A DNA stretch of 64,000 nt from Bryobacterales bacterium (GTDB taxonomy: Bacteria; Acidobacteriota; Terriglobia; Bryobacterales; UBA6623), in the NCBI GenBank assembly GCA_965204435.1, contig OZ241997.1, positions 4,899,212 to 4,963,211 of the forward strand, given 5' to 3'. Made by a program: the position numbers and the translations under genes. The notes under the pieces were generated by a model. The model had not been told where the DNA came from, made no database searches, and saw nothing but the letters and a program-made list of their open reading frames with translations. Numbering within the stretch: position 1 is the first letter of the stretch; each line of letters starts with the position of its first letter. This document shows positions 1 through 64,000 of this stretch, piece after piece.

Positions 1-540
1 GGTGATGCCTTTGTGCCGCGGCGCATCGGGGTCCGTGCGCACAAGGAGCCAGATGTAGTCGGCGATCAGCGAATTGGAAGTCCAGATCTTTTGGCCGGTG
101 ATGACATAGTCATCGCCATCGTCGACGGCACGAGTCTGCAACGCCGCCAGATCGGAGCCAGCGTTGGGCTCGGAGAACCCCTGGCACCAGATCTCTTCCG
201 CGCTCAAGATCTTTGGCAGGTAGCGTTTCTTGTGAGCCTCGCTGCCGACGGCGATCAACGCTGGCCCCGCAATCATCAGGCCAATGTTGTTGATGCTCGG
301 AGGGATTCTGGCGCGGGCGGCCTCTTCGTTGAAGATCGCCTGCTCGCGGAAGCCCAGCCCCTGACCACCGTACTCGGCCGGCCAGGTCAAGCCGAGCCAG
401 CCGGCTTCGTGCAGCGTCCGCTGCCAAGCCTTGAGCGCGTCGACGTCGTGCTTGCCAATGCTGGGCGTATTCGCCTCAAGCCATGTGCGAAGGCGTTCGC
501 GGAAGGCAGCTTCCGTAGCCGTGTCTTGAAGTCTAGTCAT
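1..540 (-). CDS. acyl-CoA dehydrogenase, N-terminal part (gene continues past the window edge)
   Basis: The minus-strand ATG at 540-538 opens a frame that stays open to position 1. Translation: MTRLQDTATEAAFRERLRTWLEAN...WPAEYGGQGL...FSEPNAGSDLAALQTRAVDDGDDYVITGQKIWTSNSLIADYIWLLVRTDPDAPRHKGIT, typical ACAD N-terminal and middle-domain motifs. It is absent from the ORF track because it is open-ended. Confidence 0.8.
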   Translation of the reverse strand, partial: MTRLQDTATEAAFRERLRTWLEANTPSIGKHDVDALKAWQRTLHEAGWLGLTWPAEYGGQGLGFREQAIFNEEAARARIPPSINNIGLMIAGPALIAVGSEAHKKRYLPKILSAEEIWCQGFSEPNAGSDLAALQTRAVDDGDDYVITGQKIWTSNSLIADYIWLLVRTDPDAPRHKGIT

Positions 541-801
541 CAGAAACTAGGCCATTGTACACACCAGCGCACCCGCGCTCTGAACGTAGAGGGCTGCGGG
601 CTTCGAGCGGATTTGGATCTGTGCGGCATGCTAAAGTTTGGCTGTGCCACGCCGTCGGCCCAACCCTGCGCTGCCCACCCGCGTCGGCCGATCGGTGCAG
701 GCGCCTCCATCGTTAGCGGACCGTGCCAGCTTGTATCGTCAGCAGGCGCCAGCTGAGGCTGGCGCTCATGCAGCGGGGCTGGATGCGAGTCTGCCGAGCT
801 A

Positions 802-1989
802 ATGGCCTTCCCCCCCATCCCCGCTCCGTCCGTCACCGCCGAGCTGAGCGCGCTGCTCGATCAGGCCCGATTGGCCCTGTGGCGGCTAGAGGGGGCCTTC
901 AGCGCGCATTCGGACGCCTCGGCGTTCGAAACGATGCAACTGCTTCGCGAAGCCGTGCTGTCGTGTCGCATCGAGAGCGAGTCTAGGGGCTTCGCGGCTG
1001 TCCTTGCTGCTGCCGTGGATCCAGATGACGACGAAGCTGGCTCCGACGCGATTGTGCCCGTGCGCTGCCGCCACGCGCTTGAGCGCGGCCTTGCCGAAGC
1101 CCGCGAAGAGCCGCTGACTCTGGACCGCCTGGCCGCTGTTCAAGCAGCGCTGGCCGGGGACGGCGCGACGAACGGGGGACTTTCCGGTCGCGCGAATGGG
1201 GAGCGGGAAGCGAAGTTAGCGGCAGCGCTGGTCGAGTTGGACGAGTTCCTGGCGGCGCAAGGGGGGCTGCCCGACCTGGTGCGTATCGGCATGGCGCAGG
1301 CGCAGCTCGCGCAGCTGCTCCTGACCGGCTCGGAGGACGGTCGCTTGGAGCGTATCGCCGGGCTGGCGATGTTCCGGCGCGTTGGAGTCCCGGGTGCCGC
1401 CGCGCTAGCCATGTCCCCATACTTCCAATCCAGTCGCAGCGAGTACCAGACGCAGCTCCGCGGCCCGATGGCACCGTGGCTGGACTTCTTCGTCAAAGGA
1501 GTGGCCGAATCGGCCACCGAAGCGGCCGTCATGATCCGCCGCTGCGCCGTTCTGGCCCGCGAGCATCGCGAGGCATTATCGGCGGGCTTGGGGCACGCCG
1601 TAGGGCGAGGCCTGCGGGTGTTCGGGCGATTGACGACGGCGCCGGTCGCGACAGTGAGCGAGATTCAGGCCATCACGGGCACCTCGTATGTGGCGGCGAA
1701 CCAGCTCGTCGCGAGGTTCGTGGACATGGGCATCCTGGAAGAGATCACGGGCTACCGCCGCAACCGGCGGTTCCAGTACGGCACATACGTGCGTGTTTTC
1801 GATCCCGACGCGACCACGGCTCCGGAGCGCCCCGCGCCGCGCACCGTTTCCAAGCCGCCACGTCGGCGCACAGTTAGCAAGCCGCGGCCTCGCCGCGCCG
1901 CTAGCAGGCCGAGGCGACCGAGTCCGGCGCCACCCAGCCCTAAGCCTCAGCGACGGCCATCACCGTCCTTTTCCGACCACCTGCTATGA
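802..1989 (+). CDS. Fic-fold-like protein with a degenerate active-site motif, a C-terminal winged-helix and a Pro/Arg-rich tail
   Basis: 395-aa ORF. The N-terminus resembles Fic_N (LREAVLSCRIESES). At the position of HPFxDGNGRxxR it reads LLLTGSEDGRLER. It continues with MSPYFQSSRSEYQTQL...WLDFFVKGV and a wHTH-like ATVSEIQAITGTSYVAANQLVARFVDMGILEE. The tail contains RTVSKP twice. Confidence 0.55.
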   Translation: MAFPPIPAPSVTAELSALLDQARLALWRLEGAFSAHSDASAFETMQLLREAVLSCRIESESRGFAAVLAAAVDPDDDEAGSDAIVPVRCRHALERGLAEAREEPLTLDRLAAVQAALAGDGATNGGLSGRANGEREAKLAAALVELDEFLAAQGGLPDLVRIGMAQAQLAQLLLTGSEDGRLERIAGLAMFRRVGVPGAAALAMSPYFQSSRSEYQTQLRGPMAPWLDFFVKGVAESATEAAVMIRRCAVLAREHREALSAGLGHAVGRGLRVFGRLTTAPVATVSEIQAITGTSYVAANQLVARFVDMGILEEITGYRRNRRFQYGTYVRVFDPDATTAPERPAPRTVSKPPRRRTVSKPRPRRAASRPRRPSPAPPSPKPQRRPSPSFSDHLL

Positions 1990-2766
1990 GGCAGGCGTCT
2001 CCGGAGCGGGTCCCGGGCTTGACTCTGCCTCGCTGGCCGGCAGGCTCGGGTGGGCGAGTTTCCAATCGATCTGTCGCAGGATGGCCAGCAGCATGCGACC
2101 GTCTTCCGGCGCAAGCCGCAGACGGCTCACGAAGCGCCGCAGCTTGCGCGTCCGTTCCTCGATGCCTTCGTCGTGGAGGAACCCGGACTCCTGCAGGATG
2201 GGCATGAGCAGGGAGAGAATTCGCTCGCGGACTCCCGCTGGCACGCTGGCCGGGGTCTGCAGGCTCTCTTGGGGCACCGCGTTGCGGGCGATCGCGTAGC
2301 AGCACACGGCGACCGCTTGACCCAGATTCATCGACGGGCACGCTTCGTCGGTGGGAACCGACAACACCCAGTCGCAATGGCTGAGGTCGTCATTCGAGAG
2401 CCCGAACTTCTCCGAGCCGAACACCACTGCTGCCTTGCGGTCCTCGATGTGCGTCCGGATGGCGTCCCCGCCGGCGGGCAGCCGCCGCTGCACGTGGCGC
2501 TGCTTGCGAGATTCCAAGCCGCTGCAGGCCACCACCAACTCGGCATCGGAGAGTGCTTCTGCCAAGTCGTTCGTAACGCGTGCCTGCTGCATGACCGTGG
2601 CCGCGCCAGCTGAGGATCGCGCCGAGCGGAACGATGGCTCGTAGGGGCGCACGCACCACAGGTCAGCAAACCCGAAGTTGTACATGGCGCGCGCCGCCGC
2701 GCCGATGTTCAGCGAGTTGCGCGACTCAACCAGCACGATCCGGAGGTTGGCCTTCCATGCATCCAT
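1984..2766 (-). CDS. SpoU/TrmH-family RNA 2'-O-methyltransferase (TrmJ-like)
   Basis: 260-aa ORF with LRIVLVESRNSLNIGAAARAMYNFGF, VVFGSEKFGLSNDDL and MNLGQAVAVCCY, which are SPOUT methyltransferase motifs. Confidence 0.8.
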   Translation of the reverse strand: MDAWKANLRIVLVESRNSLNIGAAARAMYNFGFADLWCVRPYEPSFRSARSSAGAATVMQQARVTNDLAEALSDAELVVACSGLESRKQRHVQRRLPAGGDAIRTHIEDRKAAVVFGSEKFGLSNDDLSHCDWVLSVPTDEACPSMNLGQAVAVCCYAIARNAVPQESLQTPASVPAGVRERILSLLMPILQESGFLHDEGIEERTRKLRRFVSRLRLAPEDGRMLLAILRQIDWKLAHPSLPASEAESSPGPAPETPAS

Positions 2767-2784
2767 GCGCTTGCCGCTTCCGGC

Positions 2785-5487
<2,703 letters not shown>

Positions 5488-5863
5488 GGGCTGCTTGCGC
5501 TGCTGCCCGCGCTCAAGGCTCTAAGGGTGGGCGCCTGCGCGGCGACGCGCGTGACGCGGGGTCCAGCTCTGCTCCTTATTGTCCCATCTTCGCTAGATTC
5601 CTTGTCTCGCCCTAAGGTTGCCGATTGGGTCAAGTTTCAACGCCGAAGTGCCGCTGGCGTCGGTTGGCGGCGAAGCGTGGCCAGACTCCTTGCTGCAAGT
5701 CTCTCGCCGCTCGTGCCCTGCGCGGGCGGGCGAAGCCCGGCGTTGCGCTGGCAACAGCGACACGATCAGCTCGCCAGCCGGGCGGCCCCGGCCAGTCCTG
5801 GCACGGCGGCTGTATACTCAGCACCGTAGGCGTTCACGCTCGGTTGCGTGCCGCAGATCAACG

Positions 5864-6667
5864 ATGGCCTCCATTGAAACCCAACTTCCAGCGCTGAAAT
5901 CGCCCAGTGCCATCGCGCTGGCGCCGGAGCCCGACGAAGTCGAGTACCCGGAGGGGAATTGGATCGCGCAGAGCGTGGAGCACGGCAACGCCGTGCAACA
6001 GGCCACGACGGCCTTGCGCCACTACTTCCGCGAGCGCGCAGGCGTGCTGGTGGCCATGGAACTGCTGGTGTACTACCAGCGCGGCAACGTCAAGGCTCAG
6101 CTGCAGCCGGATCTGCAAGTGGTGTTCGGGGTAGAGTACCGCCCAAACCGCGGTTCGTACCGGATCTGGGAAGAGGGCAAGCCGCCAGACTTCGCGCTGG
6201 AGGTGGCGTCGCCGTCGACGGCGAAGAACGATGCCGAGCACAAGGCGCGGGAATACGCTCGGATCGGGGTTCGCGAGTATTGGCGGCTGGACCCGGCAGG
6301 GACCTTGATGGAGACTCCCTTGGAGGGCTACGAGATCAACGCGGGACAGTCTAAGCCGGTGCGGCCGGCGGCAGGCACGGGCGGTGTGTTGCGGAGCCGG
6401 GTGCTGGGGTTGGATCTGCGCAGCGAGAGGCAGGCTGGGACGACGGTCGTGGTGTTCATTGACCCGCACACGGGGGAAGAATTCGATGGCAGCCTGGAAG
6501 CAGCCGAGCGCGACAAGCAGGAATTACAACAGCGAGTCAGAGCAGCCGAGCAGGACAAGCAGGAATTACGGCAGCGAGCGATTCAGGCAGAAGAGAGAGC
6601 GCAGGCGCTGGAGGAGCGACTCCGGTCTCTGACGGCCCATGCTCCTCCGCCGGAACGCGGCCCCTAG
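5864..6667 (+). CDS. Uma2-family (DUF820) endonuclease with a C-terminal coiled-coil repeat
   Basis: Internal ATG at 5864 of ORF 5618-6667. PDLQVVFGV...PDFALEVASPSTAKNDAEHKAREYARIGVREYWRLDP matches the Uma2/PD-(D/E)xK pattern. The region upstream of 5864 is Arg-rich and looks non-coding. Confidence 0.75.
   Translation: MASIETQLPALKSPSAIALAPEPDEVEYPEGNWIAQSVEHGNAVQQATTALRHYFRERAGVLVAMELLVYYQRGNVKAQLQPDLQVVFGVEYRPNRGSYRIWEEGKPPDFALEVASPSTAKNDAEHKAREYARIGVREYWRLDPAGTLMETPLEGYEINAGQSKPVRPAAGTGGVLRSRVLGLDLRSERQAGTTVVVFIDPHTGEEFDGSLEAAERDKQELQQRVRAAEQDKQELRQRAIQAEERAQALEERLRSLTAHAPPPERGP
6500..6583 (+). repeat. 42-bp tandem duplication (2 units) inside the Uma2 gene
   Basis: Unit 1, 6500-6541: gcagccgagcgcgacaagcaggaattacaacagcgagtcaga. 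Unit 2, 6542-6583: gcagccgagcaggacaagcaggaattacggcagcgagcgatt. They encode AAERDKQELQQRVR / AAEQDKQELRQRAI. Confidence 0.9.
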
Positions 6668-6973
6668 AGCCGAGGCGCCGTTTCGCAAGGTTGCCCCCTA
6701 TCGTGGGGATGCGTGTAGCTGCCTCGAGATGCTTGGGCTCGTACCTGCAACCTTCCGCCTGGTCCCGCAACCCACAAGCCTCGTGTTTAGGGCGTCGATG
6801 ATCGAGGTCGGTCTCCGATGATTCCATGGCTCGCCTCGTTGGTCTGAAGTGGGCCTCGCCAGGCTTGGTTGCGGGCAGCGCGGCTCGAACTCGCCATGGG
6901 GTGCGGGTGTCAGAATCGATGTCTGGGCGCGCCTGCCCGAACGGTTATGATGGGGGTTTGCGCGGGCCTAGAT

Positions 6974-7945
6974 ATGTCTTCAGCAAGCGATAGGTCCGTA
7001 CTACTGCTCAAACCGCGCGGATTCTGCGCCGGCGTCGTTCGCGCGATCGATATCGTCGAGCTAGCCCTGCAGGCCTACGGGCCGCCGATCTATGTGCGCA
7101 AGGAGATCGTCCACAACCGAAATGTTGTGCGCGAGCTCGCCTCGCGCGGCGCGATCTTCGTGGATTCCGTTGACGAAGTGCCTTCCGGCGCGCGCTTGGT
7201 CTTCAGCGCGCATGGCGTGGCCCCGTCGGTGCGGACGACCGCGGCCGAGCGGAACCTGAGGGTCATCGACGCAACCTGTCCGCTCGTCACCAAGGTCCAT
7301 CTCGAAGCCATCAAGTTCGCCAAGGCGCACTGCACGATCCTGTTGGTCGGGCACCGCGATCACTGTGAAGTGATCGGCACGGTCGGCGAGGCGCCCGGCC
7401 AGACGATCGTGGTTTCCTCGCCGGAGGAGGCTGCGTCAGTGCAGGTGCCGCCTGGGAGTGTCGCCTACCTCACGCAGACCACGCTCAGTCTTGACGAGGC
7501 CAACTCCATCATCGACGTGCTCAAGCGGCGATTCCCCCGCATTCAGGCGCCTCCGGCCAAGGACATCTGCTACGCCACCGAGAACCGCCAGATGGCGGTC
7601 AAGAAGATCGTGCCGAAGGCGGATCTCCTGCTGGTCGTGGGATCGCAGAACAGTTCCAATTCGCGCCGCATGGTCGAAGTCGGCCAACAGCGGGGCCTGC
7701 CCGGTTACCTGATTGACGACGAGAGCGAAATCGTCTGGGAGTGGCTGGAGGACGCGCGGACTGTCGCAGTTAGCGCCGGAGCTTCGGCGCCTGAGTCTCT
7801 GGTCCAAAGAGTGGTGCGCCGCTTGACTTCGATGGGCTTCCAAAGGGTCGTGGAGGTCGAGGCGATCGAAGAGAATGTTCACTTCCCGCTTCCTCCGGAG
7901 CTGCGGGGGGTTCAGCCTCTCACTCAGATCTCCGCTAGCCCGTGA
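6974..7945 (+). CDS. ispH: 4-hydroxy-3-methylbut-2-enyl diphosphate reductase
   Basis: ORF 6869-7945. From ATG 6974: LLLKPRGFCAGVVRAIDIVE, FSAHGVAP, IDATCPLVTKVH, VGHRDHCEV, TQTTLS, ICYATENRQ, SSNSRRM (LytB/IspH signatures). The exact start is uncertain. Confidence 0.9.
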   Translation: MSSASDRSVLLLKPRGFCAGVVRAIDIVELALQAYGPPIYVRKEIVHNRNVVRELASRGAIFVDSVDEVPSGARLVFSAHGVAPSVRTTAAERNLRVIDATCPLVTKVHLEAIKFAKAHCTILLVGHRDHCEVIGTVGEAPGQTIVVSSPEEAASVQVPPGSVAYLTQTTLSLDEANSIIDVLKRRFPRIQAPPAKDICYATENRQMAVKKIVPKADLLLVVGSQNSSNSRRMVEVGQQRGLPGYLIDDESEIVWEWLEDARTVAVSAGASAPESLVQRVVRRLTSMGFQRVVEVEAIEENVHFPLPPELRGVQPLTQISASP

Positions 7946-8087
7946 TCGGCGCTGCGCGTGCGCGGGGACCGGAGCCGTCGCGTCCGCCCTCTGGCCTCGT
8001 TGAGGCGCGGTTGCGAGCGCACCGGCTGCTATGTTCCACTAAGGTCTTGCGCCCCTCCACGCTCCGATAGCGAGGCCCGCCGCATCC

Positions 8088-8711
8088 ATGCCTGATACCC
8101 CCAATTCGGACGACAAGCCACGTCCGGCACCGCGCCCTCGCCCGCCGGCGGCCGCAGGTGCCGACCGTCCAGCCCGCAGGCCTGCGCCCAAAAAACCCGC
8201 GGAGATGCCCTGCGAGCCTTGGGAGGGCGACCTGCCCGCCGCCCTGCAGGATCGATTCGGCGAGCGCCTCGGCAGGGTCGTGCTGCTGGGCGGGCAGAAG
8301 CTCTTGGTGGCTGACATCGGGGCGGCGCTCGAGGTCCTCTCCTGCCTCAAGCAGGAGCATGGCTTCGACTACCTCGTGGACGTGACCGCTGTCCACTGGC
8401 CGGACAAGCCCGAGCAATTCGAGATCGTCTGGACGCTCTACTCGTACTCGGCCAACGAGCGCGTCCGGCTCAAGGCGGCGCTGGCCGAGGGCCAGCCGGC
8501 CCCCAGCGTCACGGCTCTTTACAGTTCCGCAAACTGGCTCGAGCGCGAGGTCTACGACATGTTCGGCATCGAATTCAAGGATCACCCCGACCTGCGGCGC
8601 ATCCTGATGCCGGACGAATGGGAGGGCTTCCCCCTGCGCAAGGAGTACGGCATCGTGCAGCAGGATTCCGATTGGGTTCGCGAGAACCTCAAGATCGAGA
8701 GCGCTCAGTAA
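8088..8711 (+). CDS. nuoC: NADH-quinone oxidoreductase subunit C
   Basis: 207 aa with [14 protein letters not shown]...FEIVWTLYS...[40 protein letters not shown]. It has a roughly 40-aa Pro/Arg/Ala-rich N-terminal extension. Its stop overlaps the nuoD start (TAATG). Confidence 0.9.
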
Positions 8712-9853
8712 TGGCAGAGACGACACTCGCCCCGCCCGAGGTCCAGGCAGAGACCCTGCTGGACAGCAACGAGCTGGTCCTCAACATGGGGCCGCAGCAT
8801 CCCTCCACCCACGGCGTCCTGCGCGTGATCTTGAAGCTGGACGGCGAGACGGTGCTCGGCACCGATTGCGTGATCGGCTACCTGCACCGCGGCGTGGAGA
8901 AGATCGCGGAGAACCGCACCTTCCAGCAGTTCGCGCCCTACGTGGACCGCATGGACTACGTGGCGGCCGTGTCCAACGGGCTCGGCTACTGCATGGCCGT
9001 CGAGAAGTTGCTCGACGTCGAGATCCCGCCGCGAGCCCAGGCTGTGCGCGTGATCCTGACCGAGCTCAACCGTCTCGCCTCGCACCTGCTCTGGCTCGGG
9101 ACCCACGCCCTCGACATCGGTGCCATCACGCCCGTCTTCCTATGCTTCCGCGAGCGGGAAGAGGTCCTCAAGATCTTCGAGAACTACTGCGGCGCGCGCT
9201 TGACCACGCACGCCTTCCGCATCGGCGGGCTGCAGTACGAGACCTACGACACTTTCGAGAAGGAGTGCTTGAAATTCTGCGACCTGATGGAGCAGAAGCT
9301 CAAGGAGTATCACGACCTGCTGACCGGAAACCGCATCTGGGTCCGGCGCACCAAGGGCGTCGGCATCCTCAACGCGGCCGACTGCAAGGACTACGGCGTC
9401 ACCGGGCCTCTGATCCGCGCGGCCGGCGTCGAGTGGGACCTGCGCAAGGCGCAGCCGTACTGCGGCTACGAGAACTACGACTTCGACATTCCGACCGCCG
9501 AGACGGGCGACACCTTCGACCGGTACATGGTGCGGATGGAAGAGATGGTCCAGTCCTGCCGCATCATCCGTCAAGCGGTCGACGCCCTGCCGGAGGGCCC
9601 GATCAAGGGCAAGGTGGGCAAGGTCATCAAGCCCCCGCCGGGCGAGGCCTATGTCTCGATCGAGGCGCCCAAGGGCGAGCTCGGGTATTACGTCGTCAGC
9701 GATGGCTCGCTAAATCCCTACCGCGTGCGAGTGCGCCCCCCTTCCTTCGTGAACCTGGGAGCGCTAGACAAGATGTGCCGGGGCAGCTTGGTGGCTGACG
9801 TGGTTGCCATCATCGGGACCATCGACATCGTGCTGGGCGAGGTGGACCGCTAG
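8711..9853 (+). CDS. nuoD: NADH-quinone oxidoreductase subunit D
   Basis: ATG at 8711 inside ORF 8618-9853. [55 protein letters not shown]. Confidence 0.95.
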
Positions 9854-9861
9854 GACTGGCC

Positions 9862-11055
9862 ATGGAACAACTGCTCGCGAACCCCTACGTGCCGCCCCTG
9901 ATCCTGACGGCGGTGATCATTCTCGTGTTCCCGCTGATCGCGGGCTACATCGTGCTCGCCGAGCGCAAGGTGCTTGCCGACCTGCAGGTCCGGCTGGGGC
10001 CGATGCGGGTCGGTCCGTACGGCGTCCTGCAGCCGCTGGCCGACGCTCTCAAGCTCATGCTCAAGGAGGACGTCATCCCGTCGAAGTCCGACAAGTGGAT
10101 CTTCTGGCTGGCACCGGTGCTGTCGACCTTCACCGCCCTGTCTGCCTTCGCCGTCCTGCCCTTGAGCGACAGGTTCTTCGTGGCGGATGTCAACATCGGC
10201 ATCCTGTTCATCCTGGCGATGTCCTCGATCGGTGCCCTGGGGCTGATCCTGGGAGGGTGGTCGGCGAATTCGAAGTACTCGCTGATGGGCTCGCTGCGCG
10301 CCGCGGCACAGATGGTCAGCTACGAGGTGCCGCTGGGATTCGCGACCGTGACCGCCATCATGTGCGCCGGCACGCTCTCGATGCAGGGCGTGATCGCCTC
10401 GCAGTTCGAGCGCGGCGTGTGGGGAGCGTTCGACAACTACGGCCTGATGCTGATCCCCACCGTGCTGTTCATCATCGCCGGCACCGCCGAGACCAACCGC
10501 GCGCCGTTCGACTTACCGGAAGCCGAGTCCGAACTCGTGGCCGGCTTTCACACTGAGTACTCCGGCTTCCGCTGGGCCCTGTTCTTCTTGGCCGAGTACG
10601 CCGCCATCGTGGTCATCAGCGCGCTCTGCGTGACGCTCTTCTTCGGTGGCTGGCTGCGCCCGTTTCCGAACGTTGCCGCCTTGGAGATGCCGCTTAACAC
10701 GCTTTTCCCGGCCGGGCTGTTCGCCCTCATCGCCCTGGGCTGCTCTAAGGGGGTATTCCGCCAATTCCTGGTCGGCTTTCGCCTCGTGATGGCCGCTCTG
10801 ACCGGACTGTTTCTGCTGGTGGCCGCGGCGTTCGTCCTGCCGGTCGTCAACGAGCTGATGATCGGGCTGTTCTGGTTCGCGTTCAAGCTCGCGGCGATGG
10901 TCTACCTGTTCATCTGGTACCGCGGCACGTTCCCGCGGTTCCGCTACGACCAGCTCATGGATGTCGGCTGGAAGTGGCTGATCCCGATCAGCATGTTCGG
11001 CCTGATCCTCAACGCATTCGCGCAGCTAATGGGCCGCGGCTATGGACTGGACTGA
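9862..11055 (+). CDS. nuoH: NADH-quinone oxidoreductase subunit H
   Basis: 397-aa polytopic membrane ORF with AERKVLADLQVRLGPMRVGPYGVLQPLADALKL and TNRAPFDLPEAESELVAGFHTEYSG. Confidence 0.95.
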   Translation: MEQLLANPYVPPLILTAVIILVFPLIAGYIVLAERKVLADLQVRLGPMRVGPYGVLQPLADALKLMLKEDVIPSKSDKWIFWLAPVLSTFTALSAFAVLPLSDRFFVADVNIGILFILAMSSIGALGLILGGWSANSKYSLMGSLRAAAQMVSYEVPLGFATVTAIMCAGTLSMQGVIASQFERGVWGAFDNYGLMLIPTVLFIIAGTAETNRAPFDLPEAESELVAGFHTEYSGFRWALFFLAEYAAIVVISALCVTLFFGGWLRPFPNVAALEMPLNTLFPAGLFALIALGCSKGVFRQFLVGFRLVMAALTGLFLLVAAAFVLPVVNELMIGLFWFAFKLAAMVYLFIWYRGTFPRFRYDQLMDVGWKWLIPISMFGLILNAFAQLMGRGYGLD

Positions 11056-11080
11056 GTGCGATAATTAGCGGAGACGACCG

Positions 11081-11536
11081 ATGGCCAGCCTGATCAAGAC
11101 CTTCCTGTTGACCGACCTGCTCAAGGGCCTTTGGACGACCTTCAAGAACCAGAAGCCGTCGAAGGTTGTCACGGAGCAGTACCCTCTCAACCGGCCGCCG
11201 GTCGCGGAGCGCTACCGCGGGGCTCCCCGGCTCAACACGCACCCGGAGACCTCCGAGACGCTGTGCATCTCCTGCAACCTCTGCGCGCTGGCCTGTCCGG
11301 AGCAGCTGATCGTGGTCACTTCCGAGCGCAACCCCGAGACCAAGCGCAAGGATCTGACCACCTTTACCTACGACGTTTCGCGCTGCATGTTCTGCGGCTT
11401 GTGCGAGGACGCCTGCCCGGTCGACGCGCTCGAGCTGACGCAGGACTTCGAACTTGCCACGTACACCCGCGAGGGCCAGATCTGGGATCGCCAAATGCTG
11501 GAAGAGGGGCCGCTGCCGGTGCGCTATACGCACTGA
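11081..11536 (+). CDS. nuoI: NADH-quinone oxidoreductase subunit I (2x[4Fe-4S])
   Basis: 151 aa with two ferredoxin motifs, CISCNLCALACP and CMFCGLCEDACP. Confidence 0.9.
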   Translation: MASLIKTFLLTDLLKGLWTTFKNQKPSKVVTEQYPLNRPPVAERYRGAPRLNTHPETSETLCISCNLCALACPEQLIVVTSERNPETKRKDLTTFTYDVSRCMFCGLCEDACPVDALELTQDFELATYTREGQIWDRQMLEEGPLPVRYTH

Positions 11537-11635
11537 CGCGCGCCGTCCGGGCGTCCCGTCGCAGGGCGGGGGGGCAGTTCGGGCAGGTGATATGCTGTAG
11601 GGTTCATATTCCCGCCAAGCTTGCGCTGACCACTC

Positions 11636-12169
<534 letters not shown>

Positions 12170-12187
12170 CCGGGCGGTCCACACACC

Positions 12188-12496
12188 ATGCTGGAAGTCA
12201 CCACTTCGCACTATGTCGTGCTGAGCACCCTGCTGATGCTGATCGGCGTGATCGGCATCCTGATCCGGCGCAACATTCTGGTGCTGCTGATGTCGGTCGA
12301 GCTGATCCTCAATGCCGTCAACATCAACCTCGTGGCGTTCTCGGCCGCGCTGCAGCAGGTGCACGGCCAAGTCTTCTCGATCTTCGTCATCACCGTCGCT
12401 GCCGCCGAGGCGGCGGTCGGCCTAGGCATATTGATCGCCCTGTTCCGCAACAAGCAAACCGTCCACGCCGACGAGATCGACCTGTTGCGCTGGTAG
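12188..12496 (+). CDS. nuoK: NADH-quinone oxidoreductase subunit K
   Basis: 102 aa with LMSVELILNAVNINLVAFS and ITVAAAEAAVGLGILIALFR. Confidence 0.9.
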   Translation: MLEVTTSHYVVLSTLLMLIGVIGILIRRNILVLLMSVELILNAVNINLVAFSAALQQVHGQVFSIFVITVAAAEAAVGLGILIALFRNKQTVHADEIDLLRW

Positions 12497-12509
12497 GGGA
12501 GAGGGGCAG

Positions 12510-14609
12510 GTGTTCTTTCTAGACAGTATCTGGCTGATCCCGATGTTCCCGCTCTTCGGAGCGGCCCTGATGCTGCTCTTCGGGCGCAGGCTGGACCGGC
12601 AGCACCCGCTGGGGCCGCCGGAGGACGACTCTCACGCCGCCCACCACGAGCCCTCGCCCGGGCGCAAGCTGATCGACATCCTCTGCCCGGGCATGGTGCT
12701 GCTGTCCTTCCTGTTCTCGGTCGGCGCGATCTGGCAGCTCCAGAGCGTGCCGGGCCACAGCTACGAAGTCGTCAAGTGGACCTGGCTGGCGGGCCTCGAC
12801 TCCGGCACCGAGGCCGGGCTGCGCGCCTTTACCGCCGATTGGGGCTTCCTGCTCGATTCGCTCAGTTCCGTGATGGTGCTGGTGGTCTCTGGCATCGGCT
12901 TCCTGATCCACGTCTACTCGACCGGCTACATGGCCCACGACGGCGGCTACTACCGCTTCTTCGGGTTCATGAACCTGTTCCTGTTCTTCATGCTGGTGCT
13001 GGTGCTGGCGAACAACTACGCCCTGCTGTTCGTCGGCTGGGAGGGCGTCGGCTTCTGCAGCTTCGGCCTGATCGGCTTCTACTTCCGCAAGCAGTCCGCC
13101 TCCAATGCCGCCAACAAGGCGTTCATCGTCAATCGGATCGGCGACGCCGGCTTCGTGCTGGGCATGCTGGCCACCTTCTCCATGCTGGGCACGCTCAAGT
13201 TCAGCGAGGTCGGCGCGGCGCTGGCGGCGGGCGGATTCCAGCTCGAGGAGGCCGCCGGGCCGCTGACGCTGATCGGCGTGCTGTTCTTCATCGGCGCCAT
13301 GGGCAAGTCGGCCCAGCTCCCGCTGCACGTCTGGCTGCCCGACGCGATGGAGGGCCCGACTCCCGTCTCGGCCCTGATCCACGCGGCGACCATGGTCACG
13401 GCGGGCGTCTACCTCGTGGCGCGCTCCAGCCAGATCTACGCCTTGGCGCCGAGCGCGATGCTGCTGGTAGCCGTGGTAGGCGGCGTGACGGCCATCTTCG
13501 CCGCTTCGATCGGCTTGGTCCAGTACGACATCAAGAAGGTGCTGGCCTACTCGACCGTCTCGCAACTGGGCTACATGTTCCTGGCCTGCGGCGTGGGCGC
13601 CTACTGGGTCGGCATATTCCACCTGTATACCCACGCCTTCTTCAAGGCGCTGCTCTTCCTCGGCTCCGGCTCGGTGATCCACGCGGTAGGCGGAGAGCAG
13701 GACATGCGCAAGATGGGCGCCCTGAAGGACAAGATCCCGGTCACGTACAAGACCATGCTGGTGGGGGCCTTGGCCATCGCCGGCGTTCCCGGGCTGGCCG
13801 GCTTCTTCTCCAAGGACGAGATCCTGTGGAAGACCTTCTCCTCGCACCACACCCTGCTGTACGGGCTGGGGCTGGTCACGGCGATGCTGACCGCCTTCTA
13901 CATGTTCCGCCTGATCTACATGACCTTCTACGGCAACAACCGGGTCGATCCGGCCACCCACGTGCACGAGTCGCCGCGCTCGATGACCGTGCCGTTGGTC
14001 GTGCTGGCGGCGGGCAGCGTCCTGGCCGGCTGGATCGGCACTCCGCCGGTGTTCGGCCCGGTGCACGATGCCTTGCCGAGCCTGGAGCACTGGCTGGCGG
14101 AGTCCGTGGTGGTCGAGGAGGCGGCACATCATAGCGCGCTGCTGGAATGGGGCCTGATGGCACTATCAGTGGCCCTCGCGCTGGGGGCCATCCTCTTGGC
14201 CACCCGCATGTTCCGCACCGCGCGCTACGAGGGCGAGCCGATGACGGGGCTGCTCGGAGCGGCCCTGCACCGGCTGTTCTTGCGCAAGTACCTGGTGGAC
14301 GAGATCTACGGCGCCGCTTTCGTCAACTTCGCCGCAAAGGGCGGCGGGCGCCGGCTCGTCAGCTTCGACGTGCGCGTGATCGACGCGGCGGTGAATGGCG
14401 CGGGCTGGCTGACCCGCATGATGTCGAACCTGACCAAGTTCCTCGACAAGTGGGTCGTGGACGGCATCGTCAACTTCGTGGGGTACGGCGTCAAGTTCGC
14501 CTCGTACCCGGTGCGCATGTTCCAGACCGGCTTGGTCCAGAACTACGCGCTGTGGCTGCTGATCGGCCTGGGGATGGTCGCGGCGTACTTCTTTTTCACC
14601 ATAACTTGA
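12510..14609 (+). CDS. nuoL: NADH-quinone oxidoreductase subunit L
   Basis: 699-aa antiporter-like subunit with FVGWEGVGFCSFGLIGF, GKSAQLPLHVWLPDAMEGPTPVSALIHAATMVTAGVY and STVSQLGYMF. Confidence 0.95.
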   Translation: MFFLDSIWLIPMFPLFGAALMLLFGRRLDRQHPLGPPEDDSHAAHHEPSPGRKLIDILCPGMVLLSFLFSVGAIWQLQSVPGHSYEVVKWTWLAGLDSGTEAGLRAFTADWGFLLDSLSSVMVLVVSGIGFLIHVYSTGYMAHDGGYYRFFGFMNLFLFFMLVLVLANNYALLFVGWEGVGFCSFGLIGFYFRKQSASNAANKAFIVNRIGDAGFVLGMLATFSMLGTLKFSEVGAALAAGGFQLEEAAGPLTLIGVLFFIGAMGKSAQLPLHVWLPDAMEGPTPVSALIHAATMVTAGVYLVARSSQIYALAPSAMLLVAVVGGVTAIFAASIGLVQYDIKKVLAYSTVSQLGYMFLACGVGAYWVGIFHLYTHAFFKALLFLGSGSVIHAVGGEQDMRKMGALKDKIPVTYKTMLVGALAIAGVPGLAGFFSKDEILWKTFSSHHTLLYGLGLVTAMLTAFYMFRLIYMTFYGNNRVDPATHVHESPRSMTVPLVVLAAGSVLAGWIGTPPVFGPVHDALPSLEHWLAESVVVEEAAHHSALLEWGLMALSVALALGAILLATRMFRTARYEGEPMTGLLGAALHRLFLRKYLVDEIYGAAFVNFAAKGGGRRLVSFDVRVIDAAVNGAGWLTRMMSNLTKFLDKWVVDGIVNFVGYGVKFASYPVRMFQTGLVQNYALWLLIGLGMVAAYFFFTIT

Positions 14610-14646
14610 GGGAGAGCGGCTTGGACCTGACCGGTCGCGGGACACA

Positions 14647-16227
14647 ATGAGCGAACACATTCTGAGCATCATCTGGCTGACGCCGCTCGTCGGCATGATC
14701 GCGGTCATGTGCCTGCCGAAGGAGAGCAAGGACCTGATCCGCTACGTGGCCAACGGCTTCGCCGTGCTGGGGCTGCTGGTCACGATCCCGATGATCCGCG
14801 CCTTCGACAGCTCCAACGGGGACTTCCAGATGGTCGAGCGGCACGACTGGATCCCCGCGCTGGGCGCCCAGTACTACCTGGGCGTCGACGGGTTCGGCTA
14901 CCTGATGATCCTGCTGACGGTGGTGGTCGGCTGGCTGTCGATCCTTTGCTCGTGGTCCTCGATCCAGGAGCGCGTCAAGGAATACTACGCCTTCTTCCTG
15001 TTCCTGCAGGCGGGCATGCTCGGCGTCTTCATGGTGCTGGACGTTTTCCTGTTCTACGTCTTCTGGGAAATCATGCTCGTGCCGATGTACTTCATCATCG
15101 GCATCTGGGGCGGCGGGCGGCGCCTGTACGCGGCGATCAAGTTCTTCCTCTACACCCTGGCCGGCTCCGTGCTGATGCTGCTGGGGATGCTGACCGTTTA
15201 CTTCAAGCACTACGAGCAGTTCGGCCACTACAGCTTCGCCCTCGAAGACCTGCTGCGCGTGGCGGCCTACACCGGCCCGGACATGCAGTTCTGGCTGTTC
15301 TGGGCGTTCTTCGTCGCCTTCGCAGTCAAGGTGCCGATGTTCCCGTTCCACACATGGCTGCCCGATGCCCACACCGAGGCGCCCACGGCGGGCTCGGTGA
15401 TCCTGGCCGGCATCCTGCTGAAGATGGGCCTGTACGGCTTGGTGCGGTTCGCCATGCCGCTGTTCCCCAAGGGTGCCACCGACGAGCTGACGGTGCAGCT
15501 GGTTGCGCTGCTCTCGATCGTCGGCATCATCTACGGGGCCCTCGTCTCGCTGATGCAGTCCGATTGGAAGCGGCTGGTGGCCTATTCGTCCGTGAGCCAC
15601 CTCGGATTCTGCACGCTGGGGCTGATCGCGCTCAATCCCAACGGCATCTCCGGCGGCATGCTGCAGGGCGTCAACCACGGACTGTCCACGCCCCTGCTCT
15701 TCCTCGCGGTGGGGATCGTCTACGATCAGCGCCATACCCGCGAGATCGCCGATTACGGCGGATTGGCCAACCGCATGCCGGTGTACACGGTGCTGTTCGC
15801 GATCTCGCTGTTCGCGTCGATGGGCATGCCGGGCCTGAATGGCTTCATCGGCGAGTTCACCATCTTGCGCGGCGCGTTCGAGGTCAGCATCTGGTGGGCC
15901 GGATTCGCCGTGCTGGGGATCGTTCTGGGAGCGGCCTACCTGCTGTGGCTCTTCCAGCGCGTGATGCTGGGACCGATCACCAATCCCAAGAACGAGGGCG
16001 TCAAGGACATGAACCTGCGCGAGATCATCGTCATGGCGCCGCTCGTGGCCGGGTGCTTCTGGATCGGCCTCTACCCCAAGCCGTTCTTCGAGATTCTCCA
16101 GGCGCCCACCAACAAGCTGGTCGAACGGCTCGACCCCGGCTACTTCAGCCGCAACGCGGCGGAGCCGGCGGATGAGGCGGTCCAGCTCTCGCGGCTGCTG
16201 CCCGCCGAGACTCCAGCGAGCGAATGA
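14647..16227 (+). CDS. nuoM: NADH-quinone oxidoreductase subunit M
   Basis: 526 aa with FYVFWEIMLVPMYFIIGIWGG, VKVPMFPFHTWLPDAHTEAPTAGSVILAGILLKMG and AYSSVSHLGF. Confidence 0.95.
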   Translation: MSEHILSIIWLTPLVGMIAVMCLPKESKDLIRYVANGFAVLGLLVTIPMIRAFDSSNGDFQMVERHDWIPALGAQYYLGVDGFGYLMILLTVVVGWLSILCSWSSIQERVKEYYAFFLFLQAGMLGVFMVLDVFLFYVFWEIMLVPMYFIIGIWGGGRRLYAAIKFFLYTLAGSVLMLLGMLTVYFKHYEQFGHYSFALEDLLRVAAYTGPDMQFWLFWAFFVAFAVKVPMFPFHTWLPDAHTEAPTAGSVILAGILLKMGLYGLVRFAMPLFPKGATDELTVQLVALLSIVGIIYGALVSLMQSDWKRLVAYSSVSHLGFCTLGLIALNPNGISGGMLQGVNHGLSTPLLFLAVGIVYDQRHTREIADYGGLANRMPVYTVLFAISLFASMGMPGLNGFIGEFTILRGAFEVSIWWAGFAVLGIVLGAAYLLWLFQRVMLGPITNPKNEGVKDMNLREIIVMAPLVAGCFWIGLYPKPFFEILQAPTNKLVERLDPGYFSRNAAEPADEAVQLSRLLPAETPASE

Positions 16228-17705
16228 TGGATGCGATCAGCTTCACCCTCGACGACTTCCATGTCCTGAAGCCGGCGATAGTCCTCTGCCTGTTCGGCTG
16301 CGGGATCCTGCTCACGGACGCCTTCTTGGTGAGGCGCATCGGGCAGCGCTGGCTGAATGCGGTGACGGCCTTGGTCGGCGAAGCCGTCGTTGCCGCGATC
16401 CTGCTGCAATACCTTCCCGATGTCCGCTCGGGCGGTGCGCTGACCGGCTTGGCCGGGTCGGTCGTCGTGGACGGGTTCGGGGTCTTCTTCAACGTAGTCT
16501 TCATGCTGGCGGCCGCGTTGGCGATCATCCTCTCGGCGCGTTACATGGAGTCCGAGGGCGAGCAGCGCGGCGAATACTACGCGCTGATCCTGTTCGCCCA
16601 GGCCGGCATGTCGATCATGGCCACCGGCCACGACCTGGTGGTGCTGTTCGTCGCCTTGGAGACCATGGCGCTGAGCTTCTATGTGATGGTCGGCTTCCTG
16701 CGGGACTCGAAGCGTTCCAACGAAGCCGCGATGAAGTACCTCATCCTGGGCGCGTTCTCGAGCGGCCTGCTCGCGTACGGGTTCTCGGTGCTGTACGGCA
16801 TTTCCGGTTCCACCAGCCTGGCGGCGATCGGCGAAGCCATCGCCGCCAGGCCGGCGCTGGACTGGATCATGATCTTGGCGCTGATCACGACATCGGTCGG
16901 CCTGTTCTTCAAGATCGCCGCCGCTCCCTTCCACATGTGGGCGCCGGACGTTTACGAGGGCGCGCCGACACCGACCACGGCCTACGTCTCGGTGGCTTCG
17001 AAGGCGGCCTCGTTCGCCCTGATGATCCGTCTCTTCGTCACCGCCTACGGCAGCGTGGCGGAGGCCTGGGTCCCGCTGCTCGCGATTATCGCGATCGCCA
17101 CGATGACCATAGGCAACCTGGCCGCGGTGACGCAGTCGAACCTCAAGCGCTTGCTGGCCTACAGTTCGGTGGCCCACGGGGGCTACATCTTGCTGGGCCT
17201 GGTTGCGTTCAGCGCGACCGGCCTGCGCGGCATCGCGATTTACTTGCTGGCCTACGTGTTCATGAACTTCGGCGCGTTCGCGCTGATCGCCGCCTTGCGC
17301 CGCGACGGCGAGGCCGCCGAAGAGCTGGACGACCTCAACGGACTGTTCGGGAGGGCGCCGGGGTACACGATATTGATGGCGATCTTCATGCTCTCGCTGA
17401 CGGGCATCCCGCCGCTAGCGGGCTTCTACGGCAAGTACTACATCTTCTTGGCGCTGTTGGGCGAGGGCTACTACATCCTCGCGGTGTTCGCCGCACTCTA
17501 CGTGGCGGTCTCCGCCTATTACTACTTCCGCGTGATTCGCGCCTGCTGGCTCGGCGAGGCTGCCGAGCGCCCGGCGTCGCTGGACATGAACCTGGGCACG
17601 CGGACGGCGCTGGTGGCCAGCGGCGTGCTGACCGTGCTGATCGGCGTCTTGCCCCAGAGATTCATCGATCTGGCCGGCGAGTCGGTCTTGGCGGCGCTGC
17701 GCTAG
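16224..17705 (+). CDS. nuoN: NADH-quinone oxidoreductase subunit N
   Basis: 493 aa. Overlaps nuoM by 4 nt. FKIAAAPFHMWAPDVYEGAPTPTTAYVSVASK and LLAYSSVAHGGYIL. Confidence 0.95.
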   Translation: MMDAISFTLDDFHVLKPAIVLCLFGCGILLTDAFLVRRIGQRWLNAVTALVGEAVVAAILLQYLPDVRSGGALTGLAGSVVVDGFGVFFNVVFMLAAALAIILSARYMESEGEQRGEYYALILFAQAGMSIMATGHDLVVLFVALETMALSFYVMVGFLRDSKRSNEAAMKYLILGAFSSGLLAYGFSVLYGISGSTSLAAIGEAIAARPALDWIMILALITTSVGLFFKIAAAPFHMWAPDVYEGAPTPTTAYVSVASKAASFALMIRLFVTAYGSVAEAWVPLLAIIAIATMTIGNLAAVTQSNLKRLLAYSSVAHGGYILLGLVAFSATGLRGIAIYLLAYVFMNFGAFALIAALRRDGEAAEELDDLNGLFGRAPGYTILMAIFMLSLTGIPPLAGFYGKYYIFLALLGEGYYILAVFAALYVAVSAYYYFRVIRACWLGEAAERPASLDMNLGTRTALVASGVLTVLIGVLPQRFIDLAGESVLAALR

Positions 17706-17960
17706 CCTCGAAGTTCCAACAGCCTGATCCAACAGCCTGGGGAACTCGAGCCGCAGAAAAAGTCCGGGAAGGGATCTCGTTCGGGCCTCCAAGACTCTGA
17801 CTCAGGCCATCGTCACAACGGTCACGGCCACTTGGTCCAGATCTCGGCGCCGCCCAATTGCCTGCGTTGAATCGTTGGGTGGTGTGCGACTGCGCTTTGC
17901 CCTTGTTCGAACCATGCGGCGAATTACCGCACACTGATAGGTGATTCTGGGGACTGGTCG

Positions 17961-18293
17961 ATGCTGAACTTCAACGACATCACAGCTAACTTCGACGAGC
18001 CGAGGACGGCGCGGATGGAACAGCGTACGAAGCCGAGCGTAAAGGCCCAGATTCAGCAGGCGGCAACCTTGCTAGGCGTGGATGACACCGCCTTCATAAC
18101 CAGTGTCGCGCTGGAGCGGGCCCGCGCCACCATCGCCGATCATGAGCGCACTGTTCTGTCTGCCGAGGACCGCGAAGCGATTCTTGCAGCGCTCGACTCT
18201 CCGCCAGCGCCGACCGATGGCCTGCGCGAGATCATGGCCCTCCACAGCACCCAACTGAGCGCGTCACGTCGCGGAGAAACCCGCGACGCCTGA
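17961..18293 (+). CDS. DUF1778 (TacA-type ribbon-helix-helix) antitoxin with no adjacent toxin gene
   Basis: 110 aa. RMEQRTKPSVKAQIQQAATLLGVDDTAFITSVALERARATIADHERTVLSAEDREAILAALDSPPAP follows the DUF1778 pattern. The next 110 bp hold no GNAT-like ORF before a convergent gene. Confidence 0.7.
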   Translation: MLNFNDITANFDEPRTARMEQRTKPSVKAQIQQAATLLGVDDTAFITSVALERARATIADHERTVLSAEDREAILAALDSPPAPTDGLREIMALHSTQLSASRRGETRDA

Positions 18294-18405
18294 TGGCGGC
18301 CGCCAAGTCGGATCCCCGCCCAAGCGAACACCGGCGTTCAAGCCGCGGAATGGTATTGGGCAGTCAGAGATGCGCTGGGCTCCGTGGGTCCAGAGACGGC
18401 GGGCC

Positions 18406-19248
18406 CTACCTCCGCAGCCCCGGCAGGGGGACTATCGGCGTCCGCGCCCGATACTCGGCGTAGGCCGGGTACTTCCGCGCGGATATCTCTTCTGTCATTC
18501 GGATCACGCCGATGAACTGCGCCGCAAGCAGCACCACGCCAAGCCCGGTCCAGTGGAACCAGTCACCCGATGCCGACACAGCAAAGAGACAGAACGCGAA
18601 CCACATCCCGATTTCGCACAGATACGACGGATGGCGACTGTAGCGAAACAGGCCCGTGACGATGAAGGGCTGCACGACTTCCTCACCGGCTGCGATCCTG
18701 CGTTTCTTGTCCTGCTGGAACTTCCACATCTGTTCGTCGCCGATGAACTCACCGCCGAAACACGCCAGGAAGAGCCCGGCGGAAAAACCATCGAGCCAGC
18801 CGAGAGGCTGTTCCCGCCAAACCCACGCTTGATGCACGGGCGAGCTGAACAGCCACATGAGTAGCATCTGGCTCGGCACGAAGAAGGCGAGGTTCAGCAA
18901 CCGGAACTTCATCGGGCCGAGTCGCCTCTGCATGACGCCCCACCGGTAGTCCGCGCCGCCTTTTCGGAAGCCGCCCTTGCGGGCGAAGTTGTAGGTGAGC
19001 CTCCCGCCCCAGAGGAGCGCAAGCGCCGTCATCAGGTTGACGCGCGGCACGTCAAAGCCGCCCGCGACGGCGACCAACAGGCAGTACACCGGCGGGCAAA
19101 GGGACCACAGGCGGTCCAGCCACACACAAGAGTCGCCGGTGGCGAGCGACACGACCCAGACCAGAGCCACGAGGACCATGCAGAGCTCCAGCGCGCTGCC
19201 GTACGGCTGGCCGGCAAGCGGATGGCTGAACAGGCTGAGTCCGGGCAT
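18406..19248 (-). CDS. DUF1295 / steroid 5-alpha-reductase-like membrane protein
   Basis: 280-aa polytopic ORF with GDEQMWKFQ...IVTGLFRYSRHPSYLCEIGMWFAF, the C-terminal signature of the DUF1295/ICMT-like superfamily. Confidence 0.75.
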   Translation of the reverse strand: MPGLSLFSHPLAGQPYGSALELCMVLVALVWVVSLATGDSCVWLDRLWSLCPPVYCLLVAVAGGFDVPRVNLMTALALLWGGRLTYNFARKGGFRKGGADYRWGVMQRRLGPMKFRLLNLAFFVPSQMLLMWLFSSPVHQAWVWREQPLGWLDGFSAGLFLACFGGEFIGDEQMWKFQQDKKRRIAAGEEVVQPFIVTGLFRYSRHPSYLCEIGMWFAFCLFAVSASGDWFHWTGLGVVLLAAQFIGVIRMTEEISARKYPAYAEYRARTPIVPLPGLRR

Positions 19249-19440
19249 AGAGCTTTCGTAACACTACACTACGCGCTTGTATCTCGTCAGGAACAAGCGG
19301 CTCCGGTGTCCTTTTGCTGTTCGGCTGACGCCCGAGTTCGTCGAGGGCTCGACGGCATTACGAGCTGGCGGGCGCACGCACATTGACCGCGTGTCCCAGC
19401 AGTGGGCGGCCCGGGTCGGCGCTTCAGGGTCGAGTCGAGC

Positions 19441-20532
19441 TCAGTAAACCCCCGGAACCAGGCGATACCGAACCTTGTTCCGGTATTGCGTCCACAGCTC
19501 TCCATACTTGCCAGCGCAGCGGCCGTCATCGATGCGCTGGCGAATGAGGAAGAAGATCGTCAGGTAGACGAAGTAGATCCAGGCCCACACGTTCGTGAAG
19601 TGTCCTAGTGCCAGCGCCATGCCGAGCGCCTCGAGGAGCTCACCTGTGTAGTTCATATGCCGGGCGGCTCCCCAGAACCCGCTGCACAGGATCTTGCGCT
19701 CACCATCCGCCAGCGTGACTGGCCTCACGAACCCGAGAAACGGACGCTCGGGGAATCGCTTGAACATGTACTTCTGCAGGTTGGCACCGCGCGTGATCAC
19801 CCAGCCGACAAGGAAAACCGCCGCGGAACCTCCAAGCCACAGTGGGTCCCACGACGGATCGATGTCGGGTCTCGCCAGACCGGCCGTTGCCCACAGCGCG
19901 ACCGGATACGTCAAGGGATACACGGCAAGGCAGCCGACGATGAGCTTGAAGCCGACGCCTTCCTCGATGATGTCGAAGGTGAAGAGCTGGACGCGCTCGA
20001 AGCAGAAGTAGTCCGTCACGAACCACACCCACATCGCCGAGTGCAGGAACAGGCCGACGTTCGCCGCCTCGCCGTATTGGCCATAGTGGTATGCGGCGCT
20101 CGAGAGGGCGTTCAGCGCGAGGTAGGTGCCGCCGTAGATGTACATGAACATCTTCGCCTCGATGTCGCCGCGAAAGTGGACGTTGCGGGACCGGCCTTCG
20201 AGCCACTGGACCAGGGGTCTGCGGTCGTCGGCGGGGACGCGCCGGACCATCCACGCGGTGAGAACCACGCTCAAGGCGACTGCCCCAGCGAGAGCGTGCC
20301 ACTTTGCCAGCCACAGCCAGTCGAGCGGGGCAAAGGCCAGCTCCCACCACCAGATGACAAGGGCGCAGACGCAGACGGCGAGACCGTTGAGACGGTATCG
20401 GTTAGGCGTCACGCGGGTATAGCCGTCGACGTGACGGGCGGGCAGGACGATGTGCAGGGCGAGGAGAATGGCGAATACAGCCGTCGGCGTCAAGAACGCG
20501 GCAACTGCCTGCGAAGTGGTTAGGCCGGACAT
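19441..20532 (-). CDS. ERG4/ERG24-family sterol-reductase-like membrane protein
   Basis: 363 aa with GANLQKYMFKRFP...LCSGFWGAARHMNYTGELLEALGMAL...IRQRIDDGRCAGKYGELWTQYRNKVRYRLVPGVY. The C-terminal block is diagnostic of ERG4/ERG24 (C14/C7/C24 sterol reductases). Confidence 0.8.
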   Translation of the reverse strand: MSGLTTSQAVAAFLTPTAVFAILLALHIVLPARHVDGYTRVTPNRYRLNGLAVCVCALVIWWWELAFAPLDWLWLAKWHALAGAVALSVVLTAWMVRRVPADDRRPLVQWLEGRSRNVHFRGDIEAKMFMYIYGGTYLALNALSSAAYHYGQYGEAANVGLFLHSAMWVWFVTDYFCFERVQLFTFDIIEEGVGFKLIVGCLAVYPLTYPVALWATAGLARPDIDPSWDPLWLGGSAAVFLVGWVITRGANLQKYMFKRFPERPFLGFVRPVTLADGERKILCSGFWGAARHMNYTGELLEALGMALALGHFTNVWAWIYFVYLTIFFLIRQRIDDGRCAGKYGELWTQYRNKVRYRLVPGVY

Positions 20533-20693
20533 GGCGGTTTCAGCAGCTGGATGGATTCAGGTAGGCGGAGACGGGATTGCGCGCCGCAAGGGATTCTCTA
20601 AACCATAGCTGCGCAACCAGTAGCCGTCAAACCCTCCTGCCCGCCCGCCCGATGCCATTGACGTTTCACGGGAGCCCCGCATATCATGCCGGG

Positions 20694-21068
20694 ATGGCCG
20701 TCTTCAGAATTGCGGTGCTGGTTCTGGGCGTGCTCCACGCGCTCTTCGTGGGACTCACCAGCCTCGCCGGCGCGTTCGCGGACGGCGGAGACATCTGGCA
20801 ACGGCTGGTGGTGGTGCTCGTGCATCCCCTTGGAGCCGCGGGAGTGCTCCTGCTGGTGTTCGCGCCCCGTCTCGCCAAGACCGCGACCATTGGCATCGCG
20901 GCGGTACTGCTGGCGAACGTGATCGTCGACCTGGCCCTTGCGCAGAGGATCGCCACAGGGGCCGTGAAGGGGGACTGGGAACTTGCAGTGGTATTCGCGG
21001 TGGTTCCGGTCATCGGTCTGGCCTATGCGCTGAGCCTCGTCAGCACCATCCATCGAGCAGGCGGCTGA
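20694..21068 (+). CDS. hypothetical small membrane protein (about 4 TM)
   Basis: ATG at 20694 inside ORF 20577-21068. MAVFRIAVLVLGVLHALFVGL... contains four hydrophobic segments. No family recognised. Confidence 0.45.
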   Translation: MAVFRIAVLVLGVLHALFVGLTSLAGAFADGGDIWQRLVVVLVHPLGAAGVLLLVFAPRLAKTATIGIAAVLLANVIVDLALAQRIATGAVKGDWELAVVFAVVPVIGLAYALSLVSTIHRAGG

Positions 21069-21733
21069 CCCAAGTCCGGGACCGGCCGTCCTGATGTTGT
21101 CGGAACCTCCTTCCGCAGTATTGCCGCGTCACATGCACTACACCTTGCCGTAATGACCGAGCGTGCTGCACAGCTACCGACCGGCGCTGGCAAGTGGACC
21201 CGGACAGGGCACATCGGGCTCGCGATTCATCAGCGTCGAACGAGCCTGAAAGCCTGTGACGCAAGGGCTTCACTTGGTGAGGGGTTGCCGGAGCGACTTC
21301 GGCCCATACATCGACCCGCCTATAGCAAGGGCGCACGACAATCTTGTGAAACCTACGCTGCGGCACAGTCCTCTCGGTAGGCATCGAAGCGATTGGAGCG
21401 CTGAGTACAGCGGAGGGCGATGATCGCACTGGCTCCCTCTAGAGTCCAGAACCCACCCGAGCCTTTCAGGCTGGCGGCGATTACGGAACGGCAACTCGCC
21501 CAGAGCACGCCGGAGCTGCGAACAGGTCCCGGCGGCGAAACTCGGCATGGCGAATGCGGTTGGCGTGGCCTCGAATTAGGCTGCCTCGATCCGCACCTTG
21601 CCGGGCACCCCGCTGCGCGCCTGAGGTTGTGTCCGGTCGCGCGACTCTGGTATGGTCAGAGGAGGCCGTGGATCGCGGCCCTGCGCACCTCTAGGTTCCC
21701 GCACCACAGCCCATCCAAGACTAGGACAAGCCG

Positions 21734-21928
21734 GTGCCGTTCCAACCCCGCAATGCTGCCCTCGCGGCGGCATTGTCGTTGAGCGGAATGGTGCTGGGCG
21801 GGTTGTTGATAGGCGCTTGGATCGGGCAGCGCTGGGACTGCAACCCGGCGGCGGCGGTGGCCGGGCTCTTCGTGGGGATCGTGGCCGGCTTCTACAACTT
21901 AGCCAAGGCAATGTGGACACGGTCATGA
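21734..21928 (+). CDS. AtpZ/AtpI-family small membrane protein (F0F1 operon leader gene)
   Basis: 64 aa with LSLSGMVLGGLLIGAWIGQRWD...AVAGLFVGIVAGFYNLAK, typical of the ATPase_gene1 family. It sits first in the atp cluster. Its stop overlaps the next start (ATGA). Confidence 0.6.
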   Translation: MPFQPRNAALAAALSLSGMVLGGLLIGAWIGQRWDCNPAAAVAGLFVGIVAGFYNLAKAMWTRS

Positions 21929-22206
21929 GCGCAGAGATCCCACTCGGGCTGGCTTGCGGGCTTGCGACCGCCTTAGTGTCCGAGGCGGTGCTGCGCTTAG
22001 GTGCGGTCACGCTCAAGCGCAGTCTGTTCTCGGCCCTAGCTGTCGGGGCGGGGCTGCGCGCGCTGTGGGTGCTGGCGCTGGTCGCTTGGTCACTGACCAG
22101 CCCCGCGCTGGACGCGCGCGCTTTCGTACTGGCTTTGCTGGCAGGCTACTTCGCGTCCCAGGTGTTCGAGGGCGTGCGTTACACGAGGTACTTCGAGCAG
22201 TGCTGA
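21925..22206 (+). CDS. ATP synthase subunit I-like membrane protein
   Basis: ATG at 21925 inside ORF 21652-22206. 93 aa with three hydrophobic helices. It lies between the atpZ-like gene and atpB. Confidence 0.45.
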   Translation: MSAEIPLGLACGLATALVSEAVLRLGAVTLKRSLFSALAVGAGLRALWVLALVAWSLTSPALDARAFVLALLAGYFASQVFEGVRYTRYFEQC

Positions 22207-23030
22207 GCGCGCCACTGCCATTCGCCTTTTTGGCGGCTTCCGGAGAGGAGGAGGGCATCGCCGATGTGATCATGCATCACATCGCCAACAGCGAGGTCCA
22301 CCTGCCGGCCTGGTTGGAGCCCTATCTCCACCCGGCGTTCGAGACCTTGGGGATCACCAAGGCGGTCCTGATGATGTTGATCGCCTCGGCCATCCTGATC
22401 GTGCTGCTGGCGATTTTCTTGCGCCGCCCGCGGGGAGGGCAGGAAGCGCCCAGCGGGATGACCAACGCCCTCGAAATGCTGGTGCTGTTCGTGCGCGACG
22501 AGATCGCCATCGGCAACATGGGCGAGAAGTGGGGCCGCCGCTTCACTCCATTCCTGCTGACGCTGTTCTTCTTCATCCTGACGTGCAACTTGCTGGGCAT
22601 GGTGCCGGGGGGCTTCACGGCCACCAGCAACCTGAACGTCACCGGCGCGCTGGCGCTCATGTCCTTTCTGACGTTCGTGGTCACAGGCGTGATCGCGCTC
22701 GGCCCGATCGGCTACTTCAAGCACATGGTGCCGGAGGGCACGCCGCTGGCCATCGCACCGGTCGTGATCCTGCTCGAGATCATCTCGATGCTGGTACGGC
22801 CGGTCGCGCTGATGATCCGCCTGGGCGCCAACATGACTGCCGGACACATTGTCATCTTGATCATCCTCGGCTTCATTTTCCTGTTCCAGAGCGTGGCCCT
22901 GTCGGCGGTCTCGGTGCCGTTGGCGGCCGCCATCATGTTGCTGGAAATCATCGTGGCCTTCATCCAGGCCTATGTCTTCACACTGCTGACGGCGCTATAT
23001 GTCGGCATGCTGGTGGCAGACGAACATTGA
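22200..23030 (+). CDS. atpB: F0F1 ATP synthase subunit a
   Basis: In the frame of ORF 21954-23030: FTPFLLTLFFFILTCNLLGMVPGGFTATSNLNVT and ISMLVRPVALMIRLGANMTAGHIV (conserved Arg). The start is either GTG 22200 (overlapping the upstream gene) or ATG 22272. Confidence 0.9.
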   Translation: MLSAPLPFAFLAASGEEEGIADVIMHHIANSEVHLPAWLEPYLHPAFETLGITKAVLMMLIASAILIVLLAIFLRRPRGGQEAPSGMTNALEMLVLFVRDEIAIGNMGEKWGRRFTPFLLTLFFFILTCNLLGMVPGGFTATSNLNVTGALALMSFLTFVVTGVIALGPIGYFKHMVPEGTPLAIAPVVILLEIISMLVRPVALMIRLGANMTAGHIVILIILGFIFLFQSVALSAVSVPLAAAIMLLEIIVAFIQAYVFTLLTALYVGMLVADEH

Positions 23031-23077
23031 CACAGAGTTCACCCAGTCCCATCCCACCCAACGGAGGAAACCAAGCA

Positions 23078-23368
23078 ATGAAACGCACATTCAACATCCT
23101 GTTCGCCCTCGCCATCTTGCTGGCCATGCCGGCGATGGCGTCGGCCCAGTTGCTCGACAAAGGTGCCGGCAGCGCGATCGGTGCCGGAATCATAGTAGTC
23201 GGCGCCGGGCTCGGCATCGGCAAGTTCACGGCAGCCGCGGTCGAGAGCATCGCGCGCCAGCCGCAGGCCGCCAAGGACATCCGCGGCGCTTTCCAACTCC
23301 CGCTGTTCCTACTCGAGGGCGTGGCTGTCATCGGACTCGGCGTGCTGTTCGTCGCGCTGCTGTTCTAG
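23078..23368 (+). CDS. atpE: F0F1 ATP synthase subunit c with an N-terminal signal-like extension
   Basis: ATG at 23078 follows GGAGGA (23064-23069). GAGIIVVGAGLGIGKFTAAAVESIARQPQ...LPLFLLEGVAVIGL gives the GxGxGxG helix, the RQP loop and the ion-binding Glu. Confidence 0.9.
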   Translation: MKRTFNILFALAILLAMPAMASAQLLDKGAGSAIGAGIIVVGAGLGIGKFTAAAVESIARQPQAAKDIRGAFQLPLFLLEGVAVIGLGVLFVALLF

Positions 23369-23404
23369 CGCCTGCAAGCGCGAGCCCCTGCCGGAGGAAT
23401 TCCC

Positions 23405-23923
23405 ATGGCCGGTGATAACGGAAACGCACTGCTCCAGTTCGAGCCAGGTCTGATGATCTGGACTGTGGTGACGTTCTTGGTCACCTTCGTCGCGTTGCGG
23501 CTGATCGCGTGGAAGCCGATACTCGGCGTCTTGGACGAGCGCGAGGGGCGGATTCGCGAGTCGCTGGAGAAGGCCGAGCAAGCCCAGGCCGAGGCCGAGC
23601 GGGCTATCGAGGAGAACAAGGCCAACATGGAGGCTTCGCTGCGCCAGTCGCAAGAGCTCGTGGCAGAGGCGAGGCAGGACGCGGAGCGGGTCCGCGCGCA
23701 GGCCCGCGAAGAGGCCCGCGGCGAAGCGCGCAAGATCGTGGAGGAGGGGCGCCGCCAGCTCGAGGTCGAGCGGCGAGCCGCGCTCTCCGACATCCGGCAG
23801 GAGGCCGCGGGCTTGGCCATCCTGGCGGCGGAGCAGTTGCTGAAGAAGAATCTCGGCGAGGCAGAGAACCGACAGTTGGTGCAGGGGTTCTTGGACCAGC
23901 TGCCCAAGCCGCCCGTGCAGTGA
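23405..23923 (+). CDS. atpF: F0F1 ATP synthase subunit b
   Basis: 172 aa: one N-terminal TM (LMIWTVVTFLVTFVAL), then KPILGVLDEREGRIRESLEKAEQAQAEAE and a long charged helix. Confidence 0.9.
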   Translation: MAGDNGNALLQFEPGLMIWTVVTFLVTFVALRLIAWKPILGVLDEREGRIRESLEKAEQAQAEAERAIEENKANMEASLRQSQELVAEARQDAERVRAQAREEARGEARKIVEEGRRQLEVERRAALSDIRQEAAGLAILAAEQLLKKNLGEAENRQLVQGFLDQLPKPPVQ

Positions 23924-25749
23924 TGGTGCCCGGCCGAGCCCGACTGTTGCAGCCGCAAGCTTGGGCGGGCGTTCTGCTCGCGGCGGGCCTCGTCGGCTGC
24001 GCCGTCGACCAGCCCTCGCCTGGGCAGATTTCGCACGGCCCGATCTTGGGCCGACTCGCCTCCGACAGCGTTGCGGTTTGGGCGCGCACGCGCGCGCCCG
24101 CTGTCTTCCGGGTGCGCTACTGGCCGGTCGGTGGCACTGGCGAGCAGGTCTCGGTGCCGATTGCCACGACCCTCGACAGGGACAACACGGGCTGGGGGCT
24201 GTTGAAAGGGCTGGAGCCTGACACGCTGTACGCCTACCGCTTGGAGGCGGCCGGGACGGTGCCGCCCGTCGCGACGTTCCGCACTCTGCCGGCGGCTGCG
24301 GAAGTGGCGGACCCTAAGGTCAACCCGCGAGGACTGTTCAACTTTTCGTTCGAGTTCGCCTGCGGCAACAAGCAATTTGATTCCGACCAGCCCGCTTTTC
24401 GCACGATGCTGGCCAAGCTCGATGACCGGGCGCACTTCGCGATCCAGAATGGCGACTGGTTGTACGAAGAGCAGCGGGACTACCCGGCTGCGGAGTGGCT
24501 TCGGCAGAGCGGTGCCTCAGATGCGCCCAGGGTGGTCGCGCTGGCTCCCACGATCGCGGGAGTTTGGCAGAACTACAAGCTCTATCTTGAGCGCGGCCTC
24601 GACATGGCGGCCTGGCACCGCGAGATGCCGTCGTTCTTCGTTTTCGACGACCACGAAATCCTCGGTGACGTAAACGGTACGGGCACGATCGGCCTGCGCA
24701 GCCGCAGGGCTGTGTTCCGCGATATCGGCGTACAGGGCTGGTACGACTACCTCGGGTGGGCCAACGAGGTAGCCCACACCCAACCGATCCACTTCGGCAA
24801 GGCCAATTTGGAGGCAGGCGGTTCGATCCTGCGCGACGAGGACGGCGGCCTCAGCGGATTGGACCTGGCCCAGACAGCCACTCTGACGGTCCATTGGGGC
24901 GAGCCTGACGCGGGCGTGAACCTCAAGGAGCTTGACGCCGTCCGGGGCGACCCGAATGCGGGAGTCTACCGGATCGAGCAGGTGCTCAACGACAACAGCT
25001 TGAGGATCCATCCGGCGGCGGACGTCGATGGCAATGCCGCCTACTCGATCGGGCGCCTGAACTACTGGCGGCGCGCGATATCCAACGCCGAGTTCTTCTT
25101 CCTAGACACGCGCAGCCACCGGCAGGTGCATGACAAGGCGGATCCGTTCAAGCCCGGAGTCTCGATGCTGGGAGAGCGCCAAAAGCGCTGGCTGAAGCAG
25201 GGCATGCAGACCAGCGAGGCCGATTTCCTGTTCGTGATCTCGTCGGTGAACCTGATGGTCCCGCATGTCGGGCCGGGCATGGGCGGGCCCAACAAAGACG
25301 AGGCTTGGACCGCGATGGCGGCCGAACGGGAGGAGCTGATCAAATTCTGGGACGGCCTTGGCAAGCCTGTATTCGTGCTGACAGGCGACCTGCACAACAG
25401 CTTCGCCATCCAGATCACGGATCGCGTTCGCGAGTTCGCGGCCGGCCCGCACAGCTCCGGCAACCATGCCCTCGTGTCCGAGGCAGGCCGGCCGCCCAAC
25501 GGGGATTTCGAATCGCGCGGCCGCAACGCCCAGATTCGCTGGTCGACGTTCTTTCTCGACGACTCGAGCGAGCGCCGCAGGCCGGTGTATTGCGTGGTGC
25601 GCATCAGCAATGTCTTCAACAACCCGGGGCCGGAGGGCCGCCCGCGCTGGGTCGCGTACCCGCGGCCGCAAGCGATCTTCCAGTACTACGACGGCCTGAC
25701 CGGCGAGCTGCTCTACGCCGAATCGATCTTGGCGGCGGAGGCCTCGTGA
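23923..25749 (+). CDS. PhoD-like metallophosphatase lipoprotein
   Basis: ATG at 23923 overlaps the atpF stop (TGATG). The lipobox is LLAAGLVGC. GPILGRL...VWART, IQNGDWLYEE, VFDDHEI, FLDTRSHR and LTGDLHNSF match the alkaline phosphatase D family pattern. Confidence 0.8.
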   Translation: MVPGRARLLQPQAWAGVLLAAGLVGCAVDQPSPGQISHGPILGRLASDSVAVWARTRAPAVFRVRYWPVGGTGEQVSVPIATTLDRDNTGWGLLKGLEPDTLYAYRLEAAGTVPPVATFRTLPAAAEVADPKVNPRGLFNFSFEFACGNKQFDSDQPAFRTMLAKLDDRAHFAIQNGDWLYEEQRDYPAAEWLRQSGASDAPRVVALAPTIAGVWQNYKLYLERGLDMAAWHREMPSFFVFDDHEILGDVNGTGTIGLRSRRAVFRDIGVQGWYDYLGWANEVAHTQPIHFGKANLEAGGSILRDEDGGLSGLDLAQTATLTVHWGEPDAGVNLKELDAVRGDPNAGVYRIEQVLNDNSLRIHPAADVDGNAAYSIGRLNYWRRAISNAEFFFLDTRSHRQVHDKADPFKPGVSMLGERQKRWLKQGMQTSEADFLFVISSVNLMVPHVGPGMGGPNKDEAWTAMAAEREELIKFWDGLGKPVFVLTGDLHNSFAIQITDRVREFAAGPHSSGNHALVSEAGRPPNGDFESRGRNAQIRWSTFFLDDSSERRRPVYCVVRISNVFNNPGPEGRPRWVAYPRPQAIFQYYDGLTGELLYAESILAAEAS

Positions 25750-27656
25750 GCGCGGGTGAGCGGGTCGTTGCGGAGTACGGCTTCTGGAAATCGCCGATCA
25801 CGGCGGACTTAGTGGCCGGCAAGTCCATCCGGATAAGCGAGCCGGCGCTCGATGGCGATGAAGTCTATTGGCTTGAGGGCCGGCCGGCCGAGGGCGGCCG
25901 CATGGCCTTGGTCTGTCGCGGTCGCAACGGGAACGCTCGGGATCTGCTCCAGGCTCCCTCGTCCGTGCGCACCGGGGTCCACGAGTACGGCGGCGGAGCC
26001 TATGCCGTCCTGGATGGAACGATCTACTTTTCCGAGGCTCGCGACCGGCTGCTGCATCGCCTCGGCCCGGACGGCTGCTCGCAGGCGCTGACGGCGGCCG
26101 GCCCGCAGAGGTATGCCGACCTAGAGGTCGATGCGGCTCGTGAGCGAATCATAGCCGTCTGCGAAGACCACTCGGAATCGGGTCGCGAAGCGCGGCAGTC
26201 GCTTGTTGCGATTGCATCGGGGCCTGACATGCAGCCGGTGCGCTGCTTGCTCAAGGATTCCGATTTCTACTCCAACCCCCGTGTGAGCCCCGATGGCGCG
26301 CGCCTGTGCTGGCTCCAGTGGCAGCACCCGAACATGCCTTGGGACGGCACTGAGCTTTGGGTCGGGAACCTTGGTGCGGATGGCGGGCTGAGAAAGCGGG
26401 AGAAAGTTGCCGGCGGTGCTGATGAGTCAATCTTCCAGCCACAGTGGTCTCCGGCCGGTGAGCTCCACTACGTGTCCGACCGGACGGGGTATTGGAACCT
26501 GTACCGCCACGACGGCGGCGCCGTTCCGCTGCACGAACGGGAAGCGGAGTTCGGGCAACCGCAGTGGGTCTTCCGGATGTCGACGTACGGTTTCCTGCAT
26601 GACGGCAGGATTCTTGCCGCGTACTGCGAGCACGGCCGCTGGAGCTTGGGTCTGCTGGATGGCAGCGGCGAGCTCGATCCGGTTCACTCGCCGTACAGCC
26701 AGATCGACTCCGTCACGGTGCGCGGCGCCGAAGCGGTGTTTCGCGCGGCGTCGCCGACACAGGCCTCGGCCCTAGTGCGCATGGATCTGAGCTCGCGCCG
26801 GATCGAGACGCTCAGGGAATCCGCCGAGATTCCCGACCAAGTTCGTAGCTACTTCTCGGCTCCGAGCTCCGAGTATTTCCGTTCCGGAGACGGAACAGCG
26901 GTCCACGCCTTCTTGTACAAGCCCTGCAATCCGGACTTCGAGGCGCCCCCTGAGGAAAAGCCGCCGCTCATCATTCGTGTCCATGGCGGCCCGACCGCTG
27001 CTGCCAGCAACGCCTTGTCGCTGACAGTTCAGTTCTGGACCAGCCGCGGATTCGCCCTCGTCGACCTCAACTACGGCGGCAGCAGCGGGTTCGGCAGGGC
27101 CTACCGGGAGCGCCTGAGCGGCCAGTGGGGAGTCGTCGACGTCGAGGATACCGTCGCGGCCGCCCGGCATTTTGTCGCCCAAGGCCAGGCCGACGAAAAC
27201 CGCCTGATCGTCAAGGGCGGCAGCGCCGGGGGCTATACCGCTCTGTGCTGCTTGGCTTTCCGTGATGTGTTCGCAGCTGGTGCCTCCTATTACGGAATCA
27301 GCGAACTTGCGGGCCTGGCGGAGGAGACGCACAAGTTCGAGTCCAGATACCACGACACGCTGATTGGCGAATGGCCCGCCCAAGAGGCGCTCTTCCGCGA
27401 GCGCTCTCCGCTGGGCCGCGCAGGCCAAGTCAAGGCCCCCGTGATCTTCTTCCAGGGCTCGGACGATCCGGTTGTCCCCAAGGCGCAGACTGAGGCGATG
27501 GTGGCCGCGCTACGTCTCGGCGGCGTTCCCGTGGCGTACTACCTGTTTGAGGGCGAGTCGCACGGCTTCAAGGAGGCAGTGCATATCCGGCAAGCATTGG
27601 AGGCCGAGCTGGGCTTCTACGCGACGGTGCTCCTACGCATGGGAGTCCGCTCGTAG
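25746..27656 (+). CDS. S9-family serine peptidase (prolyl oligopeptidase / acylaminoacyl-peptidase type)
   Basis: GTG at 25746 overlaps the upstream stop (GTGA). An N-terminal beta-propeller-like region is followed by VHGGPTAAAS...DLNYGGSSGFGRAYR...IVKGGSAGGYTAL (GxSxGG nucleophile)...FFQGSDDPVVP...EGESHGF. Confidence 0.85.
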   Translation: MSAGERVVAEYGFWKSPITADLVAGKSIRISEPALDGDEVYWLEGRPAEGGRMALVCRGRNGNARDLLQAPSSVRTGVHEYGGGAYAVLDGTIYFSEARDRLLHRLGPDGCSQALTAAGPQRYADLEVDAARERIIAVCEDHSESGREARQSLVAIASGPDMQPVRCLLKDSDFYSNPRVSPDGARLCWLQWQHPNMPWDGTELWVGNLGADGGLRKREKVAGGADESIFQPQWSPAGELHYVSDRTGYWNLYRHDGGAVPLHEREAEFGQPQWVFRMSTYGFLHDGRILAAYCEHGRWSLGLLDGSGELDPVHSPYSQIDSVTVRGAEAVFRAASPTQASALVRMDLSSRRIETLRESAEIPDQVRSYFSAPSSEYFRSGDGTAVHAFLYKPCNPDFEAPPEEKPPLIIRVHGGPTAAASNALSLTVQFWTSRGFALVDLNYGGSSGFGRAYRERLSGQWGVVDVEDTVAAARHFVAQGQADENRLIVKGGSAGGYTALCCLAFRDVFAAGASYYGISELAGLAEETHKFESRYHDTLIGEWPAQEALFRERSPLGRAGQVKAPVIFFQGSDDPVVPKAQTEAMVAALRLGGVPVAYYLFEGESHGFKEAVHIRQALEAELGFYATVLLRMGVRS

Positions 27657-28066
27657 GCGTCCCGCGCGTTTCTCGCGGCGTTGAAGCGGCTTGCGAAGCG
27701 CCGACGCAGTCGCCAGCGCGCAAGGCCGTACTCGAAGTGCCGTCGACAGCGAATTCCGACCGCCCCGTCTCGCCCATCGCCTAACTTGTCCCGCTCATCA
27801 CCGGAGCATGCTGTACTCCTATGAAGATCCTGTGAAGGTCTTGGGGAGTCTTGGGCAGGCAAATTCAATGTTTGATGCGAACGGGGGTTGAGGCATGTCT
27901 TGGAGTGCGGGAGCTCGGCAGATGGCGTCCGTAAGCCGAGTCGGCAGGGCGTGCGAGCATGCCACAACACACGCAGGAGCCTTGGCACGGTCGCAGGGGA
28001 CCGCGCGGGCAGGGGTAGAGGCACACCTACGGCCGGGCCGCAGGGCCGGACAGGCGTGTGAGGCAG

Positions 28067-29880
28067 TCAGGCGAGCAGCAGGGCCACGGCCTCGTCCGGT
28101 TTCAGGTGCAGTTGGTCCATGCGGCGTTGGATGTTCTTCGTCTTGAGCAAGCGTAGGATCGAGATCGCGAGATTGGCGAAGGCAGCCATCAGGCGCGGCA
28201 GCGAGCCCTTGCGGATGCGGCTGGCGTCCTCGCGCAGGGCGACGTCGCGCACGTAGTGGACGCGGTTTTCAATGCCCCAGTAAAGTCGGTTCAGCTGCAG
28301 CAGTCGCTCGGGCGTGGCCCGTTCCGGCGGCAGGCTGGTCAGCAGGTAGACGGTCTCCGGCTTGCGCTGGCGGCCGTCCTTCTTGTAGGCGACCTCGCGC
28401 CGCACTTGGGCGACAAAGCGCACGCCGGGAAAGCTGATGTAGGACAGCTTTGGATCCAGTTCGTCCGAGACACGGATGCTGCGCAGCTCGATGCGGCCGT
28501 GCTCGCAGTCGCGGGTGGTGTGCGGCTGCAGACAGTCCCAGTGGAAGGAGTCGCGCACCTCCTCCAGCACCTTGTCTTGGTTGGCTTTTACGGTGAGCAG
28601 GTAGTCCAGTCCGAGGTCGAGCAGATGCTGCGCCGTGCCGCGCTGGGTGTGCAGCGCGTCAGCGATGACACAGCTGCCGGTGCCGGCCAGATCGCGCACC
28701 AGCGCGCGCAGCGCCGCCCCCTCGGCATCGTCCTTCTGCCCGCTGAAACCGAGCTGGCCGACCACCGTGCCGGAGTCCAGATCCAGCGCCGAGAGCTGCT
28801 GCTGGGCCGGCTTGTCCAGCGGCTGGCCATCCGCGCCCAGATCCCGGTCATACGACCCGCGCAGCACCTTGCCGTCCAGTGCGACCGCCTGCAGCGGCTC
28901 TGCGCCAGCGCCACCATCGTCGCTATCGTCGCTATCGTCTTCATTCTCCAAGGCTTGCTCGGCCGTCCAGGCTGCCATCAGACGCTCCACCTCGGCCTCG
29001 TCGGTGCGCTGCAGGATGTAGTGCCAGCTGCTGATGCCGGGCGCAGCCGCGAGCCGATCATCGCCAGGGTCTGTTGGCTCAGCGCCCGGCCGAAGTCGCT
29101 CAGCTGGGTCAGCGTCTGGCAGCCCGCCAGCCGCGCGCCGATCAGGATCGTCAGCGCGGTCTGCATCGGGTAGCGCAGCCCGTAGCAACTGCGCGTGTCG
29201 GGCACTTGGTCGAGGAAGGCGCGCAGGCAGCGCCATTGGGCTGGCTTGAGCATAATCTTGGGGCGCTGCCGGCGCCAGTCGGGCTGCGGCCTCGCAGCCG
29301 CGAGCTGTTGCCGCGCCGTGCGCCGTAACGGGTACACGAACACGCGCTTGGGCTGGCCGTGGCTGACGTAGCCGATGCGACCGCCGCGCTGCCGGCCGAA
29401 GCCTGCGCTGCGCCCGACCTCGATCCAGTTGGTGGCCCGGTAGCAGGTGCCGACGAAGCGGCTCGGGTCCACGAACGACTCGGCCAGCAGCAGTTCGTGA
29501 CCATGCCGTGCGAGCCAGTCGGCGCGCAGCCGGCGCAGACTCAGGCCGAGCACGCGCGAGGCCAGATGGGGCACGCTGCCGGCCTCGCACAGCAGCAAGA
29601 AACGGCTCTGATTGGCGACCAGGAACAGACGCTGGCGGCGCTGCAAGCTGGTCCAGCCGATCCAACGGTCGCGCGCGGCGCAGTGCAAGGCGGCGGCATG
29701 CCAGCCGACCAGCGCCAGCCAGCGATCGCCGAGCACGGCGACATGCCGCAGGCGATTGCCGCACAAGTTCCGGAAGCCGAGGTAGTGCCGCTCGCGCATC
29801 AACTCGTTCCAGCGCGACTCCTCGTCGGGCCGGACTGGACGGACCCGGACCTCGCGTAACGGGATGTGCTGCGATCCCAC
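28067..29880 (-). pseudogene. DUF4338 (DruA-like) domain fused to an ISAs1-family DDE transposase, split by a frameshift near 29030-29065
   Basis: Frame A (29880 down to about 29050) gives RERHYLGF, ARDRWIGW, VANQSRFLLL, HLASRVLGL, LAESFVDPSRFVGTCYRATNWIEVG (DUF4338-like), then LDQVPDTRSCYGLRYPMQTALTILIGARLAGCQTLTQLSDFG (ISAs1 N-terminal associated domain). Frame B (about 29050 down to 28067) gives PGISSWHYILQRTD...ALDGKVLRGS...VIADALHTQ...YLLTVKANQ...LYWGIENRVHYVRDVALREDASR (DDE_Tnp_1). The frames are offset by one nucleotide and no slippery heptamer is visible. Confidence 0.8.
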
Positions 29881-29982
29881 TCTGCGAGTTATCGCACAAC
29901 CACCGCTCGTTTGTCCAGCCCCTCTCCTAACTCCTTATGAAATCCGGCCCTCGCTATCGGACATTGAAAAGCCCTGGAGTCT

Positions 29983-29997
29983 TGGGGACTTGCTTGC
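29983..29997 (+). promoter_or_regulatory. candidate sigma-54 -24/-12 element upstream of the TonB-dependent receptor
   Basis: TGGGGA-CTTGC-TTGC has the spacing of TGGCAC-N5-TTGC, with GG and GC conserved. It lies about 60 nt upstream of ATG 30057. Only 7 of 10 consensus positions match. Confidence 0.2.
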
Positions 29998-30056
29998 GAC
30001 GCCCTGATCGATGCGCTAAGATATTGGAACTTGGTATGCCAACAGTGAGGTGTTCA

Positions 30057-33000
30057 ATGTCATTCATTAAACATGCTTTAGTGCTAGTCGTGGCTATGTG
30101 CGGAGTCTTGGTGCCCGCGTCCGCGCAGGATACTGCCACCCTGAGCGGCCAGGTCAACGACGAATCCGGTCTGGGCGTTCCGAACGCGCGGGTCACGGCC
30201 AGCAACCTCTCTACCGGCGGCGAGGAACGTGGTTCGACGGACGGTGCGGGTGCGTACGAGTTGACGCTGGATCCGGGCACGTACTCGATCGTGGTCGAGA
30301 GTCCCGGTTTCGAAGCGGCGATTGCCGATGGTGTCGAACTGGCAGCTGGCCAGTCCGTCGAGCGAAATTTCAGCCTCGAGGTGGCCGCTGTCACCGAGAC
30401 TGTCGTGGTCGTCGGCAGCCGCGCTGCACCCCGCTCGGTGATCGAGTCCACAGTGCCCGTCGACGTCATCAGCACCTCCGACCTTGGTCGGCAGGGGAGC
30501 AGAGATCTGGTCAGCCAGCTGCGGACCGTGATCCCGTCGTTCAACATAAACACCCAGCCGATCAGCGATGCGGCGACGGTGGTCCGGCCGGCGAACTTGC
30601 GCAATCTCGCGCCCGACCACACGCTCGTCTTGGTCAACGGAAAGCGCCGCCACCGGGCGGCGGTTATCACGTGGCTGGGCAATGGCATCGCGGACGGCTC
30701 GCAAGGGCCGGATATCTCTGTCATCCCGTCGATCGCGATCCGGCAGGTCGAGGTTCTGCGGGATGGCGCGGCGGCCCAGTACGGATCCGACGCCATCGCG
30801 GGCGTGATGAACTTTCAGCTGAAGGATGACCCCTCGGGCGGCAGTTTCGAGATCCAGACCGGGGCCTTCAGGGATGCCAATCCTGGGGACCCGTCTACAT
30901 GCGGGGCCGGCATCATCGGTGATATCCAGCACTCGTGCAACGGAATCGGCGGACATGGCAGGACGCTTTCCATTGCTGGCAATATCGGAGTGCCGCTGGG
31001 AGATAACGGCTTCGGCAACTTCAGCATGGAGGTCGCCAACGCCGCGCCGACCAGCCGCTCGATCCAGCGCAACGATGCGGCGGGCATCATTGGCGCGGGC
31101 AATGGCAACATCCGCAATCCTGCGCAGATTTGGGGATCGCCGAGGATCAACCACGACGTGAAGTTGTTCGGGAATTTCGGGTACCAGCTTTCTGATAGTT
31201 TGCAGCTGTACGGCCACACCAACTACTTGACACGCAAGGTGACGGGCGGGTTCTACTTCCGGAACCCACATACCCGCGGCGGTGTCTTCCGCGGTCCGAA
31301 GCTCGAGGATGGAACGCCCTCGCTGCTCGTGGGTGACCGGGTATGGGCCGAGCAGTCTCCCGAAGGCGGGCCGCCCCCAGGCCGCGAAAAAGGCGTCGGC
31401 TGCCCTTTCATTCCGATCGTGAACAACGTTCCGGATGCGGACGCACTCGCGGCGGTCGAGGCCGACCCGAACTGCTTCACCCTCTACAGCCGGTTTCCCG
31501 GAGGCTTTACGCCGCAGTTCGGCGGGGACCTGATCGACTATTCAATCGTCGCCGGTCTGCGAGGGTTCGCGCAGAACGGGTTTGCTTGGGACGCGAGCGT
31601 CAGCAGGGGCACCAGCGAGATTGACCAGTTCATCTTCGACACTGTCAATGCGTCAATCGGATCCGATACGCCGACATCATTCCGGCCAGGCATCTACCGA
31701 CAGGACGAAACCAACCTGAACTTCGACGTCTCCATGCCGGTCAGCGATCTCGTCCACGTGGCCGCTGGCGGTGAGTGGAGGCGGGAGGAGTTCACAATCG
31801 GGGCGGGCGATGACGCGTCGTGGCAGATCGGTCCATATGCGGCGCAGGGCTTCAGTTCCGGCTCGAACGGCTTCAACGGCTATCGTGCCGACACGACGGC
31901 AGGGAAGTGGGAACGCCAGAACGTTGCCATGTACGGCGACGTTGAGTTCTCCCAGCCGGGCCGGTGGACGTTCGGCACCGCCGTCAGATTCGAGAACTTC
32001 GACGATTTCGGCAGCACGGTCAACGGCAAGGTCTCGGGCCGGGTCAAGGTCACTGATGTGCTGGCGGTGCGCGGCGCGGCCAGCACCGGCTTCCGAGCAC
32101 CGACGCCCGGGCAGCAGAACGCGTTCAACGTGACGACGGCATTCATCGGCGGGCAGCTGACCAACAACGGCGTTGTTCCCGCGACCTCGGCAGTCGCCAT
32201 GGCGCGCGGCGGCGGCCAGCTCCAACCGGAAAAATCGTTCAACATGAGCGGCGGTGCCGTGATCGAGAAGGGCGCGTTCACCTTTACGGCAGACTTCTTC
32301 CGGGTCAGGATCGAAGATCGCGTTGCTTTGTCACAGGAAGTTGCCCTGACGGAACCCGAGATCGAGACGTTGCTGGCGGAAGGGATTCCGGAAGCGCGGA
32401 ACTTCCCCGTGTTCCGGTTCTTCCTCAACGATTTCACGACATTGACGCAAGGCGTTGACTTGATTTCAACGTATGCCGCAGGCAACACCACGATCAGCGC
32501 GGTCTTCAACTACACGGACACGCAGCTTCGAGACATTCAATCGTCGGTGATCGACGAGTTCCGTATCACTACGCTGGAACAGGGGCTGCCGAACACTCGC
32601 TGGACCATCAGCGCCACTCACGATGCCCGCCGCTGGGACCTGCTGGCGCGGGTGAACTACTTCGGCAAGTTCTGGGACAGCGAGGACGGGCGGAACGCGG
32701 TTGGCTTGCCCGGCGGGCCGACGGCGGCGGCGCTATACCCATCCTACGCGGGCAGGGCGCTGGTGGATATCGAGTTCGGGGTGCCGATCGGACCCAACGT
32801 GCATCTGGCGGTGGGCGGAGAGAACATCTTCAACACCTATCCCGAAGTAAACCAGTTCGGCGCGATGACAGTCGGCAACATGTACGGACAGTTCTCGCCG
32901 TTCGGCTTCAACGGCGCGAACTTCTACGTGCGGCTCAACTACGGTTGGGGCTCGAGCCGCCCGGGGCGGGGCACTCGTGCGGAATCGACGCCTGAGCTCG

Positions 33001-33335
33001 ATCCCCTCCGGAAGCGCCAAGAGGTTGCCGAGAAGATCGAGGACCTCGACGCCCTGCACGACGAGTTGATCGACCTGTTGAGGGCCAAGCAGGAAGCGCA
33101 GACCGATCTGTGGCTGAAGCGCTGGGCCGGGGACAAGCTGGAAGAGGCGCTGAGGGCGAAGGAGCGCGACATGGAGATGCTGCGGGCCGCCTTGGCGAGG
33201 CGAGGCTTTGGCGACGAAGTCGAGCCGATCGGAAGAACTGCCGAATTGAAGCAGCATCACGTCAAGGGCCAGATCGCAGCCGCCAACCGGCAAGAGCAGC
33301 CCGTCATGGCCGCTGCCTCGGTGCTCGCGCCGTAA
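30057..33335 (+). CDS. TonB-dependent receptor (CarboxypepD_reg + plug + barrel) with a 128-aa C-terminal extension
   Basis: ATG at 30057 follows GTGAGG. Signal peptide ALVLVVAMCGVLVPASAQ. CarboxypepD_reg region LSGQVNDESGLGVPNARVTA...GTYSIVVESPGF. Plug region VVGSRAAPRSVIESTVPVDVI...LVLVNGKRR. The barrel ends at ANFYVRLNYGW (32948). The frame then continues to 33335. Confidence 0.85.
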   Translation: MSFIKHALVLVVAMCGVLVPASAQDTATLSGQVNDESGLGVPNARVTASNLSTGGEERGSTDGAGAYELTLDPGTYSIVVESPGFEAAIADGVELAAGQSVERNFSLEVAAVTETVVVVGSRAAPRSVIESTVPVDVISTSDLGRQGSRDLVSQLRTVIPSFNINTQPISDAATVVRPANLRNLAPDHTLVLVNGKRRHRAAVITWLGNGIADGSQGPDISVIPSIAIRQVEVLRDGAAAQYGSDAIAGVMNFQLKDDPSGGSFEIQTGAFRDANPGDPSTCGAGIIGDIQHSCNGIGGHGRTLSIAGNIGVPLGDNGFGNFSMEVANAAPTSRSIQRNDAAGIIGAGNGNIRNPAQIWGSPRINHDVKLFGNFGYQLSDSLQLYGHTNYLTRKVTGGFYFRNPHTRGGVFRGPKLEDGTPSLLVGDRVWAEQSPEGGPPPGREKGVGCPFIPIVNNVPDADALAAVEADPNCFTLYSRFPGGFTPQFGGDLIDYSIVAGLRGFAQNGFAWDASVSRGTSEIDQFIFDTVNASIGSDTPTSFRPGIYRQDETNLNFDVSMPVSDLVHVAAGGEWRREEFTIGAGDDASWQIGPYAAQGFSSGSNGFNGYRADTTAGKWERQNVAMYGDVEFSQPGRWTFGTAVRFENFDDFGSTVNGKVSGRVKVTDVLAVRGAASTGFRAPTPGQQNAFNVTTAFIGGQLTNNGVVPATSAVAMARGGGQLQPEKSFNMSGGAVIEKGAFTFTADFFRVRIEDRVALSQEVALTEPEIETLLAEGIPEARNFPVFRFFLNDFTTLTQGVDLISTYAAGNTTISAVFNYTDTQLRDIQSSVIDEFRITTLEQGLPNTRWTISATHDARRWDLLARVNYFGKFWDSEDGRNAVGLPGGPTAAALYPSYAGRALVDIEFGVPIGPNVHLAVGGENIFNTYPEVNQFGAMTVGNMYGQFSPFGFNGANFYVRLNYGWGSSRPGRGTRAESTPELDPLRKRQEVAEKIEDLDALHDELIDLLRAKQEAQTDLWLKRWAGDKLEEALRAKERDMEMLRAALARRGFGDEVEPIGRTAELKQHHVKGQIAAANRQEQPVMAAASVLAP

Positions 33336-33342
33336 ACTGATT

Positions 33343-33363
33343 CGGTTCCCGCAACGGGAACCG
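33343..33363 (+). terminator. stem-loop downstream of the receptor gene
   Basis: cggttcccg-caa-cgggaaccg forms a 9-bp perfect stem, 8 nt after the stop. There is no clear U-tract. Confidence 0.4.
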
Positions 33364-34167
33364 GAAACCTGCGGCGCTGGGCGGCCGAGCTGCCCCGGCT
33401 TGATCGTCGGGGCAGCCGGCTAGGCGGTGGCACTCAGCGGTTGACTGGGCAATTGGCCCTGCTCTATCGGCGTCGCGTTGAGCCCGACGCTCTTGCTTCA
33501 TTAAGGGGTCGCGGAGGTCGCGGATAGTCCGTCCGGCGTCGCGCGTGCGGGCGCTCGCCCGCAAATTCGTTGCAACCGGGGCTCGCAAGCGGCTTGCATT
33601 CCCCGGGGCATCTCTCGTATCGCGACTGCTGCCCGGTTGAGTGCGATTGACGTGCAGAGAGCCGATCCGTGCATGGAAGGGTGCGCCGAGCGCCAGAGTG
33701 TCGACGGGATGCTGCCGGGCCCGATTCCCGAGCAGTCTGCCAATGCAATCGAAGTGCTGCTCTTGGCATGGGTGATCTCCACGGGAGACCACACCCGCAC
33801 TTGCCTCGAGACCATCAAGGTCAGGGCACGGGAGGCGGTCGATCTCTTCCTTCCTGGCGATTCTCCGCTGCCGGGCTCGATTGACCGGCGTGCCGAACTC
33901 TTGGACGGCGCGTGCTTCCCGGAATTCTGCCGTTCCTACTTGGGAGGCGACGACCAGACCTGATGCGGACTCTCTGTCGACTCTCGCATGCAACCGCCCG
34001 CTAGGCGGGGCGCTGGCCCTGGATGCCGCGTGTCGTGCGGTCCAAGGCTGCTTGGCAGATTGAACACCATCGACGGGACTGTGTTCGGAGGTGAGATGCC
34101 GGCCCTCAGCGGCGCAATCCGGAGGGGCAGGGCCTGTCTGCGCTCCCTCGCGTCCGTTGCTACGCCG

Positions 34168-34227
34168 CTATGCTCGTCGCGGTCGATACCGAACACCCTC
34201 GATACCCTCGAAGTCCGCGTCCTGCGT
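34168..34227 (-). pseudogene. vapC: 3' fragment of vapC displaced by the RIT insertion
   Basis: The minus strand from 34227 reads acg cag gac gcg gac ttc gag ggt atc gag ggt gtt cgg tat cga ccg cga cga gca tag = TQDADFEGIEGVRYRPRRA*. This is the usual PIN C-terminus (T-x-D-x-D-F), in frame with ...AELW at 37961. Confidence 0.8.
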
Positions 34228-34315
34228 CCAGCATGGGAACCCTACGATTATGGGAACCTGCCTCCCGTAACCTGTTGGGTTACAAAGGCTTGGGGGTTGA
34301 CTAGGTTCCCATAAT
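34228..34315. repeat. RIT left terminal inverted repeat (IR-L)
   Basis: ccagcatgggaaccctacgattatgggaacctgcctcccgtaacctgttgggttacaaaggcttgggggttgactaggttcccataat is the reverse complement of 37847-37934 apart from one mismatch (34305 versus 37857). Confidence 0.95.
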
Positions 34316-34316
34316 G

Positions 34317-35354
34317 CTAGCGCTCTGCCGAGTCTCCAACCGCTGCGACGTCTCCGAGCATGGCGAGGAGTTCGTCGTGCACGCCATCAAAGGATCCCTT
34401 GCGGAGGTTCGGCGGCTGCCGAGCTGACAGGATGTCGAGCTTGTTGGCCGGGTCCACCCGCAGGTACATTTCGGTCGACTGCAGACTGGCATGGCCAAGC
34501 CAGAGGGCGACCTGCCGTATGTCGCCGGTTGCCTCGAGCGTATTGAGAGCACAGGCGTGCCTCAATGCGTGTGGCGTGACGGCCTTGCTCGCGATTGAAG
34601 GCATCGTGTGTCCCGCGGTTTCCGCGTGCAGGGTGAGTCTCTTGGCAAAGCCGCGTCGCGTCATGCCGGTACCGAATGCATTCAGAAAGAGATGCTGGTC
34701 GGTACCATTTGGACGGACATGGAGCCATTTGCGTAGCGCGCTGCGGGTTTGCTTCCACAGCGGCAGGACGCGCCCGCGGCGTCCCTTGCCCATCACCCGG
34801 ATGCTGTCGAGTCCCGGCGCCTTGAGGTCTTCCAGGGCAAGGCCAACCAACTCCGAGACCCGCAGGCCGGCATTGTAGGTCAGGCACAGCATCGCACGAT
34901 CCCGCAAGCCGGTGACGGTGTCGGCAGCGGGGGCATCGAGCAAGGCCTGGACCTCGGCATGGTTGAGATACTCGACCGGCGGCAGATCACCTTTCTTCTG
35001 CGGCAAGGCATGCACCTGAGCCGCTAGGTCGAGGCACTCAGGATGTCGGAATTCCAGATAGCGGAAGAAGGACTTGATCGCAGCCAGACGGGCATTGCGG
35101 GTCCGCACGCCATTGTTCCGGTCCGCCTCGAGATGATCGAGGAAGGCGAGCAACGTCGTCGTGTCGAGATGCCCGACCTCCAACTGGCACGGTCGGACCT
35201 TGTGCCGCCGTGCTGCGAAGACTGCCAGGAGCTTGAAGCTGGCGACGTAGCTCTCAATGGTATGTGGGCTAGAGCCGCGATCGCGCGGCAGGTACTCCCT
35301 GAGGAAGCGCGCCAGAGGCCGTGCGAGATCACTCATCGTCCGTCCTCCCGGCAC
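34317..35354 (-). CDS. tyrosine recombinase, third gene of the trio (RitC position)
   Basis: 345 aa with a SAM-like N-domain (HTIESYVASFKLL). The catalytic region has LRVSELVGL, HALRHACALNTL and LGHASLQSTEMYLRV. The stop lies 1 nt from IR-L. Confidence 0.9.
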   Translation of the reverse strand: MPGGRTMSDLARPLARFLREYLPRDRGSSPHTIESYVASFKLLAVFAARRHKVRPCQLEVGHLDTTTLLAFLDHLEADRNNGVRTRNARLAAIKSFFRYLEFRHPECLDLAAQVHALPQKKGDLPPVEYLNHAEVQALLDAPAADTVTGLRDRAMLCLTYNAGLRVSELVGLALEDLKAPGLDSIRVMGKGRRGRVLPLWKQTRSALRKWLHVRPNGTDQHLFLNAFGTGMTRRGFAKRLTLHAETAGHTMPSIASKAVTPHALRHACALNTLEATGDIRQVALWLGHASLQSTEMYLRVDPANKLDILSARQPPNLRKGSFDGVHDELLAMLGDVAAVGDSAER

Positions 35355-36273
35355 GCAGTCGTTCGGTGGCCGCAGACACTTGGTTCAGCAAGACAGGCGT
35401 CGCCTCGAGGTACCAGTAGGTATCGGTGGGTTTCGCATGGCCGAGATAGGTGGACAGCGCGAGCATGTGACGGCTGATCTGCCTCCGATCGCGGGACACG
35501 ACGCCCTCCAGAGCGCGCGCCGCGAAGCCATGGCGAAGATCATGGAGGCGCGGACCGGGCTCGTCCCGTCCCCCGCGCAGTCCGAGCTGACGCGCTAGCC
35601 GGATAAAGGTATGGGTCAGATGATCGGGGCTGACTGGACGGCCAGTGGCGAGAACGAAGAAATGGTCGCCCGGGCTGCCGCATCGCAAGCGGATCTCCAG
35701 GTACCGGTCCAGTGCTGCCCGTACGCTCTCATGCAGGGGCACGAGCCGCTGCTTGCCGAATTTGGCAGTGCGAATCCGCAGTCCGTCTTGCGTGAAATCC
35801 TCGAGTTTCAGGCCGATGGCCTCCGCACGCCGCAGACCGGTCGCTGCGAGCAGCCCGATGATGTGGTGGAAGGTCACGGGTGTGATGGAGCCGGCGGGCG
35901 GCAGTTCCAGAGCCGCATCCATGACCTGCCGGACTTCCGCCAACGACAGCAGCCGGGGCGGTGGCCGGTGACGCGTCGCCCGGCCAAGGGCATCCCTGTG
36001 GGGAATCTCGTGCCGTTCGTCCTCGGCATACAGATAGTCGGCCAACCCGCGGACGAGCAGAAGCCGCCGGCGTTTCTGCTGGGGCGACGCTGCCTGCGAC
36101 GCCCAGGCGAGAACGGTTTCGACACGAATGAATCGGTCGCCTCGAGCCTCGGCATGAGCGGCAAAGCCGCCAAGAATCTGCTCTGGTTCCTGAAAGGACA
36201 GACCGGTGGCGCGCTTGAAGGCGACATATGAGATGACGTGGTCGGTCAGGGTCATCCGAGTTCTCCCGGCCAA
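35329..36273 (-). CDS. tyrosine recombinase, second gene of the trio (RitB position)
   Basis: 314 aa with GLRRAEAIGL, LHDLRHGFAARAL and LGHAKPTDTYWYLEA. It overlaps both neighbours (26 nt and 22 nt). Confidence 0.9.
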   Translation of the reverse strand: MAGRTRMTLTDHVISYVAFKRATGLSFQEPEQILGGFAAHAEARGDRFIRVETVLAWASQAASPQQKRRRLLLVRGLADYLYAEDERHEIPHRDALGRATRHRPPPRLLSLAEVRQVMDAALELPPAGSITPVTFHHIIGLLAATGLRRAEAIGLKLEDFTQDGLRIRTAKFGKQRLVPLHESVRAALDRYLEIRLRCGSPGDHFFVLATGRPVSPDHLTHTFIRLARQLGLRGGRDEPGPRLHDLRHGFAARALEGVVSRDRRQISRHMLALSTYLGHAKPTDTYWYLEATPVLLNQVSAATERLRAGRTDDE

Positions 36274-37799
36274 GGCTGAGCCAGATCGAGAAGCATCGGA
36301 ACATCCACGCGAGCGTAGATTGCCGTCGTCTTGATGGATTGGTGGCGCAGTAGAGCACCGACGGCCTCCAGAGAAATTCCGGCGCGCAGCAGGTGGGTGG
36401 CTCTGGAGTGGCGGAACAGATAGGCGGCGGGGAGGCCGTCATTGACGACCCCGATTCGTTTCATCGCGCGTCGCACGATGGAGCCGACTGCCGAACTGGA
36501 CAAGCGAGCGTGAGGAGCGAGGGACCGCAGGAACACAGTTGCGCATTCGGTGCGTGGCCGCGCTCGCAAGATGTAGTCCTTGAGGGCATTGCCGGCTTCC
36601 TGCGACAGTGGCAGAGCCGCACTGCGGCGCGATTTCCCGTTGACCCTGATGAGCGCTTGCTCCCAGTCGAGATCGCCTAGCTGCAGGGCTGTAATGTCTG
36701 CGGGGCGCAGTGCGAGCCGTGCCAGTAGCAGCAGGACGGCCCGATCCCGCAATCCGATAGAGGTTGAAGTGTCGCAACTTGCGATCAGCGCCTCAATGTC
36801 CCCCTCCTCGACATACCGGGGTAACCGTGCCTCCGTCTGCTGGGAGATCGAAGGGACCGCACCAACAAGGCCAGGGCGGCACAGCCCCTGCACCGCCAGG
36901 AACCGCAGATACGACCGCAGCGCTGTGGCCTCGTTCGCGATCTGGCCTCGCGAGTAGGATTCCGCACGGTTCAGAAAGGCAGTGCGGATCGACGCTGCAT
37001 CATAGGTCCCCGGACTATCGCCGAGCAGCAGCAACAGCCCTCGCAGGCAGCGGTCGTAGTTCCTCAACGTGATATCGCGGACGCCGCGATGACGGCGTAG
37101 CCAGCCGAGGAAGGCGTCGACATGGACGCCACGGCTCGCGCCTGGCACCGGATCGCGCCAGTCCGCAACCACACCTCGCTCGACTAGGAAGCTGGCAAAC
37201 CTTGCGAGCCTGGCCTCGGCGTCGCGGTTTCCGGAAAACGCATTGGGACGAGCGAAGAAGTGCGGATGCGCGCAAGCGCAGTCATGGTCGAGAAACCGCT
37301 GCAGGACGTCGCGGTCGAACTCTGCTAGTTCCAAGTTCGAGCGATACAGCCAAACAATGAAGTGTCGGCAGAGTGTCCGGTACGAACGAATTGTCGATGC
37401 TCGGTAACCTTGGGGCTTCAAGATGCCCGTGAACGCTTCCACGAGTCCACCGCCTGTGACAATCGCGGGCGGGACGGCCGCCAGACCGGTTTCGATCAGG
37501 TAGCCGAGAACACGATGCGCCTGCGATCTTGACCGCTCGTTCAGCTGGCTACGGAATTCGGCCGGACAGTCGCAGTCGTGGCTGAGAAAGCCGTCAACGC
37601 TGCGGATGTCCAGCGCCGCAACGTCCGATTCATTGACCGTTAGCCAAGCGACGATGTGCCGGGCTGTTCTTTTCAGATTGCTGAAGAGGCTGGCCGAATA
37701 GCCCCGGTCGTTCAGATGCGCCTCGTAGGCCGGAACAATCCGGTCGACATGCGCCTGGATGACCTCGGTTGACGCCCGAGGCGGGAAGGGTAGAGTCAT
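36252..37799 (-). CDS. tyrosine recombinase, first gene of the trio (RitA position)
   Basis: 515 aa with a long N-terminal region. The catalytic region has LALRPADITAL, FRHSRATHLLRAG and LRHQSIKTTAIYARV. The RBS AGGAG lies 7 nt upstream. Confidence 0.9.
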   Translation of the reverse strand: MTLPFPPRASTEVIQAHVDRIVPAYEAHLNDRGYSASLFSNLKRTARHIVAWLTVNESDVAALDIRSVDGFLSHDCDCPAEFRSQLNERSRSQAHRVLGYLIETGLAAVPPAIVTGGGLVEAFTGILKPQGYRASTIRSYRTLCRHFIVWLYRSNLELAEFDRDVLQRFLDHDCACAHPHFFARPNAFSGNRDAEARLARFASFLVERGVVADWRDPVPGASRGVHVDAFLGWLRRHRGVRDITLRNYDRCLRGLLLLLGDSPGTYDAASIRTAFLNRAESYSRGQIANEATALRSYLRFLAVQGLCRPGLVGAVPSISQQTEARLPRYVEEGDIEALIASCDTSTSIGLRDRAVLLLLARLALRPADITALQLGDLDWEQALIRVNGKSRRSAALPLSQEAGNALKDYILRARPRTECATVFLRSLAPHARLSSSAVGSIVRRAMKRIGVVNDGLPAAYLFRHSRATHLLRAGISLEAVGALLRHQSIKTTAIYARVDVPMLLDLAQPWPGELG

Positions 37800-37846
37800 G
37801 ATTCATCTCCTGTGCTGGTAAGAAACCAACAGAAGATGACAAGACA

Positions 37847-37934
37847 ATTATGGGAATCTAGTCAACCCCCAAGCCTTTGTAACCCAACAGGTTACGGGAG
37901 GCAGGTTCCCATAATCGTAGGGTTCCCATGCTGG
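37847..37934. repeat. RIT right terminal inverted repeat (IR-R)
   Basis: Reverse complement of 34228-34315 (87/88 identical). The ORF track independently shows the same peptide, AWEPYDYGNLPPVTCWVTKAWGLTRFP, in ORFs on opposite strands at the two sites. Confidence 0.95.
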
Positions 37935-37937
37935 GTT

Positions 37938-37957
37938 ATATCGGAACGTTCCGATAT
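37938..37957. repeat. perfect 20-bp palindrome abutting IR-R
   Basis: atatcggaac|gttccgatat. It lies in the 26 bp (37935-37960) between IR-R and the vapC junction. There is no counterpart at the left end. Confidence 0.9.
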
Positions 37958-37960
37958 CAT

Positions 37961-38278
37961 CCACAGTTCCGCGCCGTACTTGCGGGCCGTCGCGAGGATG
38001 ATACTGTCGGCCAGAGGCAGCTTCAGATCGACACTTAGCGCCGCCGCGCTCACAGCAAGCTCCGCCCCCAGCTCCGCGACAGTTCCCTGTTGCATGGCCG
38101 CCATCGCTTGAAGTGCTGCGCTCTCGCCGCGTTGCTGGAGCACCCGCTTGAACACTTCGAAGAGACTTATCGTGGGGACCACAAGGGCCTCGATGTCTTC
38201 GATCGGTTCCGCAAAGAAGGAGGCGTTTGCCCCATCGGCAAGATACTCCAGCCAGGCGCTGGAATCGACGACATTCAT
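37961..38278 (-). pseudogene. vapC: 5' part of the PIN-domain toxin gene vapC, interrupted by the RIT element
   Basis: MNVVDSSAWLEYL...VPTISLFEV...LPLADSIILATARKYGAELW is PIN-like. The ORF called at 37892-38278 continues as MISERSDITQHGNPTIMGTCLP, which is encoded by the palindrome and IR-R. Confidence 0.8.
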
Positions 38279-38481
38279 ACCCGGTCTGCCGCGCGTTCAA
38301 CGCTCGTGTCGAGTCCCTTCAAAGAACCTCTCAGCTCCCGCATCGGTCGCACAGGAATCAGCTCGATGCGGTCGCCATAGGCGATCGCTTGGATCTTCTG
38401 GCCCGGCAGGAGGCAGAGCTGATCCCGGATCTGCTTAGGAATCACGACTTGGTACTTGGGGGAAATGGTCACTGTTGCCAC
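38275..38481 (-). CDS. vapB: AbrB/MazE/SpoVT-family antitoxin
   Basis: 68 aa. ATVTISPKYQVVIPKQIRDQLCLLPGQKIQAIAYGDRIELIP is a SpoVT-AbrB swapped-hairpin motif. The GTG start follows GGAG. The stop overlaps the vapC start (ATGA). Confidence 0.8.
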   Translation of the reverse strand: MATVTISPKYQVVIPKQIRDQLCLLPGQKIQAIAYGDRIELIPVRPMRELRGSLKGLDTSVERAADRV

Positions 38482-38765
38482 GAGATCTCCGTCGACGTGT
38501 CTAGTGTAATACGGAGAATGTATCGATCAGGTATTTCCCATATCACGCCTCCTAGCTTGTAGAGGAGAAAACAGCACTAACTGACCAGAAACTCGAGCTT
38601 GTCGGCGCACGTCAAACTTGCAGTCGCTGCCCAGTGATTCGCAGTTGCAGACCGTCTCGCGCCAGGAATCTTCTGCAGGAGCTCCAGTCCGGAGGGCTCC
38701 TGCTAGGCGCGTCATGCTGAGATTTCGCTTCAGTTGCTGTACCCGACTGGGAAGGTAGTTTCCGT

Positions 38766-38996
38766 ATGCCTGCAAGAGTCCTTGTAGCCTCTATCGCCGC
38801 CCTCGCGATTGGATGTGGTGGCAAAGGCTCGCGAGACTATCCACCCTATTTCCCTTGGGAAACGCCTGTTTTGGAAACACCTAGTCAATACGAAGCGGCT
38901 GCCGAGGCTGAACAGTCCCTTGACGATCTAGAAAAGCTTCGAATGCCTGCCTCAGATCCCGATCATCCGTCATTTGATTCGACAGCAAATCAGTAG
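38766..38996 (+). CDS. hypothetical small lipoprotein
   Basis: 76 aa. MPARVLVASIAALAIGCGG is a signal peptide with a lipobox Cys. It lies in a patch of visibly lower GC. No family recognised. Confidence 0.35.
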   Translation: MPARVLVASIAALAIGCGGKGSRDYPPYFPWETPVLETPSQYEAAAEAEQSLDDLEKLRMPASDPDHPSFDSTANQ

Positions 38997-39311
38997 CCTG
39001 ATCGTGAGGTTACGCTTTCAGTAACCGCAATCGTCGGCGCAACAGAGGCATTGGCTGCGATCCCAACGAGCATTGGGATCTTGGCTGTGCTGGCCTTGGC
39101 CGTTACGCTGAGAGCGTAGCTGTTCATTACGCCAGCGGTTCAGGAGCGGGTGGAGGCGGCCATCAAGCAGGCGCTGCAGGGTGTATGACCGAGCTTGAGA
39201 GGCAGCTCAGGCTGGATCGCACTTGGTGGTGTACAGCCAAATGTCTTGCTCGACGCCAACTTGGCGGATTTCTGAGTGGGGATCAATTCGGCGGCTCGTG
39301 CGCCGATCGCG

Positions 39312-39350
39312 CTTTCCACGAGAAACGGCTCCCGGCTTGCGCCGGGAGCC
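39312..39350 (-). terminator. rho-independent-type terminator after the receptor-like gene
   Basis: A 10-bp perfect stem, cggctcccgg / ccgggagccg (39325-39350), with loop cttgcg, sits 27 nt past the stop. On the minus strand it is followed by TTTCTCG. Confidence 0.55.
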
Positions 39351-39377
39351 GCGGCTAGTTCGAACGTTTGCGGGATG

Positions 39378-42300
39378 CTAGAACGTGATCCGCAACCCGA
39401 GCTGCATGATGCGCCGGCTGTTGGGCAGGGTGTTCGTCACCAAGCCGAACGTGCCGCTGCCGAGCGACGTGTTGGGGATATTGAAGGCGGGCGTGTTGGC
39501 TGCGTCGTACGCCTCCCAGCTGAAGCGGGCGCGCCAATTCTCGCCCCAGCGGAAGTTCTTGGCAAGCATGACATCAAAGTTGATCCGCATGGGTCCGCGA
39601 ATGCCGGGCAGCGTCCGCCCCGCGTCGCCGAGCGTGAACGGCGCCGGATTCTCGAATGCGGCCTCGTTGAGCCAGTTGTGCCCGATCACTCCGTCCGCCG
39701 CTTGCTTTTGAGTCGAAGACTTGAAGGGAGCACCCGTGAGGTTCGGCCTCAGGGCGACGCCAGCGGCTAGATCTCCGCGCAAGTTGCCTCCGCCGTCTAT
39801 GTTCACGCCCATGTAGCCGCCGCTGCGAACCGTCCCTACGGTCGACAGCTGCCAGCCGCCGGCCACTGCGTCAAGCACCTTGTTCCAACTCGACCCCCAG
39901 CGGCGGTTCCTGCCGAATGGCAGTTCAAAGATTGGGGCAAACACTATGCGGTGCGGCAGTCGGTTCACCGAACTGGAACGCTCGTCGCTGAGGTCGTAGA
40001 TGTTCTGGGGATTGTCGTTGTCGCCGAACGTGTCGCCGTCGCCGATGAAACGAATGTTGTCAATCCACTGAATGTGTGTGTAGGCAACGGTCCAGCCCAG
40101 TCCGTTCTGGTAGCGTTTCTCCGACTTGAAGGTGAGCGCGTAGTAGTTCGAGATGCCCCAGTTCGGTGACATCAGCTGGATCTGGTCTTGATTCCCCTGC
40201 CAAGCCACCCATGGCCGGAAGTCCTCGATGTTCGCTCCCGGCGCATTGGCCGCTGCGAGATGTTCGGGGCGGATATGGTTGATGTTGAGGTTGTTGATCG
40301 CTTGGTGGCGGGCCAGAGCGCCCATGAACCCGAAGTCCCAGAGCACGCCCTTCCAACGCGTCTGCAACGTCAAGTTGAAGTTCTGCGAATAGGGCAGCAC
40401 TCGATCTTGGTTCCAGAACTGAATGGTGGACGTCTCGAAGCGCGTGCCTACCGCGCCGAAGCCTCCATGCAACTCGGATTCGGGTATGTCGTCCAAGGCG
40501 CCTGCCGGGACGCCATCGCGCAGGTAGCCGCTCAAGCCTCCGCGTACGCGGAAGATGTTGTCGAATCCGGCCCGACCCGGCTGGATGGAGTTGCGGTCGT
40601 AGGGATTGCCGAAGAAGATCCCGAAGCCGCCGCGCAGCACCATCGAGCTATCGTCCTTGAGTCGGTAGGCGAAGCCGAAGCGCGGCGCGAAATTGTTCTT
40701 GTCCCACTGCCAGAGGTACTTGCCGGTGCCGTCGCGATTCGGGAAGAGCACCCTCCCGATCGCGCCTTCGGGGATTCCGTTCTGGCCAGCCAGCGGATGC
40801 GGGCAGTACTCGCAGAAGCCGTTCATGCGTCCCCCCACTTCGTAAATCGGGGTCTCTGTCTCGTAGCGCAGGCCGATGTTCAGCGTCAGGCGCTGGGTAG
40901 CTCGCCAATCGTCTTGGAAGAATCCCGACCAATACTTGATCCGCTTGCCGATTCCGGGCGCGACGCGCGTGTCGAGATTCCACACACGCCCGAGCATAAA
41001 GTCGGCAAAGGCAACGCCCGTGTTGTTGTTGCGCCCTCCTCCCGACAGTTTCCACTCGCCGGTTAGGTGGCCCGTCGACCGCCAGTGTCCGGAGGGCTGG
41101 GGACGGCTGACCTCATTGCCTTGGTAGGACGTGTACTTCCCGCCGAACTTGAAGGTGTGGTTACCCCTGATCTTGGTGAAGTTGGCTTCGTAGTCGAAGT
41201 TGGTGAAGACCGCGAACCGGTGGGCGTTGCCCAAGGCGCCGATCCACGACATCGGCACGCCGCGGCCACCCCCGAAGTTAAAGCGCGGGAAGACCTCGCC
41301 GCCTTTTTCGAGGCCGGGAATGCCAAAATGATCGGCGTAGTTTGTATCGCAGCAATCTCCCGATTTCCTGTCTACCGAGACTCGATTGAACCCGATGATC
41401 GATGTGACGAAGAATGTCGGGTTGAAGGTGTAGGTATTGTTGAGGCCCCAGTTCTGGCGGCGGTTCAGGATTGCAATTCCCCCCGGATCCGCGATCCCGT
41501 ATCCCTGGGTGTAGTCGGTCACCGTGTCATCCGGCTCGGTCAGGATCATGCGCATGAAGGTGCGCCACTTGTCCGAGTAGTTGTGATCCAACCGAAACGT
41601 GTGGTAGTCGCGATTGCGCGCCCGGTCGGCGGCCTCGCGCCAATTACCTGCGAGGTTGTTTAGGTTGTTCGGCACACGGTTGGGGTCCGGTATGTAGCTG
41701 GCTGCCTTGACCGCCACCGGGTCCAAGCGATCCACGGGGATCGTGTTGTCTGGGAATGGGGATGCTCCCCGGGGTCTGGTGAACGATCCGCCTTGGCGCG
41801 TCATGGGGTCATAGATTGGCACGAACACCGCCCGCCCGCCCGCGTTGCGAGTGGCGCGCGAGAAGTTGCCGGTTCGGAATTCTGGCAGGCCGACATTGCG
41901 CGTGCGAATCAAGCCGAGCTTCTCTCGAAAGACGTCGATGTTATAGAAGAAGAACGTCTTGTTCTCGGCAATTGGGCCGCCGATCGAGATGCCGCCGTTG
42001 TTGCGCCGAAGCTTGGGCTTGGCGTCTTGGTTCCACCCGGCTGCGTCGAAGGCGTCGTTGCGCACGAAGTGGTAGATGCTGCCGTTCCAGCTGTTCGTGC
42101 CGCTGCGAGTGAGTGCCTGCACCACGCCCGCCGAGCTGCGGCCGTATTCGGCACCCATCGAGTTGACCTCCACCTTGAACTCTTGCATCGAGTCGACAGG
42201 TGGGGCCATCTCGATATTCTGTACGCCTAGCCCGCCCCGCGTGTTGTTCACGCCGTCAATGTAGGATCCCGTCGAGCGGGAGCGGCCCCCTCCAATGGAA

Positions 42301-42827
42301 ACGTACCCATTCGACTCGGAGCGGGATGCGCCGGGCACCAAGTTCACGAGGTTAAAAATGTCGCGGTTCGGTAGCGGCAGCTCTTGAATCTGTTCCGTGG
42401 CGACGGTACCACCAACCGAACCGGAGGTGGTCTGGACCTGAAGCTGTTCCGCGTTGACCTCGACTGTCTCGGTCACCGCACCGATCTCCAGCGCGAACGA
42501 CTGCGTGATTTCTGACGCCACGTTGAGGCGCAGGCCGCGTACCTCGGCTGACTTGAAGCCATCGGCCGAGGCAGAGATGTTGTACTCGCCCGGTGGCATG
42601 TTGGGCACGGCGTAGACGCCGTTGATGCCGGTCTCGGAGGGAGTCTCCACGCCGGTCTCGGCGTTGACGATTGAGATCTGCGCACCGGGAATCACTGCCC
42701 CGGTGGCGTCGCTTACGGTCCCGTTGATCGTGCCAGCCGCACCTTGGCCCCATGCGAGGGCCGGCAGCAGCACCGCCAATGTCCACCCTGCGAACAGGCG
42801 GACCTTCAATCCTTGATTAGCTCTCAT
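39378..42827 (-). CDS. CarboxypepD_reg-domain TonB-dependent-receptor-like outer membrane protein
   Basis: 1149 aa. Signal peptide LAVLLPALAWGQGA. INGTVSDATGAVIPGAQISIVNAETG...PGEYNISASADGF. Plug-like region VEVNAEQLQVQTTSGSVGGTV...LPLPNRD. It ends with the canonical MQLGLRITF. Confidence 0.85.
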   Translation of the reverse strand: MRANQGLKVRLFAGWTLAVLLPALAWGQGAAGTINGTVSDATGAVIPGAQISIVNAETGVETPSETGINGVYAVPNMPPGEYNISASADGFKSAEVRGLRLNVASEITQSFALEIGAVTETVEVNAEQLQVQTTSGSVGGTVATEQIQELPLPNRDIFNLVNLVPGASRSESNGYVSIGGGRSRSTGSYIDGVNNTRGGLGVQNIEMAPPVDSMQEFKVEVNSMGAEYGRSSAGVVQALTRSGTNSWNGSIYHFVRNDAFDAAGWNQDAKPKLRRNNGGISIGGPIAENKTFFFYNIDVFREKLGLIRTRNVGLPEFRTGNFSRATRNAGGRAVFVPIYDPMTRQGGSFTRPRGASPFPDNTIPVDRLDPVAVKAASYIPDPNRVPNNLNNLAGNWREAADRARNRDYHTFRLDHNYSDKWRTFMRMILTEPDDTVTDYTQGYGIADPGGIAILNRRQNWGLNNTYTFNPTFFVTSIIGFNRVSVDRKSGDCCDTNYADHFGIPGLEKGGEVFPRFNFGGGRGVPMSWIGALGNAHRFAVFTNFDYEANFTKIRGNHTFKFGGKYTSYQGNEVSRPQPSGHWRSTGHLTGEWKLSGGGRNNNTGVAFADFMLGRVWNLDTRVAPGIGKRIKYWSGFFQDDWRATQRLTLNIGLRYETETPIYEVGGRMNGFCEYCPHPLAGQNGIPEGAIGRVLFPNRDGTGKYLWQWDKNNFAPRFGFAYRLKDDSSMVLRGGFGIFFGNPYDRNSIQPGRAGFDNIFRVRGGLSGYLRDGVPAGALDDIPESELHGGFGAVGTRFETSTIQFWNQDRVLPYSQNFNLTLQTRWKGVLWDFGFMGALARHQAINNLNINHIRPEHLAAANAPGANIEDFRPWVAWQGNQDQIQLMSPNWGISNYYALTFKSEKRYQNGLGWTVAYTHIQWIDNIRFIGDGDTFGDNDNPQNIYDLSDERSSSVNRLPHRIVFAPIFELPFGRNRRWGSSWNKVLDAVAGGWQLSTVGTVRSGGYMGVNIDGGGNLRGDLAAGVALRPNLTGAPFKSSTQKQAADGVIGHNWLNEAAFENPAPFTLGDAGRTLPGIRGPMRINFDVMLAKNFRWGENWRARFSWEAYDAANTPAFNIPNTSLGSGTFGLVTNTLPNSRRIMQLGLRITF

Positions 42828-42907
42828 TGTTCACTCCAATCACTCAGACTTGCCTCGCGGGCCGGGGCATCGGCACCGCGCGACCTTTCCAAACTAGCCA
42901 TCCGGCG

Positions 42908-42956
42908 ATTCGACAGCAAGAGCCGCCTATTCGACAGCAAGAGCCGCCGATTCGCA
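42908..42956. repeat. 21-bp tandem direct repeat (2 full units plus a 7-bp partial) upstream of the receptor-like gene
   Basis: attcgacagcaagagccgcct (42908-42928), attcgacagcaagagccgccg (42929-42949), then attcgca. Confidence 0.9.
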
Positions 42957-42987
42957 TTGCATGGCCCGTTCACAACCCCCGCCCGCG

Positions 42988-43017
42988 ATTTTATGGAATG
43001 CCGCCACCTGAAGTCAA
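42988..43017 (-). promoter_or_regulatory. candidate sigma-70-type promoter for the receptor-like gene
   Basis: The minus strand reads TTGACT-N18-TAAAAT (-35 at 43017-43012, -10 at 42993-42988). This would place the 21-bp repeats in the transcribed leader. Confidence 0.3.
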
Positions 43018-43113
43018 GGGCTGTTTTCTGCGCAGCCCCGGCATTCGGCGATCTTCCGTTGGTGCCCCCCCGAGGCGCGCAGCGGGGCTGAGCTTGCCAT
43101 CGCCGCGGCCAAG

Positions 43114-44583
43114 TCATCGCGAGACGCCCTCACGCCTTCGCTTCGTGTCGATGCCCAGCCGTTGGAGCTTTTGGTTGAGCGTGGAAAGGGCGACGCCCAG
43201 CGCCTTGGCCGTCTCGGTCTGGCTGTATCCGTGTCGCTCAAGCTCGCCCAGCAGGACCTGACGTTCAAAGCGCTCCACAATATCGGGCAAGCTCTCGCCC
43301 GGGCGCCGGGCGTGGATGTCCTGCTCCGACGACTGCGGTGCCGCAGCGCCTGCCGCTTCCCGGATGGGGGCGGGCAGCACGTCCGTGCCGAGTTCTTCCT
43401 GAGTCGCCAGCACTACCGCCCGCTCGACCACGTTGCGCAGCTCCCTGACATTGCCCGGCCAGCTGTGCGACATGAGGAGCTGCTGCGCTTCGGGAGCGAA
43501 CCGCAGCGTCGATCTTCGGTCAGGTCCGAGAAAATGATTGCTCTCCCGCCGGCAAAACTGCGTCAGGAATTCCTCGACCAGCACCGGGATGTCCTCGGTC
43601 CGCTTGCGCAGGGGGGGCAATTCGATCCCGATTACGTTCAGCCGGTAGTAGAGGTCCTCGCGAAAGCGGCCGGCAGCGACGGCAGCCTGCAGGTCCTCGT
43701 TAGACGCCGCGATGATCCGCACGTCCACCCGCCTGCGCTCGTTGGACCCGACGGGCACGATCTCTCGCTCTTGGATCACGTGCAGCAGCTTGGCCTGGGT
43801 CTCCAGCGACAGGGCCCCGACTTCGTCAAGGAAGATCGTGCCGCCAGCGGCGGTCTCGAAGCAGCCCTGCCGATCGCGCTCGGCACCGGGAAACGCACCC
43901 TTGACGTGGCCGAACAACGAGGATTCAAGCATCTCGCCCGGAATCGTTGCAGAGTTCACGGTGAGGAAGTTCGCCTCGGCGCGGGCGGAGTTCCTGTGAA
44001 TCGCGCGCGCCACCAACTCCTTGCCGGTGCCGCTCTCGCCCGTGACGAGCACCGTCGAAGTCGTGCGGGCCACCTGGTGGATCATCACCAACACGCTGGT
44101 AATCGCCTCCGACTTGCCGATCAGGTCGTTCACCGAGTCGGCCTGCCCGAGTTCGTCCCGCAAGCGGGCGTTCTCGGTCTCCAGCCGCTTTCGCGCCAGC
44201 TGCTGCTCGATCTCCAGCAGCAGCTGGCGGTTGTTCCAGGGCTTGGTCAGAAAGTTGGCAGCGCCTCGGCGCGTGGCCTCCACGGCTGTCTCGATCGAGC
44301 CGTACGCGGTCAGCATGAGCACCGGGGTGTCAGGTCTGACCGCAACGATGTCGGTGAGCACTTCGAGGCCAGTCCGGTCCGGCAGCATCAGGTCCAGCAG
44401 CACAAGATCACAGGGCTGGCGGGCGAAGACCTCCGTGCATTCCCTTGCCGTACCTGCGGCTAGGGTGGCGTAGCCGGCCGCTTCGACGACGGCCCGCAGG
44501 GATTCTACGATTGCCGGTTCATCGTCAACGATGAGAATGCGAGCCGGGTGCCTGGCGCTAGGGGCGGTCGGTTCTTCAGGCAT
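43114..44583 (-). CDS. sigma-54-dependent response regulator (NtrC/Fis family)
   Basis: 489 aa. REC domain (ILIVDDEPAIV...DLVLLDLMLPD), AAA+ domain (VLVTGESGTGKELVARAIH, GAFPGA, ESSLFGH) and a C-terminal Fis HTH (TAKALGVALSTLNQKL). Confidence 0.9.
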   Translation of the reverse strand: MPEEPTAPSARHPARILIVDDEPAIVESLRAVVEAAGYATLAAGTARECTEVFARQPCDLVLLDLMLPDRTGLEVLTDIVAVRPDTPVLMLTAYGSIETAVEATRRGAANFLTKPWNNRQLLLEIEQQLARKRLETENARLRDELGQADSVNDLIGKSEAITSVLVMIHQVARTTSTVLVTGESGTGKELVARAIHRNSARAEANFLTVNSATIPGEMLESSLFGHVKGAFPGAERDRQGCFETAAGGTIFLDEVGALSLETQAKLLHVIQEREIVPVGSNERRRVDVRIIAASNEDLQAAVAAGRFREDLYYRLNVIGIELPPLRKRTEDIPVLVEEFLTQFCRRESNHFLGPDRRSTLRFAPEAQQLLMSHSWPGNVRELRNVVERAVVLATQEELGTDVLPAPIREAAGAAAPQSSEQDIHARRPGESLPDIVERFERQVLLGELERHGYSQTETAKALGVALSTLNQKLQRLGIDTKRRREGVSR

Positions 44584-47524
44584 GCACCGGTTGCTCGGCC
44601 AGCGGGAACTCCAGTGTAAAGGTCGTTCCCGCCCCGGGTGCGCTCTGGACGGAGATCGTGCCGGAGTGCTCTTGCACGATTCCGTAGCTCACCGCCAGAC
44701 CCAGTCCGGTTCCGCTCCGGGAGTCCTTGGTGGTGAAGAAGGGATCGAAGATCCGCCGTTGCAGTTCCGGCTCGATGCCTGTGCCGGTGTCCGACACCAG
44801 TACCTGTGCCCGCGCCCCGCTGGTCGCATCCGCAGTCATGCGCGTCGTGACGCGCAGAGTTCCTCCGTCGGGCATTGCGTCGCGGGCATTGAGGAACAGG
44901 TTCAACAGCACCTGCTGGAGCTTGCCTCGGTTGGCCCGGATAATCGCGGACGCGTCCAGGCGCGGCTCCAACTGCACGCGGGCTTTTCGCAGTTGGGGCG
45001 AGATCAGCTCGAGTGTGTCGGAAATCGCGCGGTTCAGGTCGCAGCGGGTCATTTCCGCGCCGGAGGTGCGCGAAAAGTCCAGCAGCGAATTGACGATCTC
45101 GCTGGCTCGGAACGTCTGCTCGGTCATCTTGCCCAGCAGTTTCGCCTCTTCGCTTCCCGTGCCGAACCGGTCCGCCAACATCTGGGAATAGGTCGAGATC
45201 ACCGCGAGCGGCGTGTTCACCTCGTGGGCCACTCCGGCTGCCAGCAGGCCGACCGAGGAGAGTCTGTCCGCCTGCAGCACGGCCTCTTCAAGCTCCGCCC
45301 TCTCTGTGACGTCGTCGACGATCAGCAGTCTCCCGACTGGCTCGAATCCCTTCGTGACGAGCGGCGCGACGGCCAGGTTGATAAGGCGGTCGGCGTTGTC
45401 GGCAGGATCCCGCGGGCGGAATTCCTCGGGGAGCTCGGCAGAGCGCAGCAAGAATTTGTGCACGGTGCCGGAACCGGACTCGTCCACGCAGTCGTTGACC
45501 CGCTCGATCAGGGAGGCAGGGAGCAGCTTGTCGAGCGGACGGCCCACGGCGTTCGCCCGCGATATGTGTAGCGCGAGCTCTAGCTGGGTGTTCCAGCTCT
45601 GCACGCGACCCTCCGTGTCCAGGACCACGATGCCGACCGAGAGAGACTCGACGATGTTCTCGTTGAAGTCTTTGAGACGTTGGTTCTGTGCCGCCCTCGC
45701 ACGCAGGGAGGAGTACAGGCGCGCGTTCTCCAGGGCGATTGCGAGCGGGCCGGCAACCGTCTCGGCCAGGGCCACATCTTCGCTGGTGAGCAGCTCGCCG
45801 CGCTTCGTGCGCCCCAAGCCGATCCACACGAGCAGCTGGTCTCGCAGCAGACAAGGCACGAAGTGCCACATGCCGAAGACCCCTGACGAACGGTCTCGCA
45901 CGTCGCTGGAACGCTCCGCCACCGAGAATGGCCGGACGCGGTCGCCGTCTTCGGTTTCGAGCAGCTCGATGCGGCGCGGGCTGTCCCATTCGCTTTCATC
46001 CAGCCCGCGGCTCCAGAGCAGGCCGAACTGCATGCCGGCGCCCTCCGCTGGTTCGATCGGCACAAGGACAGCCGCGCGCTCAAGGTGAAGGGTCTGAACG
46101 AGCCGATTGCCGGCGGAGGCCACCATTCGGTTCAGATCCGTCTCGGCGGCGAGCTCGGCCGCAAAGTCTGCCAAGGTGCGCCGCTCTTGGTAGCGCTCGC
46201 GGTACGCCCGGCGCTCCAGCGTGCGCGCCAGCCAGTCGCGCACTGGATGGTACGCAGCTGCCGCCAGAGACAGCGACAGCAGCCACACTATAGGGCCGTA
46301 GTTGTCGAGCCACGGCTTGGGCATGGCCCCGCCGAACAGCACGGCCGCACCGATGGCCAACAGCAGGCCGAGGGCGACGGAGGAGGCGATGGCCCGCCGC
46401 CAGACCAAGCTGAAGTCCAGCAGGCGATAGCGGAATAGCGCGACAGCGATTGCCAGGGGCAGTGCCCCTAGCGAGAGTACCGAGAAGGCTTGGTTCGGGC
46501 CCGGAGCGGTTCCGGCCGCGAACGGCACCACGTAGAAGATTCCGAACGGAGCCATCGCGGCTGCCGCACCCAGGCCCAGCCAGCGGCGCTGCAACCGGTG
46601 CACTGGATCGGCGGTATCGCGGGTCCCCAGCCACACCACGCTTGCGGCCGCGAGCCCGTTCAAGACCAGCAGCACTAGCGGGGCCGTTTCGAAGAATCGG
46701 AACAGGGCCTCGTCGCCGATGCCGCCCGACACCCAGCCTCCAGCGGTGGCATGGTGCGCCGCCCCGACCGCCACGGCAAGTCCGTACGAGCAAGCTGATA
46801 GTCGCCCGTGCCGCTTCTCCCCGTCTGGGAAGCGCAGGCAGAAGTCCAACAGCAACGCCGGCATCCAGAGCAGGGCCCAAACATCGATCCAGTAGACGAG
46901 CCGGTCGATTCCTGACAACTCCCCGGTGGAGCTGAGAGCGTAGACAGCGCACGAAGCGAGGCAGAAGGCATAGAACAGGCCGGAAAGCGGGTGGCCCGGA
47001 CTGCGCGCCCAGACCAGCAAGCCGATCAGGGCGTAGCTCCATCCCAGCACCAACAAGAACCCGCCCAGCGCTCCGCGGCCGGCGCCTTCCCCGACCGCGA
47101 CCGACAGGCTAATGCGCTTGTCATCGCGGTCAATGCGGTAGTCGGCACGGGATCCCGCCCCGACGTCGCTCAAGATGCGGACCACGTCCAACGCCTCGTG
47201 GACCGGTCTGCCGTCGATAGATGCCAATATGTCGCCCGGCCGCACTCCCACCAGCGCGGCCGGGCTGTTTGGCGTGACGCGGACGGCCGACACCCCGGCC
47301 TCCGAGTCCGCCCACATGATCCCGTCCTCCGGCACCCCGAAGCGGCCCCGCTCCGCCCAATTCACGAGCGAGAGCGTGCCGAGCGCCACCGCGAGGATGA
47401 CGCCGAGCGACAGCCGCCTCGACAATTCACGGGACCGAACCATGTGAATCTGCGACGGAATTCGCAATACCGCGAAGCCCGCCTCGAATGTCCACACTAT
47501 AGAGGATGCAGCTTGCGAATTCAA
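44576..47524 (-). CDS. sensor histidine kinase: PDZ + polytopic membrane region + GAF-like + PAS + HisKA + HATPase
   Basis: 982-aa ORF (alternative ATG at 47443). PDZ-like AALVGVRPGDILASIDGRPV, then about 8 hydrophobic segments. PAS region IVESLSVGIVVLDTEGRVQSWN. H-box GVAHEVNTPLAVI. N/G boxes LLNLFLNARDAM and DTGTGI...GTGLGLAVS. It overlaps the regulator gene by 8 nt. Confidence 0.85.
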   Translation of the reverse strand: MNSQAASSIVWTFEAGFAVLRIPSQIHMVRSRELSRRLSLGVILAVALGTLSLVNWAERGRFGVPEDGIMWADSEAGVSAVRVTPNSPAALVGVRPGDILASIDGRPVHEALDVVRILSDVGAGSRADYRIDRDDKRISLSVAVGEGAGRGALGGFLLVLGWSYALIGLLVWARSPGHPLSGLFYAFCLASCAVYALSSTGELSGIDRLVYWIDVWALLWMPALLLDFCLRFPDGEKRHGRLSACSYGLAVAVGAAHHATAGGWVSGGIGDEALFRFFETAPLVLLVLNGLAAASVVWLGTRDTADPVHRLQRRWLGLGAAAAMAPFGIFYVVPFAAGTAPGPNQAFSVLSLGALPLAIAVALFRYRLLDFSLVWRRAIASSVALGLLLAIGAAVLFGGAMPKPWLDNYGPIVWLLSLSLAAAAYHPVRDWLARTLERRAYRERYQERRTLADFAAELAAETDLNRMVASAGNRLVQTLHLERAAVLVPIEPAEGAGMQFGLLWSRGLDESEWDSPRRIELLETEDGDRVRPFSVAERSSDVRDRSSGVFGMWHFVPCLLRDQLLVWIGLGRTKRGELLTSEDVALAETVAGPLAIALENARLYSSLRARAAQNQRLKDFNENIVESLSVGIVVLDTEGRVQSWNTQLELALHISRANAVGRPLDKLLPASLIERVNDCVDESGSGTVHKFLLRSAELPEEFRPRDPADNADRLINLAVAPLVTKGFEPVGRLLIVDDVTERAELEEAVLQADRLSSVGLLAAGVAHEVNTPLAVISTYSQMLADRFGTGSEEAKLLGKMTEQTFRASEIVNSLLDFSRTSGAEMTRCDLNRAISDTLELISPQLRKARVQLEPRLDASAIIRANRGKLQQVLLNLFLNARDAMPDGGTLRVTTRMTADATSGARAQVLVSDTGTGIEPELQRRIFDPFFTTKDSRSGTGLGLAVSYGIVQEHSGTISVQSAPGAGTTFTLEFPLAEQPVHA

Positions 47525-47686
47525 GCGGAATTCGGCAGCTAAGCCTTTTGCTGTGAATAAGTTGCACCGCAGCCGCCGGCCGCCGTATCCGTAAATTTGG
47601 ATACGGTTTTCGGGATTACGGATACAGCGGCTCCGGAGCGCCTCTGCGGGCTGCCCCGGCGCAGCGAAACCGCGAATGCGGGAAGG

Positions 47687-49102
<1,416 letters not shown>

Positions 49103-49137
49103 CTACACTGGTACCGGCACAGGATGACGAATCGGTC

Positions 49138-51636
49138 GTGAAACACCTGTTTCTTGCAGTGCTGCTGGGCGTGGCCACCGTTGTACAGGCGGCCGACTCC
49201 CCCGGTTCGGGATTGGATCACTTCGAGAAGAAGATCCGCCCGTTGCTGGCGGAGCGCTGCTACCAGTGCCACAGCGCTCGCGCCGCGACCGTCTTCGGCG
49301 AACTCCGGCTTGACGGTGCGGCGGCCCTCGAGCGGGGCGGACGTTCGGGTCCGGCGGTGGTGCCGGGCGATCCCGAGTCCAGTCGCCTGATTCTGGCAGT
49401 GCGCCATGAGTCGGGCCTGACAGCAATGCCGCCTGACGGCAAGCTGTCGGACGCCCAGATCAACGACCTGACGGAATGGGTTCGCATCGGTGCGCCTTGG
49501 CCGCAGCGCGAGCGAAACGAACGGTCGGCGGCCGCGCAGGCCCCGGAAGGAGCTGTCGGGCACTGGGCTTGGCAGCCTTTGAGTGAGGCGCAACCTCCCT
49601 CGGTTGAGGACCCGCGATGGCCCAAGGGGGATATCGACAGATTCGTCTTGGCCAAGCAGGAAGAGAGCGGGCTCTCGCCGGTCGGAGTGGCGGACCGGCA
49701 CACCCTGCTGCGGAGATTGGCGCTGGACCTCACGGGCCTTCCTCCATCGCCCGAACAGGTTCGGGGGCTCGAGACGGAGCCTTGGCCAAGCTTCCTCGAA
49801 GCTGCGGTAGACGGTTACCTCGCCTCGCCCGCGTTCGGCGAGCGATGGGGCCGGCACTGGCTCGACCTGGCGGGCTATGCCGACACGCTGGGGCTTGGCC
49901 GGCGCATTCCCTCGCCGCATGCCTGGCGCTACCGCGATTATGTGATCGACGCGTTCAACCGCGACAAGCCGTATGACCGCTTTGTCAGGGAACAGGTTGC
50001 CGGGGACGTACTGGAATTCGAGAGCGACGCCCAGCGCCGCGAACAGATCGTGGCCACCGGGTTCCTGGCCATCGGGCCGTGGGCCTTGGTCGACCAGGAC
50101 AAGCTGCAGTTGCAGATGGACATCGTCGACAACCAGCTCGACACGCTGGGGAGGGCGATCCTTGGCGTGACGGTGGGCTGTGCCCGCTGTCATGACCATA
50201 AGTTCGATCCGTTGCCACAGCGCGATTACTACGCGTTGGCCGGTATCTTCCGCAGCACGCGAACGTTGGACGCCCGCATGTCGGGGGTCTTCAGCGATGT
50301 CCATCGCGCCCGCCTGCCCGAGACGACACAGGAGCTGCGTGAGCGGGCGGAAGCCTTGGAGCGCTGGCAAGAGGACTATGCCGCGGCTCTCTCCGAACAG
50401 CAGGCAGCCGAGGCCTTGGTGGCCGAGCTGAAGGCTGGAGTCGAGGCCGCTGCGGGCGATGAGGACAGCGCCAACGACTCTAGCGAGTTGAAGGAGAGGC
50501 TGGCGCAGGCCCGCAGGGCCGCGAATACTTCCAAGACCGAAGCGCTCCGGATCCTGCACTACGCCAAGCCGGCACCGCCGATGGCTCTGGCTTTGGCAGA
50601 CGAGCCCGAGCCTCAGAACGCTCACATCAGTCTTGGCGGGAATCCCCACAGCCTTGGCGCGGAAGTCCCCCGCGGCTTCCTCAGCTTGGTTCCGCTGCCA
50701 GCCACGCCGAAGATCGCCAACCGGCGTCTGATCGGCATCGGCTTCCAGAAGAGCAGCGGGCGGCTTGAACTGGCCCGGTGGTTGACGGATTCCGACAACC
50801 CTCTCACGGCGCGGGTCATTGCCAACCGCGTCTGGCACCACCTGTTCGGCAGGGGGATCGTCGGCAGCGTCGACAACTTCGGCTTGCTCGGCGAACGTCC
50901 GAGCCACCCGGAGCTGTTGGACTACCTCGCCTCGCGCTTGCAACGACTGGATTGGTCGGTCAAGGCGCTGATCCGGGAGATCGTGCTGTCGCGCACCTAC
51001 GCTTTGGCGGCTGAGCACGACGAGCGGGCCGCCGCTGCGGATCCCGAGAACTTGCTGCTGTGGCGATCCAACGTGCGGCGCTTGGAAGCGGAGACGATTC
51101 GCGACGCCGTGCTGGCGGTGAGCGGCTCGCTCGACTACCGCAGCGGCGGCCCCAGCCTGCCGCTGGGCTCTCGCGGGAGCCTTGTCATGGGCCAGCCGCC
51201 GCTCCTTGCGGGCAGCATGGAGCTGTCGGACTCGATTCGATTCAGGCGAACCGTCTATCTGCCCACGCTCAGGAAGTCGCAGCTCAGCGAGGTCGATCTG
51301 TTGAACTTGTTCGATTTCCCGGACCCCAACACGTTGAAGGGCAGCCGGGACGTGACAACGGTGCCTACACAGGCGCTGTACCTGATGAACTCTCCGTTCT
51401 TGATCAAGCAGTCCAAGGCTGCCGCCCGCGCGCTGCTCGCGCAGAACGCAGCCAGCGAAGAGGAGCGTGTTCGCAAATTCGTGCTGCGCGCCCTTGGCAG
51501 GCCGGCTTCGAGCGAAGATGTCGCCCACGCAACGAGCTTTCTGCGCGATACTGGAGCGGGCCTCGGTCGCGAGGAAGCGTGGGCGCGGTACTGCCATGCG
51601 GTATTCGCCTCGAACGAATTCTTGTTCCGGGGATAG
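49138..51636 (+). CDS. PSCyt + DUF1549 + DUF1553 domain protein
   Basis: 832 aa. GTG start and signal peptide MKHLFLAVLLGVATVVQA. Heme-motif region LLAERCYQCHS. DUF1549-like FGERWGRHWLDLAGYAD. GCARCHDHKFDP. DUF1553-like tail FDFPDPN...RDVTTVPTQALYLMN. Confidence 0.85.
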   Translation: MKHLFLAVLLGVATVVQAADSPGSGLDHFEKKIRPLLAERCYQCHSARAATVFGELRLDGAAALERGGRSGPAVVPGDPESSRLILAVRHESGLTAMPPDGKLSDAQINDLTEWVRIGAPWPQRERNERSAAAQAPEGAVGHWAWQPLSEAQPPSVEDPRWPKGDIDRFVLAKQEESGLSPVGVADRHTLLRRLALDLTGLPPSPEQVRGLETEPWPSFLEAAVDGYLASPAFGERWGRHWLDLAGYADTLGLGRRIPSPHAWRYRDYVIDAFNRDKPYDRFVREQVAGDVLEFESDAQRREQIVATGFLAIGPWALVDQDKLQLQMDIVDNQLDTLGRAILGVTVGCARCHDHKFDPLPQRDYYALAGIFRSTRTLDARMSGVFSDVHRARLPETTQELRERAEALERWQEDYAAALSEQQAAEALVAELKAGVEAAAGDEDSANDSSELKERLAQARRAANTSKTEALRILHYAKPAPPMALALADEPEPQNAHISLGGNPHSLGAEVPRGFLSLVPLPATPKIANRRLIGIGFQKSSGRLELARWLTDSDNPLTARVIANRVWHHLFGRGIVGSVDNFGLLGERPSHPELLDYLASRLQRLDWSVKALIREIVLSRTYALAAEHDERAAAADPENLLLWRSNVRRLEAETIRDAVLAVSGSLDYRSGGPSLPLGSRGSLVMGQPPLLAGSMELSDSIRFRRTVYLPTLRKSQLSEVDLLNLFDFPDPNTLKGSRDVTTVPTQALYLMNSPFLIKQSKAAARALLAQNAASEEERVRKFVLRALGRPASSEDVAHATSFLRDTGAGLGREEAWARYCHAVFASNEFLFRG

Positions 51637-51654
51637 TCTCCGAAGGTGCTAGAG

Positions 51655-53073
51655 ATGGATCGACGCGAATGGCTCAAGTCGTGGGGATGCGGATTCGGCG
51701 CGCTCGCATTGCAAGCCATGCTCGCGGAGCAAGCGGTCGCCAAGACCGACCCGCTAGCCCCGAAGCCGCCGCACCACCCGCCGCGGGCAAAACGGGTGAT
51801 CTTCCTCTGGATGCAGGGCGGGCCTTCCCAAGTTGACCTGTTCGACTACAAGCCAAAGCTGGCCGAACTCGACGGGGAGGTGCTGCCGTACTCGATGCCG
51901 TCCAACCGGGCCATGCCCGGCGTCGCCTACTCGAAGTTGATGGGCCCGATCGCTGAGTTCGCGCCGGCAGGGCAGTCTGGCATGCAGGTCTCAGACTTGC
52001 TGCCGCACCTCAGCCGGCACGTGGACGACATCTGCTTGCTGAAGGCCATGGAAGCTGACAGCGAAGCGCATGCGCCGGCCGTGCGGCAATTGCACACGGG
52101 CGCGACACAGCTTGTGCGGCCTTCGATCGGCTCGTGGGTGGCGTACGGGCTGGGCACCGAGAACCGCAATCTCCCAGCCTTCGTCACGATCGCGCCGAAC
52201 ATCGCGGGCGATGGCGGCAGCGTTCAACTCTACGGGAACGCCTTCTTGCCAGCCGTGTATCAAGGGACTGCGCTGGGGAACTCGGCGACGGGTGCTAGGG
52301 GCGCAACCATCGGCTATCTTGACGATCCGTCGATGGGGGACGCGAGCAAGCGTCGTCAATTGGACCTGATTCAAGACATGAACCGCTCGCATCTCGAGCG
52401 GCACCCCGCGGACCGGCGTCTTGAGGGAGCTATCGAATCGTTCGAACTTGCCTTCCGCATGCAGGCGGAGGTGCCTGCCCTGCTGGACCTCGCCGGCGAG
52501 TCACAGGCTACGCGGGAACTTTACGGAATCGGAGACAAGCCTACCGACGATTTCGGCCGGCAGTGCTTGCTGGCGCGGCGATTCGCCGAGGCGGGCGTGC
52601 GGTTCATCCAGATCACCTCGAACGGGTGGGACAGCCATGCAAACATCCGGAGCGCCCACCCCGACAAGTGCCTCTCAGTCGACCGGCCCATTTCGGCCCT
52701 GATCCAAGACCTCAAGCATCGGGGGCTCTTCGAAGACACGTTGCTCGTGTGGTCGGGCGAGTTCGGGCGCACCCCGCACTACCAAGACCTCCAAGACGGC
52801 GCCGGCAATCCTGACACGTACGGGCGAGGGCACAACCCGTATGGCTTCTGCGCGTGGCTTGCTGGCGGCGGAGTGCGCGGGGGAATGACCTTCGGCGAGC
52901 TTGACGACTTCGGATTTCGAGCGGTTTCTGACAAGGTTCACATACACGACCTGCATGCGACGATCCTGCATCTGCTCGGCCTCGACCATGAGCGCCTCAC
53001 GTATCCGTACAGTGGCCGCGAGTTCCGCCTGACGGACGTCTACGGGCGCGTCGTCAACGAAATCCTCGCCTGA
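51655..53073 (+). CDS. DUF1501 (sulfatase-fold) protein with a twin-arginine signal
   Basis: MDRREWLKSWGCGFGALALQAML is a Tat motif. VIFLWMQGGPSQVDLFD, GWDSH and GEFGRTP are typical of DUF1501. It sits immediately downstream of its usual DUF1549/1553 partner. Confidence 0.85.
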   Translation: MDRREWLKSWGCGFGALALQAMLAEQAVAKTDPLAPKPPHHPPRAKRVIFLWMQGGPSQVDLFDYKPKLAELDGEVLPYSMPSNRAMPGVAYSKLMGPIAEFAPAGQSGMQVSDLLPHLSRHVDDICLLKAMEADSEAHAPAVRQLHTGATQLVRPSIGSWVAYGLGTENRNLPAFVTIAPNIAGDGGSVQLYGNAFLPAVYQGTALGNSATGARGATIGYLDDPSMGDASKRRQLDLIQDMNRSHLERHPADRRLEGAIESFELAFRMQAEVPALLDLAGESQATRELYGIGDKPTDDFGRQCLLARRFAEAGVRFIQITSNGWDSHANIRSAHPDKCLSVDRPISALIQDLKHRGLFEDTLLVWSGEFGRTPHYQDLQDGAGNPDTYGRGHNPYGFCAWLAGGGVRGGMTFGELDDFGFRAVSDKVHIHDLHATILHLLGLDHERLTYPYSGREFRLTDVYGRVVNEILA

Positions 53074-53585
53074 TAGGGCCCACTCCTGATCGCCGGAGCG
53101 CCGGCGCATTGAACCTCGTGTGCAGCCACTCGAGCGCCTGCTGTTGGTCTGCAACTGGCGCTCGCTCGATTGCCCGCATGGCCTTCGGCAGAGAGGCTTT
53201 CGGAATGCATCACGGTCTCAGAGAGTATTTCCCTGACCAGCTCTGTCCCTAGCGCGGCACCCGGCGTATCGCGTCCATCGTGGACTCCCGCCGTTGCTGT
53301 CTCAGGCACCCGTGTCCACCTCCCAGCCCGCCGTAGGACGTTGTCGCAAGGAACCGGCGGACAACCGGCGACAGGAGCCCTGTGGGTACGGCCTTCGGGT
53401 GCGCGTAGTGCGTCGTTAGGAGGAGACGGGGGTTGCCAGGAGGACATTCTCAGGCCGACTAAGGTCGTGAATGATGTATATACACACATGCAACTGGACT
53501 GCCCGCGATGCTTCGCGAGGCACGAGCAGCGCCAGCGGGCCGCGCACGAAGCGCGCGTGGCCGGATTGACCGATTCAGGAGCAGG

Positions 53586-53825
53586 ATGATGGCATCGAAA
53601 CGATTGCAGCTGCTGATTCCCGAAGCGATGGAGATCCGCCTCCGAAGGGCCGCCGAACGAGACCGGGTTTCCAGAGGCGCGTGGGTGCGCCAAGCGATCG
53701 ATGAACGGCTTGAACGGGTGGTCGGGCCGGTCCCCGAAGATCTGTTGGCGGAGCTGCGGAGGGTGAACGGTCCTACCTCCGACATCGGCACGATGATCGG
53801 CGAGATCGAGGCCGGCCGCTCGTGA
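53586..53825 (+). CDS. ribbon-helix-helix (CopG-type) antitoxin
   Basis: ATG at 53586 follows AGGAGCAGG. MMASKRLQLLIPEAMEIRLRRAAERDRVSRGAWVRQAIDERL. The stop overlaps the PIN gene start (GTGA). Confidence 0.7.
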   Translation: MMASKRLQLLIPEAMEIRLRRAAERDRVSRGAWVRQAIDERLERVVGPVPEDLLAELRRVNGPTSDIGTMIGEIEAGRS

Positions 53826-54225
53826 AGGTCTTTGTTGAATCGGACATTCCGATGTACGTCGCCGGGGCGGATCACCCGAACCGCGGTCCGGCCACGCGGT
53901 TCCTAGAGACCGCGGGTGACGCGGGGTACGAGTTGTGCACCAGCGCGGAAGTTCTGCAGGAGATCCTGTATCGGTACACGGCGCTGGGCAGGGCCGACTA
54001 GCCGACCGGGTGTACGACCTGTTCGTCGGGCTCGCGCCCACGGTCTTCAGCGTCACACTGGCGGATACGGACCTAGCGAAGCGGATTCTGCTGTCCACGC
54101 AGGGACTGTCCGCCCACGACGCCGTCCATGCGGGGATGATGCTGAATCGCGACGTGAGCTGGCTCGCGACATTCGACCAAGGGTTCGACCGGGTGGAGGG
54201 GGTCAACCGCGTCGAACTGCGGTAG
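53822..54225 (+). pseudogene. vapC: PIN-domain toxin gene (vapC-type) broken by an 8-bp insertion
   Basis: Frame 1 from GTG 53822 reads VKVFVESDIPMYVAGADHPNR...SAEVLQEILYRYTALGRAD, with a stop at 53999-54001. Frame +2 continues RVYDLFVGLAPTV...SAHDAVHAGMM...ATFDQGFD to 54225. The junction reads gccgac-ta-gccgac. Confidence 0.8.
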
Positions 54226-54293
54226 GGGCGCCCAATCGCCCTCGCGGGGCGAGCATGCCGACTCGCGCGTGCCGCCCCCATGTCGCGCATGAA

Positions 54294-55466
54294 CTAGGCC
54301 TCTTTCAGCCCACCGTCCTGATCAACTGTTACGGGGCGCACTGGCCTCAATGGAATCGTGGGGTGATAGCGCGCGTGACGACGCTCGCCGGTTCGCTGTA
54401 GCGCACCTTTGGCGACCATGTCGCCAAGGTCTCTCGTCGCCGTTGCGGGCGGGGCTCTCGTGATGGTCATGTAGTTTCCGGCGCTCAGTCCGCCGGCGAA
54501 CCCTTCCGGTCCTTCCCGCAACATCCGTGACAGCGCTTTCTCCTGTCGGGCATTGAGCCCGTCGCGGAGGCGGTCAAGCAGCTTTGTCTTGTCGACTGCG
54601 AATTCGATACGGGCTAGGGTGCGACGCTGGGCTTCGATCGTGATGCCGGCAAACCACGCGATCCAAGAAGTTATTGCGTTGTCCCTGGTGGCCGCCTGCA
54701 AGGCTGCGTAGTAAGCCTTGCGCCGCAGCAGCATCGTAGCGGCCAATGCTGTCAGCGTCGGTTGTCCTATGCATTGCGATAGAGCCTTCTCGCAGATCGC
54801 CCGGCCGATCCGGCCGTTGCCGTCTTCGAAAGGGTGAACTGACTCGAAGTACAGGTGCGCGACCGCAGCCCGCGTCAATCCGGCGAGCGAATCGGTGCCG
54901 TCGGGAGCAGCGCGGTTGAACCAAGCGATGAACCGCTCCATCTGCTCGGGTACCGCTGCAGAAGACGGCGCCTCAAAGTGCACCTTCGGCAGATGAATCG
55001 TGCCGGAAACGATTTGCATGGCTTCATCGCTCGTTCGATAGCGACCGACATCCCTCAGACTCCGCGTGCCGCCCAGCAGGACGCCGTGCCAGCGGAAGAG
55101 CATCTCGTGCGAAAGCGGTTCAGCGAACGAGCGATAGAGATCCACCATCATCTCGGCGATACCTTGCTCCGCAAGCGTCGCCCGCCGCTCGTCGGTTGCC
55201 AAGCCGAGCTGTTTCCGGATCGAGGACCGAACGCTTGCCCGATCCAAGATCTCCCCCTCGATCTCGGACGTGGTTAAGGCTTCGGAGCTGATCGCCTCGA
55301 TCGTGAGCAGTTCACGGTCAGTCTCGTCCAAGTGCGTGAGCGTGCCCTGCAGCACGCCGCTGCCGACGAGGAACACCTCCTCCGCTTTCTTGAAGCGATC
55401 CCGGTCCCAGGAAAAGTTAGGCCAGTCCGGTCGTTGCCAGTTCCACGTCACGAGCGAAAGAAACAC
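54294..55466 (-). CDS. Fic family protein (DUF4172/Fic_N + Fic, intact motif)
   Basis: 390 aa. N-terminus WNWQRPDWPNFSWD. SSEALTTSEIEGE. Catalytic motif HPFEDGNGRIGRAI. C-terminal wHTH-like region. Confidence 0.9.
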   Translation of the reverse strand: MFLSLVTWNWQRPDWPNFSWDRDRFKKAEEVFLVGSGVLQGTLTHLDETDRELLTIEAISSEALTTSEIEGEILDRASVRSSIRKQLGLATDERRATLAEQGIAEMMVDLYRSFAEPLSHEMLFRWHGVLLGGTRSLRDVGRYRTSDEAMQIVSGTIHLPKVHFEAPSSAAVPEQMERFIAWFNRAAPDGTDSLAGLTRAAVAHLYFESVHPFEDGNGRIGRAICEKALSQCIGQPTLTALAATMLLRRKAYYAALQAATRDNAITSWIAWFAGITIEAQRRTLARIEFAVDKTKLLDRLRDGLNARQEKALSRMLREGPEGFAGGLSAGNYMTITRAPPATATRDLGDMVAKGALQRTGERRHARYHPTIPLRPVRPVTVDQDGGLKEA

Positions 55467-55583
55467 ATTCTATCGATCATGATACAGCACTATTTGATTA
55501 ATAGGGGCTGGTTCCATCCATCACACGGCTCCATCCTCCATGTCGTAGGGTTCAGTCTGCGGAAGTGGCCGCGTTCGGCCAGC

Positions 55584-56435
55584 CTATGTGAGATCAGCGG
55601 CAACCGTCAGATCGTTGCCGATGATCGAGGGGCACCAGTACCGTTCGATGTGCTCGATAACGAGCTCAGTGCCGCGCTCGTGGCTCACGTACGGCGGATC
55701 CCGCGGGTCGTACATCGAGTCCGTGAGGTCCCGCGCCAGCACGACGTTCTTGCCAAGCCGGACCTGCTGCCGAATGCCGAAGGGGCGGCCTAGGACGCAG
55801 AGATTCGTGTGGACGCCCATCAGCACCACGTTCGCAATCCCATTTAGGGCGAAGTAGTTGAAGATCTCCTGCCCGTGGTCGCTGATGCCGTCCTCGTCCG
55901 CCATGGCGAGGTCGGGGTGCTGACGGTGATAGACGCGTTTGGGCTCGCTCGGGAACTCGTCGTCGCAGGGGTTTGCGTCTTGGATTGGCAGAGCGCCTTC
56001 CGACGCCGGGTCGAGGTGGCACCACTTGGCGATCGGGACCGGTGGTTCGGCGTGCGGCGCAGCCTGCATGCGCTCGCGCTGGGGAGTTCCGGCGTAGAAG
56101 TCCATCGTTCCGCTGGGCGCATGGACGATAGCCACGCCGAGTTCGCGGGCACTTCGGAGGACGCGGTTCATTTCCGGGATCATGGCTTCGAGCCGAGATA
56201 CCGAGCTGACGCAGTAGTGGTCGTCCCACATGTCGCAGATGACAATCGCCGTTTCGGACGCCTTCCAGAGCACCGGCTTCTCCAGTGACTCGACCACGCC
56301 CTCGCGCTCAACCCGAGAGCGGGCGTTGAGGCGTAGCGCTGCACCCCGTTCGGATGGTCGGCGCACCAGTCTCTGGGCCGCGGCGATCACCGCAACTCCA
56401 CCCGCACTTGCCAGAAGAGCTTGTCGACGTGTCAT
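55584..56435 (-). CDS. isochorismatase-family (cysteine hydrolase-like) protein with a Tat-type signal
   Basis: ATG at 56435 inside ORF 55584-56552. MTRRQALLASAGGVAVIAAA. AIVICDMWDDHY and NVVLMGVHTNLCVLGRP resemble isochorismatase-fold motifs. Confidence 0.55.
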   Translation of the reverse strand: MTRRQALLASAGGVAVIAAAQRLVRRPSERGAALRLNARSRVEREGVVESLEKPVLWKASETAIVICDMWDDHYCVSSVSRLEAMIPEMNRVLRSARELGVAIVHAPSGTMDFYAGTPQRERMQAAPHAEPPVPIAKWCHLDPASEGALPIQDANPCDDEFPSEPKRVYHRQHPDLAMADEDGISDHGQEIFNYFALNGIANVVLMGVHTNLCVLGRPFGIRQQVRLGKNVVLARDLTDSMYDPRDPPYVSHERGTELVIEHIERYWCPSIIGNDLTVAADLT

Positions 56436-56619
56436 GTCCGTTTCCCAGTCGCGGCCCCATTCTATCTCCGCATGCTCGGCCGCGTTCGCTCCGGCCCGCG
56501 TCGGAATTCGATGATCTGCTGGTCGGAACTCATTCCCGCGACGGCCTCGCACCTCTCCGGCTGGTGCGTTCCATCGCGGTTTGCGCGCCTCTTGCGGGAC
56601 CGAGACCCGTCAGGCGCAC

Positions 56620-58017
56620 TCACTCGGCGGCCAGCGACGCGCATACGATCTCTTCGTCGTTGCGTGCAAAGACGCTCCTGCCAGCGTAGGCCGGATGGGA
56701 CCAGTTCACAGCCCCGAGCTCCCGGCGGGCAGCTGGCGTCGATGTCGGCCGGATCAGGTCCGCCCTGCTGATCTCGGAGTAGCCGGACGGAGCCATGCGA
56801 GCGATGATCAGCTCGCCACGGTCGTTGCTGATGAAATACCGGTCGCCGTTGCGGACCATGAACGCCGACGCGTTGCGAGCCTTCTCGCGCGTCACGGCTT
56901 GGGTTTCCCAGACGCGCTCGCCGGTGGAGAGGCGCAGGCATCGGAGCTGTCCGTAGCTGCAGATCCCGTAGATGTAGTCACCTTCGATCACCGGGGAGTT
57001 CATCAAGGCGTGCAGGCCGTCCGTTTCGACTCCACTGTCGCTTCCGCCCTGCCATAGCAGCTCGGCATCCGCACTTCCCAGGCGGAAGAGGCGGGAACCG
57101 TTGAAGAACGCGGAAACGAGCAGATGCGGCCTGCGCCAAGCGGGAGTCGCAATCGGTGTCTCCATGCGAGTGCGGAACAGCTTTTCCCAGATCACCGTGC
57201 CTCTCGCAGGGTCGATCGCGGCCAGGCCTCCGGCGTGCCAGACGATCAGTAGCGGCCGGTCTTCGTGATGCAAGAGGATCGGTTGCGAGTAGCCCGGACC
57301 GGAACGCTCGGACGAAAGCGCCCGCCAGACCTCCTCGCCCGAATACTTGTCGAGCGCGACGACCTTGGCGTCGGGCCGCCCGTACGCGACGGCGATCAGC
57401 AGGTCCCCGTGCACAAGCGGTGCCGACGCCATTCCCCACGGCGGCAGCTCGGTGCCGAAGTCCCATGGGAAGCTGCGTTCCCAAAGCACGGAACCGTCGA
57501 GCACCCGCGCACAGACCAGTCGGCCAGTCGCCCCCAATGCGTATACGCGGTCGCCGTCGACAGTGGGCGTCGCTCGCGGCCCGGCGGCGTATTCGATGCC
57601 CGCGTAGTTGACCGGCCAGCGGCGTGACCAAAGCGGCATCCCAGTCAATTGGTCGAGCGCGACCAAGGCCTCGTGGCCCTCCAAGCCCCTGCTTGGACGG
57701 AAGTCTGCAACGAAGACGCGCCCGGCGGACACCGCGGGTCCCGCATAGCCAGAACCCACAGGGGATTTCCACGTCAAGGTGAGCGTCTGGCCGGAAAACC
57801 GATCCACGATGCCGGTTTCGTTCCACACGCCGCGCCGTCCCGCTCCTCGCCACTCGGGCCAGTCATCGGGCAGCAGCAGTCCGGGAGCCGAGAGCCACCC
57901 CGCAAACAGCGCGGTGCGCGCGACGATGCCTGTGAGTCTCACCGGAGCCAGGACTGGCGTCTCAAGGCCGTTCGAAAGGGTCGCCGAAGGCGGACGGCCT
58001 CCTCGTACGCGTCCCAC
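56620..58017 (-). CDS. PQQ-like beta-propeller repeat protein
   Basis: 465 aa. DWPEWRGAGRRGVWNE, repeated G-x-V-[FY]-[AV] blades (AGRVFVADF, GDRVYALGATGRLVCA, GDLLIAVAY, GDYIYGICSYGQLRCL) and AYAGRSVFARND. Confidence 0.7.
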   Translation of the reverse strand: MGRVRGGRPPSATLSNGLETPVLAPVRLTGIVARTALFAGWLSAPGLLLPDDWPEWRGAGRRGVWNETGIVDRFSGQTLTLTWKSPVGSGYAGPAVSAGRVFVADFRPSRGLEGHEALVALDQLTGMPLWSRRWPVNYAGIEYAAGPRATPTVDGDRVYALGATGRLVCARVLDGSVLWERSFPWDFGTELPPWGMASAPLVHGDLLIAVAYGRPDAKVVALDKYSGEEVWRALSSERSGPGYSQPILLHHEDRPLLIVWHAGGLAAIDPARGTVIWEKLFRTRMETPIATPAWRRPHLLVSAFFNGSRLFRLGSADAELLWQGGSDSGVETDGLHALMNSPVIEGDYIYGICSYGQLRCLRLSTGERVWETQAVTREKARNASAFMVRNGDRYFISNDRGELIIARMAPSGYSEISRADLIRPTSTPAARRELGAVNWSHPAYAGRSVFARNDEEIVCASLAAE

Positions 58018-58331
58018 TCCGGTCCTGCATGGTATGCCGTCTTCACGCCGACGATGATGTCGCGGTGATCCTTCGCTAGGTCGGCGGTCGGGCCTGCCTG
58101 CATGTCGCTCAAGTTCCGCTCGAAGTCCCCGCCCCTCATTCCGCTGCCGACGATACTCGGTGCGGACTTACATGCGGAGGCCGATTTCGCGAGGGTGAGG
58201 CACCGATTGGGCTGTTGTGCCCTGGCACGCTCCAGCGTCGAGGACCTTGCCGTGAACCCACTTGACTGTCGAAGCTGGGCCTCAAATAGACAGGACTCGG
58301 CTCGAAACCGCGATGTCTCGCATGGGCCTCG

Positions 58332-59420
58332 CTAGTCCGCGGCCACGCTCCGATCTAGGCCCATCCCGTGATCGTCGAGTCGGTAGTGCGCCGCTAGCAG
58401 ATCCCGTCCGAAGTCCCCCTTGAACTCCCGCCAGACCGTGTGGCTGTGGTTGTTGCCGTTCTGCACGTTGTCGTACTCGATCAGGAATTCCGGAGACTGG
58501 ATGCGGTAATAGTCCCCGCCTCCGGGCTCGATCGCGCCGGCCCACGCGAAGAACAGCTGGTCCTTCGGCGTTTCCCGCACTCTCTTCATCCGCGCTTCGG
58601 CCTGCTCGGCGGGCACTGAGACTGCGTACTGATCGGCTGTGGCCAGCAACATTTCGTACTGCGCCTGGCTGAGCTCGGACGCTGGCAGTCCCTGCGGCTC
58701 GTTCTCCAGCACGGCCCGGGTGTCGGCGGTTGTCAGGATGTCCCGATAGGCCTCTTCCGCCACCAAGGCCTTCTTCTTGAGCGCGTCGCCCAAGGACATC
58801 ATTAGCTTGCGGGCGGTGTCCTCGCGTGCGCCCAGTGGACGGACGCCCTTGCGCGGACCATCCATGACCATGTGAGGGTTCGCGCCGAGAAACTCCGGCG
58901 CGGTCGAGACCAGCTTGCCAGCGCGCATGAGAAAGTGCAGGGAGACATGGTGGCCTTCGAAGCGCCAGGCCCAGTCGCCATCCATCGACGGCTCGCCGAA
59001 GACGCTGACGTGGTAGACGTTCACATCGCGGCGACCCGTGTTGTCGTCTTCCTTAATCCGCAGGACTTCTTCCAGGCTCATGATCGTCTTGACGGACACG
59101 AACCCCGCCCGCGACAAAGACGCTGACAGCAGCGCGTCGGCCAGCGACCGCTGCTCTGGGCTCATCTCGTTGTAAGTCAGGCCGTTGCGTCGGTAGCCGC
59201 GCGTACTGGCGAAGCTGTTGTCCGGCACGTAGTGCCAGCGCTCGTAGTCGGGGTTGTCCAGCTTGTACTTGGCTGACGTGATCTGGTTGCTATTCAGCGA
59301 GGCGAGCCACGACTTGGCGGCGGACACCATCAGATCTTCGGTGGTTGCGTGATAGGCGATAGCGGCCAGCCCCAGGCCAAGGGTCAGGGCGGCGGCACGG
59401 AAGCAAACGGCACGGCGCAT
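58332..59420 (-). CDS. DUF3500 domain protein (secreted)
   Basis: ATG at 59420 follows GGAG. Signal MRRAVCFRAAALTLGLGLAAIA. WHYVP, WRFEGHHVSLHF and EYDNVQNGNNHSHTVWRE match the DUF3500 pattern. Confidence 0.8.
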   Translation of the reverse strand: MRRAVCFRAAALTLGLGLAAIAYHATTEDLMVSAAKSWLASLNSNQITSAKYKLDNPDYERWHYVPDNSFASTRGYRRNGLTYNEMSPEQRSLADALLSASLSRAGFVSVKTIMSLEEVLRIKEDDNTGRRDVNVYHVSVFGEPSMDGDWAWRFEGHHVSLHFLMRAGKLVSTAPEFLGANPHMVMDGPRKGVRPLGAREDTARKLMMSLGDALKKKALVAEEAYRDILTTADTRAVLENEPQGLPASELSQAQYEMLLATADQYAVSVPAEQAEARMKRVRETPKDQLFFAWAGAIEPGGGDYYRIQSPEFLIEYDNVQNGNNHSHTVWREFKGDFGRDLLAAHYRLDDHGMGLDRSVAAD

Positions 59421-59739
59421 GAGATGTCTCCTTCGGGGAAGTTGCAGTCGAGGTTGTCCCGCAACCGCCCGGCACATTATAGCGACGATGAGCCCCGGAA
59501 CAGACAACTGCCATCCGCGAAGTTCTGTCGTGCGGCGACGCGGCCCCTGTCGGGACGCGGCCCGGTTTCGGCCATAGCCTGCGGAATACGGCATCAAGCC
59601 CGCCGCAAGTCCGGATTGACACGCGGCTCCGATCCCTTCAAAATAGAGGTAGAGTCGGTTGATTGGCAGCGGGCTAGGACCCTCCTCGCGGCTCGACCGT
59701 TTGTGATCCCCTTAACGCTCCTTTCTTGAGTTTTTGTCC

Positions 59740-60774
59740 ATGATTCAGGTTGAAGGCGTCACCAAGCGCTACGGGCCCAAGACCGCAGTCTCGAACATCA
59801 GCTTTGAAGTCGAGCGCGGCGAGATCGTCGGCTTCCTGGGCCCGAACGGGGCCGGAAAGACCACGACCATGCGCATCCTGACGGGCTTTCTCCCGCCGAC
59901 GCTCGGAACGGCGAGCGTCGCGGGCTTCGATGTCGGCAAGAGCCCGATCGAGGTAAAGCGGCGCATCGGGTACCTGCCCGAGTCTCCGCCGCTGTATCCC
60001 GAGATGGAGGTCGGCGACTACCTGCGCTTCGTGGCAGCCATCAAGCGCATCCCCAAGAGAGAGATTTCCCGGCGCGTCGACGCGGTCTTGGAGCGAACCG
60101 CCACAGGCGCCGTCCGGAACCTGCTGGTGGGCAAGCTGTCCAAGGGCTATCGGCAGCGCGTCGGTCTGGCGCAGGCGCTGATCCACGGTCCGGAAGTCTT
60201 GGTGCTCGACGAGCCCACTTCGGGCCTGGACCCGAAGCAGATCATCGAGGTGCGGGGCCTGATTCGATCGCTGGCGGGCGAGCACACGATTCTGCTCAGC
60301 ACGCACATCCTGCCGGAAGTCGCTGGCACCTGCGGGCGGGTGATCATCATCAACGAAGGGCGGATCGAGGCCAGCGATACTCCTGAGAACCTCACGGCGC
60401 AGCTACAGGGCGCCAATTCCCTGTTGCTGGATATTGAGGGTCCTTCCGAACAGGTCCGGGAACGGCTCGAACTCGATCTGGCCGTGCGCAAGGTGGTCGA
60501 GCACGAGGCCCGCAATGGCCGCACGGTGTGGCGTGTCGAGGCCGACAAGGACGAGAACCTCACGCGGCGGCTCGCGGAAGCGGTGGTCACGTCTGGCTGG
60601 GGCCTGTACGGGATGCAATCGCTCGGGCTGAGCTTGGAGGACATCTTCCTCAAGCTGACCAGCGACGAGTCGGCTGCGGCGCAGGCCGAGGAAGAGGTGC
60701 CCGAACCCGAGGCGGCTGAATCGGAACCGCCCGCCGACGAGGGCTCTGAGAGCGGGGAGGGCGAGGACGAATGA
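59740..60774 (+). CDS. ABC transporter ATP-binding protein (ABC-2 / GldA-like) with an acidic C-terminal tail
   Basis: MIQVEGVTKRYG, GPNGAGKTTT (Walker A), LSKGYRQR, VLVLDEPTSGLDP (Walker B). The tail is EEEVPEPEAAESEPPADEGSESGEGEDE. Confidence 0.9.
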   Translation: MIQVEGVTKRYGPKTAVSNISFEVERGEIVGFLGPNGAGKTTTMRILTGFLPPTLGTASVAGFDVGKSPIEVKRRIGYLPESPPLYPEMEVGDYLRFVAAIKRIPKREISRRVDAVLERTATGAVRNLLVGKLSKGYRQRVGLAQALIHGPEVLVLDEPTSGLDPKQIIEVRGLIRSLAGEHTILLSTHILPEVAGTCGRVIIINEGRIEASDTPENLTAQLQGANSLLLDIEGPSEQVRERLELDLAVRKVVEHEARNGRTVWRVEADKDENLTRRLAEAVVTSGWGLYGMQSLGLSLEDIFLKLTSDESAAAQAEEEVPEPEAAESEPPADEGSESGEGEDE

Positions 60775-61544
60775 GAAACATCTGGACTATCGCGATGCGC
60801 GAGTTCAAGGTGTACTTCACGTCGCCGATCGCGTACATCGTGCTCGCCATGTTCGCCGTGGTGTTCGGCTACTTCTTCACATCTGGCCTAGCGTTCTTCA
60901 TGGACTACAGCGCCAGCGTGCAGGCCCAGGGCGGCGCCGGCGCTCCTCCGCTGAACGTCAACCAGTTCGTCATCGAGCCGTCGCTGGGGAACATGAGCAT
61001 CGTGCTGCTGTTCTTGATTCCGATGATCACGATGCGCCTGTTCGCCGAGGAGCAGCGCAGCGGCACGATCGAGCTGCTGCTGACCTCCCCGCTGCAGGAC
61101 TACCACATCATTTGCGGCAAGTGGCTCGGGGCGTTGTTGCTGTATGGCTGCCTGCTGCTGGTGGCAGTGCTGAACCTCTCGGTTCTGTTCCTGTACACGA
61201 CGCCGGACTGGAAGCCGCTGCTGGTCTCCCTGCTCGGCCTGCTGCTGATGGGCGGCTCGATGATCGCGATCGGCACGTTCCTCTCGACGCTGACGCGCAA
61301 CCAGATCGTAGCCGGAGCGCTGACGTTCGGCGTCCTGTTGTTGCTCTGGGTCCTGAACTGGATCAGTTCGTACGAGACCTCCACCTTCAGCCGGATCTGC
61401 GAGTACCTTGCCATCTCGCCGCACTTCGAACAGTTCTCGAAGGGCGTCATCGAACTCAAGGACCTGCTCTACTACCTCAGCGCGATTTCCCTCGGACTCT
61501 TCCTCAGCAAGCGCTCTCTCGAAGCGCTGCGCTGGAAGGCATAA
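60771..61544 (+). CDS. ABC-2 family permease (GldF-like)
   Basis: 257 aa, six hydrophobic segments. FAEEQRSGTIELLLTSP. Overlaps the ATPase gene by 4 nt. Confidence 0.85.
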   Translation: MRNIWTIAMREFKVYFTSPIAYIVLAMFAVVFGYFFTSGLAFFMDYSASVQAQGGAGAPPLNVNQFVIEPSLGNMSIVLLFLIPMITMRLFAEEQRSGTIELLLTSPLQDYHIICGKWLGALLLYGCLLLVAVLNLSVLFLYTTPDWKPLLVSLLGLLLMGGSMIAIGTFLSTLTRNQIVAGALTFGVLLLLWVLNWISSYETSTFSRICEYLAISPHFEQFSKGVIELKDLLYYLSAISLGLFLSKRSLEALRWKA

Positions 61545-61557
61545 GGAGTGCTCGGCA

Positions 61558-63009
61558 ATGGACTGGTTGCGTTCCAGACAGTTCAGATCGGGCGGCTATG
61601 CCGCTGTCTACACCCTTGTGTTCGTGGCTATCTTGGCCATGGCAAACTGGCTCGGCGTCCAGTACAACGAGACCTACGACGCGACCGAGCGCAAGCTCTA
61701 CAGCCTGTCAGACCAGACGCATAAGATCCTCGACGGCCTCGAGCGAGAGGTGGTCATTTCCTATTTCGACCGGACATCGCAGTTCGTGGCGGCCCAGGAC
61801 ATGCTGCGTCGCTACGAGAACGCGTCGAACCGTGTCTCGGTCGAGTACGTCGATCCCGACGAGGATCCGATCAAGACCGAGGCCATGAACGTCCGCACAT
61901 ACGGCACGTTGATCTTGAACATTGACGGCGTGCGCCACGAGGCCTCTTCGCTGAGCGAGCAGGACATCACCAACGCCATCATCACGGCCATCAAGGGCCA
62001 AGAGAAGACCGCCTGCGTTGTCACCGGTCACGGCGAGTCCTCCGGCGACGACATGGATCGCAACGGATTCGCCAACGCCGTGTCGCGCATCGAGGACGCC
62101 AATTACGATCACCAACAGGTCAACCTTGCCGAGGGTGCGGTCCCCGAGGATTGCTCCATCGTGGTCGTGGCGGGTCCCAGCACGGCCTATTTCGATCCGG
62201 AAGTTGCGGCGATTCGCGACTTCGTGGAAGGTGGCGGCCGGGCGCTGCTGCTGCTTGGGCCTGTGCTGCCCGACGAGCGCGGCCGCCGCGAGGAGCGCAA
62301 TCCGAAACTGGTGGATCTGCTTGCGAACTGGGGGATCGAGGCCAAGAACGACGTGGTCATCGACCAGTCTGCGATCGGCCAGCTCTTTGGGGGCGGCCCG
62401 TTCACGCCGCTGGTCAGCGAGTATCAGTTCCATCCGATCGTCGAGCCCTTGGAAAACGTGGCGACTCTTTTCCCACGCGCTCGCAGCGTCGGGCAGGCGT
62501 CGGACGTGCCTGACGGCTGGACGGTTGATGTGTTGTTCGAGAGCTCGGAGACGAGCTTCGCGACGTCGGCGCTGATGGCGGAGGCGGCCGGCTTCACGCT
62601 GGGGCCGGAGTCGAGCCAGACCGATGGTCCGATCGCTTTGGCTGTGGCGGCGACATACGACGTGCCCGAGGCAGCCGCGGAGGAGCCCGAGCCGTCCGGG
62701 GCGGCTGGTGACGCCATCGAGCCCGCCGAGGAAGAAGCCGAGCCGGAGGGCCGCGTCGTAGCGGTCGGCTCGGCCGGCTTTGCCAGCAACTACGGCCTGG
62801 CACTGGGCGGCAACGACGATCTGCTGCTCAACATGCTGAACTGGCTGAGCTCGGACGAGGATCTGATCTCGGTCCGCCCGAAGGATCCGGAATCGACCGT
62901 GATCGAGATGACCGCCGCGGAGATGAGCCGCATCTTCTATGCGAGCTTGCTGCTGCTGCCTCTCATCATCATCGTGACCGGCGTCTGGACATGGTGGGGC
63001 CGCCGTTAG
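61558..63009 (+). CDS. GldG-family ABC transport auxiliary protein
   Basis: ATG at 61558 follows AAGGAG. An N-terminal TM, then YDATERKLYSLSDQT...ISYFD and LGNDDLLLNMLNWLS, and a C-terminal TM. Confidence 0.8.
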   Translation: MDWLRSRQFRSGGYAAVYTLVFVAILAMANWLGVQYNETYDATERKLYSLSDQTHKILDGLEREVVISYFDRTSQFVAAQDMLRRYENASNRVSVEYVDPDEDPIKTEAMNVRTYGTLILNIDGVRHEASSLSEQDITNAIITAIKGQEKTACVVTGHGESSGDDMDRNGFANAVSRIEDANYDHQQVNLAEGAVPEDCSIVVVAGPSTAYFDPEVAAIRDFVEGGGRALLLLGPVLPDERGRREERNPKLVDLLANWGIEAKNDVVIDQSAIGQLFGGGPFTPLVSEYQFHPIVEPLENVATLFPRARSVGQASDVPDGWTVDVLFESSETSFATSALMAEAAGFTLGPESSQTDGPIALAVAATYDVPEAAAEEPEPSGAAGDAIEPAEEEAEPEGRVVAVGSAGFASNYGLALGGNDDLLLNMLNWLSSDEDLISVRPKDPESTVIEMTAAEMSRIFYASLLLLPLIIIVTGVWTWWGRR

Positions 63010-63060
63010 CGGAGAACTTCGACCAGTCGCAGCGTCAGTCGCGCCACGCGCATCGTAGCC

Positions 63061-64000
63061 ATGAAAGCGAATCCCCTTCTCGTAGCTGCCGTATTGCTGG
63101 CCGTGCTGGGCGGAGCGGTCTGGTATACGCGGGAGAATCCGCCCGCGGATGAGGATGCCCAGCCGAAAGTCGTCGATCTGGAAGAGGCCGACATTCGCGA
63201 AGTCAGCTTGCTGCGCAAGGGTCAGGATGCCATCACGGTAGTGCGCGGGGCGGACGACGAATGGGAATTCGGCGGCGGCTTGGAAATTCCCGCCAACCAG
63301 ACCGTGGTAGGCCAGATCGTCTCCAGCCTGGCGACCCTGAATGCCGAGAGAGTGGTCTCGGAGAACGTGGTGGACTGGGGGCCGTACGAGCTTGCCGAGC
63401 CCGAACTGGCCGTGAGATACAAGCTCGCCGAGGGCGGCGGCACGGTGCAGTTCGGGCGAGACACCCCGACCGGATCAGGCGTGTTCGCCCGGCTGGAGGG
63501 CGACCCGCGCTTGTTCACCTTGTACAGCTACAACAAGACAACGTTCGAGAAGTCGCGATTCGACCTGCGCGACAAGCGCCTGCTGGATCTGGACGCCGCT
63601 TCGATTTCCAGCGTCACGGTTGCCGCGGGCGGCCGCACGTTGCAGTTTGAACGCGCCGACGGGAACTGGGCGATTGCCTTGCCCTACCGGCTGAGGGCCG
63701 ACGATTTCACGGTCAGCGATCTCGTGCAAGTGGTGAGGACGGCCGAGATGACCGAAGTCTTGAGCGATTCCGCCGAGAGTGCCGACTATTCGTTCCGCTC
63801 GCCGCTCGCAACGGTGTCCGTCGTGGACGACAGCGGCGAGCACGAGCTCAAGGTGGCCAGGGACGGGGACACGTACTATGCCGCCAGCAGCGCTCACAGC
63901 GGCGTGTTCGGCGTGAGCGCGACGCTGGCCGAGAGCTTCGACAAGCCGCTGGAGGACTTCCGAAACAAGAAGTTGTTCGACTTCGGCTTCGCCGACCCGG
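63061..64000 (+). CDS. DUF4340 domain protein (partial, runs off the window)
   Basis: The frame is open from ATG 63061 to the window end. MKANPLLVAAVLLAVLGGAVWY...WEFGGGLEIPANQTVVGQIVSSL...FDLRDKRLLD. This is the usual fourth gene of GldA/F/G-type clusters. It is not in the ORF track because it is open-ended. Confidence 0.7.
   Translation, partial: MKANPLLVAAVLLAVLGGAVWYTRENPPADEDAQPKVVDLEEADIREVSLLRKGQDAITVVRGADDEWEFGGGLEIPANQTVVGQIVSSLATLNAERVVSENVVDWGPYELAEPELAVRYKLAEGGGTVQFGRDTPTGSGVFARLEGDPRLFTLYSYNKTTFEKSRFDLRDKRLLDLDAASISSVTVAAGGRTLQFERADGNWAIALPYRLRADDFTVSDLVQVVRTAEMTEVLSDSAESADYSFRSPLATVSVVDDSGEHELKVARDGDTYYAASSAHSGVFGVSATLAESFDKPLEDFRNKKLFDFGFADP

Follow-up and report, generated by a model that had tools for sequence, protein, structure and literature searches.

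Two minus-strand reading frames in the window, by which we mean the whole 64,000-nucleotide stretch of Bryobacterales DNA analyzed here, raise a question of identity. The upstream frame carries a domain that Pfam names after the Druantia protein DruA, and the downstream frame carries the catalytic domain of a transposase, so the pair could be a defense gene beside a mobile element, one protein assembled by ribosomal frameshifting, or the remains of a single broken gene. Our explanation, which as a whole is very probably correct, is that the locus is a broken, non-autonomous copy of a 2.1-kb insertion sequence (IS) from a subgroup of the ISAs1 family whose transposase carries an N-terminal GNAT-fold, Mom-like domain. 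The first-pass annotation had already read the two frames as jointly encoding one long protein, an ISAs1-type transposase with an N-terminal DUF4338 (DruA-family) domain, and both frames and the domain assignment are borne out by the profile matches described below.

We joined the frames conceptually and compared the repaired protein with profile libraries. It matched all three Pfam domains that had been named from the letters: DruA/DUF4338 (PF14236; E 1.4e-24, 87 bits against a cut-off of 27), DDE_Tnp_1_assoc (1.6e-8, residues 222-307) and DDE_Tnp_1 (4e-12), the latter two also above threshold. The NCBIfam equivalog for ISAs1 family transposases, NF033564, aligned over model positions 2-314 of 314 to residues 243-577 (E 6e-44, 150.4 bits, cut-off 70). 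The N-terminal domain alone matched Pfam DruA at 4e-26, with scores of 87-92 bits overall against the threshold of 27, although the match is partial and spans profile positions 47/48-222 of 297. The short motifs that had suggested DUF4338 are real and occupy the family's most strongly conserved alignment columns.

A fusion of this kind could be refuted by intact homologs that encode its parts as separate genes, and they instead encode one fused protein. A search returned 474 homologs at E<1e-10, and nearly all of the best 120 are single proteins of ~580-630 aa with three domains; those listed among the best 120 carry the NCBI name 'ISAs1 family transposase'. Intact fusion proteins of ~600 aa number in the hundreds and occur in Acidobacteriota, Proteobacteria, Binatia, Thermodesulfobacteriota and Bacillota, so that the fusion is not a one-off. 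The intact relatives form elements of 2080-2490 bp with transposases of about 590-625 aa. At 60 of 85 related loci we found CAGG ends together with an exact 9-11-bp duplication (10 bp in 51), CAGG termini being present in all 60 loci with duplications, and no target consensus emerged across 54 unique insertion sites. Many genomes hold several copies (at least 13 in one assembly) and copies within a genome are 99.9-100% identical, so the lineage has been active recently. As part of the same overall reading, the window element very probably belongs to a distinct ISAs1-family subgroup of about 2.1 kb that spans several phyla.

Comparing independent copies also supplied the boundaries of the element, which had been described as undefined for want of identifiable inverted repeats: imperfect repeats starting with CAGG and a 10-bp duplication enclose it. 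The originally reported span, 28067-29899, covers the coding part, whereas the whole element occupies 27856-29976; the upper bound of 29899 belongs to the TTG of a spurious ORF in the wrong frame, and homologs share the start position of the GTG at 29880. The layout is as follows, in window coordinates.

27846-27855: target-site duplication beside the right inverted repeat (IRR), CCCAAGACTC on the minus strand, identical to 29977-29986
27856-29976, minus strand: whole IS, 2121 bp; the related loci L001, L002 and L005 resemble it as far as these CAGG...CCTG ends and have different flanks
27856-27876, minus strand: IRR, whose plus-strand reverse complement is CAGGCAAATTCAATGTTTGAT; same ends in L001 and L005
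27877-28066, minus strand: 3' non-coding region from the stop codon to IRR, conserved with L001 and L002
28067-29037, minus strand: coding remainder in frame B, comprising the end of DDE_Tnp_1_assoc, a variable acidic linker, DDE_Tnp_1 and the stop codon (28067-28069)
28268-28270, minus strand: codon of the catalytic Glu (E of W-G-I-E-N; E539/N540), invariant columns of the family alignment
28658-28660, minus strand: codon of the second catalytic Asp (D of DALH; D409), invariant column of the family alignment
28874-28876, minus strand: codon of the first catalytic Asp (D of DGK; D337 in the repaired numbering), invariant column of the family alignment
28978-29037, minus strand: out-of-frame tail of frame A after the deletion, ASAAGTTSCSAPTRPRWSV and then a stop, from three-frame translation
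29038-29044, minus strand: deletion junction with one surviving GCGCCCG repeat, from the nucleotide alignment with L001, L002 and L003
29045-29217, minus strand: N-terminal part of DDE_Tnp_1_assoc (HTH-type) in frame A, a Pfam match
29236-29880, minus strand: N-terminal domain with predicted GNAT fold (Pfam DruA/DUF4338), residues 1-215, starting at GTG 29880
29881-29955, minus strand: 5' non-coding leader from the left inverted repeat (IRL) to the start codon, with AAGGAG at about 29931-29936
29956-29976, minus strand: IRL, CAGGGCTTTTCAATGTCCGAT
29977-29986: target-site duplication beside IRL, CCCAAGACTC on the minus strand

The two 21-bp inverted repeats match at 15 of 21 positions; IRL begins CAGGGC and IRR begins CAGGCA, the latter sharing four of the five bases of CAGGG. 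Against L003 and L004, BLAST similarity stops at 28044, just past the stop codon, with the terminal repeat sequence in common. A Peptidase_S9 (S9 peptidase) gene and a TonB-dependent receptor gene flank the element, one on each side. The window holds this one copy only, with no second copy or MITE, and neither tRNA genes nor Rfam matches were found anywhere in it. A 29-nt pattern across the reconstructed unoccupied target site had no match in metagenome contigs.

Members of the ISAs1 family, as described in ISfinder, are ~1.2-1.5 kb long, encode transposases of ~300-380 aa and have CAGGG inverted repeats with 8-10-bp target duplications. The window element shares with canonical members (ISEc1, ISKpn31, ISRm21, ISPa60) the DDE_Tnp_1_assoc and DDE_Tnp_1 core matched by NF033564, CAGG(G) termini, a single ORF in its intact form and a short target duplication. 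It differs in length (about 2.1 kb, compared to 1291 bp between the CAGGG ends of ISEc1, CAGGGAAAGAT and CAGGGCAAGAT), in the additional N-terminal GNAT-fold domain of ~210 residues that its family carries, and in that the window copy is inactivated. The 500-bp flanks of an ISKpn31 copy contained no CAGG ends. For the listed canonical transposases from plasmids (ISKpn31, ISEc1, ISRm21 and others), the alignment mostly begins at residue ~212-226; of 857 plasmid records, only 2 span 80% or more of the fusion protein. The element thus exceeds the usual ISAs1 length by its N-terminal domain, which makes it a size variant and does not exclude it from the family. A partial parallel comes from the IS6/IS26 family, one subgroup of which, from Clostridia, reportedly has DDE transposases with additional N-terminal domains (PMC6807381); what sets the window family apart is that its extra domain has an enzyme fold in which a set of apparent active-site residues is conserved.

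The nature of this extra domain is the second question that the locus raises. An AlphaFold2 model of the N-terminal domain built on a 129-sequence alignment reached a pLDDT of 94 and a pTM of 0.89, whereas a model from 41 sequences was poor (pLDDT 66) and its PDB matches were non-significant. Searching the PDB with Foldseek, we obtained 182 matches at E<=1e-3, and all 50 of the 50 listed are GNAT-fold proteins. The top match is phage Mu Mom (8bv8; E 6e-7, TM about 0.6, 17-19% identity), and a phage Mom came fourth in the comparison with predicted viral structures (E 1e-8). In contrast to these structural matches, phmmer of the domain against PDB sequences gave nothing even at E 10. The domain is therefore predicted, from its model, to adopt a GNAT fold, and one sentence in the literature independently calls DUF4338 a GNAT domain (PMC10853773). 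The E-values of ordinary acetyltransferases lie within one order of magnitude of that of Mom, so 'Mom-like' could mean no more than 'GNAT'.

Mom, an enzyme of GNAT fold, modifies adenine at N6 in double-stranded DNA by means of Gly-tRNA(Gly), and the residues proposed for its active site (H58, Y59, R111, S124, D149, R151 and Y159) abolish or drastically reduce activity when mutated; an HTH-like insertion (residues ~175-209) is also essential (PMC13219725). We built a Mom family profile from one large protein search, 44 loci on viral contigs being unsuitable at 85-99% identity to Mu Mom, and aligned it to the window family with hhalign (E 3e-4, 112 columns, probability 39%). That alignment, at the same 39% probability, pairs Mom H58, Y59, S124, D149, R151 and Y159 with window residues H32, Y33, S108, D138, R141 and Y147; R93 corresponds to Mom R111 only by a manual register, as hhalign places a gap there. 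The domain thus apparently shares the Mom active-site residues, six of the seven being aligned to conserved positions.

Family membership is another matter. The Pfam Mom profile (PF25680) was the sole recurrent secondary match, in 7 of 41 members, but the window domain scored 15.3 bits (E 0.016) against a threshold of 27.1, and all 41 relatives fell below threshold, the best at E 8e-4. The domain should not be filed as a member of the Mom family. What the two have in common is that Mom (8BV8) is the best solved structural match, that apparent counterparts of six of its active-site residues are conserved and that both proteins are basic; what separates them is a sequence similarity below family thresholds and their setting, Mom being a stand-alone late phage protein and the window-family domain being fused to a transposase.

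The conservation of the domain bears on whether it matters to the element. Across 128 sequences, H32, Y33, S108, D138 and Y147 are 92-100% conserved and R141 69%, compared to a column mean of 54%, and R93 joins H32, Y33, S108, D138 and Y147 among the residues that are near-invariant across phyla. Values of dN/dS are 0.10-0.31 for the N-terminal domain and 0.10-0.37 for the DDE core, and at long distance the N-terminal domain is the best-conserved part of the protein (54-55% identity versus 37-39%). Purifying selection on the domain is thus as strong as on the DDE core, and the domain appears, from these comparisons of sequences, to be an obligate, selected part of the transposase. Conservation of this kind shows selection only; a need for the domain in transposition does not follow from it.

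By our best inference, the domain is an acyl- or aminoacyl-transferase of the Mom type with working catalysis, or at the least a module built around that active site that binds ligands and nucleic acids, and transposition would thereby be coupled to modification or sensing. The strongest and most specific form of this inference, an active Mom-like transferase that modifies DNA with an acyl-CoA or charged tRNA donor, is unlikely on present evidence. A GNAT-derived module that performs no chemistry, and serves instead in DNA or protein binding or in multimerization of the transposase, is a rival reading that we consider rather unlikely. Inactive GNAT folds can act as scaffolds, the domain is very basic (pI 11.7), and R141, whose Mom counterpart is essential, is conserved in only 69% of sequences, all of which would fit such a module. 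What it accounts for poorly is that H32, Y33, R93, S108, D138 and Y147 are near-invariant and apparently coincide with residues critical for Mom activity (PMC13219725), a pattern hard to explain through scaffolding alone. The suggestion in the first-pass annotation that DUF4338 acts as a DNA-targeting or accessory module of the transposase divides along similar lines: a classical DNA-binding module it does not resemble, and 'accessory' fits better, since the domain has a predicted GNAT fold and the HTH-type DDE_Tnp_1_assoc is retained alongside it. DNA binding by the domain is nonetheless plausible by analogy, as Mom acts on double-stranded DNA (PMC13219725) and the pI of the domain is 11.7.

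The window copy itself is broken by a single lesion. Frame A runs from GTG 29880 to a stop at 28978 on the minus strand and covers DruA/DUF4338 together with the first part of DDE_Tnp_1_assoc. A nucleotide alignment with four intact copies shows that the window copy (94% identical to L001, 90% to L002 and 81% to L003) lacks 25 nt in one contiguous gap. The missing segment is GCGCCCGCAGACCGGGCGCTACGAA in L001 and lies between two 7-bp direct repeats, GCGCCCG; at the protein level, eight conserved residues (PQTGRYEA) are absent. The deletion interrupts DDE_Tnp_1_assoc and leaves the codons of the D, D, E triad intact. No other stop or frameshift is present and dN/dS against L001 is 0.23; the lesion is the sole one, and it is recent. 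We conclude that the window copy is, as far as its sequence can tell, an ordinary pseudogene that was recently broken by one event.

We considered whether the 25-nt deletion could be an artefact of assembly or consensus calling, with the true copy intact and autonomous. The closest relatives derive from long-read metagenome assemblies, which leaves some room for this, but long-read errors are typically 1-2 nt and fall in homopolymers, and broken copies of the same IS family are common elsewhere. The loss of exactly one repeat and the spacer between 7-bp direct repeats is the signature of biological slippage, and we regard an artefact as improbable. The first-pass annotation had instead placed a 1-nt deletion near 29047-29061, either a true point indel or a homopolymer-type sequencing error. 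The frames do differ by -1, as such a deletion would give; the alignment to the four intact copies nevertheless contains one contiguous 25-nt gap flanked by microhomology and zero 1-nt gaps, eight conserved residues are gone and there is no homopolymer at the junction, so that a 1-nt event is very improbable. Programmed -1 ribosomal frameshifting, as in IS1 and IS3 elements, would join the frames in the right direction by a device that many IS families use, but it can be dismissed almost entirely, as there is no slippery heptamer at 29030-29065, nearly all close homologs among the matches listed are single ORFs with three domains, and the product would still miss the eight conserved residues. 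On the missing slippery site and on a pseudogene being likelier than programmed frameshifting, the annotation was right, the latter because the close homologs are single ORFs.

These observations suggest a sequence of events for the pseudogene. Transposition would be DDE-catalyzed with cuts staggered by 10 bp, as expected from the family, and the IS inserted between the S9 peptidase gene and the TonB-dependent receptor gene. A 25-nt deletion between the GCGCCCG repeats, typical of replication slippage, then killed the copy by taking eight conserved residues from its DNA-binding domain and putting the catalytic domain out of frame. Because the ends of the element are intact, mobilization in trans by an unbroken copy at another site in the host would still be possible in principle.

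Druantia type I is a five-gene anti-phage system in which DruA is the DUF4338 protein, and the 300-aa frame-A ORF of the window would receive the Pfam name DruA. A reading in which this ORF is a Druantia defense gene that merely adjoins a transposase, or was struck by one, draws on the Pfam label 'Druantia protein DruA' and on a score for the shared family PF14236 well above its gathering threshold. Almost everything else speaks against it. DruB, DruC, DruD and DruE are absent beside the window copy, whose neighbors are the S9 peptidase and TonB-dependent receptor genes, and from the contexts of L001-L004, so there is no defense operon. The domain is enclosed by the inverted repeats of a mobile element and travels with the IS at 60 loci, and it matches only positions 48-222 of the 297 in the Pfam profile. 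The dedicated PADLOC model DruA1 gave no match at E<=0.01 for the full repaired protein and none in five homologs, and reached E 0.029 (11.5 bits) over 32 residues with the window N-terminal domain alone. A Druantia gene at this locus is accordingly very hard to sustain.

The first-pass annotation had also warned that stand-alone DUF4338 genes annotated as defense genes may derive from insertion sequences. In our sample the warning was apt, as all three 'stand-alone' DUF4338 relatives are decayed or truncated IS copies; it reaches less far for dedicated defense finders, which should not be misled because the PADLOC DruA model barely registers the domain. For annotation more broadly, broken copies yield ORFs that Pfam-based pipelines call 'DruA', and intact copies are labeled just 'ISAs1 family transposase', which masks the extra domain.

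By itself the locus is a defunct IS copy, and its interest lies in the family: a very successful, currently active IS lineage in several phyla whose DDE transposase has gained, for good, an enzyme-fold domain that is better conserved than the catalytic core. To our knowledge, transposases normally gain DNA-binding modules rather than GNAT enzymes, and the gain of a GNAT domain is unusual enough to point to an unrecognized step or control in transposition. The literature that we searched contains no description of the DUF4338-ISAs1 fusion and, save for one sentence that names a GNAT domain (PMC10853773), no link of DruA to Mom or GNAT. The connection of DUF4338/DruA with Mom yields a testable prediction, acyl or aminoacyl transfer to nucleic acid. 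Were the domain an active transferase, it might modify the ends of the element, its target site or the chromosome of the host. If this is true, an IS lineage would carry out DNA modification, or metabolite or tRNA sensing, during transposition or establishment in its host, and DUF4338 in the DruA protein of Druantia would, by extension, modify nucleic acid in the way that Mom does, giving a first mechanistic handle on Druantia type I.

Our analysis identifies the feature as an ordinary pseudogenised insertion sequence (IS) of the ISAs1 type, whose transposase begins with a DruA/DUF4338 domain of ~210 residues (the N-domain) and is jointly encoded by two minus-strand reading frames, A and B, that switch near 29040.

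Features of the broken IS (window coordinates; residue numbers refer to the conceptually repaired protein)
27856-29976, minus strand: the IS
GTG 29880 to stop 28978, minus strand: frame A ORF
Overlapping frame A and running to stop 28067-28069, minus strand: frame B
Residues 6-163 of the repaired protein: Pfam DruA/DUF4338 (E 1.4e-24; 87 bits, cut-off 27; matching 48-222 of the 297 profile positions)
Residues 222-307 of the repaired protein: Pfam DDE_Tnp_1_assoc
Residues 333-573 of the repaired protein: Pfam DDE_Tnp_1
Repaired protein: NCBIfam 'ISAs1 family transposase' (150 bits, cut-off 70)
Left inverted repeat (IRL): CAGGGCTTTTCAATGTCCGAT
Right inverted repeat (IRR), reverse complement: CAGGCAAATTCAATGTTTGAT
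29977-29986 and 27846-27855: target duplication, a perfect 10-bp direct repeat, CCCAAGACTC

Because the repaired protein matches the three Pfam models and the NCBIfam model, the domain reading of the first-pass annotation, DUF4338 joined to an ISAs1-type transposase, was correct. An acidic low-complexity linker, ENEDDSDDSDDGGAGAE (28896-28946), separates the DDE_Tnp_1_assoc and DDE domains, and its length differs by in-frame indels even among ~94% identical copies. A 610-aa ORF from TTG 29899 was rejected: it is frame B extended far upstream, and its initial ~280 residues are out-of-frame noise such as is common in DNA of 64-68% GC. Long spurious ORFs are frequent here (e.g. 25305-27656 and 28256-29173), such as one of 783 aa that extends an S9 peptidase gene from a TTG start and one of 305 aa lying antisense to the transposase gene; ORF length by itself is no evidence of a gene in this GC-rich window. 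Across the full 64 kb (positions 1-64000) no tRNA or tmRNA genes were found, and no Rfam family reached its gathering threshold.

Eight residues (consensus PQTGRYEA) present at the frame switch in 12 of 12 intact homologues are absent from the window copy. At the DNA level, alignment to the nearest intact copies (L001, 94% nucleotide identity; L002, 90%; L003 and L004, 81%) revealed a single clean 25-nt gap in the window copy. At this site L001 reads CT-GCGCCCG-CAGACCGGGCGCTACGAA-GCGCCCG-GCATC, and the window keeps a lone GCGCCCG at 29038-29044; loss of one direct repeat plus spacer between two 7-bp repeats is a classic outcome of replication slippage. The deletion, and not the 1-nt loss proposed earlier, removed eight codons plus one nucleotide, hence the -1 relation of frames A and B. 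It is highly unlikely that the gap arose as an assembly artefact, and a homopolymer sequencing error was ruled out as the cause of the frame switch. Programmed frameshifting, already disfavoured in the first-pass annotation, is excluded by the single-ORF structure of relatives and the lack of a slippery site. The rest of the gene carries no other stop or frameshift, and its dN/dS against L001 (0.23; dN 0.019, dS 0.083, 603 codons) is the same as between intact copies; judged from these sequence comparisons, the 25-nt deletion is therefore recent and the sole disabling change.

The element boundaries, previously left undefined with no terminal inverted repeats identified, could now be placed. 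Similarity to independent copies ends at 29976 and 27856 with unrelated flanks beyond, and IRL and IRR are imperfect, with 15 of 21 positions matching. L001, L003, L004 and L005 are also flanked by perfect 10-bp duplications, whose sequences differ; L003 and L004 are 99.95% identical copies from one sample in different contexts. CAGG...CCTG ends with an exact duplication were found at 60 of 85 loci (10 bp in 51, 9 bp in six and 11 bp in three; element lengths 2080-2490 bp), and no target consensus was found among 54 unique insertion sites. Clearly longer elements occur in some lineages (L013-L015, L065-L066), namely those of a Thermodesulfobacteriota genome (2441-2443 bp) and of an alphaproteobacterium (2490 bp). 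L013 and L014 show 100% identity across 2462 bp, reaching past the element, and each has a 'duplication' of ten G residues; they may represent one duplicated locus or insertion in a poly-G tract.

The sole copy of this IS in the window has the S9 peptidase gene on one side and, on the other, a gene for a TonB-dependent receptor (CarboxypepD_reg, Plug and barrel). Since the IRL end lies upstream of the divergently oriented receptor gene, at only ~50-70 bp from its likely start codon (30036 or 30057; interval 29977-30060), insertion displaced whatever promoter formerly lay further upstream. L001 likewise adjoins a TonB-dependent receptor gene, in another arrangement. The L002 copy (L002:168-2299) has good ends and no target duplication, and adjoins a large gene with a faint N6_Mtase match; next to a broken Thiodictyon plasmid copy (L132) is a very large gene with a DNA methyltransferase annotation. 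Methyltransferase-like neighbours in both cases may be coincidence.

Among 5.8 billion proteins searched, 474 matched at E<1e-10, and of the 120 best listed nearly all are single proteins of ~580-630 aa with all three Pfam domains, named, where NCBI gives a name, 'ISAs1 family transposase'. Some ISAs1 fusions (P0131, P0208, P0211, P0233, P0239, P0245, P0258) form a subclass with ~100-200 extra residues before the GNAT domain, as in P0233 (736 aa, DruA match from residue 124); the extension is absent from the window lineage. Scanning one genome per species yielded 581 relatives, and the 80 loci kept come from Bryobacterales and Terriglobia (Acidobacteriota), Binatia, Thermodesulfobacteriota, Alpha- and Gammaproteobacteria, and Bacillota. 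Since Bryobacterales supply the closest copies, the host of the window copy is probably a relative of theirs. One alphaproteobacterial assembly holds at least 13 loci and one Bryobacterales assembly nine; because within-genome copies are 99.9-100% identical, their sequences indicate recent transposition in the fusion lineage.

Among 857 plasmid records holding relatives, just two cover at least 80% of the fusion protein, and for the listed canonical ISAs1 elements (ISKpn31, ISEc1, ISRm21, ISPa60, ISAs12) the alignment starts in most cases at residue ~212-226, so by these alignments the first ~210 residues are an add-on specific to the fusion subgroup. The CAGGG termini of ISEc1 are separated by 1291 bp; the ends of the fusion element thus fit the ISAs1 family and its size does not. 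The family is a variant of the ISAs1 kind that is already in databases and undescribed in the literature searched.

Despite the Pfam name 'DruA', we rejected a component of the Druantia anti-phage system: the full repaired protein had no PADLOC match at E<=0.01, the N-domain alone gave a 32-residue, 11.5-bit match (E 0.029), five N-domain homologues gave none, and DruB-E genes were not found near the window IS. The ISAs1 part is undetectable in 70 of the 150 nearest representative clusters, and many of these 70 end in Arg/Ala/Pro-rich out-of-frame tails. Each of three cases sampled proved to be an IS copy that has decayed or been truncated: one carries an internal deletion and a frameshift, another is truncated and the third is cut by a contig end. 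The Thiodictyon plasmid copy is likewise split into two ORFs. This lends some support to the earlier caution that stand-alone DUF4338 genes may be IS-derived, and overall the first-pass observation is confirmed in part and its interpretation supported in part. On L130, a short metagenome contig, a DruA/DUF4338 domain preceded by ~130 additional N-terminal residues (125-2375) continues in the same ORF through a low-complexity linker into an HTH_29/HTH_23/HTH_28 module, followed by an overlapping ORF encoding DDE_3 (IS630-type); no ISAs1 remnant was found on the contig. This single contig suggests that a second transposase family may have captured the domain independently.

A sequence search of the PDB with the N-domain returned no match. 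A 41-sequence alignment gave a poor structure model and a 129-sequence alignment a confident one (pLDDT 94, pTM 0.89), whose secondary-structure elements follow the order of a GNAT fold. A Foldseek search of the PDB gave 182 matches at E<=1e-3, the 50 listed all being GNAT-fold proteins; phage Mu Mom (8BV8) ranked first (E 6.3e-7, TM 0.57-0.60) with the highest identity among those listed (17-19%). These matches agree with a one-sentence remark calling DUF4338 a GNAT domain (PMC10853773). Among predicted viral structures the top matches were phage N-acyltransferase-superfamily proteins of ~190-240 aa, with a phage Mom fourth (E 1e-8). Many large phage proteins in BFVD (400-880 aa) with homing endonuclease or endonuclease-like annotations also match the model (m6704a2f47b64) at E 1e-5 to 1e-6, which suggests that domains of predicted GNAT-like fold are fused to DNA-cutting enzymes in phages also.

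Pfam Mom was the sole recurrent secondary match (in 7 of 41 members, each time below threshold and over the α3-β5-α4 core), and local profile-profile comparison of 128 N-domains with 109 Mom-family proteins (108 homologues plus Mu Mom) gave E 3e-4 and a probability of 39% over 112 columns. Mom modifies adenine N6 in dsDNA using Gly-tRNA(Gly); its proposed active-site residues are H58, Y59, R111, S124, D149, R151 and Y159 (numbered as the GenBank protein + 10). Activity depends wholly or almost wholly on R111, S124, D149 and R151, and falls drastically when H58, Y59 or Y159 is mutated (PMC13219725).

Mom residues and their window counterparts in the profile-profile alignment (probability 39%), with conservation in 128 sequences
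Mom H58: window H32, 98%
Mom Y59: window Y33, 92%
Mom S124: window S108, 96%
Mom D149: window D138, 95%
Mom R151: window R141, 69%
Mom Y159: window Y147, 100%

The mean top-residue frequency over all N-domain columns is 54%. R93 is 99% conserved and equals Mom R111 in a manual register only. The N-domain is very basic (pI 11.7), its dN/dS is 0.10-0.31 versus 0.10-0.37 for the DDE core, and identity between distant lineages is 54-55% in the N-domain, 37-39% in the DDE core and 28-34% in the middle region. Together, these results indicate that the N-domain is a Mom-like GNAT domain under selection, which probably binds a ligand or is catalytic.

Beyond the architecture, ends, duplications, recent multi-copy activity and lesion observed here, family knowledge suggests that the DDE_Tnp_1_assoc HTH would recognise the inverted repeats and that the DDE core would cut and join with a 10-bp stagger at low-specificity targets. 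The window copy would make no transposase and, as it retains both ends, could be moved in trans. More tentatively, the GNAT domain may bind an activated acyl or aminoacyl donor and act on nucleic acid or the transposition complex. We lean towards a catalytically active domain; a non-catalytic binding module is somewhat unlikely, and DNA modification in a Mom-like way is a still longer shot. The Mom-like domain of this IS family is a specific, testable lead.

Follow-up and report, generated by a model that had tools for sequence, protein, structure and literature searches.

The window analysed here (the whole 64,000-nucleotide stretch of contig OZ241997.1, from a Bryobacterales genome) carries a gene for a TonB-dependent receptor whose reading frame continues well beyond the last strand of the barrel, and raises the question of whether the additional codons are a real part of the receptor and what they might contribute to it. 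We are nearly certain that the gene is a genuine, vertically inherited fusion, in which a Bryobacterales Oar-type receptor is followed, after its 22nd strand, by a linker, a three-helix domain and a variable tail. What the added domain does is answered with less confidence below.

The receptor gene and the open frame past its last strand

The open reading frame at 29937-33335 encodes an Oar-type TonB-dependent receptor, as judged from its translation and Pfam domains. The first in-frame ATG, at 29937, is probably not the start; the true start is probably Met41, at 30057, because homologues are called at 1092 amino acids, matching that methionine, and a signal peptide-like sequence then follows. 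The signal peptide-like N-terminus and a TonB-box-like ETVVVVGS directly upstream of the plug were read by eye in the translation, and both are conserved in alignment A1. Matches to PF07715 and PF00593 exceed their gathering scores, which places the protein among the TonB-dependent receptors/transporters, and a CarboxypepD_reg N-terminal extension (PF13620, E = 8e-18) places it in the Oar-like subclass. The full-length AlphaFold2 model is of low overall confidence (mean pLDDT 57, about 22 in the plug) because the alignment is too shallow, and was used for the strand count and helix positions only; it contains 22 long strands, none shorter than 9 residues, which span residues 261-962 when counting starts at Met41. 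The terminal aromatic residue, the Trp of ...NYGW (32946-32948), is not at the extreme C-terminus, since 128 residues come after FYVRLNYGW. We file the protein as a variant receptor because its plug and barrel domains and the 22 modelled strands are those of TonB-dependent receptors despite the atypical C-terminus. The features are listed in Table 1.

Table 1. Features of the receptor gene and its 3' flank, in window coordinates.
Feature	Position	Strand	Evidence
Complete gene, TonB-dependent receptor with C-terminal extension	30057..33335	+	ORF list, translation; 1092-aa homologues align from Met41
Probable signal peptide MSFIKHALVLVVAMCGVLVPASAQ	30057..30128	+	read from translation; N-terminus conserved in alignment A1
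N-terminal CarboxypepD_reg domain (Oar-type N-terminal extension)	30138..30380	+	Pfam PF13620, E = 8e-18, ORF residues 68-148
Plug domain	30441..30806	+	Pfam PF07715, E = 4.9e-16, ORF residues 169-290
22-stranded beta-barrel	30837..32948	+	Pfam PF00593, E = 7e-24 (7.1e-24); AlphaFold2 model
Last barrel strand FYVRLNYGW, beta-signal-type terminal aromatic, internal here	32922..32948	+	sequence; model strand E954-962
Flexible linker GSSRPGRGTRAESTPE; first five residues G-x-[SG]-R-P conserved, remainder variable	32949..32996	+	pLDDT ~55, no secondary structure; alignment A2
Helix 1, contains L-H-D-E-L-I motif	32997..33098	+	AlphaFold2 H17-50, pLDDT above 90; conserved columns in alignments A2/A3
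Helix 2, opens with signature T-D-x-W-x-K-R-W-A-G-D, Asp invariant	33108..33200	+	AlphaFold2 H54-84
Helix 3	33222..33290	+	AlphaFold2 H92-114
Disordered clade-specific tail ...QEQPVMAAASVLAP and stop codon	33291..33335	+	pLDDT below 50
11-bp GC-rich hairpin, 6 nt past the stop codon, without U-tract	33341..33365	+	RNA fold -22.1 kcal/mol, z = -3.2

A preliminary description of this DNA had placed the end of the barrel at ...FYVRLNYGW with 128 codons following in frame, had called the third positions of those codons G/C-biased, and had set them beside a neighbouring receptor that stops right after ...LRITF. All of this is borne out: the coordinates and sequence are exact (the frame is open from 32949 to 33332, with the stop codon at 33333-33335), the GC contents at codon positions 1/2/3 are 0.73/0.44/0.835 in the extension against 0.60/0.49/0.78 in the barrel, in the same frame, and the neighbour ends ...LGLRITF, followed by a stop codon. 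By itself, the openness of the frame is weak evidence in a window of 64% GC; base composition gives a run of 128 stop-free codons a probability of 0.034, and among the stop-to-stop intervals in all six frames 8.6% reach at least 128 codons. The extension is more than a product of chance because it is in frame at all of the loci and in the many protein clusters described below, and because it is under purifying selection, as judged from dN/dS values of 0.15-0.35 (0.09-0.135 for the barrel). The hairpin downstream of the stop codon is likely the 3' end of the transcript, and strong, non-homologous terminator-like hairpins follow the extended stop codon in many relatives too.

Conservation and predicted fold of the extension

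A homologous extension is present in more than 110 protein clusters, at 69-98% identity, and follows the terminal Trp in frame in 40 of the 40 genomic loci found, all 40 of which have the last-strand motif [FI]YV[RQ][LV]xYxWG. The loci represent approximately 36 species-level genomes, almost all from Bryobacterales/Terriglobia, in independent short-read and long-read assemblies from different studies. A stop codon after YGW in orthologues had been considered as evidence against the extension; instead, these loci and clusters read on into homologous sequence. An apparent rarity of the extension, from a word-index search with the extension alone that returned four fragments only, was overturned by a full-length search and a genome scan.

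The extension is kept across the whole order, at sequence divergence down to about 50%, and it co-diverges with the barrel. One close relative, P0122, stops early (...NYSWGKLF and a stop codon) and is nested inside the extension-bearing clade, so its short form is a secondary loss. Beyond helix 3 there are at least seven unrelated tail types, which track the barrel clades. Approximately 900 bp past the stop codon are syntenic with a relative, and this flank is conserved and non-mobile; the extension is therefore not at a mobile-element junction, and we ruled out, on the same ground, that its tail was supplied by an element at an integration site.

Several observations concern the surroundings of the gene. 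About 895 bp past the stop codon there is a recombinase-trio insertion. Among the 40 loci, gene-neighbourhood clustering gave no conserved functional partner; the best family is a transposase, at 8 of the 40, and the clustering brought out only insertion-sequence transposases and scattered housekeeping genes. Receptor-extension genes often adjoin insertion sequences and integrases, in at least one lineage they have an ordinary chromosomal context, and rearranged copies are known, including a RepA-receptor tail chimera and tails truncated by insertion sequences.

After the barrel come a linker (about 16 residues), a helical domain (about 100 residues) and the variable tail, and the sequence is charged, amphipathic and helical. 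An AlphaFold2 monomer model of the extension has three long helices and no strands (mean pLDDT 82.6, pTM 0.68, with helix pLDDT mostly above 90), and in this single-chain prediction the helices fold back on one another. Additional beta-strands in the extension, which would have moved the end of the barrel, are absent from the prediction; the 22nd strand is modelled at FYVRLNYGW and the three helices come after it. In the established topology of TonB-dependent receptors the barrel begins and ends on the periplasmic side, so the extension domain would be periplasmic and hang immediately below the opening of the barrel on that side. The preliminary description had preferred a real helical appendage in the periplasm, in the form of a coiled coil, and the first part of this is supported, by predicted helices and by receptor topology, whereas the single-chain prediction shows the folded-back arrangement in place of an extended coiled coil.

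Searches with the extension against Pfam, NCBIfam, PHROGs and PDB sequence profiles gave nothing significant, as did tblastn against the PLSDB plasmids. Foldseek comparison with PDB and BFVD gave no significant structural neighbour, the sole matches being generic three-helix bundles below significance, and neither an OmpA_C (PF00691) or other peptidoglycan-binding signature nor a usher C-terminal domain signature was found in the extension using Pfam/NCBIfam. Sub-threshold matches to a hemerythrin motif and to syntaxin/DUF7201 were dismissed as helical-repeat noise.

Standalone relatives and candidate partners

A profile search of 1.84 billion proteins identified the same domain in small standalone proteins; receptor-borne and standalone sequences align over the full length, and hhalign matches their profiles at 99.8% (E = 1.5e-28). 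The family signature, L-[HY]-D-E-L-I ... Q-T-D-x-W-x-K-R-W-A-G-D-x-V, extends over about 110 residues and three helices, and D53 is the one column that stays invariant when receptor-borne and standalone forms are aligned. An N-terminal signal or anchor, either a signal peptide/lipobox or a transmembrane anchor, is present in at least 40 of the standalone proteins; in many, a Pro-rich spacer separates it from the domain. Each of the five standalone contexts examined is on conjugative-element DNA, amid conjugation or plasmid genes (VirB8, TrbI/VirB10, coupling protein, VirB11-like ATPase, NikA/MobC, RepA, ArdC and ParA), and one standalone gene closes a TrbI-VirB8-coupling protein-VirB11 gene string. 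A receptor gene on the plasmid-like contig L012 has 27% identity with the second receptor of the window.

By sequence comparison, the domain is a previously undescribed family, shared with proteins that are anchored in the envelope and encoded by conjugative plasmids and integrative elements. Because it exists as standalone proteins on such elements, the receptor-borne form probably originated by ancient fusion of a formerly separate gene, and not by a recent accident in the present genome. The loss of a stop codon fusing a small gene had been offered as an alternative; as a recent event it is contradicted by the 40 of 40 loci, and the fusion of a separate gene is probably correct as the ancient origin.

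As an overall explanation we tentatively favour, at a little below an even balance, an old fusion that put a periplasmic protein-binding module on the receptor, where it would act at the receptor's own periplasmic face. The domain would bind a target on the side of a TonB-dependent receptor that faces the periplasm, the candidates being the plug, the TonB box, the N-terminal domain and the incoming TonB C-terminal domain; the target is proposed because of domain-fusion ('Rosetta stone') logic and the short linker. On mobile elements a membrane anchor would present the domain in trans. In the receptor clade it would be attached in cis, on a linker whose shortness keeps it from extending far past its own barrel, and would modulate or lock plug-TonB coupling and so affect transport or receptor availability. 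Modulation of the receptor from its own periplasmic face is a possible but rather unlikely account of how the domain works: no conserved neighbour of the gene points to a function, and the account leaves aside the variable tails and the conserved G-x-S-R-P motif after the Trp. The standalone contexts would be matched just as well by a target connected with conjugation, for instance a component of type IV secretion. A bolder proposal, which we regard as speculative and unlikely, is that the domain represents a new class of periplasmic effector binding TonB-dependent receptors, which conjugative elements would use in trans, held at a membrane by a Pro-rich, TonB-like tether, so that host receptors are jammed or hijacked and phages, bacteriocins or rival elements are excluded; the fusion would then be a 'Rosetta stone' for the target, and the first receptor of its class with a built-in C-terminal gate on plug-TonB coupling.

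Several other explanations were weighed. The domain could dock to a non-receptor partner, most plausibly a periplasmic component of conjugative type IV secretion, with the chromosomal, receptor-anchored copy acting as a decoy or an entry-exclusion factor against conjugative elements that enter, or as a mating contact point. The five conjugation or plasmid contexts are in keeping with such a partner, as are the standalone gene at the end of the TrbI-VirB8-coupling protein-VirB11 string and the frequent proximity of receptor-extension genes to insertion sequences and integrases; the standalone proteins are moreover envelope-anchored, like exclusion lipoproteins of the TrbK/Eex type. However, no known exclusion protein or type IV secretion protein proved homologous in the family-library searches, the 16-residue linker holds the domain at the outer membrane, at least one lineage has the gene in an ordinary chromosomal context, and fusion to one specific receptor clade is given no reason, so that we think this explanation improbable. 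A structural or oligomerisation module, whose helices pair between receptors or bind peptidoglycan or envelope scaffolds and thus cluster or anchor the receptor like the OmpA C-terminal domain, would suit a charged, amphipathic, helical extension and has an established precedent in OmpA for a barrel with a periplasmic domain; it is quite improbable given the confidently folded, monomeric three-helix arrangement predicted by AlphaFold2 and the lack of an OmpA_C or other peptidoglycan-binding signature, and it leaves the mobile-element-borne standalone forms unaccounted for.

The extension could also have no function, as the relic of a mobile-element gene of which a piece was fused by recombination and is tolerated, or be, in a variant, a tail from an element integrated at the 3' end of the gene. 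The presence of the domain on mobile elements, the rearranged copies and the high variability of the tails past helix 3 point in this direction, but the purifying selection, the retention across an entire order with co-divergence of the barrel, and the conserved, non-mobile downstream flank make it very unlikely. Finally, that the extension is an artefact of the present assembly (an error that the preliminary description had allowed for), or that this genome lost a stop codon recently, has negligible probability: 128-codon open frames are not rare in GC-rich DNA such as this, but independent short-read and long-read assemblies from different studies agree in all 40 loci.

Comparison with known receptors and barrels

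Few outer-membrane machines have been studied as thoroughly as TonB-dependent transporters, whose accessory domains are all N-terminal in the surveys consulted; one such survey, of 34,893 proteins, defined five N-terminal architectures, with CarboxypepD_reg, STN and AMIN all N-terminal (PMC6434023). The reported C-terminal deviations in Xanthomonas receptors are of 1-4 residues only (PMC1790865). The receptor described here resembles Oar-subclass transporters, such as Oar of Myxococcus xanthus, in having PF13620, PF07715 and PF00593 in the same order as far as the last strand, a signal peptide-like N-terminus and a TonB-box-like motif, but here a folded domain of 118-182 amino acids comes after the barrel. 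We found no description in the literature of a folded C-terminal helical domain in this class of receptors, and this one has been conserved throughout an order of Acidobacteria that are abundant in soil. The domain founds a new family, one that links chromosomal nutrient receptors with envelope proteins encoded by conjugative elements. Should the fusion reflect a physical interaction, the manipulation of TonB-dependent receptors by mobile elements from the periplasmic side would become open to direct test; if not, it is a modest architectural variant in uncultured bacteria.

The STN signalling domain of the transducer-type receptors FecA, FpvA and FoxA is likewise periplasmic, additional and flexibly linked, and makes protein-protein contacts, but it lies at the N-terminus, its fold is alpha/beta (PF07660) and its genes neighbour those of sigma/anti-sigma factors; PF07660 is absent from the receptor, and ECF sigma/anti-sigma neighbours are absent from the window and the 40 loci.

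Cor-type proteins, like Llp of phage T5, are superinfection-exclusion lipoproteins that jam TonB-dependent transporters. The phage T5 lipoprotein Llp binds the FhuA plug from the periplasm and jams the transporter (PMC9586334). It serves as a precedent for the mode of action proposed above. As a small, membrane-anchored, periplasm-facing protein of a mobile element, Llp matches the standalone homologues in layout and genomic setting, whereas its sequence and fold are unrelated, the elements here are conjugative and not phages, and the domain in our receptor is covalently attached. The parallel is purely mechanistic, and binding of a receptor by the extension domain is a prediction.

OmpA/OprF and the fimbrial ushers are outer-membrane barrels with periplasmic C-terminal domains. 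They differ from the receptor in barrel class, and the extension is all-helical, without an OmpA_C or usher domain signature. The layout is the same, however: the beta-signal strand of the receptor is internal, as in OmpA and the ushers, and a periplasmic domain follows on a linker. The barrel-assembly machinery therefore tolerates an internal beta-signal strand, and the extension shows this tolerance in the present class of receptors.

The receptor reading frame and its conserved extension

The receptor gene was confirmed as a real open reading frame from the ORF list and its translation, and its product is assigned to the Oar-type TonB-dependent receptors because it carries CarboxypepD_reg, Plug and TonB_dep_Rec barrel domains (Pfam). 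The likely start codon is Met41, followed by a probable signal peptide, and is preferred because homologues are called at precisely the corresponding length. The last barrel strand, ...GANFYVRLNYGW, ends at 32948, and 128 further codons are open before a TAA stop. The preliminary description had both points exactly right, and the translation likewise bears out the ...LRITF end that it reported for the second, neighbouring receptor. Its coding-like third positions are also seen: GC1/2/3 of the extension is 0.73/0.44/0.835, which is typical of coding sequence and in frame with the barrel. The probability of 128 open codons from base composition is 3.4%, and 8.6% of the window's stop-to-stop intervals reach that length; open length by itself is weak proof of coding in this DNA.

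A search with the full-length receptor recovered more than 110 clusters (69–98% identity, 1064–1174 aa), all with homologous sequence after Y-x-W. A genome scan sampling one genome per species gave 40 loci from about 36 genomes, nearly all of them Bryobacterales or other Terriglobia metagenome-assembled genomes, with a top match 99% identical to the window. The extension follows [FI]YV[RQ][LV]xYxWG in frame at 40/40 loci, none stopping at YGW; 35 of these have an open frame of at least 877 codons upstream, and the other five are cut by an earlier stop or a contig end. Pairwise dN/dS is 0.15–0.35 for the extension versus 0.09–0.135 for the barrel, with comparable dS. The extension is thus conserved, in frame and under selection, and is genuinely part of the receptor's reading frame.

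At least seven unrelated tail types lie past helix 3 of the extension, and these track barrel clades in a neighbour-joining tree built from barrel sequence alone. The sole early-ending close relative, homologue P0122 (...NYSWGKLF, then a stop), has lost the extension, since it is nested among extension-bearing sequences in that tree. A perfect 11-bp GC-rich hairpin (no U-tract; z = −3.2) lies six nt past the receptor stop, and many relatives have non-homologous hairpins of similar strength past the extended stop, which suggests a common 3'-end structure. About 900 bp 3' of the stop is syntenic with a relative. The conserved frame, dN/dS, barrel-tree agreement and hairpins together exclude two alternatives raised earlier, an assembly error and a recent stop-codon loss fusing a small downstream gene, and the synteny excludes the possibility that an integrated element supplied the tail.

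Mobile DNA is present on both sides of the receptor gene. Directly upstream is a gene for a 610-aa DDE transposase (PF01609). A closely related Bryobacterales locus is homologous from 29990 onwards and no further 5', which means that other DNA has taken the place of the receptor's original upstream region. Compared with that locus (flanks 88–96% identical), the window carries an extra 3.7 kb, beginning ~895 bp downstream of the receptor stop and made up of three tandem genes for tyrosine recombinases; this insertion appears to be a 'recombinase trio' mobile element, and the related locus has a PIN/MazE toxin-antitoxin pair at the site. After the second receptor, which is also Oar-like (PF25183 OMP_b-brl_4, canonical end), comes a gene for a sigma-54-dependent response regulator, and close relatives keep this pair beside the extended receptor.

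Features of the receptor region, the extension and related loci (window positions unless stated)
Feature	Position	Strand	Detail
DDE transposase gene	28067-29899	-	
Receptor ORF	29937-33335	+	
Likely start, Met41	30057	+	
Extension	32949-33335	+	
Receptor stop	33333-33335	+	TAA
Hairpin	33341-33365		
Putative recombinase-trio insertion	34231-37959		
Tyrosine recombinase genes	34317-35354, 35329-36273, 36252-37799	-	
Second receptor	39378-42827	-	
Response regulator gene	43114-44583	-	
Conserved motif	immediately past Trp		G-x-[SG]-R-P
Linker (predicted)	extension residues 1-16		disordered
Helix 1 (predicted)	extension residues 17-50		L-H-D-E-L-I
Helix 2 (predicted)	extension residues 54-84		T-D-x-W-x-K-R-W-A-G-D at start (Asp, the family's only invariant column); A-K-E-R-D
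Helix 3 (predicted)	extension residues 92-114		A-E-x-K-Q
Tail (predicted)	extension residues 115-128		disordered
Standalone gene	L055 2581-3147	-	neighbours up to 14780
RepA of plasmid-like contig	L012 1394-2392		
Truncated receptor tail plus extension	L003 8001-8597, L004 7043-8435, L005 7522-7956		

Structure and relatives of the extension domain

The full-length AlphaFold2 model, of low overall confidence owing to a shallow alignment, has 22 long strands, the last being FYVRLNYGW, then three helices and no more strands, so that the barrel end stands and the helical character proposed in the preliminary description agrees with prediction. Modelled alone, from an alignment that took in distant homologues, the extension has a well-folded, helical predicted structure (mean pLDDT 82.6, pTM 0.68). 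Conservation is clustered at a few sites (see table). One tail type ends ...FRSPWG[LV]TF, re-creating a beta-signal-like aromatic C-terminus at the very end of a longer extension (about 165–175 aa in total); this clade comprises L029, L045, P0023, P0026, P0030, P0033, P0034, P0038, P0040 and P0059.

The domain has no match in Pfam, NCBIfam, PHROG, PDB sequences or PLSDB plasmids, and Foldseek found nothing beyond generic three-helix bundles (e.g. BAG, syntaxin Habc; E > 0.1). An extension profile matched 57 of 1.84 billion representative proteins, some being receptor-tail fragments and most being standalone proteins of 140–360 aa that carry the domain at their C-terminal end or close to it, in some cases twice. 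Profile-profile comparison of receptor extensions with standalone domains gave 99.8% probability (E = 1.5e-28, 109 columns). At least 40 standalone proteins have an N-terminal signal peptide/lipobox or transmembrane anchor and many have a Pro-rich spacer ahead of the domain, which supports an envelope location. By these comparisons, the extension represents a new domain family, with homologues among the envelope-anchored proteins that mobile elements encode.

Genomic settings of the standalone and receptor forms

All five retrievable standalone contexts belong to conjugative elements: a circular contig of 50 kb that encodes a VirB11-type ATPase; a second with coupling protein, VirB11-like ATPase and NikA; a third with RepA, ArdC and NikA/MobC; a fourth with ParA, ArdC and an integrase; and contig L055, where the standalone gene terminates a type IV secretion string (TrbI/VirB10, VirB8-domain protein, TraG/TrwB coupling protein, VirB11-like ATPase). 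The L055 protein has an N-terminal transmembrane anchor, and its gene also adjoins a Gp49/HigB-like gene.

Around the receptor-extension gene, no neighbour is conserved among the 40 loci, the commonest neighbour families being transposases (at most 8/40); in one lineage the gene lies between sulfatase and ASPIC/UnbV genes, an ordinary chromosomal context. Homologue P0126 (271 aa) is a chimeric ORF joining part of a RepA_C-type replication protein, 66% identical to RepA of the plasmid-like contig L012, to the receptor last strand and extension, and provides sequence evidence for plasmid recombination with the receptor gene. Truncated receptor tail plus extension copies adjoin insertion-sequence transposases at three loci, and at the far end of one of these (L003) there is also an intact receptor with the extension. 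Copies with equal length, tail and profile score lie near the ends of two contigs of one metagenome-assembled genome (L021, L022), and the gene is therefore within a repeat there; two copies also occur in several Terriglobia genomes (L046/L048, L049/L050, L051/L052).

Possible function and comparison with known receptors

A 22-strand TonB-dependent receptor barrel has its N- and C-termini in the periplasm, and OmpA and ushers tolerate a beta-signal at an internal position. The 16-residue linker would keep the domain near its own barrel's periplasmic opening. By domain-fusion logic, the fusion together with tethered homologues acting in trans suggests a target at the periplasmic face of a TonB-dependent receptor, which could be the plug, TonB box and N-terminal domain, or the arriving TonB. 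The domain may tentatively be regarded as a cis-gate or lock on that face; a mechanistic precedent is the periplasmic lipoprotein Llp of phage T5, which binds to the plug of the transporter FhuA and jams it (PMC9586334). Binding of a conjugation-related partner, in decoy or exclusion, seems rather unlikely, and a scaffolding or oligomerisation role less likely still. That the extension, which is under selection, is a tolerated relic is the least probable reading.

The finding is relevant to specialists in outer-membrane transport and mobile elements, its significance being limited by restriction to uncultured Acidobacteria and by a function that is only inferred. In overall layout (anchor, Pro-rich spacer, C-terminal domain) the standalone proteins resemble TonB. 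The extended receptor belongs to the Oar-like subclass of the TonB-dependent receptor family, and the only family feature that it lacks is the aromatic residue at the extreme C-terminus. A domain-architecture survey places accessory domains only N-terminally (PMC6434023), reported C-terminal deviations are of 1–4 residues (PMC1790865), and the literature covered, which excludes most subscription journals, describes no such receptor with a folded domain at its C-terminus; we therefore rate the extended receptor as a variant of the family with a new domain family at its C-terminus.

Follow-up and report, generated by a model that had tools for sequence, protein, structure and literature searches.

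The window, a stretch of 64,000 nucleotides, contains a vapBC module whose toxin gene is split by a 3.7-kb element carrying three tyrosine-recombinase genes only (Table 1). The module consists of an AbrB/MazE-type antitoxin followed by a PIN toxin with a C-terminal TxDxDF region, with a 4-nt overlap between the start of vapC and the stop of vapB. The inserted DNA comprises positions 34231–37959 (3,729 bp) and one additional copy of TCCA. Its two inverted repeats (IRs) are 99% complementary (87/88). The IR sub-motif ATTATGGGAACCT occurs four times in the window versus 0.34 expected, all four within the two IRs; together with the natural empty site described below, this pattern is far above chance. 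IRs of about 90 nt are found in at least 50 relatives. All features reported in a preceding sequence-only reading, i.e. the IRs, the three recombinase genes, the split vapC, and TCCA at both junctions, were recovered at their coordinates. The 25 nt outside IR-R had likewise been assigned correctly to the element; their membership in a 32-bp palindrome had gone unrecognised.

Table 1. Coordinates of the element, its junctions, and the split vapBC module within the window
Feature	Position	Strand	Description
vapC 3' part	34168–34226	−	Last two bases of codon 107, QDADFEGIEGVRYRPRRA, stop
TCCA, left junction (J3)	34227–34230		Defined by empty-site comparison
IR-L	34228–34315		88 nt, beyond ritC; motif copies at 34233–34241, 34247–34259, 34303–34315
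ritC	34317–35336	−	339 aa from ATG 35336 (345 aa if GTG 35354); 8-nt overlap with ritB
ritB	35329–36255	−	308 aa from ATG 36255 (314 aa if TTG 36273); 4-nt overlap with ritA
ritA	36252–37799	−	515 aa; three tandem SAM-like/core-binding modules, then catalytic domain; box II YLFRH
ritA leader hairpin	37800–37846	−	Shine-Dalgarno GGAG pairs with upstream CUCC-type tract
IR-R	37847–37934		88 nt, nearest ritA; three (A)TGGGAACC motif copies
(A)TGGGAACC copies in IR-R	37847–37859, 37903–37915, 37921–37929		The last at the tip
Imperfect palindrome	37932–37963		32 bp, TGGGTTATATCGGAAC|GTTCCGATATCATCCA, 14/16; perfect 20-bp centre 37938–37957
Element DNA outside IR-R	37935–37959		25 nt; central B0/B0' motif pair and part of the overlap region; missing from empty-site alleles
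TCCA, right junction (J1)	37960–37963		Outer end of the palindrome and stretch common with the target
vapC 5' part	37960–38278	−	Codons 1–106 to ...AELW and first base of codon 107; PIN match residues 3–105
vapB	38275–38481	−	Antitoxin, 68 aa, AbrB/MazE-type, intact; Pfam MazE_antitoxin E = 4.6e-07, TIGR01439 AbrB E = 8.7e-12

The recombinase trio and its class

The recombinases are encoded on the minus strand by the ORFs 36252–37799, 35329–36273, and 34317–35354, which match the Phage_integrase catalytic domain with E = 2e-29, 2e-17, and 2e-30, respectively. The starts of ritB and ritC are likely the ATG codons at 36255 and 35336, with identical gene calls in a sister copy of the element (L094). 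[quoted passage not shown] Box II is complete in RitB (HDLRH) and RitC (HALRH). An HxxR box had been claimed for all three proteins, which does not hold for RitA: its first His is replaced by Tyr. In an alignment of 37 RitA sequences, this column contains Tyr in nine (window included), His in 26, and Gly and Ser in one each, the Tyr being a trait of the clade of the window RitA. Elements with a Tyr or Gly at this position have evidently moved (L094 and L011/L013). Because the first catalytic His is missing, the catalytic role of RitA in this clade is uncertain.

The N-terminal part of RitA shows SAM-like matches at residues 120–171 and 227–304 (at least two) in addition to a duplicated N-terminal module, and an HDCxC motif is present in two of the three modules. 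A RitA with two sequential core-binding domains and a RitC with an additional C-terminal helix have been described (Smyshlyaev 2021); the window RitA contains these two domains and one module extra, and RitC extends by a tail of about 40 aa beyond its catalytic Tyr. The leader hairpin of ritA has a minimum free energy of −22.1 kcal/mol (z = −4.15). Its anti-Shine-Dalgarno and Shine-Dalgarno tracts are kept in 12 diverse relatives, across which no covariation was seen.

By tblastn, the trio is collinear with RitA, RitB, and RitC of Sinorhizobium meliloti pSymA, and the earlier assignment to the RIT type is thereby borne out. The identities to the counterparts amount to 43% for RitA (spanning residues 120–514), 47% for RitB, and 54% for RitC, as opposed to at most 31% for noncorresponding pairs; the pSymA RitA and RitC entries are given in the supplement of Van Houdt 2012. 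Compared with one another, the three window proteins are 29–30% identical, and RitA, RitB, and RitC each belong to a family of their own rather than to a recent triplication. Neither Pfam nor NCBIfam holds a dedicated RitA, RitB, or RitC profile, the best named matches being XerC/XerD, below their cut-offs. Three adjacent, co-oriented recombinase genes in A-B-C order and flanking IRs are all present. Among 8,000 scored candidates, 1,095 RitA relatives were found at E ≤ 1e-30; the closest of them (62–77% identity) occur in MAGs labelled Bryobacterales (Acidobacteriota) and not in alpha- or betaproteobacteria. Hence, the element is a new RIT of a class that is already known but mechanistically uncharacterised. 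That this class is little studied, as had been noted, agrees with a 2023 comparison, which lists target specificity, empty-site formation, and movement mode of RITs as "not tested" and states that their mobility was never experimentally reproduced (PMC10214605).

The split vapC and its natural empty site

The ORF 37892–38278 codes for a PIN protein whose Pfam match ends at profile position 107 of 120. Joining 37960–38278 to 34168–34226, as had been proposed, creates a 125-aa VapC in which the PIN match reaches profile position 117 of 120 and the score rises by 10 bits (56.8 versus 46.7 bits). Herein, the first base of codon 107 (Thr, ACG) is supplied by either TCCA copy. The peptide encoded by 34168–34227 aligns with the C terminus of the solved VapC 7by2_B, and its supposed homology to VapC C termini is thus upheld. 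With a score of 32 bits for the NCBIfam VapC equivalog (cut-off 80 bits), the toxin is a divergent member of the family. As read from the sequence, the insertion removes the last 19 residues of VapC, among them the conserved TxDxDF region, which contains the last acidic residue, and leaves vapB intact.

At 10 of 10 syntenic loci found in related strains via identical VapB (contigs L001–L010), the PIN gene is intact and encodes 125 aa, and none of these genes ends like ORF 37892–38278. A protein with exactly the reconstructed sequence is on record in the protein collection. The vapC 5' part is collinear with these empty-site alleles up to 37960. Two of the loci (L006 and L010) hold the predicted empty site, ...GAACTG-TGGA-CGCAGG..., exactly; the site reads GAACTGTGGACGCAGG, the reverse complement of cctgcgTCCAcagttc. 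In BLAST comparisons, both contigs are ~98–99% identical to the window over >8–10 kb, and in each the two aligned blocks meet precisely at TGGA, the 4 nt by which they overlap. The empty alleles could be ones that were never occupied and thus are no proof of excision. Because the population is polymorphic, with the empty site (L010) and the second copy (L094) in samples of the same study prefix, the earlier claim of a recent insertion is supported, without a date.

Over 3,710 bp, the sister copy L094 matches the window element at 97% identity; it occupies a different site and has a perfect palindrome at the opposite end. Removal of the element restores an uninterrupted rve-transposase ORF both in L094 (ANELW|TSD) and in L011 (ANELW|MSD), so that the 97% copy and a 77% relative both lie in transposase genes at ANELW|(T/M)SD. 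The vapC site, AELW|TQD, is in the same register, and 16 of its 36 flanking bases agree with the L094 target (P about 0.02). Targets normally match the short overlap region of the element over 6–8 bp, and vapC matches only TGGA and one G; it therefore looks like a secondary target. In comparative terms, the exact empty-site alleles and the presence of the 97% copy L094 in an unrelated place together argue for mobility of the element as a unit. We consider it probable that this RIT, with the gene order ritA-ritB-ritC, is autonomous and entered vapC through site-specific recombination by its tyrosine recombinases.

Junction layout and proposed mode of movement

The palindrome is missing from the empty-site alleles and hence arrived with the element; a second core site (J2), made up of its inner arm and the IR tip, is intact. 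An asymmetric palindrome is present in at least 36 of 51 evaluable related elements, 19 at the ritA end and 17 at the ritC end, as well as beside one IR of the canonical pSymA and pHG1 RITs. The other 15 elements fall below the palindrome threshold and appear by eye as degenerate (six) or as having none or other DNA at the IR tip (nine). The palindrome may occupy either element end but does not switch target flank: the printed junctions, when inspected, revealed both orientations with the same or homologous flanks and a constant palindrome flank in L011/L013, L017/L022, L040/L041/L081, L054/L055, L073/L074, L076/L077, and L036/L043. The accessible literature contains no description of a RIT junction layout with off-centre mirror core sites. 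The asymmetric palindrome spanning the family is new here; parts of the layout may already be published.

The stretch common to J1 and J3 measures 8, 7, or 6 bp at most loci, 4 bp in the window, and ~2 bp in L031. The overlap region of tyrosine recombinases is typically 6–8 bp long, and a variable identity of 2–8 bp fits such a region, unlike a fixed duplication. The identity thus resembles homology at a crossover within a recombinase core site, and TCCA is more aptly interpreted as the identical portion of the crossover (overlap) region than as a target-site duplication. In the window alone, transposition with a true 4-bp duplication would be compatible with the data, since a single TCCA in the empty site corresponds to one at each junction of the occupied site; staggered cuts would then be repaired by copying TCCA, which would stem wholly from the target, and the element ends would be fixed. 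The length variation among relatives speaks against this, as does the conservative way in which tyrosine recombinases rejoin DNA, without duplications. In most copies (L011, L017, L024, L035, L040, L044, L092, and L094), moreover, the repeat has the same sequence as the overlap in the inner core site that stayed intact and is therefore element-borne rather than arbitrary target sequence. A true duplication is accordingly quite improbable. Overlap sequences also track the target: in two copies from one genome (L085/L086), the inner-site overlap of one equals the outer-junction overlap of the other, bar the first base of one junction (L086: J1 GTGTCG, J3 ATGTCG), and both versions represent codons for Ser, synonymous with each other, in homologous targets.

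The best explanation is probably a circle-based model with a palindromic dual-core joint. In ritA orientation, the integrated copy reads X - O - B0.B0' - O' - [IR ... ritABC ... IR'] - O - Y. Here, X and Y denote the flanks of the target, O stands for the short overlap (TGGA... in the window element), and B is a motif of ~8 bp, ATGGGAAC/CGGAAC, putatively bound by recombinase. Recombination between the direct O copies in J1 and J3 would release a circle whose joined ends form one long palindrome, IR' - O - B0 | B0' - O' - IR, with the predicted joint ...CCCATGC-TGGNNNATAT-CGGAAC|GTTCCG-ATATNNNCCA-GCATGGG... This palindrome would hold two mirror-image core sites, each an inverted B'/B motif pair around a spacer of ~10 bp, which is longer than the classical 6–8 bp. 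Either core site could recombine with a target that has few bases in common with O; integration would keep the other one intact within the element as the "extra" 25 nt and place the palindrome centre on the same target flank in either orientation. J1 retains the element overlap TGGATGAT and J3 the target overlap TGGACGCA, as segregation of a heteroduplex overlap would leave them. We infer the circular intermediate, the cleavage positions, and the proteins that would bind and cut; a scan of JGI metagenomes with the IR tip yielded nothing, and neither a circle junction nor an excision product was observed. Opposite orientations could arise by in-place inversion or by alternative integration, and the data fit both. 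Extended to RITs in general, a common junction layout is conceivable, and tentatively put forward, in which the joined ends are a long palindrome with two mirror-image core sites off the symmetry centre, either of which integrates, in either orientation, with the spare site kept inside and the overlap rewritable by the last target.

The same recombination sites might also be used by an intermediate other than a double-stranded circle, namely a folded single strand (integron attC-like or "copy-out" SE-like) or a cruciform resolved by the recombinases as a four-way junction. As an extended palindrome, the joint could fold into a hairpin or cruciform, with the two O copies as potential competitors for pairing with O'. 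A mobilome study detected exonuclease-protected RIT DNA without circle junctions and proposed hairpin intermediates (PMC5737581), and the swapped overlaps of L085/L086 resemble the 6-bp flank sequence that SEs and Tn554 carry to the next site (PMC10214605). However, a long perfect palindrome would by itself hamper assembly or mapping of circle junctions and could explain the negative mobilome result, and the exact restoration of ORFs is equally compatible with simple conservative excision and integration. We regard the non-circular form as unlikely. It is far less credible that the element is chiefly a segment inverting in place or a passenger of other mobile elements, with copies and orientations produced by movement of host IS elements or introns plus IR inversion, and the vapC copy a one-off. 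Most multi-copy relatives do lie within multi-copy genes for group II intron reverse transcriptases, serine recombinases, and transposases, homologous flanks are seen with both orientations, and the same caveat was noted for Tn::RIT composites (Van Houdt 2012). Yet vapC is a single-copy chromosomal gene with flanks otherwise collinear with the empty alleles (~99% identity), the window copy and L094 lie in unrelated genes, and a Paracoccaceae element (L030, L031, and L063) has three different flank pairs. Hence, the element moves on its own, to which inversion may add.

RIT elements are widespread, and their exact DNA joints are readable here because relatives retain the uninterrupted gene. The locus offers a natural and complete substrate set: the exact attB-like site GAACTG-TGGA-CGCAGG in conspecific strains (~99% identity), both occupied junctions, an intact internal core site, and a sister copy at another target. 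The predictions on the circle-junction sequence, the crossover position, the role of the repeated ATGGGAAC motif, and the tolerance of overlap mismatches are all testable, and they are specific because the locus is combined with a junction layout common to dozens of relatives and to pSymA and pHG1. If the layout tentatively put forward for RITs in general is true, it would allow RITs to home to short conserved coding motifs of other mobile elements, as in genes of group II intron reverse transcriptases (SPL|LSN), transposases (NELW|xSD), and serine recombinases, and look-alike host genes such as vapC would occasionally be hit. A concrete mechanism would then be available for the first time for a widespread transposon with three recombinases, along with a minimal integrase system of 3.7 kb whose targeting might be changed. 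The locus also illustrates how a mobile element whose usual targets are other mobile elements can disarm a toxin–antitoxin module.

Comparison with known systems

RITs are the subject of Van Houdt et al. 2012 and reportedly also of Van Houdt et al. 2009 and of the main descriptive paper on the class, Ricker et al. 2013. Known examples include Cupriavidus metallidurans Rmet_1271–1273, pHG1 PHG036–038, and pSymA SMa1617–1620. The window element shares with published RITs the co-oriented, overlapping A-B-C genes (4- and 8-nt overlaps) and the flanking IRs, and with those of pSymA and pHG1 the asymmetric palindrome beside one IR. Insertion of RITs into genes, transposase genes included, was already reported (Van Houdt 2012). 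Compared with the archetypal RITs, the window RitA is about 100 aa longer (515 versus ~390–412 aa), contains a third N-terminal core-binding-like module with HDCxC, and has a Tyr at the first box II His; the IRs are longer as well (88 versus ~34–50 nt), and natural empty-site alleles are available.

Like SEs and Tn554-type elements, the RIT would be mobilised by a small set of several tyrosine recombinases without a DDE transposase and probably creates no true target duplication. Those elements lack the long terminal IRs and the palindromic joint, encode extra nonrecombinase proteins (TnpC/Srap, Tfp/GinC/GinD), and have a narrow host range. In Tn916/CTnDOT-type conjugative transposon integrases and other simple Xer-like mobile-element recombinases, an overlap that may be only partly identical to the target gives rise to segregating heteroduplex "coupling" sequences. 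A similar segregation of a partial overlap is suggested by J1 and J3; in contrast to the trio, these systems use a single integrase and Xis, and their attachment sites are not palindromic dual-core joints. SEs and Tn554-type elements carry along a short core sequence of the former site (PMC10214605), to which the swapped overlaps of L085/L086 are similar. Compared with VapBC type II modules, the toxin gene here is interrupted 19 codons short of its end, the module being the target of the element and not its cargo.

The occupied and the empty vapC locus

The element is inserted in a vapC toxin gene downstream of vapB. A repeat search of the window returned the inverted repeats proposed by the sequence-only reading, with 99% complementarity over 88 nt. 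The three recombinase genes placed between them correspond to minus-strand ORFs that each gave a Phage_integrase catalytic domain in a profile search, the first and third additionally carrying SAM-like N-terminal domains. To the right of the element, the AbrB-type vapB encodes an antitoxin of 68 aa and AbrB/MazE type, and the PIN ORF after it is indeed cut short, its Pfam match reaching only position 107 of the 120-position profile. In minus-strand direction, ...GCGGAACTG-TGGA closes the right flank and leads into element DNA, and the left flank picks up at TGGA-CGCAGGACGCGGACTTC.... Joining the flanks gives the expected 125-aa VapC, whose PIN match reaches profile position 117 with a gain of 10 bits; an identical sequence is on record in the protein collection. 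The peptide assigned to its C terminus aligns with that of a solved VapC (AELWTQD-ADFEGIEGV with LELITRNtKDFAGIPGV of 7by2_B). The toxin is truncated and the antitoxin spared by the insertion. Composition does not distinguish the element (63-65% GC versus ~57-65% in the surroundings).

Positions of the element, its parts, and a further insertion in the window
Feature	Position	Strand	Description
Inserted DNA	34231-37959		3,729 bp, plus second TCCA copy
ritA-ritB-ritC	34317-37799	minus	recombinase trio
IR-L	34228-34315		inverted repeat beyond ritC
IR-R	37847-37934		inverted repeat nearest ritA
J1	37960-37963		TCCA junction
J3	34227-34230		TCCA junction
ATG starts at gene overlaps	36255 and 35336	minus	overlaps of 4 and 8 nt
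RitA residues 1-215	37200-37799	minus	N-terminal modules
RitA residue 462	36414-36416	minus	first position of catalytic box II
ritA leader	37800-37846	minus	hairpin
Further segment	~27850-29980	minus	~2.1 kb; ORFs 28067-29899 and 28978-29880

The identical VapB protein led by protein look-up to ten loci (L001-L010), none of which contains the element. Common to them is a neighborhood of a 1149-aa outer-membrane protein, vapB, a 125-aa PIN gene, and a TonB-dependent receptor. An uninterrupted vapBC, which had been suggested as something to seek in relatives, is found throughout, as the reconstructed flanks align straight across the junction in 10/10 loci with 91-99.6% identity. The predicted attB-like site, ...GGCGCGGAACTGTGGACGCAGGACGCGG..., occurs to the base in L010 and L006, which match the window with ~98-99% identity over ~8 kb and ~99% over >10 kb, respectively. 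In each of the two, the matched blocks abut at 37960 and 34230 of the window, with precisely four query bases in common. The extent of the inserted DNA follows from these alignments.

Compared with the syntenic L001 and L008, the window contains a further ~2.1 kb between the peptidase S9 and TonB-dependent receptor genes, which seems to be another insertion specific to this strain. Its minus strand encodes what by eye resembles an ISAs1/IS4-like DDE transposase (YWGIENRVHYVRD motif) with a separate N-terminal ORF. The same intergenic region is occupied by an IS21 in L006.

Junction layout and the asymmetric palindrome

Between the end of IR-R and the resumption of the target lie 25 nt that, together with TCCA and the IR-R tip, form a 32-bp palindrome, TGGGTTATATCGGAAC|GTTCCGATATCATCCA, which was found by the repeat search and had been overlooked in the sequence-only reading. 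Since it is absent from the empty alleles, the palindrome came with the element. Two copies of a relative with 77% identity (L011 and L013) reside in the same transposase gene in opposite element orientations, with the palindrome beside the same flank of the target each time. For a family survey, 79 related loci were retrieved, their IRs located, and their junctions compared, by which 51 elements were evaluable. The palindrome is found at the threshold used in 36 of them, 19 times at the ritA end and 17 times at the ritC end; of the remaining 15, six show a degenerate palindrome, and nine show none recognizable or other DNA abutting the IR tip.

In four loci without the palindrome (L038, L053, L068, L079), one IR tip abuts a common sequence, TGAATAGGCT(C/T)TTATCGG/GGATCGTGCG..., whose GTGCG is reminiscent of the 5' end of group II introns; insertion of an intron into the palindrome, or replacement of the palindrome by one, is a possible cause. 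L064 and L089 were flagged as having an element-type junction at both ends instead of one. The full palindrome is visible at both ends of L064, and the far end of L089 is ordinary-looking in sequence. Such double-ended junctions, if real, could stem from recombination between copies or from insertion beside a solo site.

Integrated copies read X-O-B0.B0'-O'-IR...IR'-O-Y, where B is a repeated motif (ATGGGAAC in the window element) and O is the short stretch that separates the IR tip from the central motif pair. Herein, J1 denotes X-O-B0, J2 the intact IR tip-O-B0 inside the element, and J3 IR tip-O-Y. A chimeric assembly as source of the junctions was rejected, as dozens of independent assemblies have the same junction layout. 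In most copies, O is the same at J1, J2, and J3, with a J1/J3 identity of 6-8 bp, which is the size of a tyrosine-recombinase overlap region. The window junctions differ (J2 TGGGTTAT, J1 TGGATGAT, J3 TGGACGCA) and have TGGA alone in common; just ~2 bp are common to the junctions of L031. In two copies of one genome (L085 and L086), the J2 overlap of one equals the J1/J3 overlap of the other, save the first base at one junction (J1 GTGTCG, J3 ATGTCG in L086), and the two versions, AGT and TCG, both encode Ser in the homologous serine-recombinase targets. Because it is variable in length, usually element-borne, and sometimes mismatched, the repeat fits crossover homology and not a target-site duplication. 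The TCCA reported earlier at both junctions is present and is likewise best seen as crossover homology, since the J1/J3 identity varies among relatives.

Proposed movement and target choice

The two direct O copies would recombine to give a circle, the joint of which, IR'-O-B0|B0'-O'-IR, would be a long palindrome; the predicted joined-ends product is ...GGGTTCCCATGC-TGGNNNATAT-CGGAAC|GTTCCG-ATATNNNCCA-GCATGGGAACCC.... This joint would hold two mirror-image core sites, each an inverted B pair with a spacer of ~10 bp. Recombination of either core site with a target sharing part of O would generate all forms seen, namely both orientations, the fixed palindrome flank, and the spare intact site. 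Each IR has three more B motifs, of which two lie near the tip and the third, inverted, ~43 nt further inward. One may speculate that these extra motifs are read by the three-module RitA and that RitB and RitC, whose active sites are complete, form a catalytic pair.

The same products as by integration through either site would result from an in-place inversion between J2 and J3, which may be at work instead. A single-strand, hairpin, or cruciform intermediate is possible as well: in a mobilome study, RIT DNA was exonuclease-protected and circle junctions were not detected (PMC5737581), but a long palindromic joint would be hard to map anyway. A scan of JGI metagenome contigs with the IR tip ATCGTAGGGTTCCCATRYTGG gave no match, neither to a circle junction nor to further copies. 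An origin of the palindrome from a templated hairpin (P-nucleotide type) was rejected, as the outer-arm overlap follows the target and not the inner arm (window, L022, L048, L085, L086).

A sister copy, L094, has 97% identity to the window element over 3,710 bp and lies in an rve-type transposase gene, with a perfect palindrome at the end opposite to that of the window copy. The contigs of L094 and of the empty-site locus L010 share a study prefix and come from different BioSamples (SAMN17524322 and SAMN17524319, respectively). In silico removal of the element leaves transposase ORFs without interruption, the cut being at ANELW|TSD in L094 and at ANELW|MSD in L011; the vapC site encodes AELW|TQD in matching register. 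It has GAACT-TGGAC...AGACGCG in common with the L094 target (16/36 flanking bases, P ~0.02 by simple simulation). Related RITs reside within conserved coding motifs of mobile elements: in group II intron reverse transcriptases at QGGxxSPL|LSN and LIKKWL|RAGV (L044, L048, L064-L066, L078, L021, L016), in large serine recombinases at LGLKGTMS|EAELH (L084-L086, L088, L092), and in rve transposases at ANELW|xSD (L011, L013, L094). The reading frame is regained on element removal in RITs within these motifs, whereby only cases with recognizable protein motifs were counted. An automatic test for the longest ORF across the junction was dropped, being noisy in these GC-rich genomes and misjudging the frame of the window copy itself. 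As early as 2012, a Tn6049-type transposase gene and radC of an ICE were noted as sites of RIT insertion (PMC3414803). Given the transposase, intron, and recombinase targets, the vapC insertion looks like a secondary-site event of an element usually targeting mobile elements.

The surroundings of the 77% relative in L011 are a nest of mobile elements (regions 1-4311 and 9888-13093). Another RIT trio, canonical in size (419, 316, and 335 aa), lies ~3 kb upstream, and genes for an IS21 IstB and a large serine recombinase are close by as well.

The recombinases compared with canonical RITs

RITs became known in 2009. In the papers covered here, their mobility is said never to have been reproduced, and their target specificity, formation of empty sites, and way of moving are given as untested (PMC10214605; PMC3414803; PMC8138268). 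With a natural empty site, a sister copy, and a family-wide junction layout, this open mechanistic question becomes directly testable. Parts of the layout may already have been described in earlier RIT literature (Ricker et al. 2013). The "RIT element" of a 2025 paper was rejected as relevant, the term there meaning Rho-independent terminators.

RIT-family membership, as claimed earlier, is borne out by the trio of the Sinorhizobium meliloti plasmid pSymA, which matches in the same order with 43% (A), 47% (B), and 54% (C) identity; cross-matches between noncorresponding proteins reach at most 31%. Van Houdt et al. 2012 list the pSymA RitA and RitC proteins in their supplement. With gene calls as in the sister copy, the gene overlaps are those characteristic of RITs (PMC3414803). 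The collinear matches and these overlaps identify the element as a RIT.

Within the RITs, it falls in a subfamily whose RitA is long (515 aa), the added residues being a duplicated N-terminal module with an HDCxC motif (E = 3e-12 between copies): two homologous modules of ~100 aa each, with an invariant H-x-C-x-C (H74/C76/C78 and H172/C174/C176), are followed by a third, SAM-like module. Metal binding by the motif is one possibility, and a role of the modules as additional DNA-binding units another. The nearest RitA relatives (62-77% identity) are from Bryobacterales (Acidobacteriota) MAGs, and remoter ones from Paracoccaceae, Gammaproteobacteria, and Vicinamibacterales. In this clade, RitA has Tyr (residue 462 in the window) in place of the initial His of catalytic box II (HxxRH). 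In an alignment of 37 RitA sequences, this column contains Tyr in 9 (window included), His in 26, Gly in the 77% relative, and Ser in 1. As elements with Tyr or Gly have evidently moved, RitA may not need this His or may be noncatalytic. The catalytic residues of RitB and RitC are canonical. The ritA leader forms a stable hairpin (-22.1 kcal/mol, z = -4.15), in which the SD GGAG pairs with an upstream CUCC tract, and may exert translational control of the first recombinase. Both tracts are conserved in 12 diverse relatives, among which no compensatory changes (covariation) were found.

The RitA of pSymA differs in having no counterpart of the first ~119 residues of the window RitA. The palindromic junctions of the canonical RITs are built like those of the window element, with other motifs, reading tip-TGCGC-TTATGTGGTG|CACCACATAA-GCGCA-flank in pSymA and TGCCTCC-TATATCGT..ACGATATA-GGAGGCA in pHG1.

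Follow-up and report, generated by a model that had tools for sequence, protein, structure and literature searches.

RIT (recombinase in trio) elements (Van Houdt 2009 and 2012, PMC3414803; Ricker 2013) carry three neighbouring tyrosine-recombinase genes, ritA, ritB and ritC, in this order with ATGA and 8-bp overlaps, are about 3.5–3.7 kb long with flanking inverted repeats, and are present in several copies per genome, often within other mobile elements; the element described here resembles them in all of this. Their ends have been reported as 34-bp terminal inverted repeats (PMC10214605) or 47–51-bp imperfect palindromic repeats (PMC5737581), whereas in the clade found in the window (the whole 64,000-nucleotide stretch analysed) the inverted repeats (IRs) are longer, at 88 bp, and so is RitA, at 515 aa. 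Rit proteins cluster with Xer and integron-type "simple" tyrosine recombinases (PMC8138268), with two core-binding domains in RitA (Smyshlyaev 2021, PMC8138268). No laboratory has yet reproduced RIT transposition (PMC10214605), and RIT DNA was exonuclease-protected, yet gave no circular junction reads (Nielsen 2017, PMC5737581). The published RIT descriptions consulted, Ricker 2013 not among them, say little about the ends and mention no 20-bp palindrome that stands on one side only at a constant distance of 6 bp, no set of three related 6-mers and no either-side placement, all of which are described below.

The TnpA/B/C and IntA/Tfp/IntB/Srap transposons carry 6 bp from their previous site, and their junction 6-mers can differ (PMC10214605). 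They are likewise driven by tyrosine recombinases and make no target-site duplication, but their proteins differ from Rit and they are strongly site-specific (att554), whereas the RIT targets seen here share only a similar 6-mer. We know of no report of long inverted repeats or an end palindrome in these elements. Core-type sites such as loxP, FRT, dif and the lambda attP core consist of two inverted arms and a 6–8-bp overlap that matches between partners. One site of the RIT element (palindrome arm, 6 bp, IR tip; site 2 below) has exactly this form, but in RIT the palindrome is common to two back-to-back sites, there are extra inner repeats (DR2 and an inverted copy), and the element encodes three recombinases where the other systems have one or two. 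Integron attC, CTX phage attP, TelK and ResT involve related enzymes acting on palindromic or hairpin DNA, and the RIT junction is a long palindrome; unlike in those systems, no single-stranded or hairpin intermediate is in evidence for RIT, and domain and homology searches found no telomere-resolvase-like domain in the Rit proteins. As in Fim and the shufflons, an IR-bounded segment exists in both orientations at one locus, but in this case what inverts is the transposon itself, and a regulated gene is not evident.

The element, its genes and its insertion site

The RIT element in the window, 3,733 bp with ritA-ritB-ritC and 88-bp inverted repeats, splits a vapC toxin gene. Everything that an earlier note on this DNA had described was found where it had been placed. 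The features are as follows, with P denoting the palindrome.

34168–34227, minus strand: vapC 3′ fragment (TQDADFEGIEGVRYRPRRA, then stop), severed by the insertion (translation; reconstructed protein equals P0121)
34225–34230: spacer 3, CGTCCA on the plus strand, TGGACG in ritA orientation (empty sites L172/L173)
34231–34315, plus strand: IR-L, ritC side, with DR1 GCATGGGAACC (34231–34241), DR2 TTATGGGAACC (34248–34258) and inverted copy GGTTCCCATAA (34304–34314); geometry common to all related families
34317–35336, minus strand: ritC, tyrosine recombinase (Pfam Phage_integrase, 2.3e-30, and SAM-like domain)
35329–36255, minus strand: ritB, tyrosine recombinase (Pfam Phage_integrase, 2.3e-17)
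36252–37799, minus strand: ritA, 515-aa tyrosine recombinase (Pfam)
37847–37931, minus strand: IR-R, ritA side, with inverted copy TTATGGGAATC (37848–37858), DR2 (37904–37914) and DR1 (37921–37931)
37932–37937: spacer 2, TGGGTT on the plus strand, AACCCA in ritA orientation, separating P from the IR-R tip
37938–37957: P, ATATCGGAAC followed by GTTCCGATAT, two inverted copies of an IR-repeat variant
37958–37963: spacer 1, CATCCA on the plus strand, TGGATG in ritA orientation, next to P on its outside
37961–38278, minus strand: vapC 5′ part, 106 codons, PIN domain (domain search and translation)
38275–38481, minus strand: vapB-type antitoxin gene (MazE/AbrB-like), upstream of vapC (Pfam MazE_antitoxin)

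The ritC ATG and the end of ritB overlap by 8 bp (ATGAGTGA, read from the sequence), and the ritB ATG and the ritA stop codon overlap as ATGA. RitA has a tandemly duplicated N-terminal module (internal repeat, BLASTP E 3e-12; weak SAM-like match in the second repeat) followed by a SAM-like and a catalytic domain, and these extra N-terminal modules appear DNA-binding-like. The catalytic residues R, H-x-x-R, H and Y are kept as sequence motifs in RitA, RitB and RitC, and homology searches returned Xer and integron-integrase matches.

With the 3,733 bp taken out, vapC again encodes a 125-aa protein, 100% identical to the uninterrupted database protein P0121. Uninterrupted alleles encoding a 100% identical VapC read ...GAACTG TGGACG CAGGAC..., and the empty sites L172 and L173 read ...GGAACTGTGGACGCAGGAC... 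at the DNA level, with TGGACG present once; at L172 the vapB-type and vapC gene pair is also present. In the occupied allele the vapC 5′ frame continues into the element up to a stop at 37892. The asymmetry reported earlier, 26 bp at one end with no counterpart at the other, is real by both the vapC reconstruction and L172/L173. That these 26 bp derive from the target, either as part of some vapC alleles or as a duplication made at insertion, is almost certainly wrong: the four bases TGGA (ritA orientation) do stand at both junctions, but the uninterrupted alleles, with identical protein and identical junction DNA, lack the 26 bp, and keeping them breaks the vapC frame. Target origin is refuted by the empty sites, and the 26 bp are element-borne. 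Since TCCA (plus strand) is found at both junctions (34227–34230 and 37960–37963), the limits of the element are ambiguous by 4 bp; its relatives favour an inserted block of 34231–37963, a 3-bp shift from the limits given in the earlier note.

Anatomy, conservation and covariation of the ends

The inverted-repeat arms (34228–34315 and 37847–37934) span 88 nt with one mismatch. The 9-mer ATGGGAACC has exact copies at 34233, 34250 and 34304 (minus) in IR-L and at 37904 (minus) and 37921 (minus) in IR-R, where the inner copy at 37850 reads ATGGGAATC; in the 64 kb its exact copies are confined to the IRs, with ~0.5 expected by chance on both strands. Comparison was made with ~35 related RITs (RitA 30–77% identical) from Acidobacteriota, Paracoccaceae, Gammaproteobacteria, Sphingobium and gut and marine metagenomes; many of the copies with shared flanks are not independent events. 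Their IRs have an 11-mer at the tip, a second 17 bp inward and, near position 72, a copy in inverted orientation. Every related family examined keeps the number of these repeats, their orientation and their spacing, while the intervening sequence drifts. This conserved geometry supports the earlier proposal that the repeats are recombinase-binding sites, and they behave like such sites as far as sequence can tell. The motif GTAACC-N5-GGTTAC, put forward alongside them, is present at 34267–34283 but is not conserved: the alignment keeps just 1–2 of its 6 pairs in the closest relatives. By a rough estimate ~0.2 inverted repeats of 6 bp with a short spacer are expected per 88-bp IR, and one such repeat inside an IR is not unusual.

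The 20-bp palindrome ATATCGGAACGTTCCGATAT at 37938–37957 is perfect and unique in the window even with 3 mismatches allowed (0/100 shuffles gave a match). The common layout among the relatives is flank, 6-mer X′, palindrome P, 6-mer X, IR...IR′, X′, flank, with exactly 6 bp between P and the IR tip in all ~35 related loci. P is identical at 20/20 bases in L001 and L175–177, where RitA is only 68–69% identical and the IRs have diverged from those of the window. Its arms covary with the IR repeats: P is TTATGTTGAGCTCAACATAA with IR repeat TTATGTTGAG in L040, TTATGCGCAGCTGCGCATAA with TAATGCGCAGG in Sphingobium L048, and TTATCCAAAGCTTTGGATAA in D. shibae L047, and the gut families covary likewise (TAATCGGAAC). 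It is not always ritA-proximal, as had been entertained, adjoining ritA in 14 complete loci and ritC in 18. Symmetry reaches 6–8 bp past P in 24 of the 31 listed palindromes (exactly 6 bp in 17). Some RITs are without P, as in Mesorhizobium L046 (34-bp IRs).

Empty sites, orientation polymorphism and spacer relationships

Neither a target duplication nor P is seen at the two verified empty sites. Independent of the vapC case, the empty site L006(-) reads GGAGAAAC GCCCGG AAAGCCAC and the occupied L004 reads ...GCGAGG-P-CCTCGC-RIT-GCCCGG.... In both cases the 6-mer next to P is the element's own, and the one at the far tip is similar and belongs to the target. For the window, spacer 3, at the tip of the IR without a palindrome, is the target's own TGGACG, and spacer 1 is the element's own, its 4 final bases being common to element and target; in L169 and L170, the relatives at 77% identity, TGGATG fills all three spacer positions. 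Target and element spacers agree at 5/6 positions (TGGACG/TGGATG) and 4/6 (GCCCGG/GCGAGG), and the probability of both resemblances by chance is ~2e-4 by our own calculation. All three 6-mers are identical in 23/32 complete copies, and in L175 spacer 1 equals spacer 3 with spacer 2 different. Spacers are conserved in the window's clade (TGGATG, TGGCTG, TAGATG).

In six same-flank families the RIT is found in both orientations with P on the unchanged flank (L003/L006 versus L007/L036/L039; L009 versus L015; L013 versus L012/L033; L021 versus L022/L023; L169 versus L170; L177 versus L176). Sequence variants confined to the ritA-side or the ritC-side IR remain with their gene, which places the inversion breakpoints at the tips. 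The asymmetry of P is reversed in 5/6 ritC-adjacent copies relative to 9 ritA-adjacent copies from the same genomes, including the arm mismatch in L009/L015, and homologous recombination between the IRs cannot reverse it.

A candidate three-site mechanism and its alternatives

On balance we think it somewhat more likely than not that P supplies two half-sites for the recombinases and that crossover takes place in the 6-mers, including the excision and inversion reactions proposed here, for which we infer protein binding, cleavage positions and a circular intermediate. The mobile unit would be larger than IR...IR′, namely X′, P, X and IR-ritA-ritB-ritC-IR′ in ritA orientation. The three 11-bp repeats of each IR, in their fixed geometry, would be candidate recombinase-binding sites, P would provide two more head to head, and the three 6-mers would be overlap (crossover) regions of tyrosine-recombinase core-type sites. 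Site 1 would comprise flank, X′ and P arm; site 2, a complete site in which a 6-bp spacer separates two inverted arms, P arm, X and IR tip; and site 3, IR′ tip, X′ and flank. Recombination between the directly repeated sites 1 and 3 would excise P, X and the RIT as a circle, whose junction would hold two back-to-back core sites (IR′ tip-X′-P arm, then P arm-X-IR tip), either of which could recombine with a genomic 6-mer resembling its spacer. Recombination between the inverted sites 2 and 3 would flip the RIT in place. Such a model would account for the one-sided P on either side, its asymmetry flipping together with the RIT, the absent target duplication, the element spacer beside P with a target 6-mer at the far tip, and the identity of all three 6-mers in most copies. 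Because the three window spacers differ (TGGATG, TGGGTT, TGGACG), this copy may recombine poorly. Several points stand against the model. A plain circle IR′-X′-IR would already have a full core site, which leaves the need for P unexplained; solo palindromes would not be a product of conservative recombination among three sites; spacer patterns are not uniform (L175) and L046 is without P. No contig with the predicted circle junction IR′-X′-P-X-IR was found.

It is possible, but in our judgement unlikely, that X′-P-X works by folding and not as half-sites in duplex DNA, either as a single-stranded hairpin substrate comparable to integron attC and the CTX phage attachment site, or as a palindromic junction cut to covalently closed hairpin ends in the manner of a telomere resolvase, with the RIT travelling as a hairpin-ended linear or dumbbell intermediate. 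Symmetry spans P and both spacers (32 bp). The DNA hairpin predicted for L169 has -15.3 kcal/mol (z-score -6) and that for L021 has -17.1 kcal/mol (z-score -7), but the window spacers are unpaired and its hairpin has only -7.6 kcal/mol. A circle junction with P would be one long perfect palindrome, IR′-X′-P-X-IR, in the form of a replicated hairpin telomere, and the exonuclease enrichment with no circular junction led to a proposal of hairpin intermediates (Nielsen 2017, PMC5737581). The grouping of Rit with Xer/integron-type recombinases (PMC8138268, and the matches above) and a truncated IS91-like copy that terminates at the centre of P (L017) are also in keeping with folding. However, the central two bases of P vary freely (CG, TG, CA, AT), the searches above revealed no resolvase-like domain in the Rit proteins, and duplex core sites explain the spacer-homology and orientation data without folding.

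Quite improbable is that P is a separate 20-bp micro-element or landing pad, made of two end tips and outside the mobile unit, which RIT recombinases recognise and beside which RITs tend to insert. Solo palindromes with 6-bp symmetric flanks and no RIT (L051, L132, L122, L147), a second P-like palindrome touching the far IR tip in L069, and P remaining with the flank when the RIT flips would all suit it. However, both verified empty sites wholly lack P, which indicates that P arrived with the RIT, and the X′-P-X block is identical at different insertion sites of one genome (L003, L004, L027). Moreover, metagenome contig L153 begins 7 nt ahead of P and stops exactly at the far IR tip, which would look like a collapsed repeat whose unit includes P and spacer 1, not spacer 3. 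We give very little weight to P being an operator or terminator of the rit operon, or a chance remnant, with flips arising by homologous recombination between the IRs. Near-identical IRs of 88–98 bp can invert the segment between them in this way and P is upstream of ritA in the window, but P flipping with the RIT is impossible by that route. P adjoins ritC in about half of the loci and thus has no fixed relation to a promoter, neither promoter nor terminator signals rose above background, and chance is ruled out by the exact 6-bp spacing and the arm covariation across clades.

Returning to the three-site reading, the sequence evidence favours the 6-bp spacers that flank P on both sides, and the one at the far IR tip, as the crossover positions, and nothing in it points to the centre of the palindrome. 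It suggests that these spacers may be the recombination points of this poorly understood transposon family.

The insertion in vapC and its parts

The RIT (recombinase-in-trio transposon) in the window interrupts a vapC gene. The inverted repeats (IR and IR'), 9-mers and two palindromes described in the earlier note are all present in the window sequence, and the element and its target are laid out as follows.

38278 down to 37961, frame resuming at 34227 as TQDADFEGIEGVRYRPRRA and a stop, minus strand: vapC (PIN domain), from translation
34228-34315 and 37847-37934: inverted repeats, 88 nt, 1 mismatch
34267-34283: GTAACC-N5-GGTTAC, read in the window sequence
37938-37957: perfect 20-bp palindrome P, ATATCGGAACGTTCCGATAT, unique in the window even with three mismatches allowed
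Between the inverted repeats, minus strand: ritA (515 aa), ritB and ritC, three overlapping tyrosine-recombinase genes

The VapC rebuilt across the insertion (125 aa) is 100% identical to an uninterrupted database protein (P0121), and dozens of 125-aa homologues at 90–98% identity are named VapC of Bryobacterales or Acidobacteriia. Two empty vapC sites (L172 and L173) read ...GGCGCGGAACTG TGGACG CAGGACGCGGAC... at the DNA level, and TGGA is found at both junctions of the window insertion. The match to uninterrupted VapC and the empty-site DNA therefore define an insertion of 3,733 bp that includes the palindrome. A target origin of the 26 bp between the right inverted repeat and vapC, which the earlier note had considered, is refuted, since uninterrupted vapC alleles lack them.

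Several features by which a RIT is recognized were found, namely three adjacent recombinase genes in fixed order (all three ORFs match Pfam Phage_integrase), flanking inverted repeats (88 nt, 1 mismatch) and mobility as a unit, seen in the empty vapC alleles, in a paralogous empty site for a related insertion (L004) and in multiple copies in relatives' genomes. There is no fourth accessory gene. The reading frames of ritA and ritB overlap by ATGA and those of ritB and ritC by 8 bp, overlaps that are typical of RIT elements. Catalytic R, H-x-x-R, H and Y are kept in RitA, RitB and RitC, as motifs read in the translations. Pfam and NCBIfam hold no Rit-specific models and the Rit proteins gave just Xer-like matches below cut-offs; homologues form conserved rit trios in every locus fetched. 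The N-terminus of RitA (residues about 1–226, window 37120-37799) is a tandem duplication of a ~90-aa module (BLASTP, E 3e-12) in which both copies carry an FL(S/D)HDC-C motif and the second is weakly SAM-like (E 0.003). RitA may thus have three DNA-binding modules; additional core-binding domains have been reported for the RitA subfamily (PMC8138268). The window element, which comes from an Acidobacteriota (Bryobacterales-like) genome, is new to the RIT family. The closest RitA in the genome collection is 69% identical, no near-identical copy of the element was found on plasmids by megablast, and exact look-ups of RitA, RitB and a 100%-identical cluster representative (P0001) recorded no contig and hence no second copy for comparison.

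The surroundings of the RIT and vapBC are ordinary chromosome. Two large genes (29937-33335 and 39378-42827) enclose vapBC and with it the RIT; at the empty site, at least the neighbour of vapB (1,149 aa) carries the annotation TonB-dependent receptor/CarboxypepD_reg-type outer-membrane protein.

Conservation of the ends among relatives

Relatives of RitA were drawn from genomes (45 loci), plasmids, the protein collection and, via the palindrome core, metagenomes; the 16-mer metagenome scan gave many chance matches, and a match entered the comparison only if an IR adjoined it. The 64-kb window has five exact copies of the 9-mer ATGGGAACC, all within the IRs, and the sixth position reads ATGGGAATC. 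Most complete elements have an IR of ~90 bp with the same internal plan, in which an 11-mer occupies the tip, its second copy begins 17 bp inward (at position 18 in all cases but one) and an inverted copy lies at positions 70–74; the sequence between these blocks varies freely. The array noted earlier is therefore conserved in number and position of repeats. GTAACC-N5-GGTTAC, proposed alongside it, is specific to the window copy, the aligned columns pairing at only one or two of six positions in five relatives (L169, L001, L175, L177 and L179). The triple-repeat array, which is conserved, is the better candidate for an array of binding sites.

The 20-bp palindrome lies beside one IR tip only and always 6 bp away from it (about 35 loci). 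As the earlier note had asked of other RIT copies, it is conserved: P is the same as in the window in L001 and L175-177, whose RitA is 68–69% identical, and is AGATGGGAACGTTCCCATCT in L169 and L170 (RitA 77% identical). Where the IR repeat has changed, the arms of P track it, as in L040, in Sphingobium (L048), in Dinoroseobacter (L047) and in several gut, termite and marine families. This covariation and the fixed spacing together are strong evidence, at the level of sequence comparison, that P represents a pair of binding sites for proteins encoded by the element itself. The geometry of P arm, 6 bp and IR tip, kept in about 35 loci, has the form of a core-type site with two inverted arms around a 6–8-bp overlap. 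We rejected the idea that P is universal among RITs, as a Mesorhizobium RIT (L046) with 34-bp IRs has no palindrome.

Several loci depart from the complete form. In Dinoroseobacter shibae pDSHI01 (L047, 4240-4440) and Sphingobium (L048, 4170-4360), a palindrome and an IR-like array stand upstream of ritA with no matching IR after ritC, and the two share similar sequence upstream of the palindrome (AACTCG...ATGTTT); these trios may be fixed or domesticated within a larger element. In a Bryobacterales relative from the species-representative genome set (L001, 9400-10500), the palindrome and ritA-side IR are present, the ritC-side IR is missing and a further recombinase gene follows ritC on the opposite strand. 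RITs of the window clade are lodged in other mobile genes or in toxin genes, the host sequence being an rve-type IS transposase in L169/L170, an IS with DUF4372 and DDE_Tnp_1 in L174-L177 and vapC in the window. The IS::RIT composites of this clade are themselves multi-copy. The RIT end also seems to attract an IS91-family element, a 2.6-kb unit (284-aa integrase and Y2/zinc-finger transposase) found exactly at the spacer border between palindrome and IR tip. The order is palindrome, spacer, IS and IR in L020 (3193-5813) and L031; in L025 (3187-5813) the unit is inverted and lies between palindrome and spacer, and in L017 (3554 and 5790-5812) a truncated copy ends at the palindrome centre.

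Spacers, orientation and a putative three-site arrangement

Of the 31 palindromes listed, 24 keep their symmetry for 6–8 bp past P in both directions, among them 17 for exactly 6 bp. The resulting order is flank, X', P, X, IR...IR', X', flank, where X and X' are 6-mer spacers. In 23 of 32 complete copies all three 6-mers have one sequence, X reading as X' on the opposite strand. They vary by lineage and even inside one genome (CGTGCA versus ACGTCG). Real empty sites were available for two insertions. In the window, where the empty target is TGGACG, the occupied site keeps this 6-mer at the far tip and has TGGATG next to P; TGGATG stands at all three spacer positions in the closest multi-copy relative. 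In L004, where the target is GCCCGG (empty paralogue in L006), the far tip of the occupied site again has the target 6-mer GCCCGG, and GCGAGG lies next to P. Both comparisons therefore indicate that there is no target duplication and that the inserted block is X'-P-X-RIT. A contig that starts 7 nt before P and ends exactly at the far IR tip (L153) fits this unit. The block lands beside a 6-mer that resembles its own spacer (5/6 positions match in the window and 4/6 in L004). Homology between the overlap regions of the recombining partners is a trait of tyrosine-recombinase core sites, and these spacers show it. The absence of target duplication and the 6-bp carry-over from the previous site resemble Tn554/SE transposition (PMC10214605).

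A strand bias in spacer inheritance was suggested by four loci with an element-like spacer beside P and a differing far spacer, the latter verified as the target's in the window and L004 only. We dropped it because four loci are too few and L175 contradicts it. There (2450-2482 and far tip), TGGATA forms both the outer and the far spacer and TAGATG the inner one, the opposite of the window and L004, so that the rule for which 6-mer goes where is not simple.

The palindrome does not mark the ritA side, as the earlier note had supposed it might, since it adjoins ritA in 14 and ritC in 18 complete loci. In six sets of copies with both flanks in common, the RIT is found in both orientations and the palindrome on the same flank. 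IR variants found only on the side of ritA or only on that of ritC travel with their gene, which places the switch points in the tips or close to them. Some palindromes show a slight asymmetry (central TG or CA, or an arm mismatch in L009/L015); five of six such palindromes beside ritC are reversed relative to the nine beside ritA in the same genomes. Such a reversal cannot result from homologous recombination between the IRs. Excision of a P+X+RIT circle and re-integration via the other back-to-back core site would predict exactly this pattern of orientation and reversal, and the one exception (L039) would be a simple inversion between inner and far spacers.

In the arrangement we propose, P would add two extra recombinase-binding half-sites and, with the 6-mers, create three crossover sites. 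The inner one, where P faces the IR tip, would be a full site, and the outer edge of P and the far tip would each provide a half-site. As direct repeats, the outer and far sites would serve excision and integration, and the inner and far sites, being inverted, would serve flipping. The extra N-terminal modules of RitA (PMC8138268) may conceivably read the closely spaced tip repeats. The crossover or core site that the earlier note considered for the palindrome is kept in part, as putative core-type sites around P; crossover itself is assigned to the 6-mers and P would provide half-sites. The three-site model does not explain the need for a second core site or the origin of solo palindromes.

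Alternative roles of the palindrome and significance

P could instead have a structural role by folding into a hairpin or a cruciform. For relatives, the predicted DNA hairpins reach -15 to -17 kcal/mol, the RIT junction region is fully palindromic and exonuclease-protected RIT DNA without circle junctions has been reported (PMC5737581), whereas in the window the spacers are unpaired and the value is -7.6 kcal/mol. A palindromic substrate (P is perfect over 20 bp, and over 32 bp in most relatives) is shared with telomere resolvases, but no enzyme or domain of that family was found in the three Rit proteins, which matched only Phage_integrase, SAM-like and Xer-like models. We consider a structural role rather unlikely. 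A specific route of this kind, to which we give a smaller chance, would have an intermediate with the junction IR'-X'-P-X-IR, one long perfect palindrome, processed as a cruciform or hairpin by the three recombinases to hairpin-ended linear or dumbbell DNA that would be exonuclease-resistant and lack an ordinary circle junction. If true, it would be a tyrosine-recombinase transposition related to telomere resolution, with the 20-bp palindrome as fused hairpin tips. No locus in the assemblies had P between IR tips on both sides; a 3.6-kb contig (L180) taken up as junction evidence breaks inside the IRs and is uninformative.

That P is an independent landing pad is inconsistent with the empty sites and seems quite improbable. 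A regulatory role for P in the rit operon seems very improbable, since P is found on either side of the RIT, by ritA or ritC, and a promoter and terminator scan returned nothing above background. The three-site arrangement is preferred, with moderate confidence.

Solo palindromes of the P type without any RIT occur in metagenome contigs (L051, L122, L132, L147 and others) and could be footprints, landing pads or target motifs. Those of the gut/termite family sit in a larger symmetric context, CTGCTTG-N6-P-N6-CAAGCAG, and in RIT-bearing copies of this family CTGCTTG likewise stands on the side of the palindrome. In L069, the far IR tip has no palindrome of its own, but about 3.7 kb from P it directly adjoins another P-like palindrome of different sequence, TTACCGGAACGTTCCGGTAA, as though this RIT had landed in the palindrome of a different element.

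On RIT ends, published accounts give only short IRs, an 'overlapping palindromic sequence', 'variation at the ends' or 47–51-bp palindromic repeats (PMC3414803, PMC5737581, PMC10214605). None of these three papers describes a palindrome set 6 bp from one end only, its occurrence on either side, the trio of related 6-mers or targets that resemble the spacer; Ricker 2013 may contain part of this. We rate the end architecture as a new detail or variant within the known RIT family. RITs are widespread in bacteria, disrupt genes and are located on plasmids and genomic islands. Their transposition is said never to have been reproduced, the literature calls their ends variable and the need for three recombinases is unexplained (PMC3414803, PMC10214605). 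Candidate functional sites are now available at base-pair level, comprising eight 11-mer sites in fixed geometry, a one-sided palindrome and three 6-bp crossover regions, together with a possible rule for target choice (likeness to the element's own 6-mer) and natural evidence for RIT flipping and re-insertion. These candidate sites should help annotators to delimit RITs precisely and make the RIT mechanism directly testable with few constructs.
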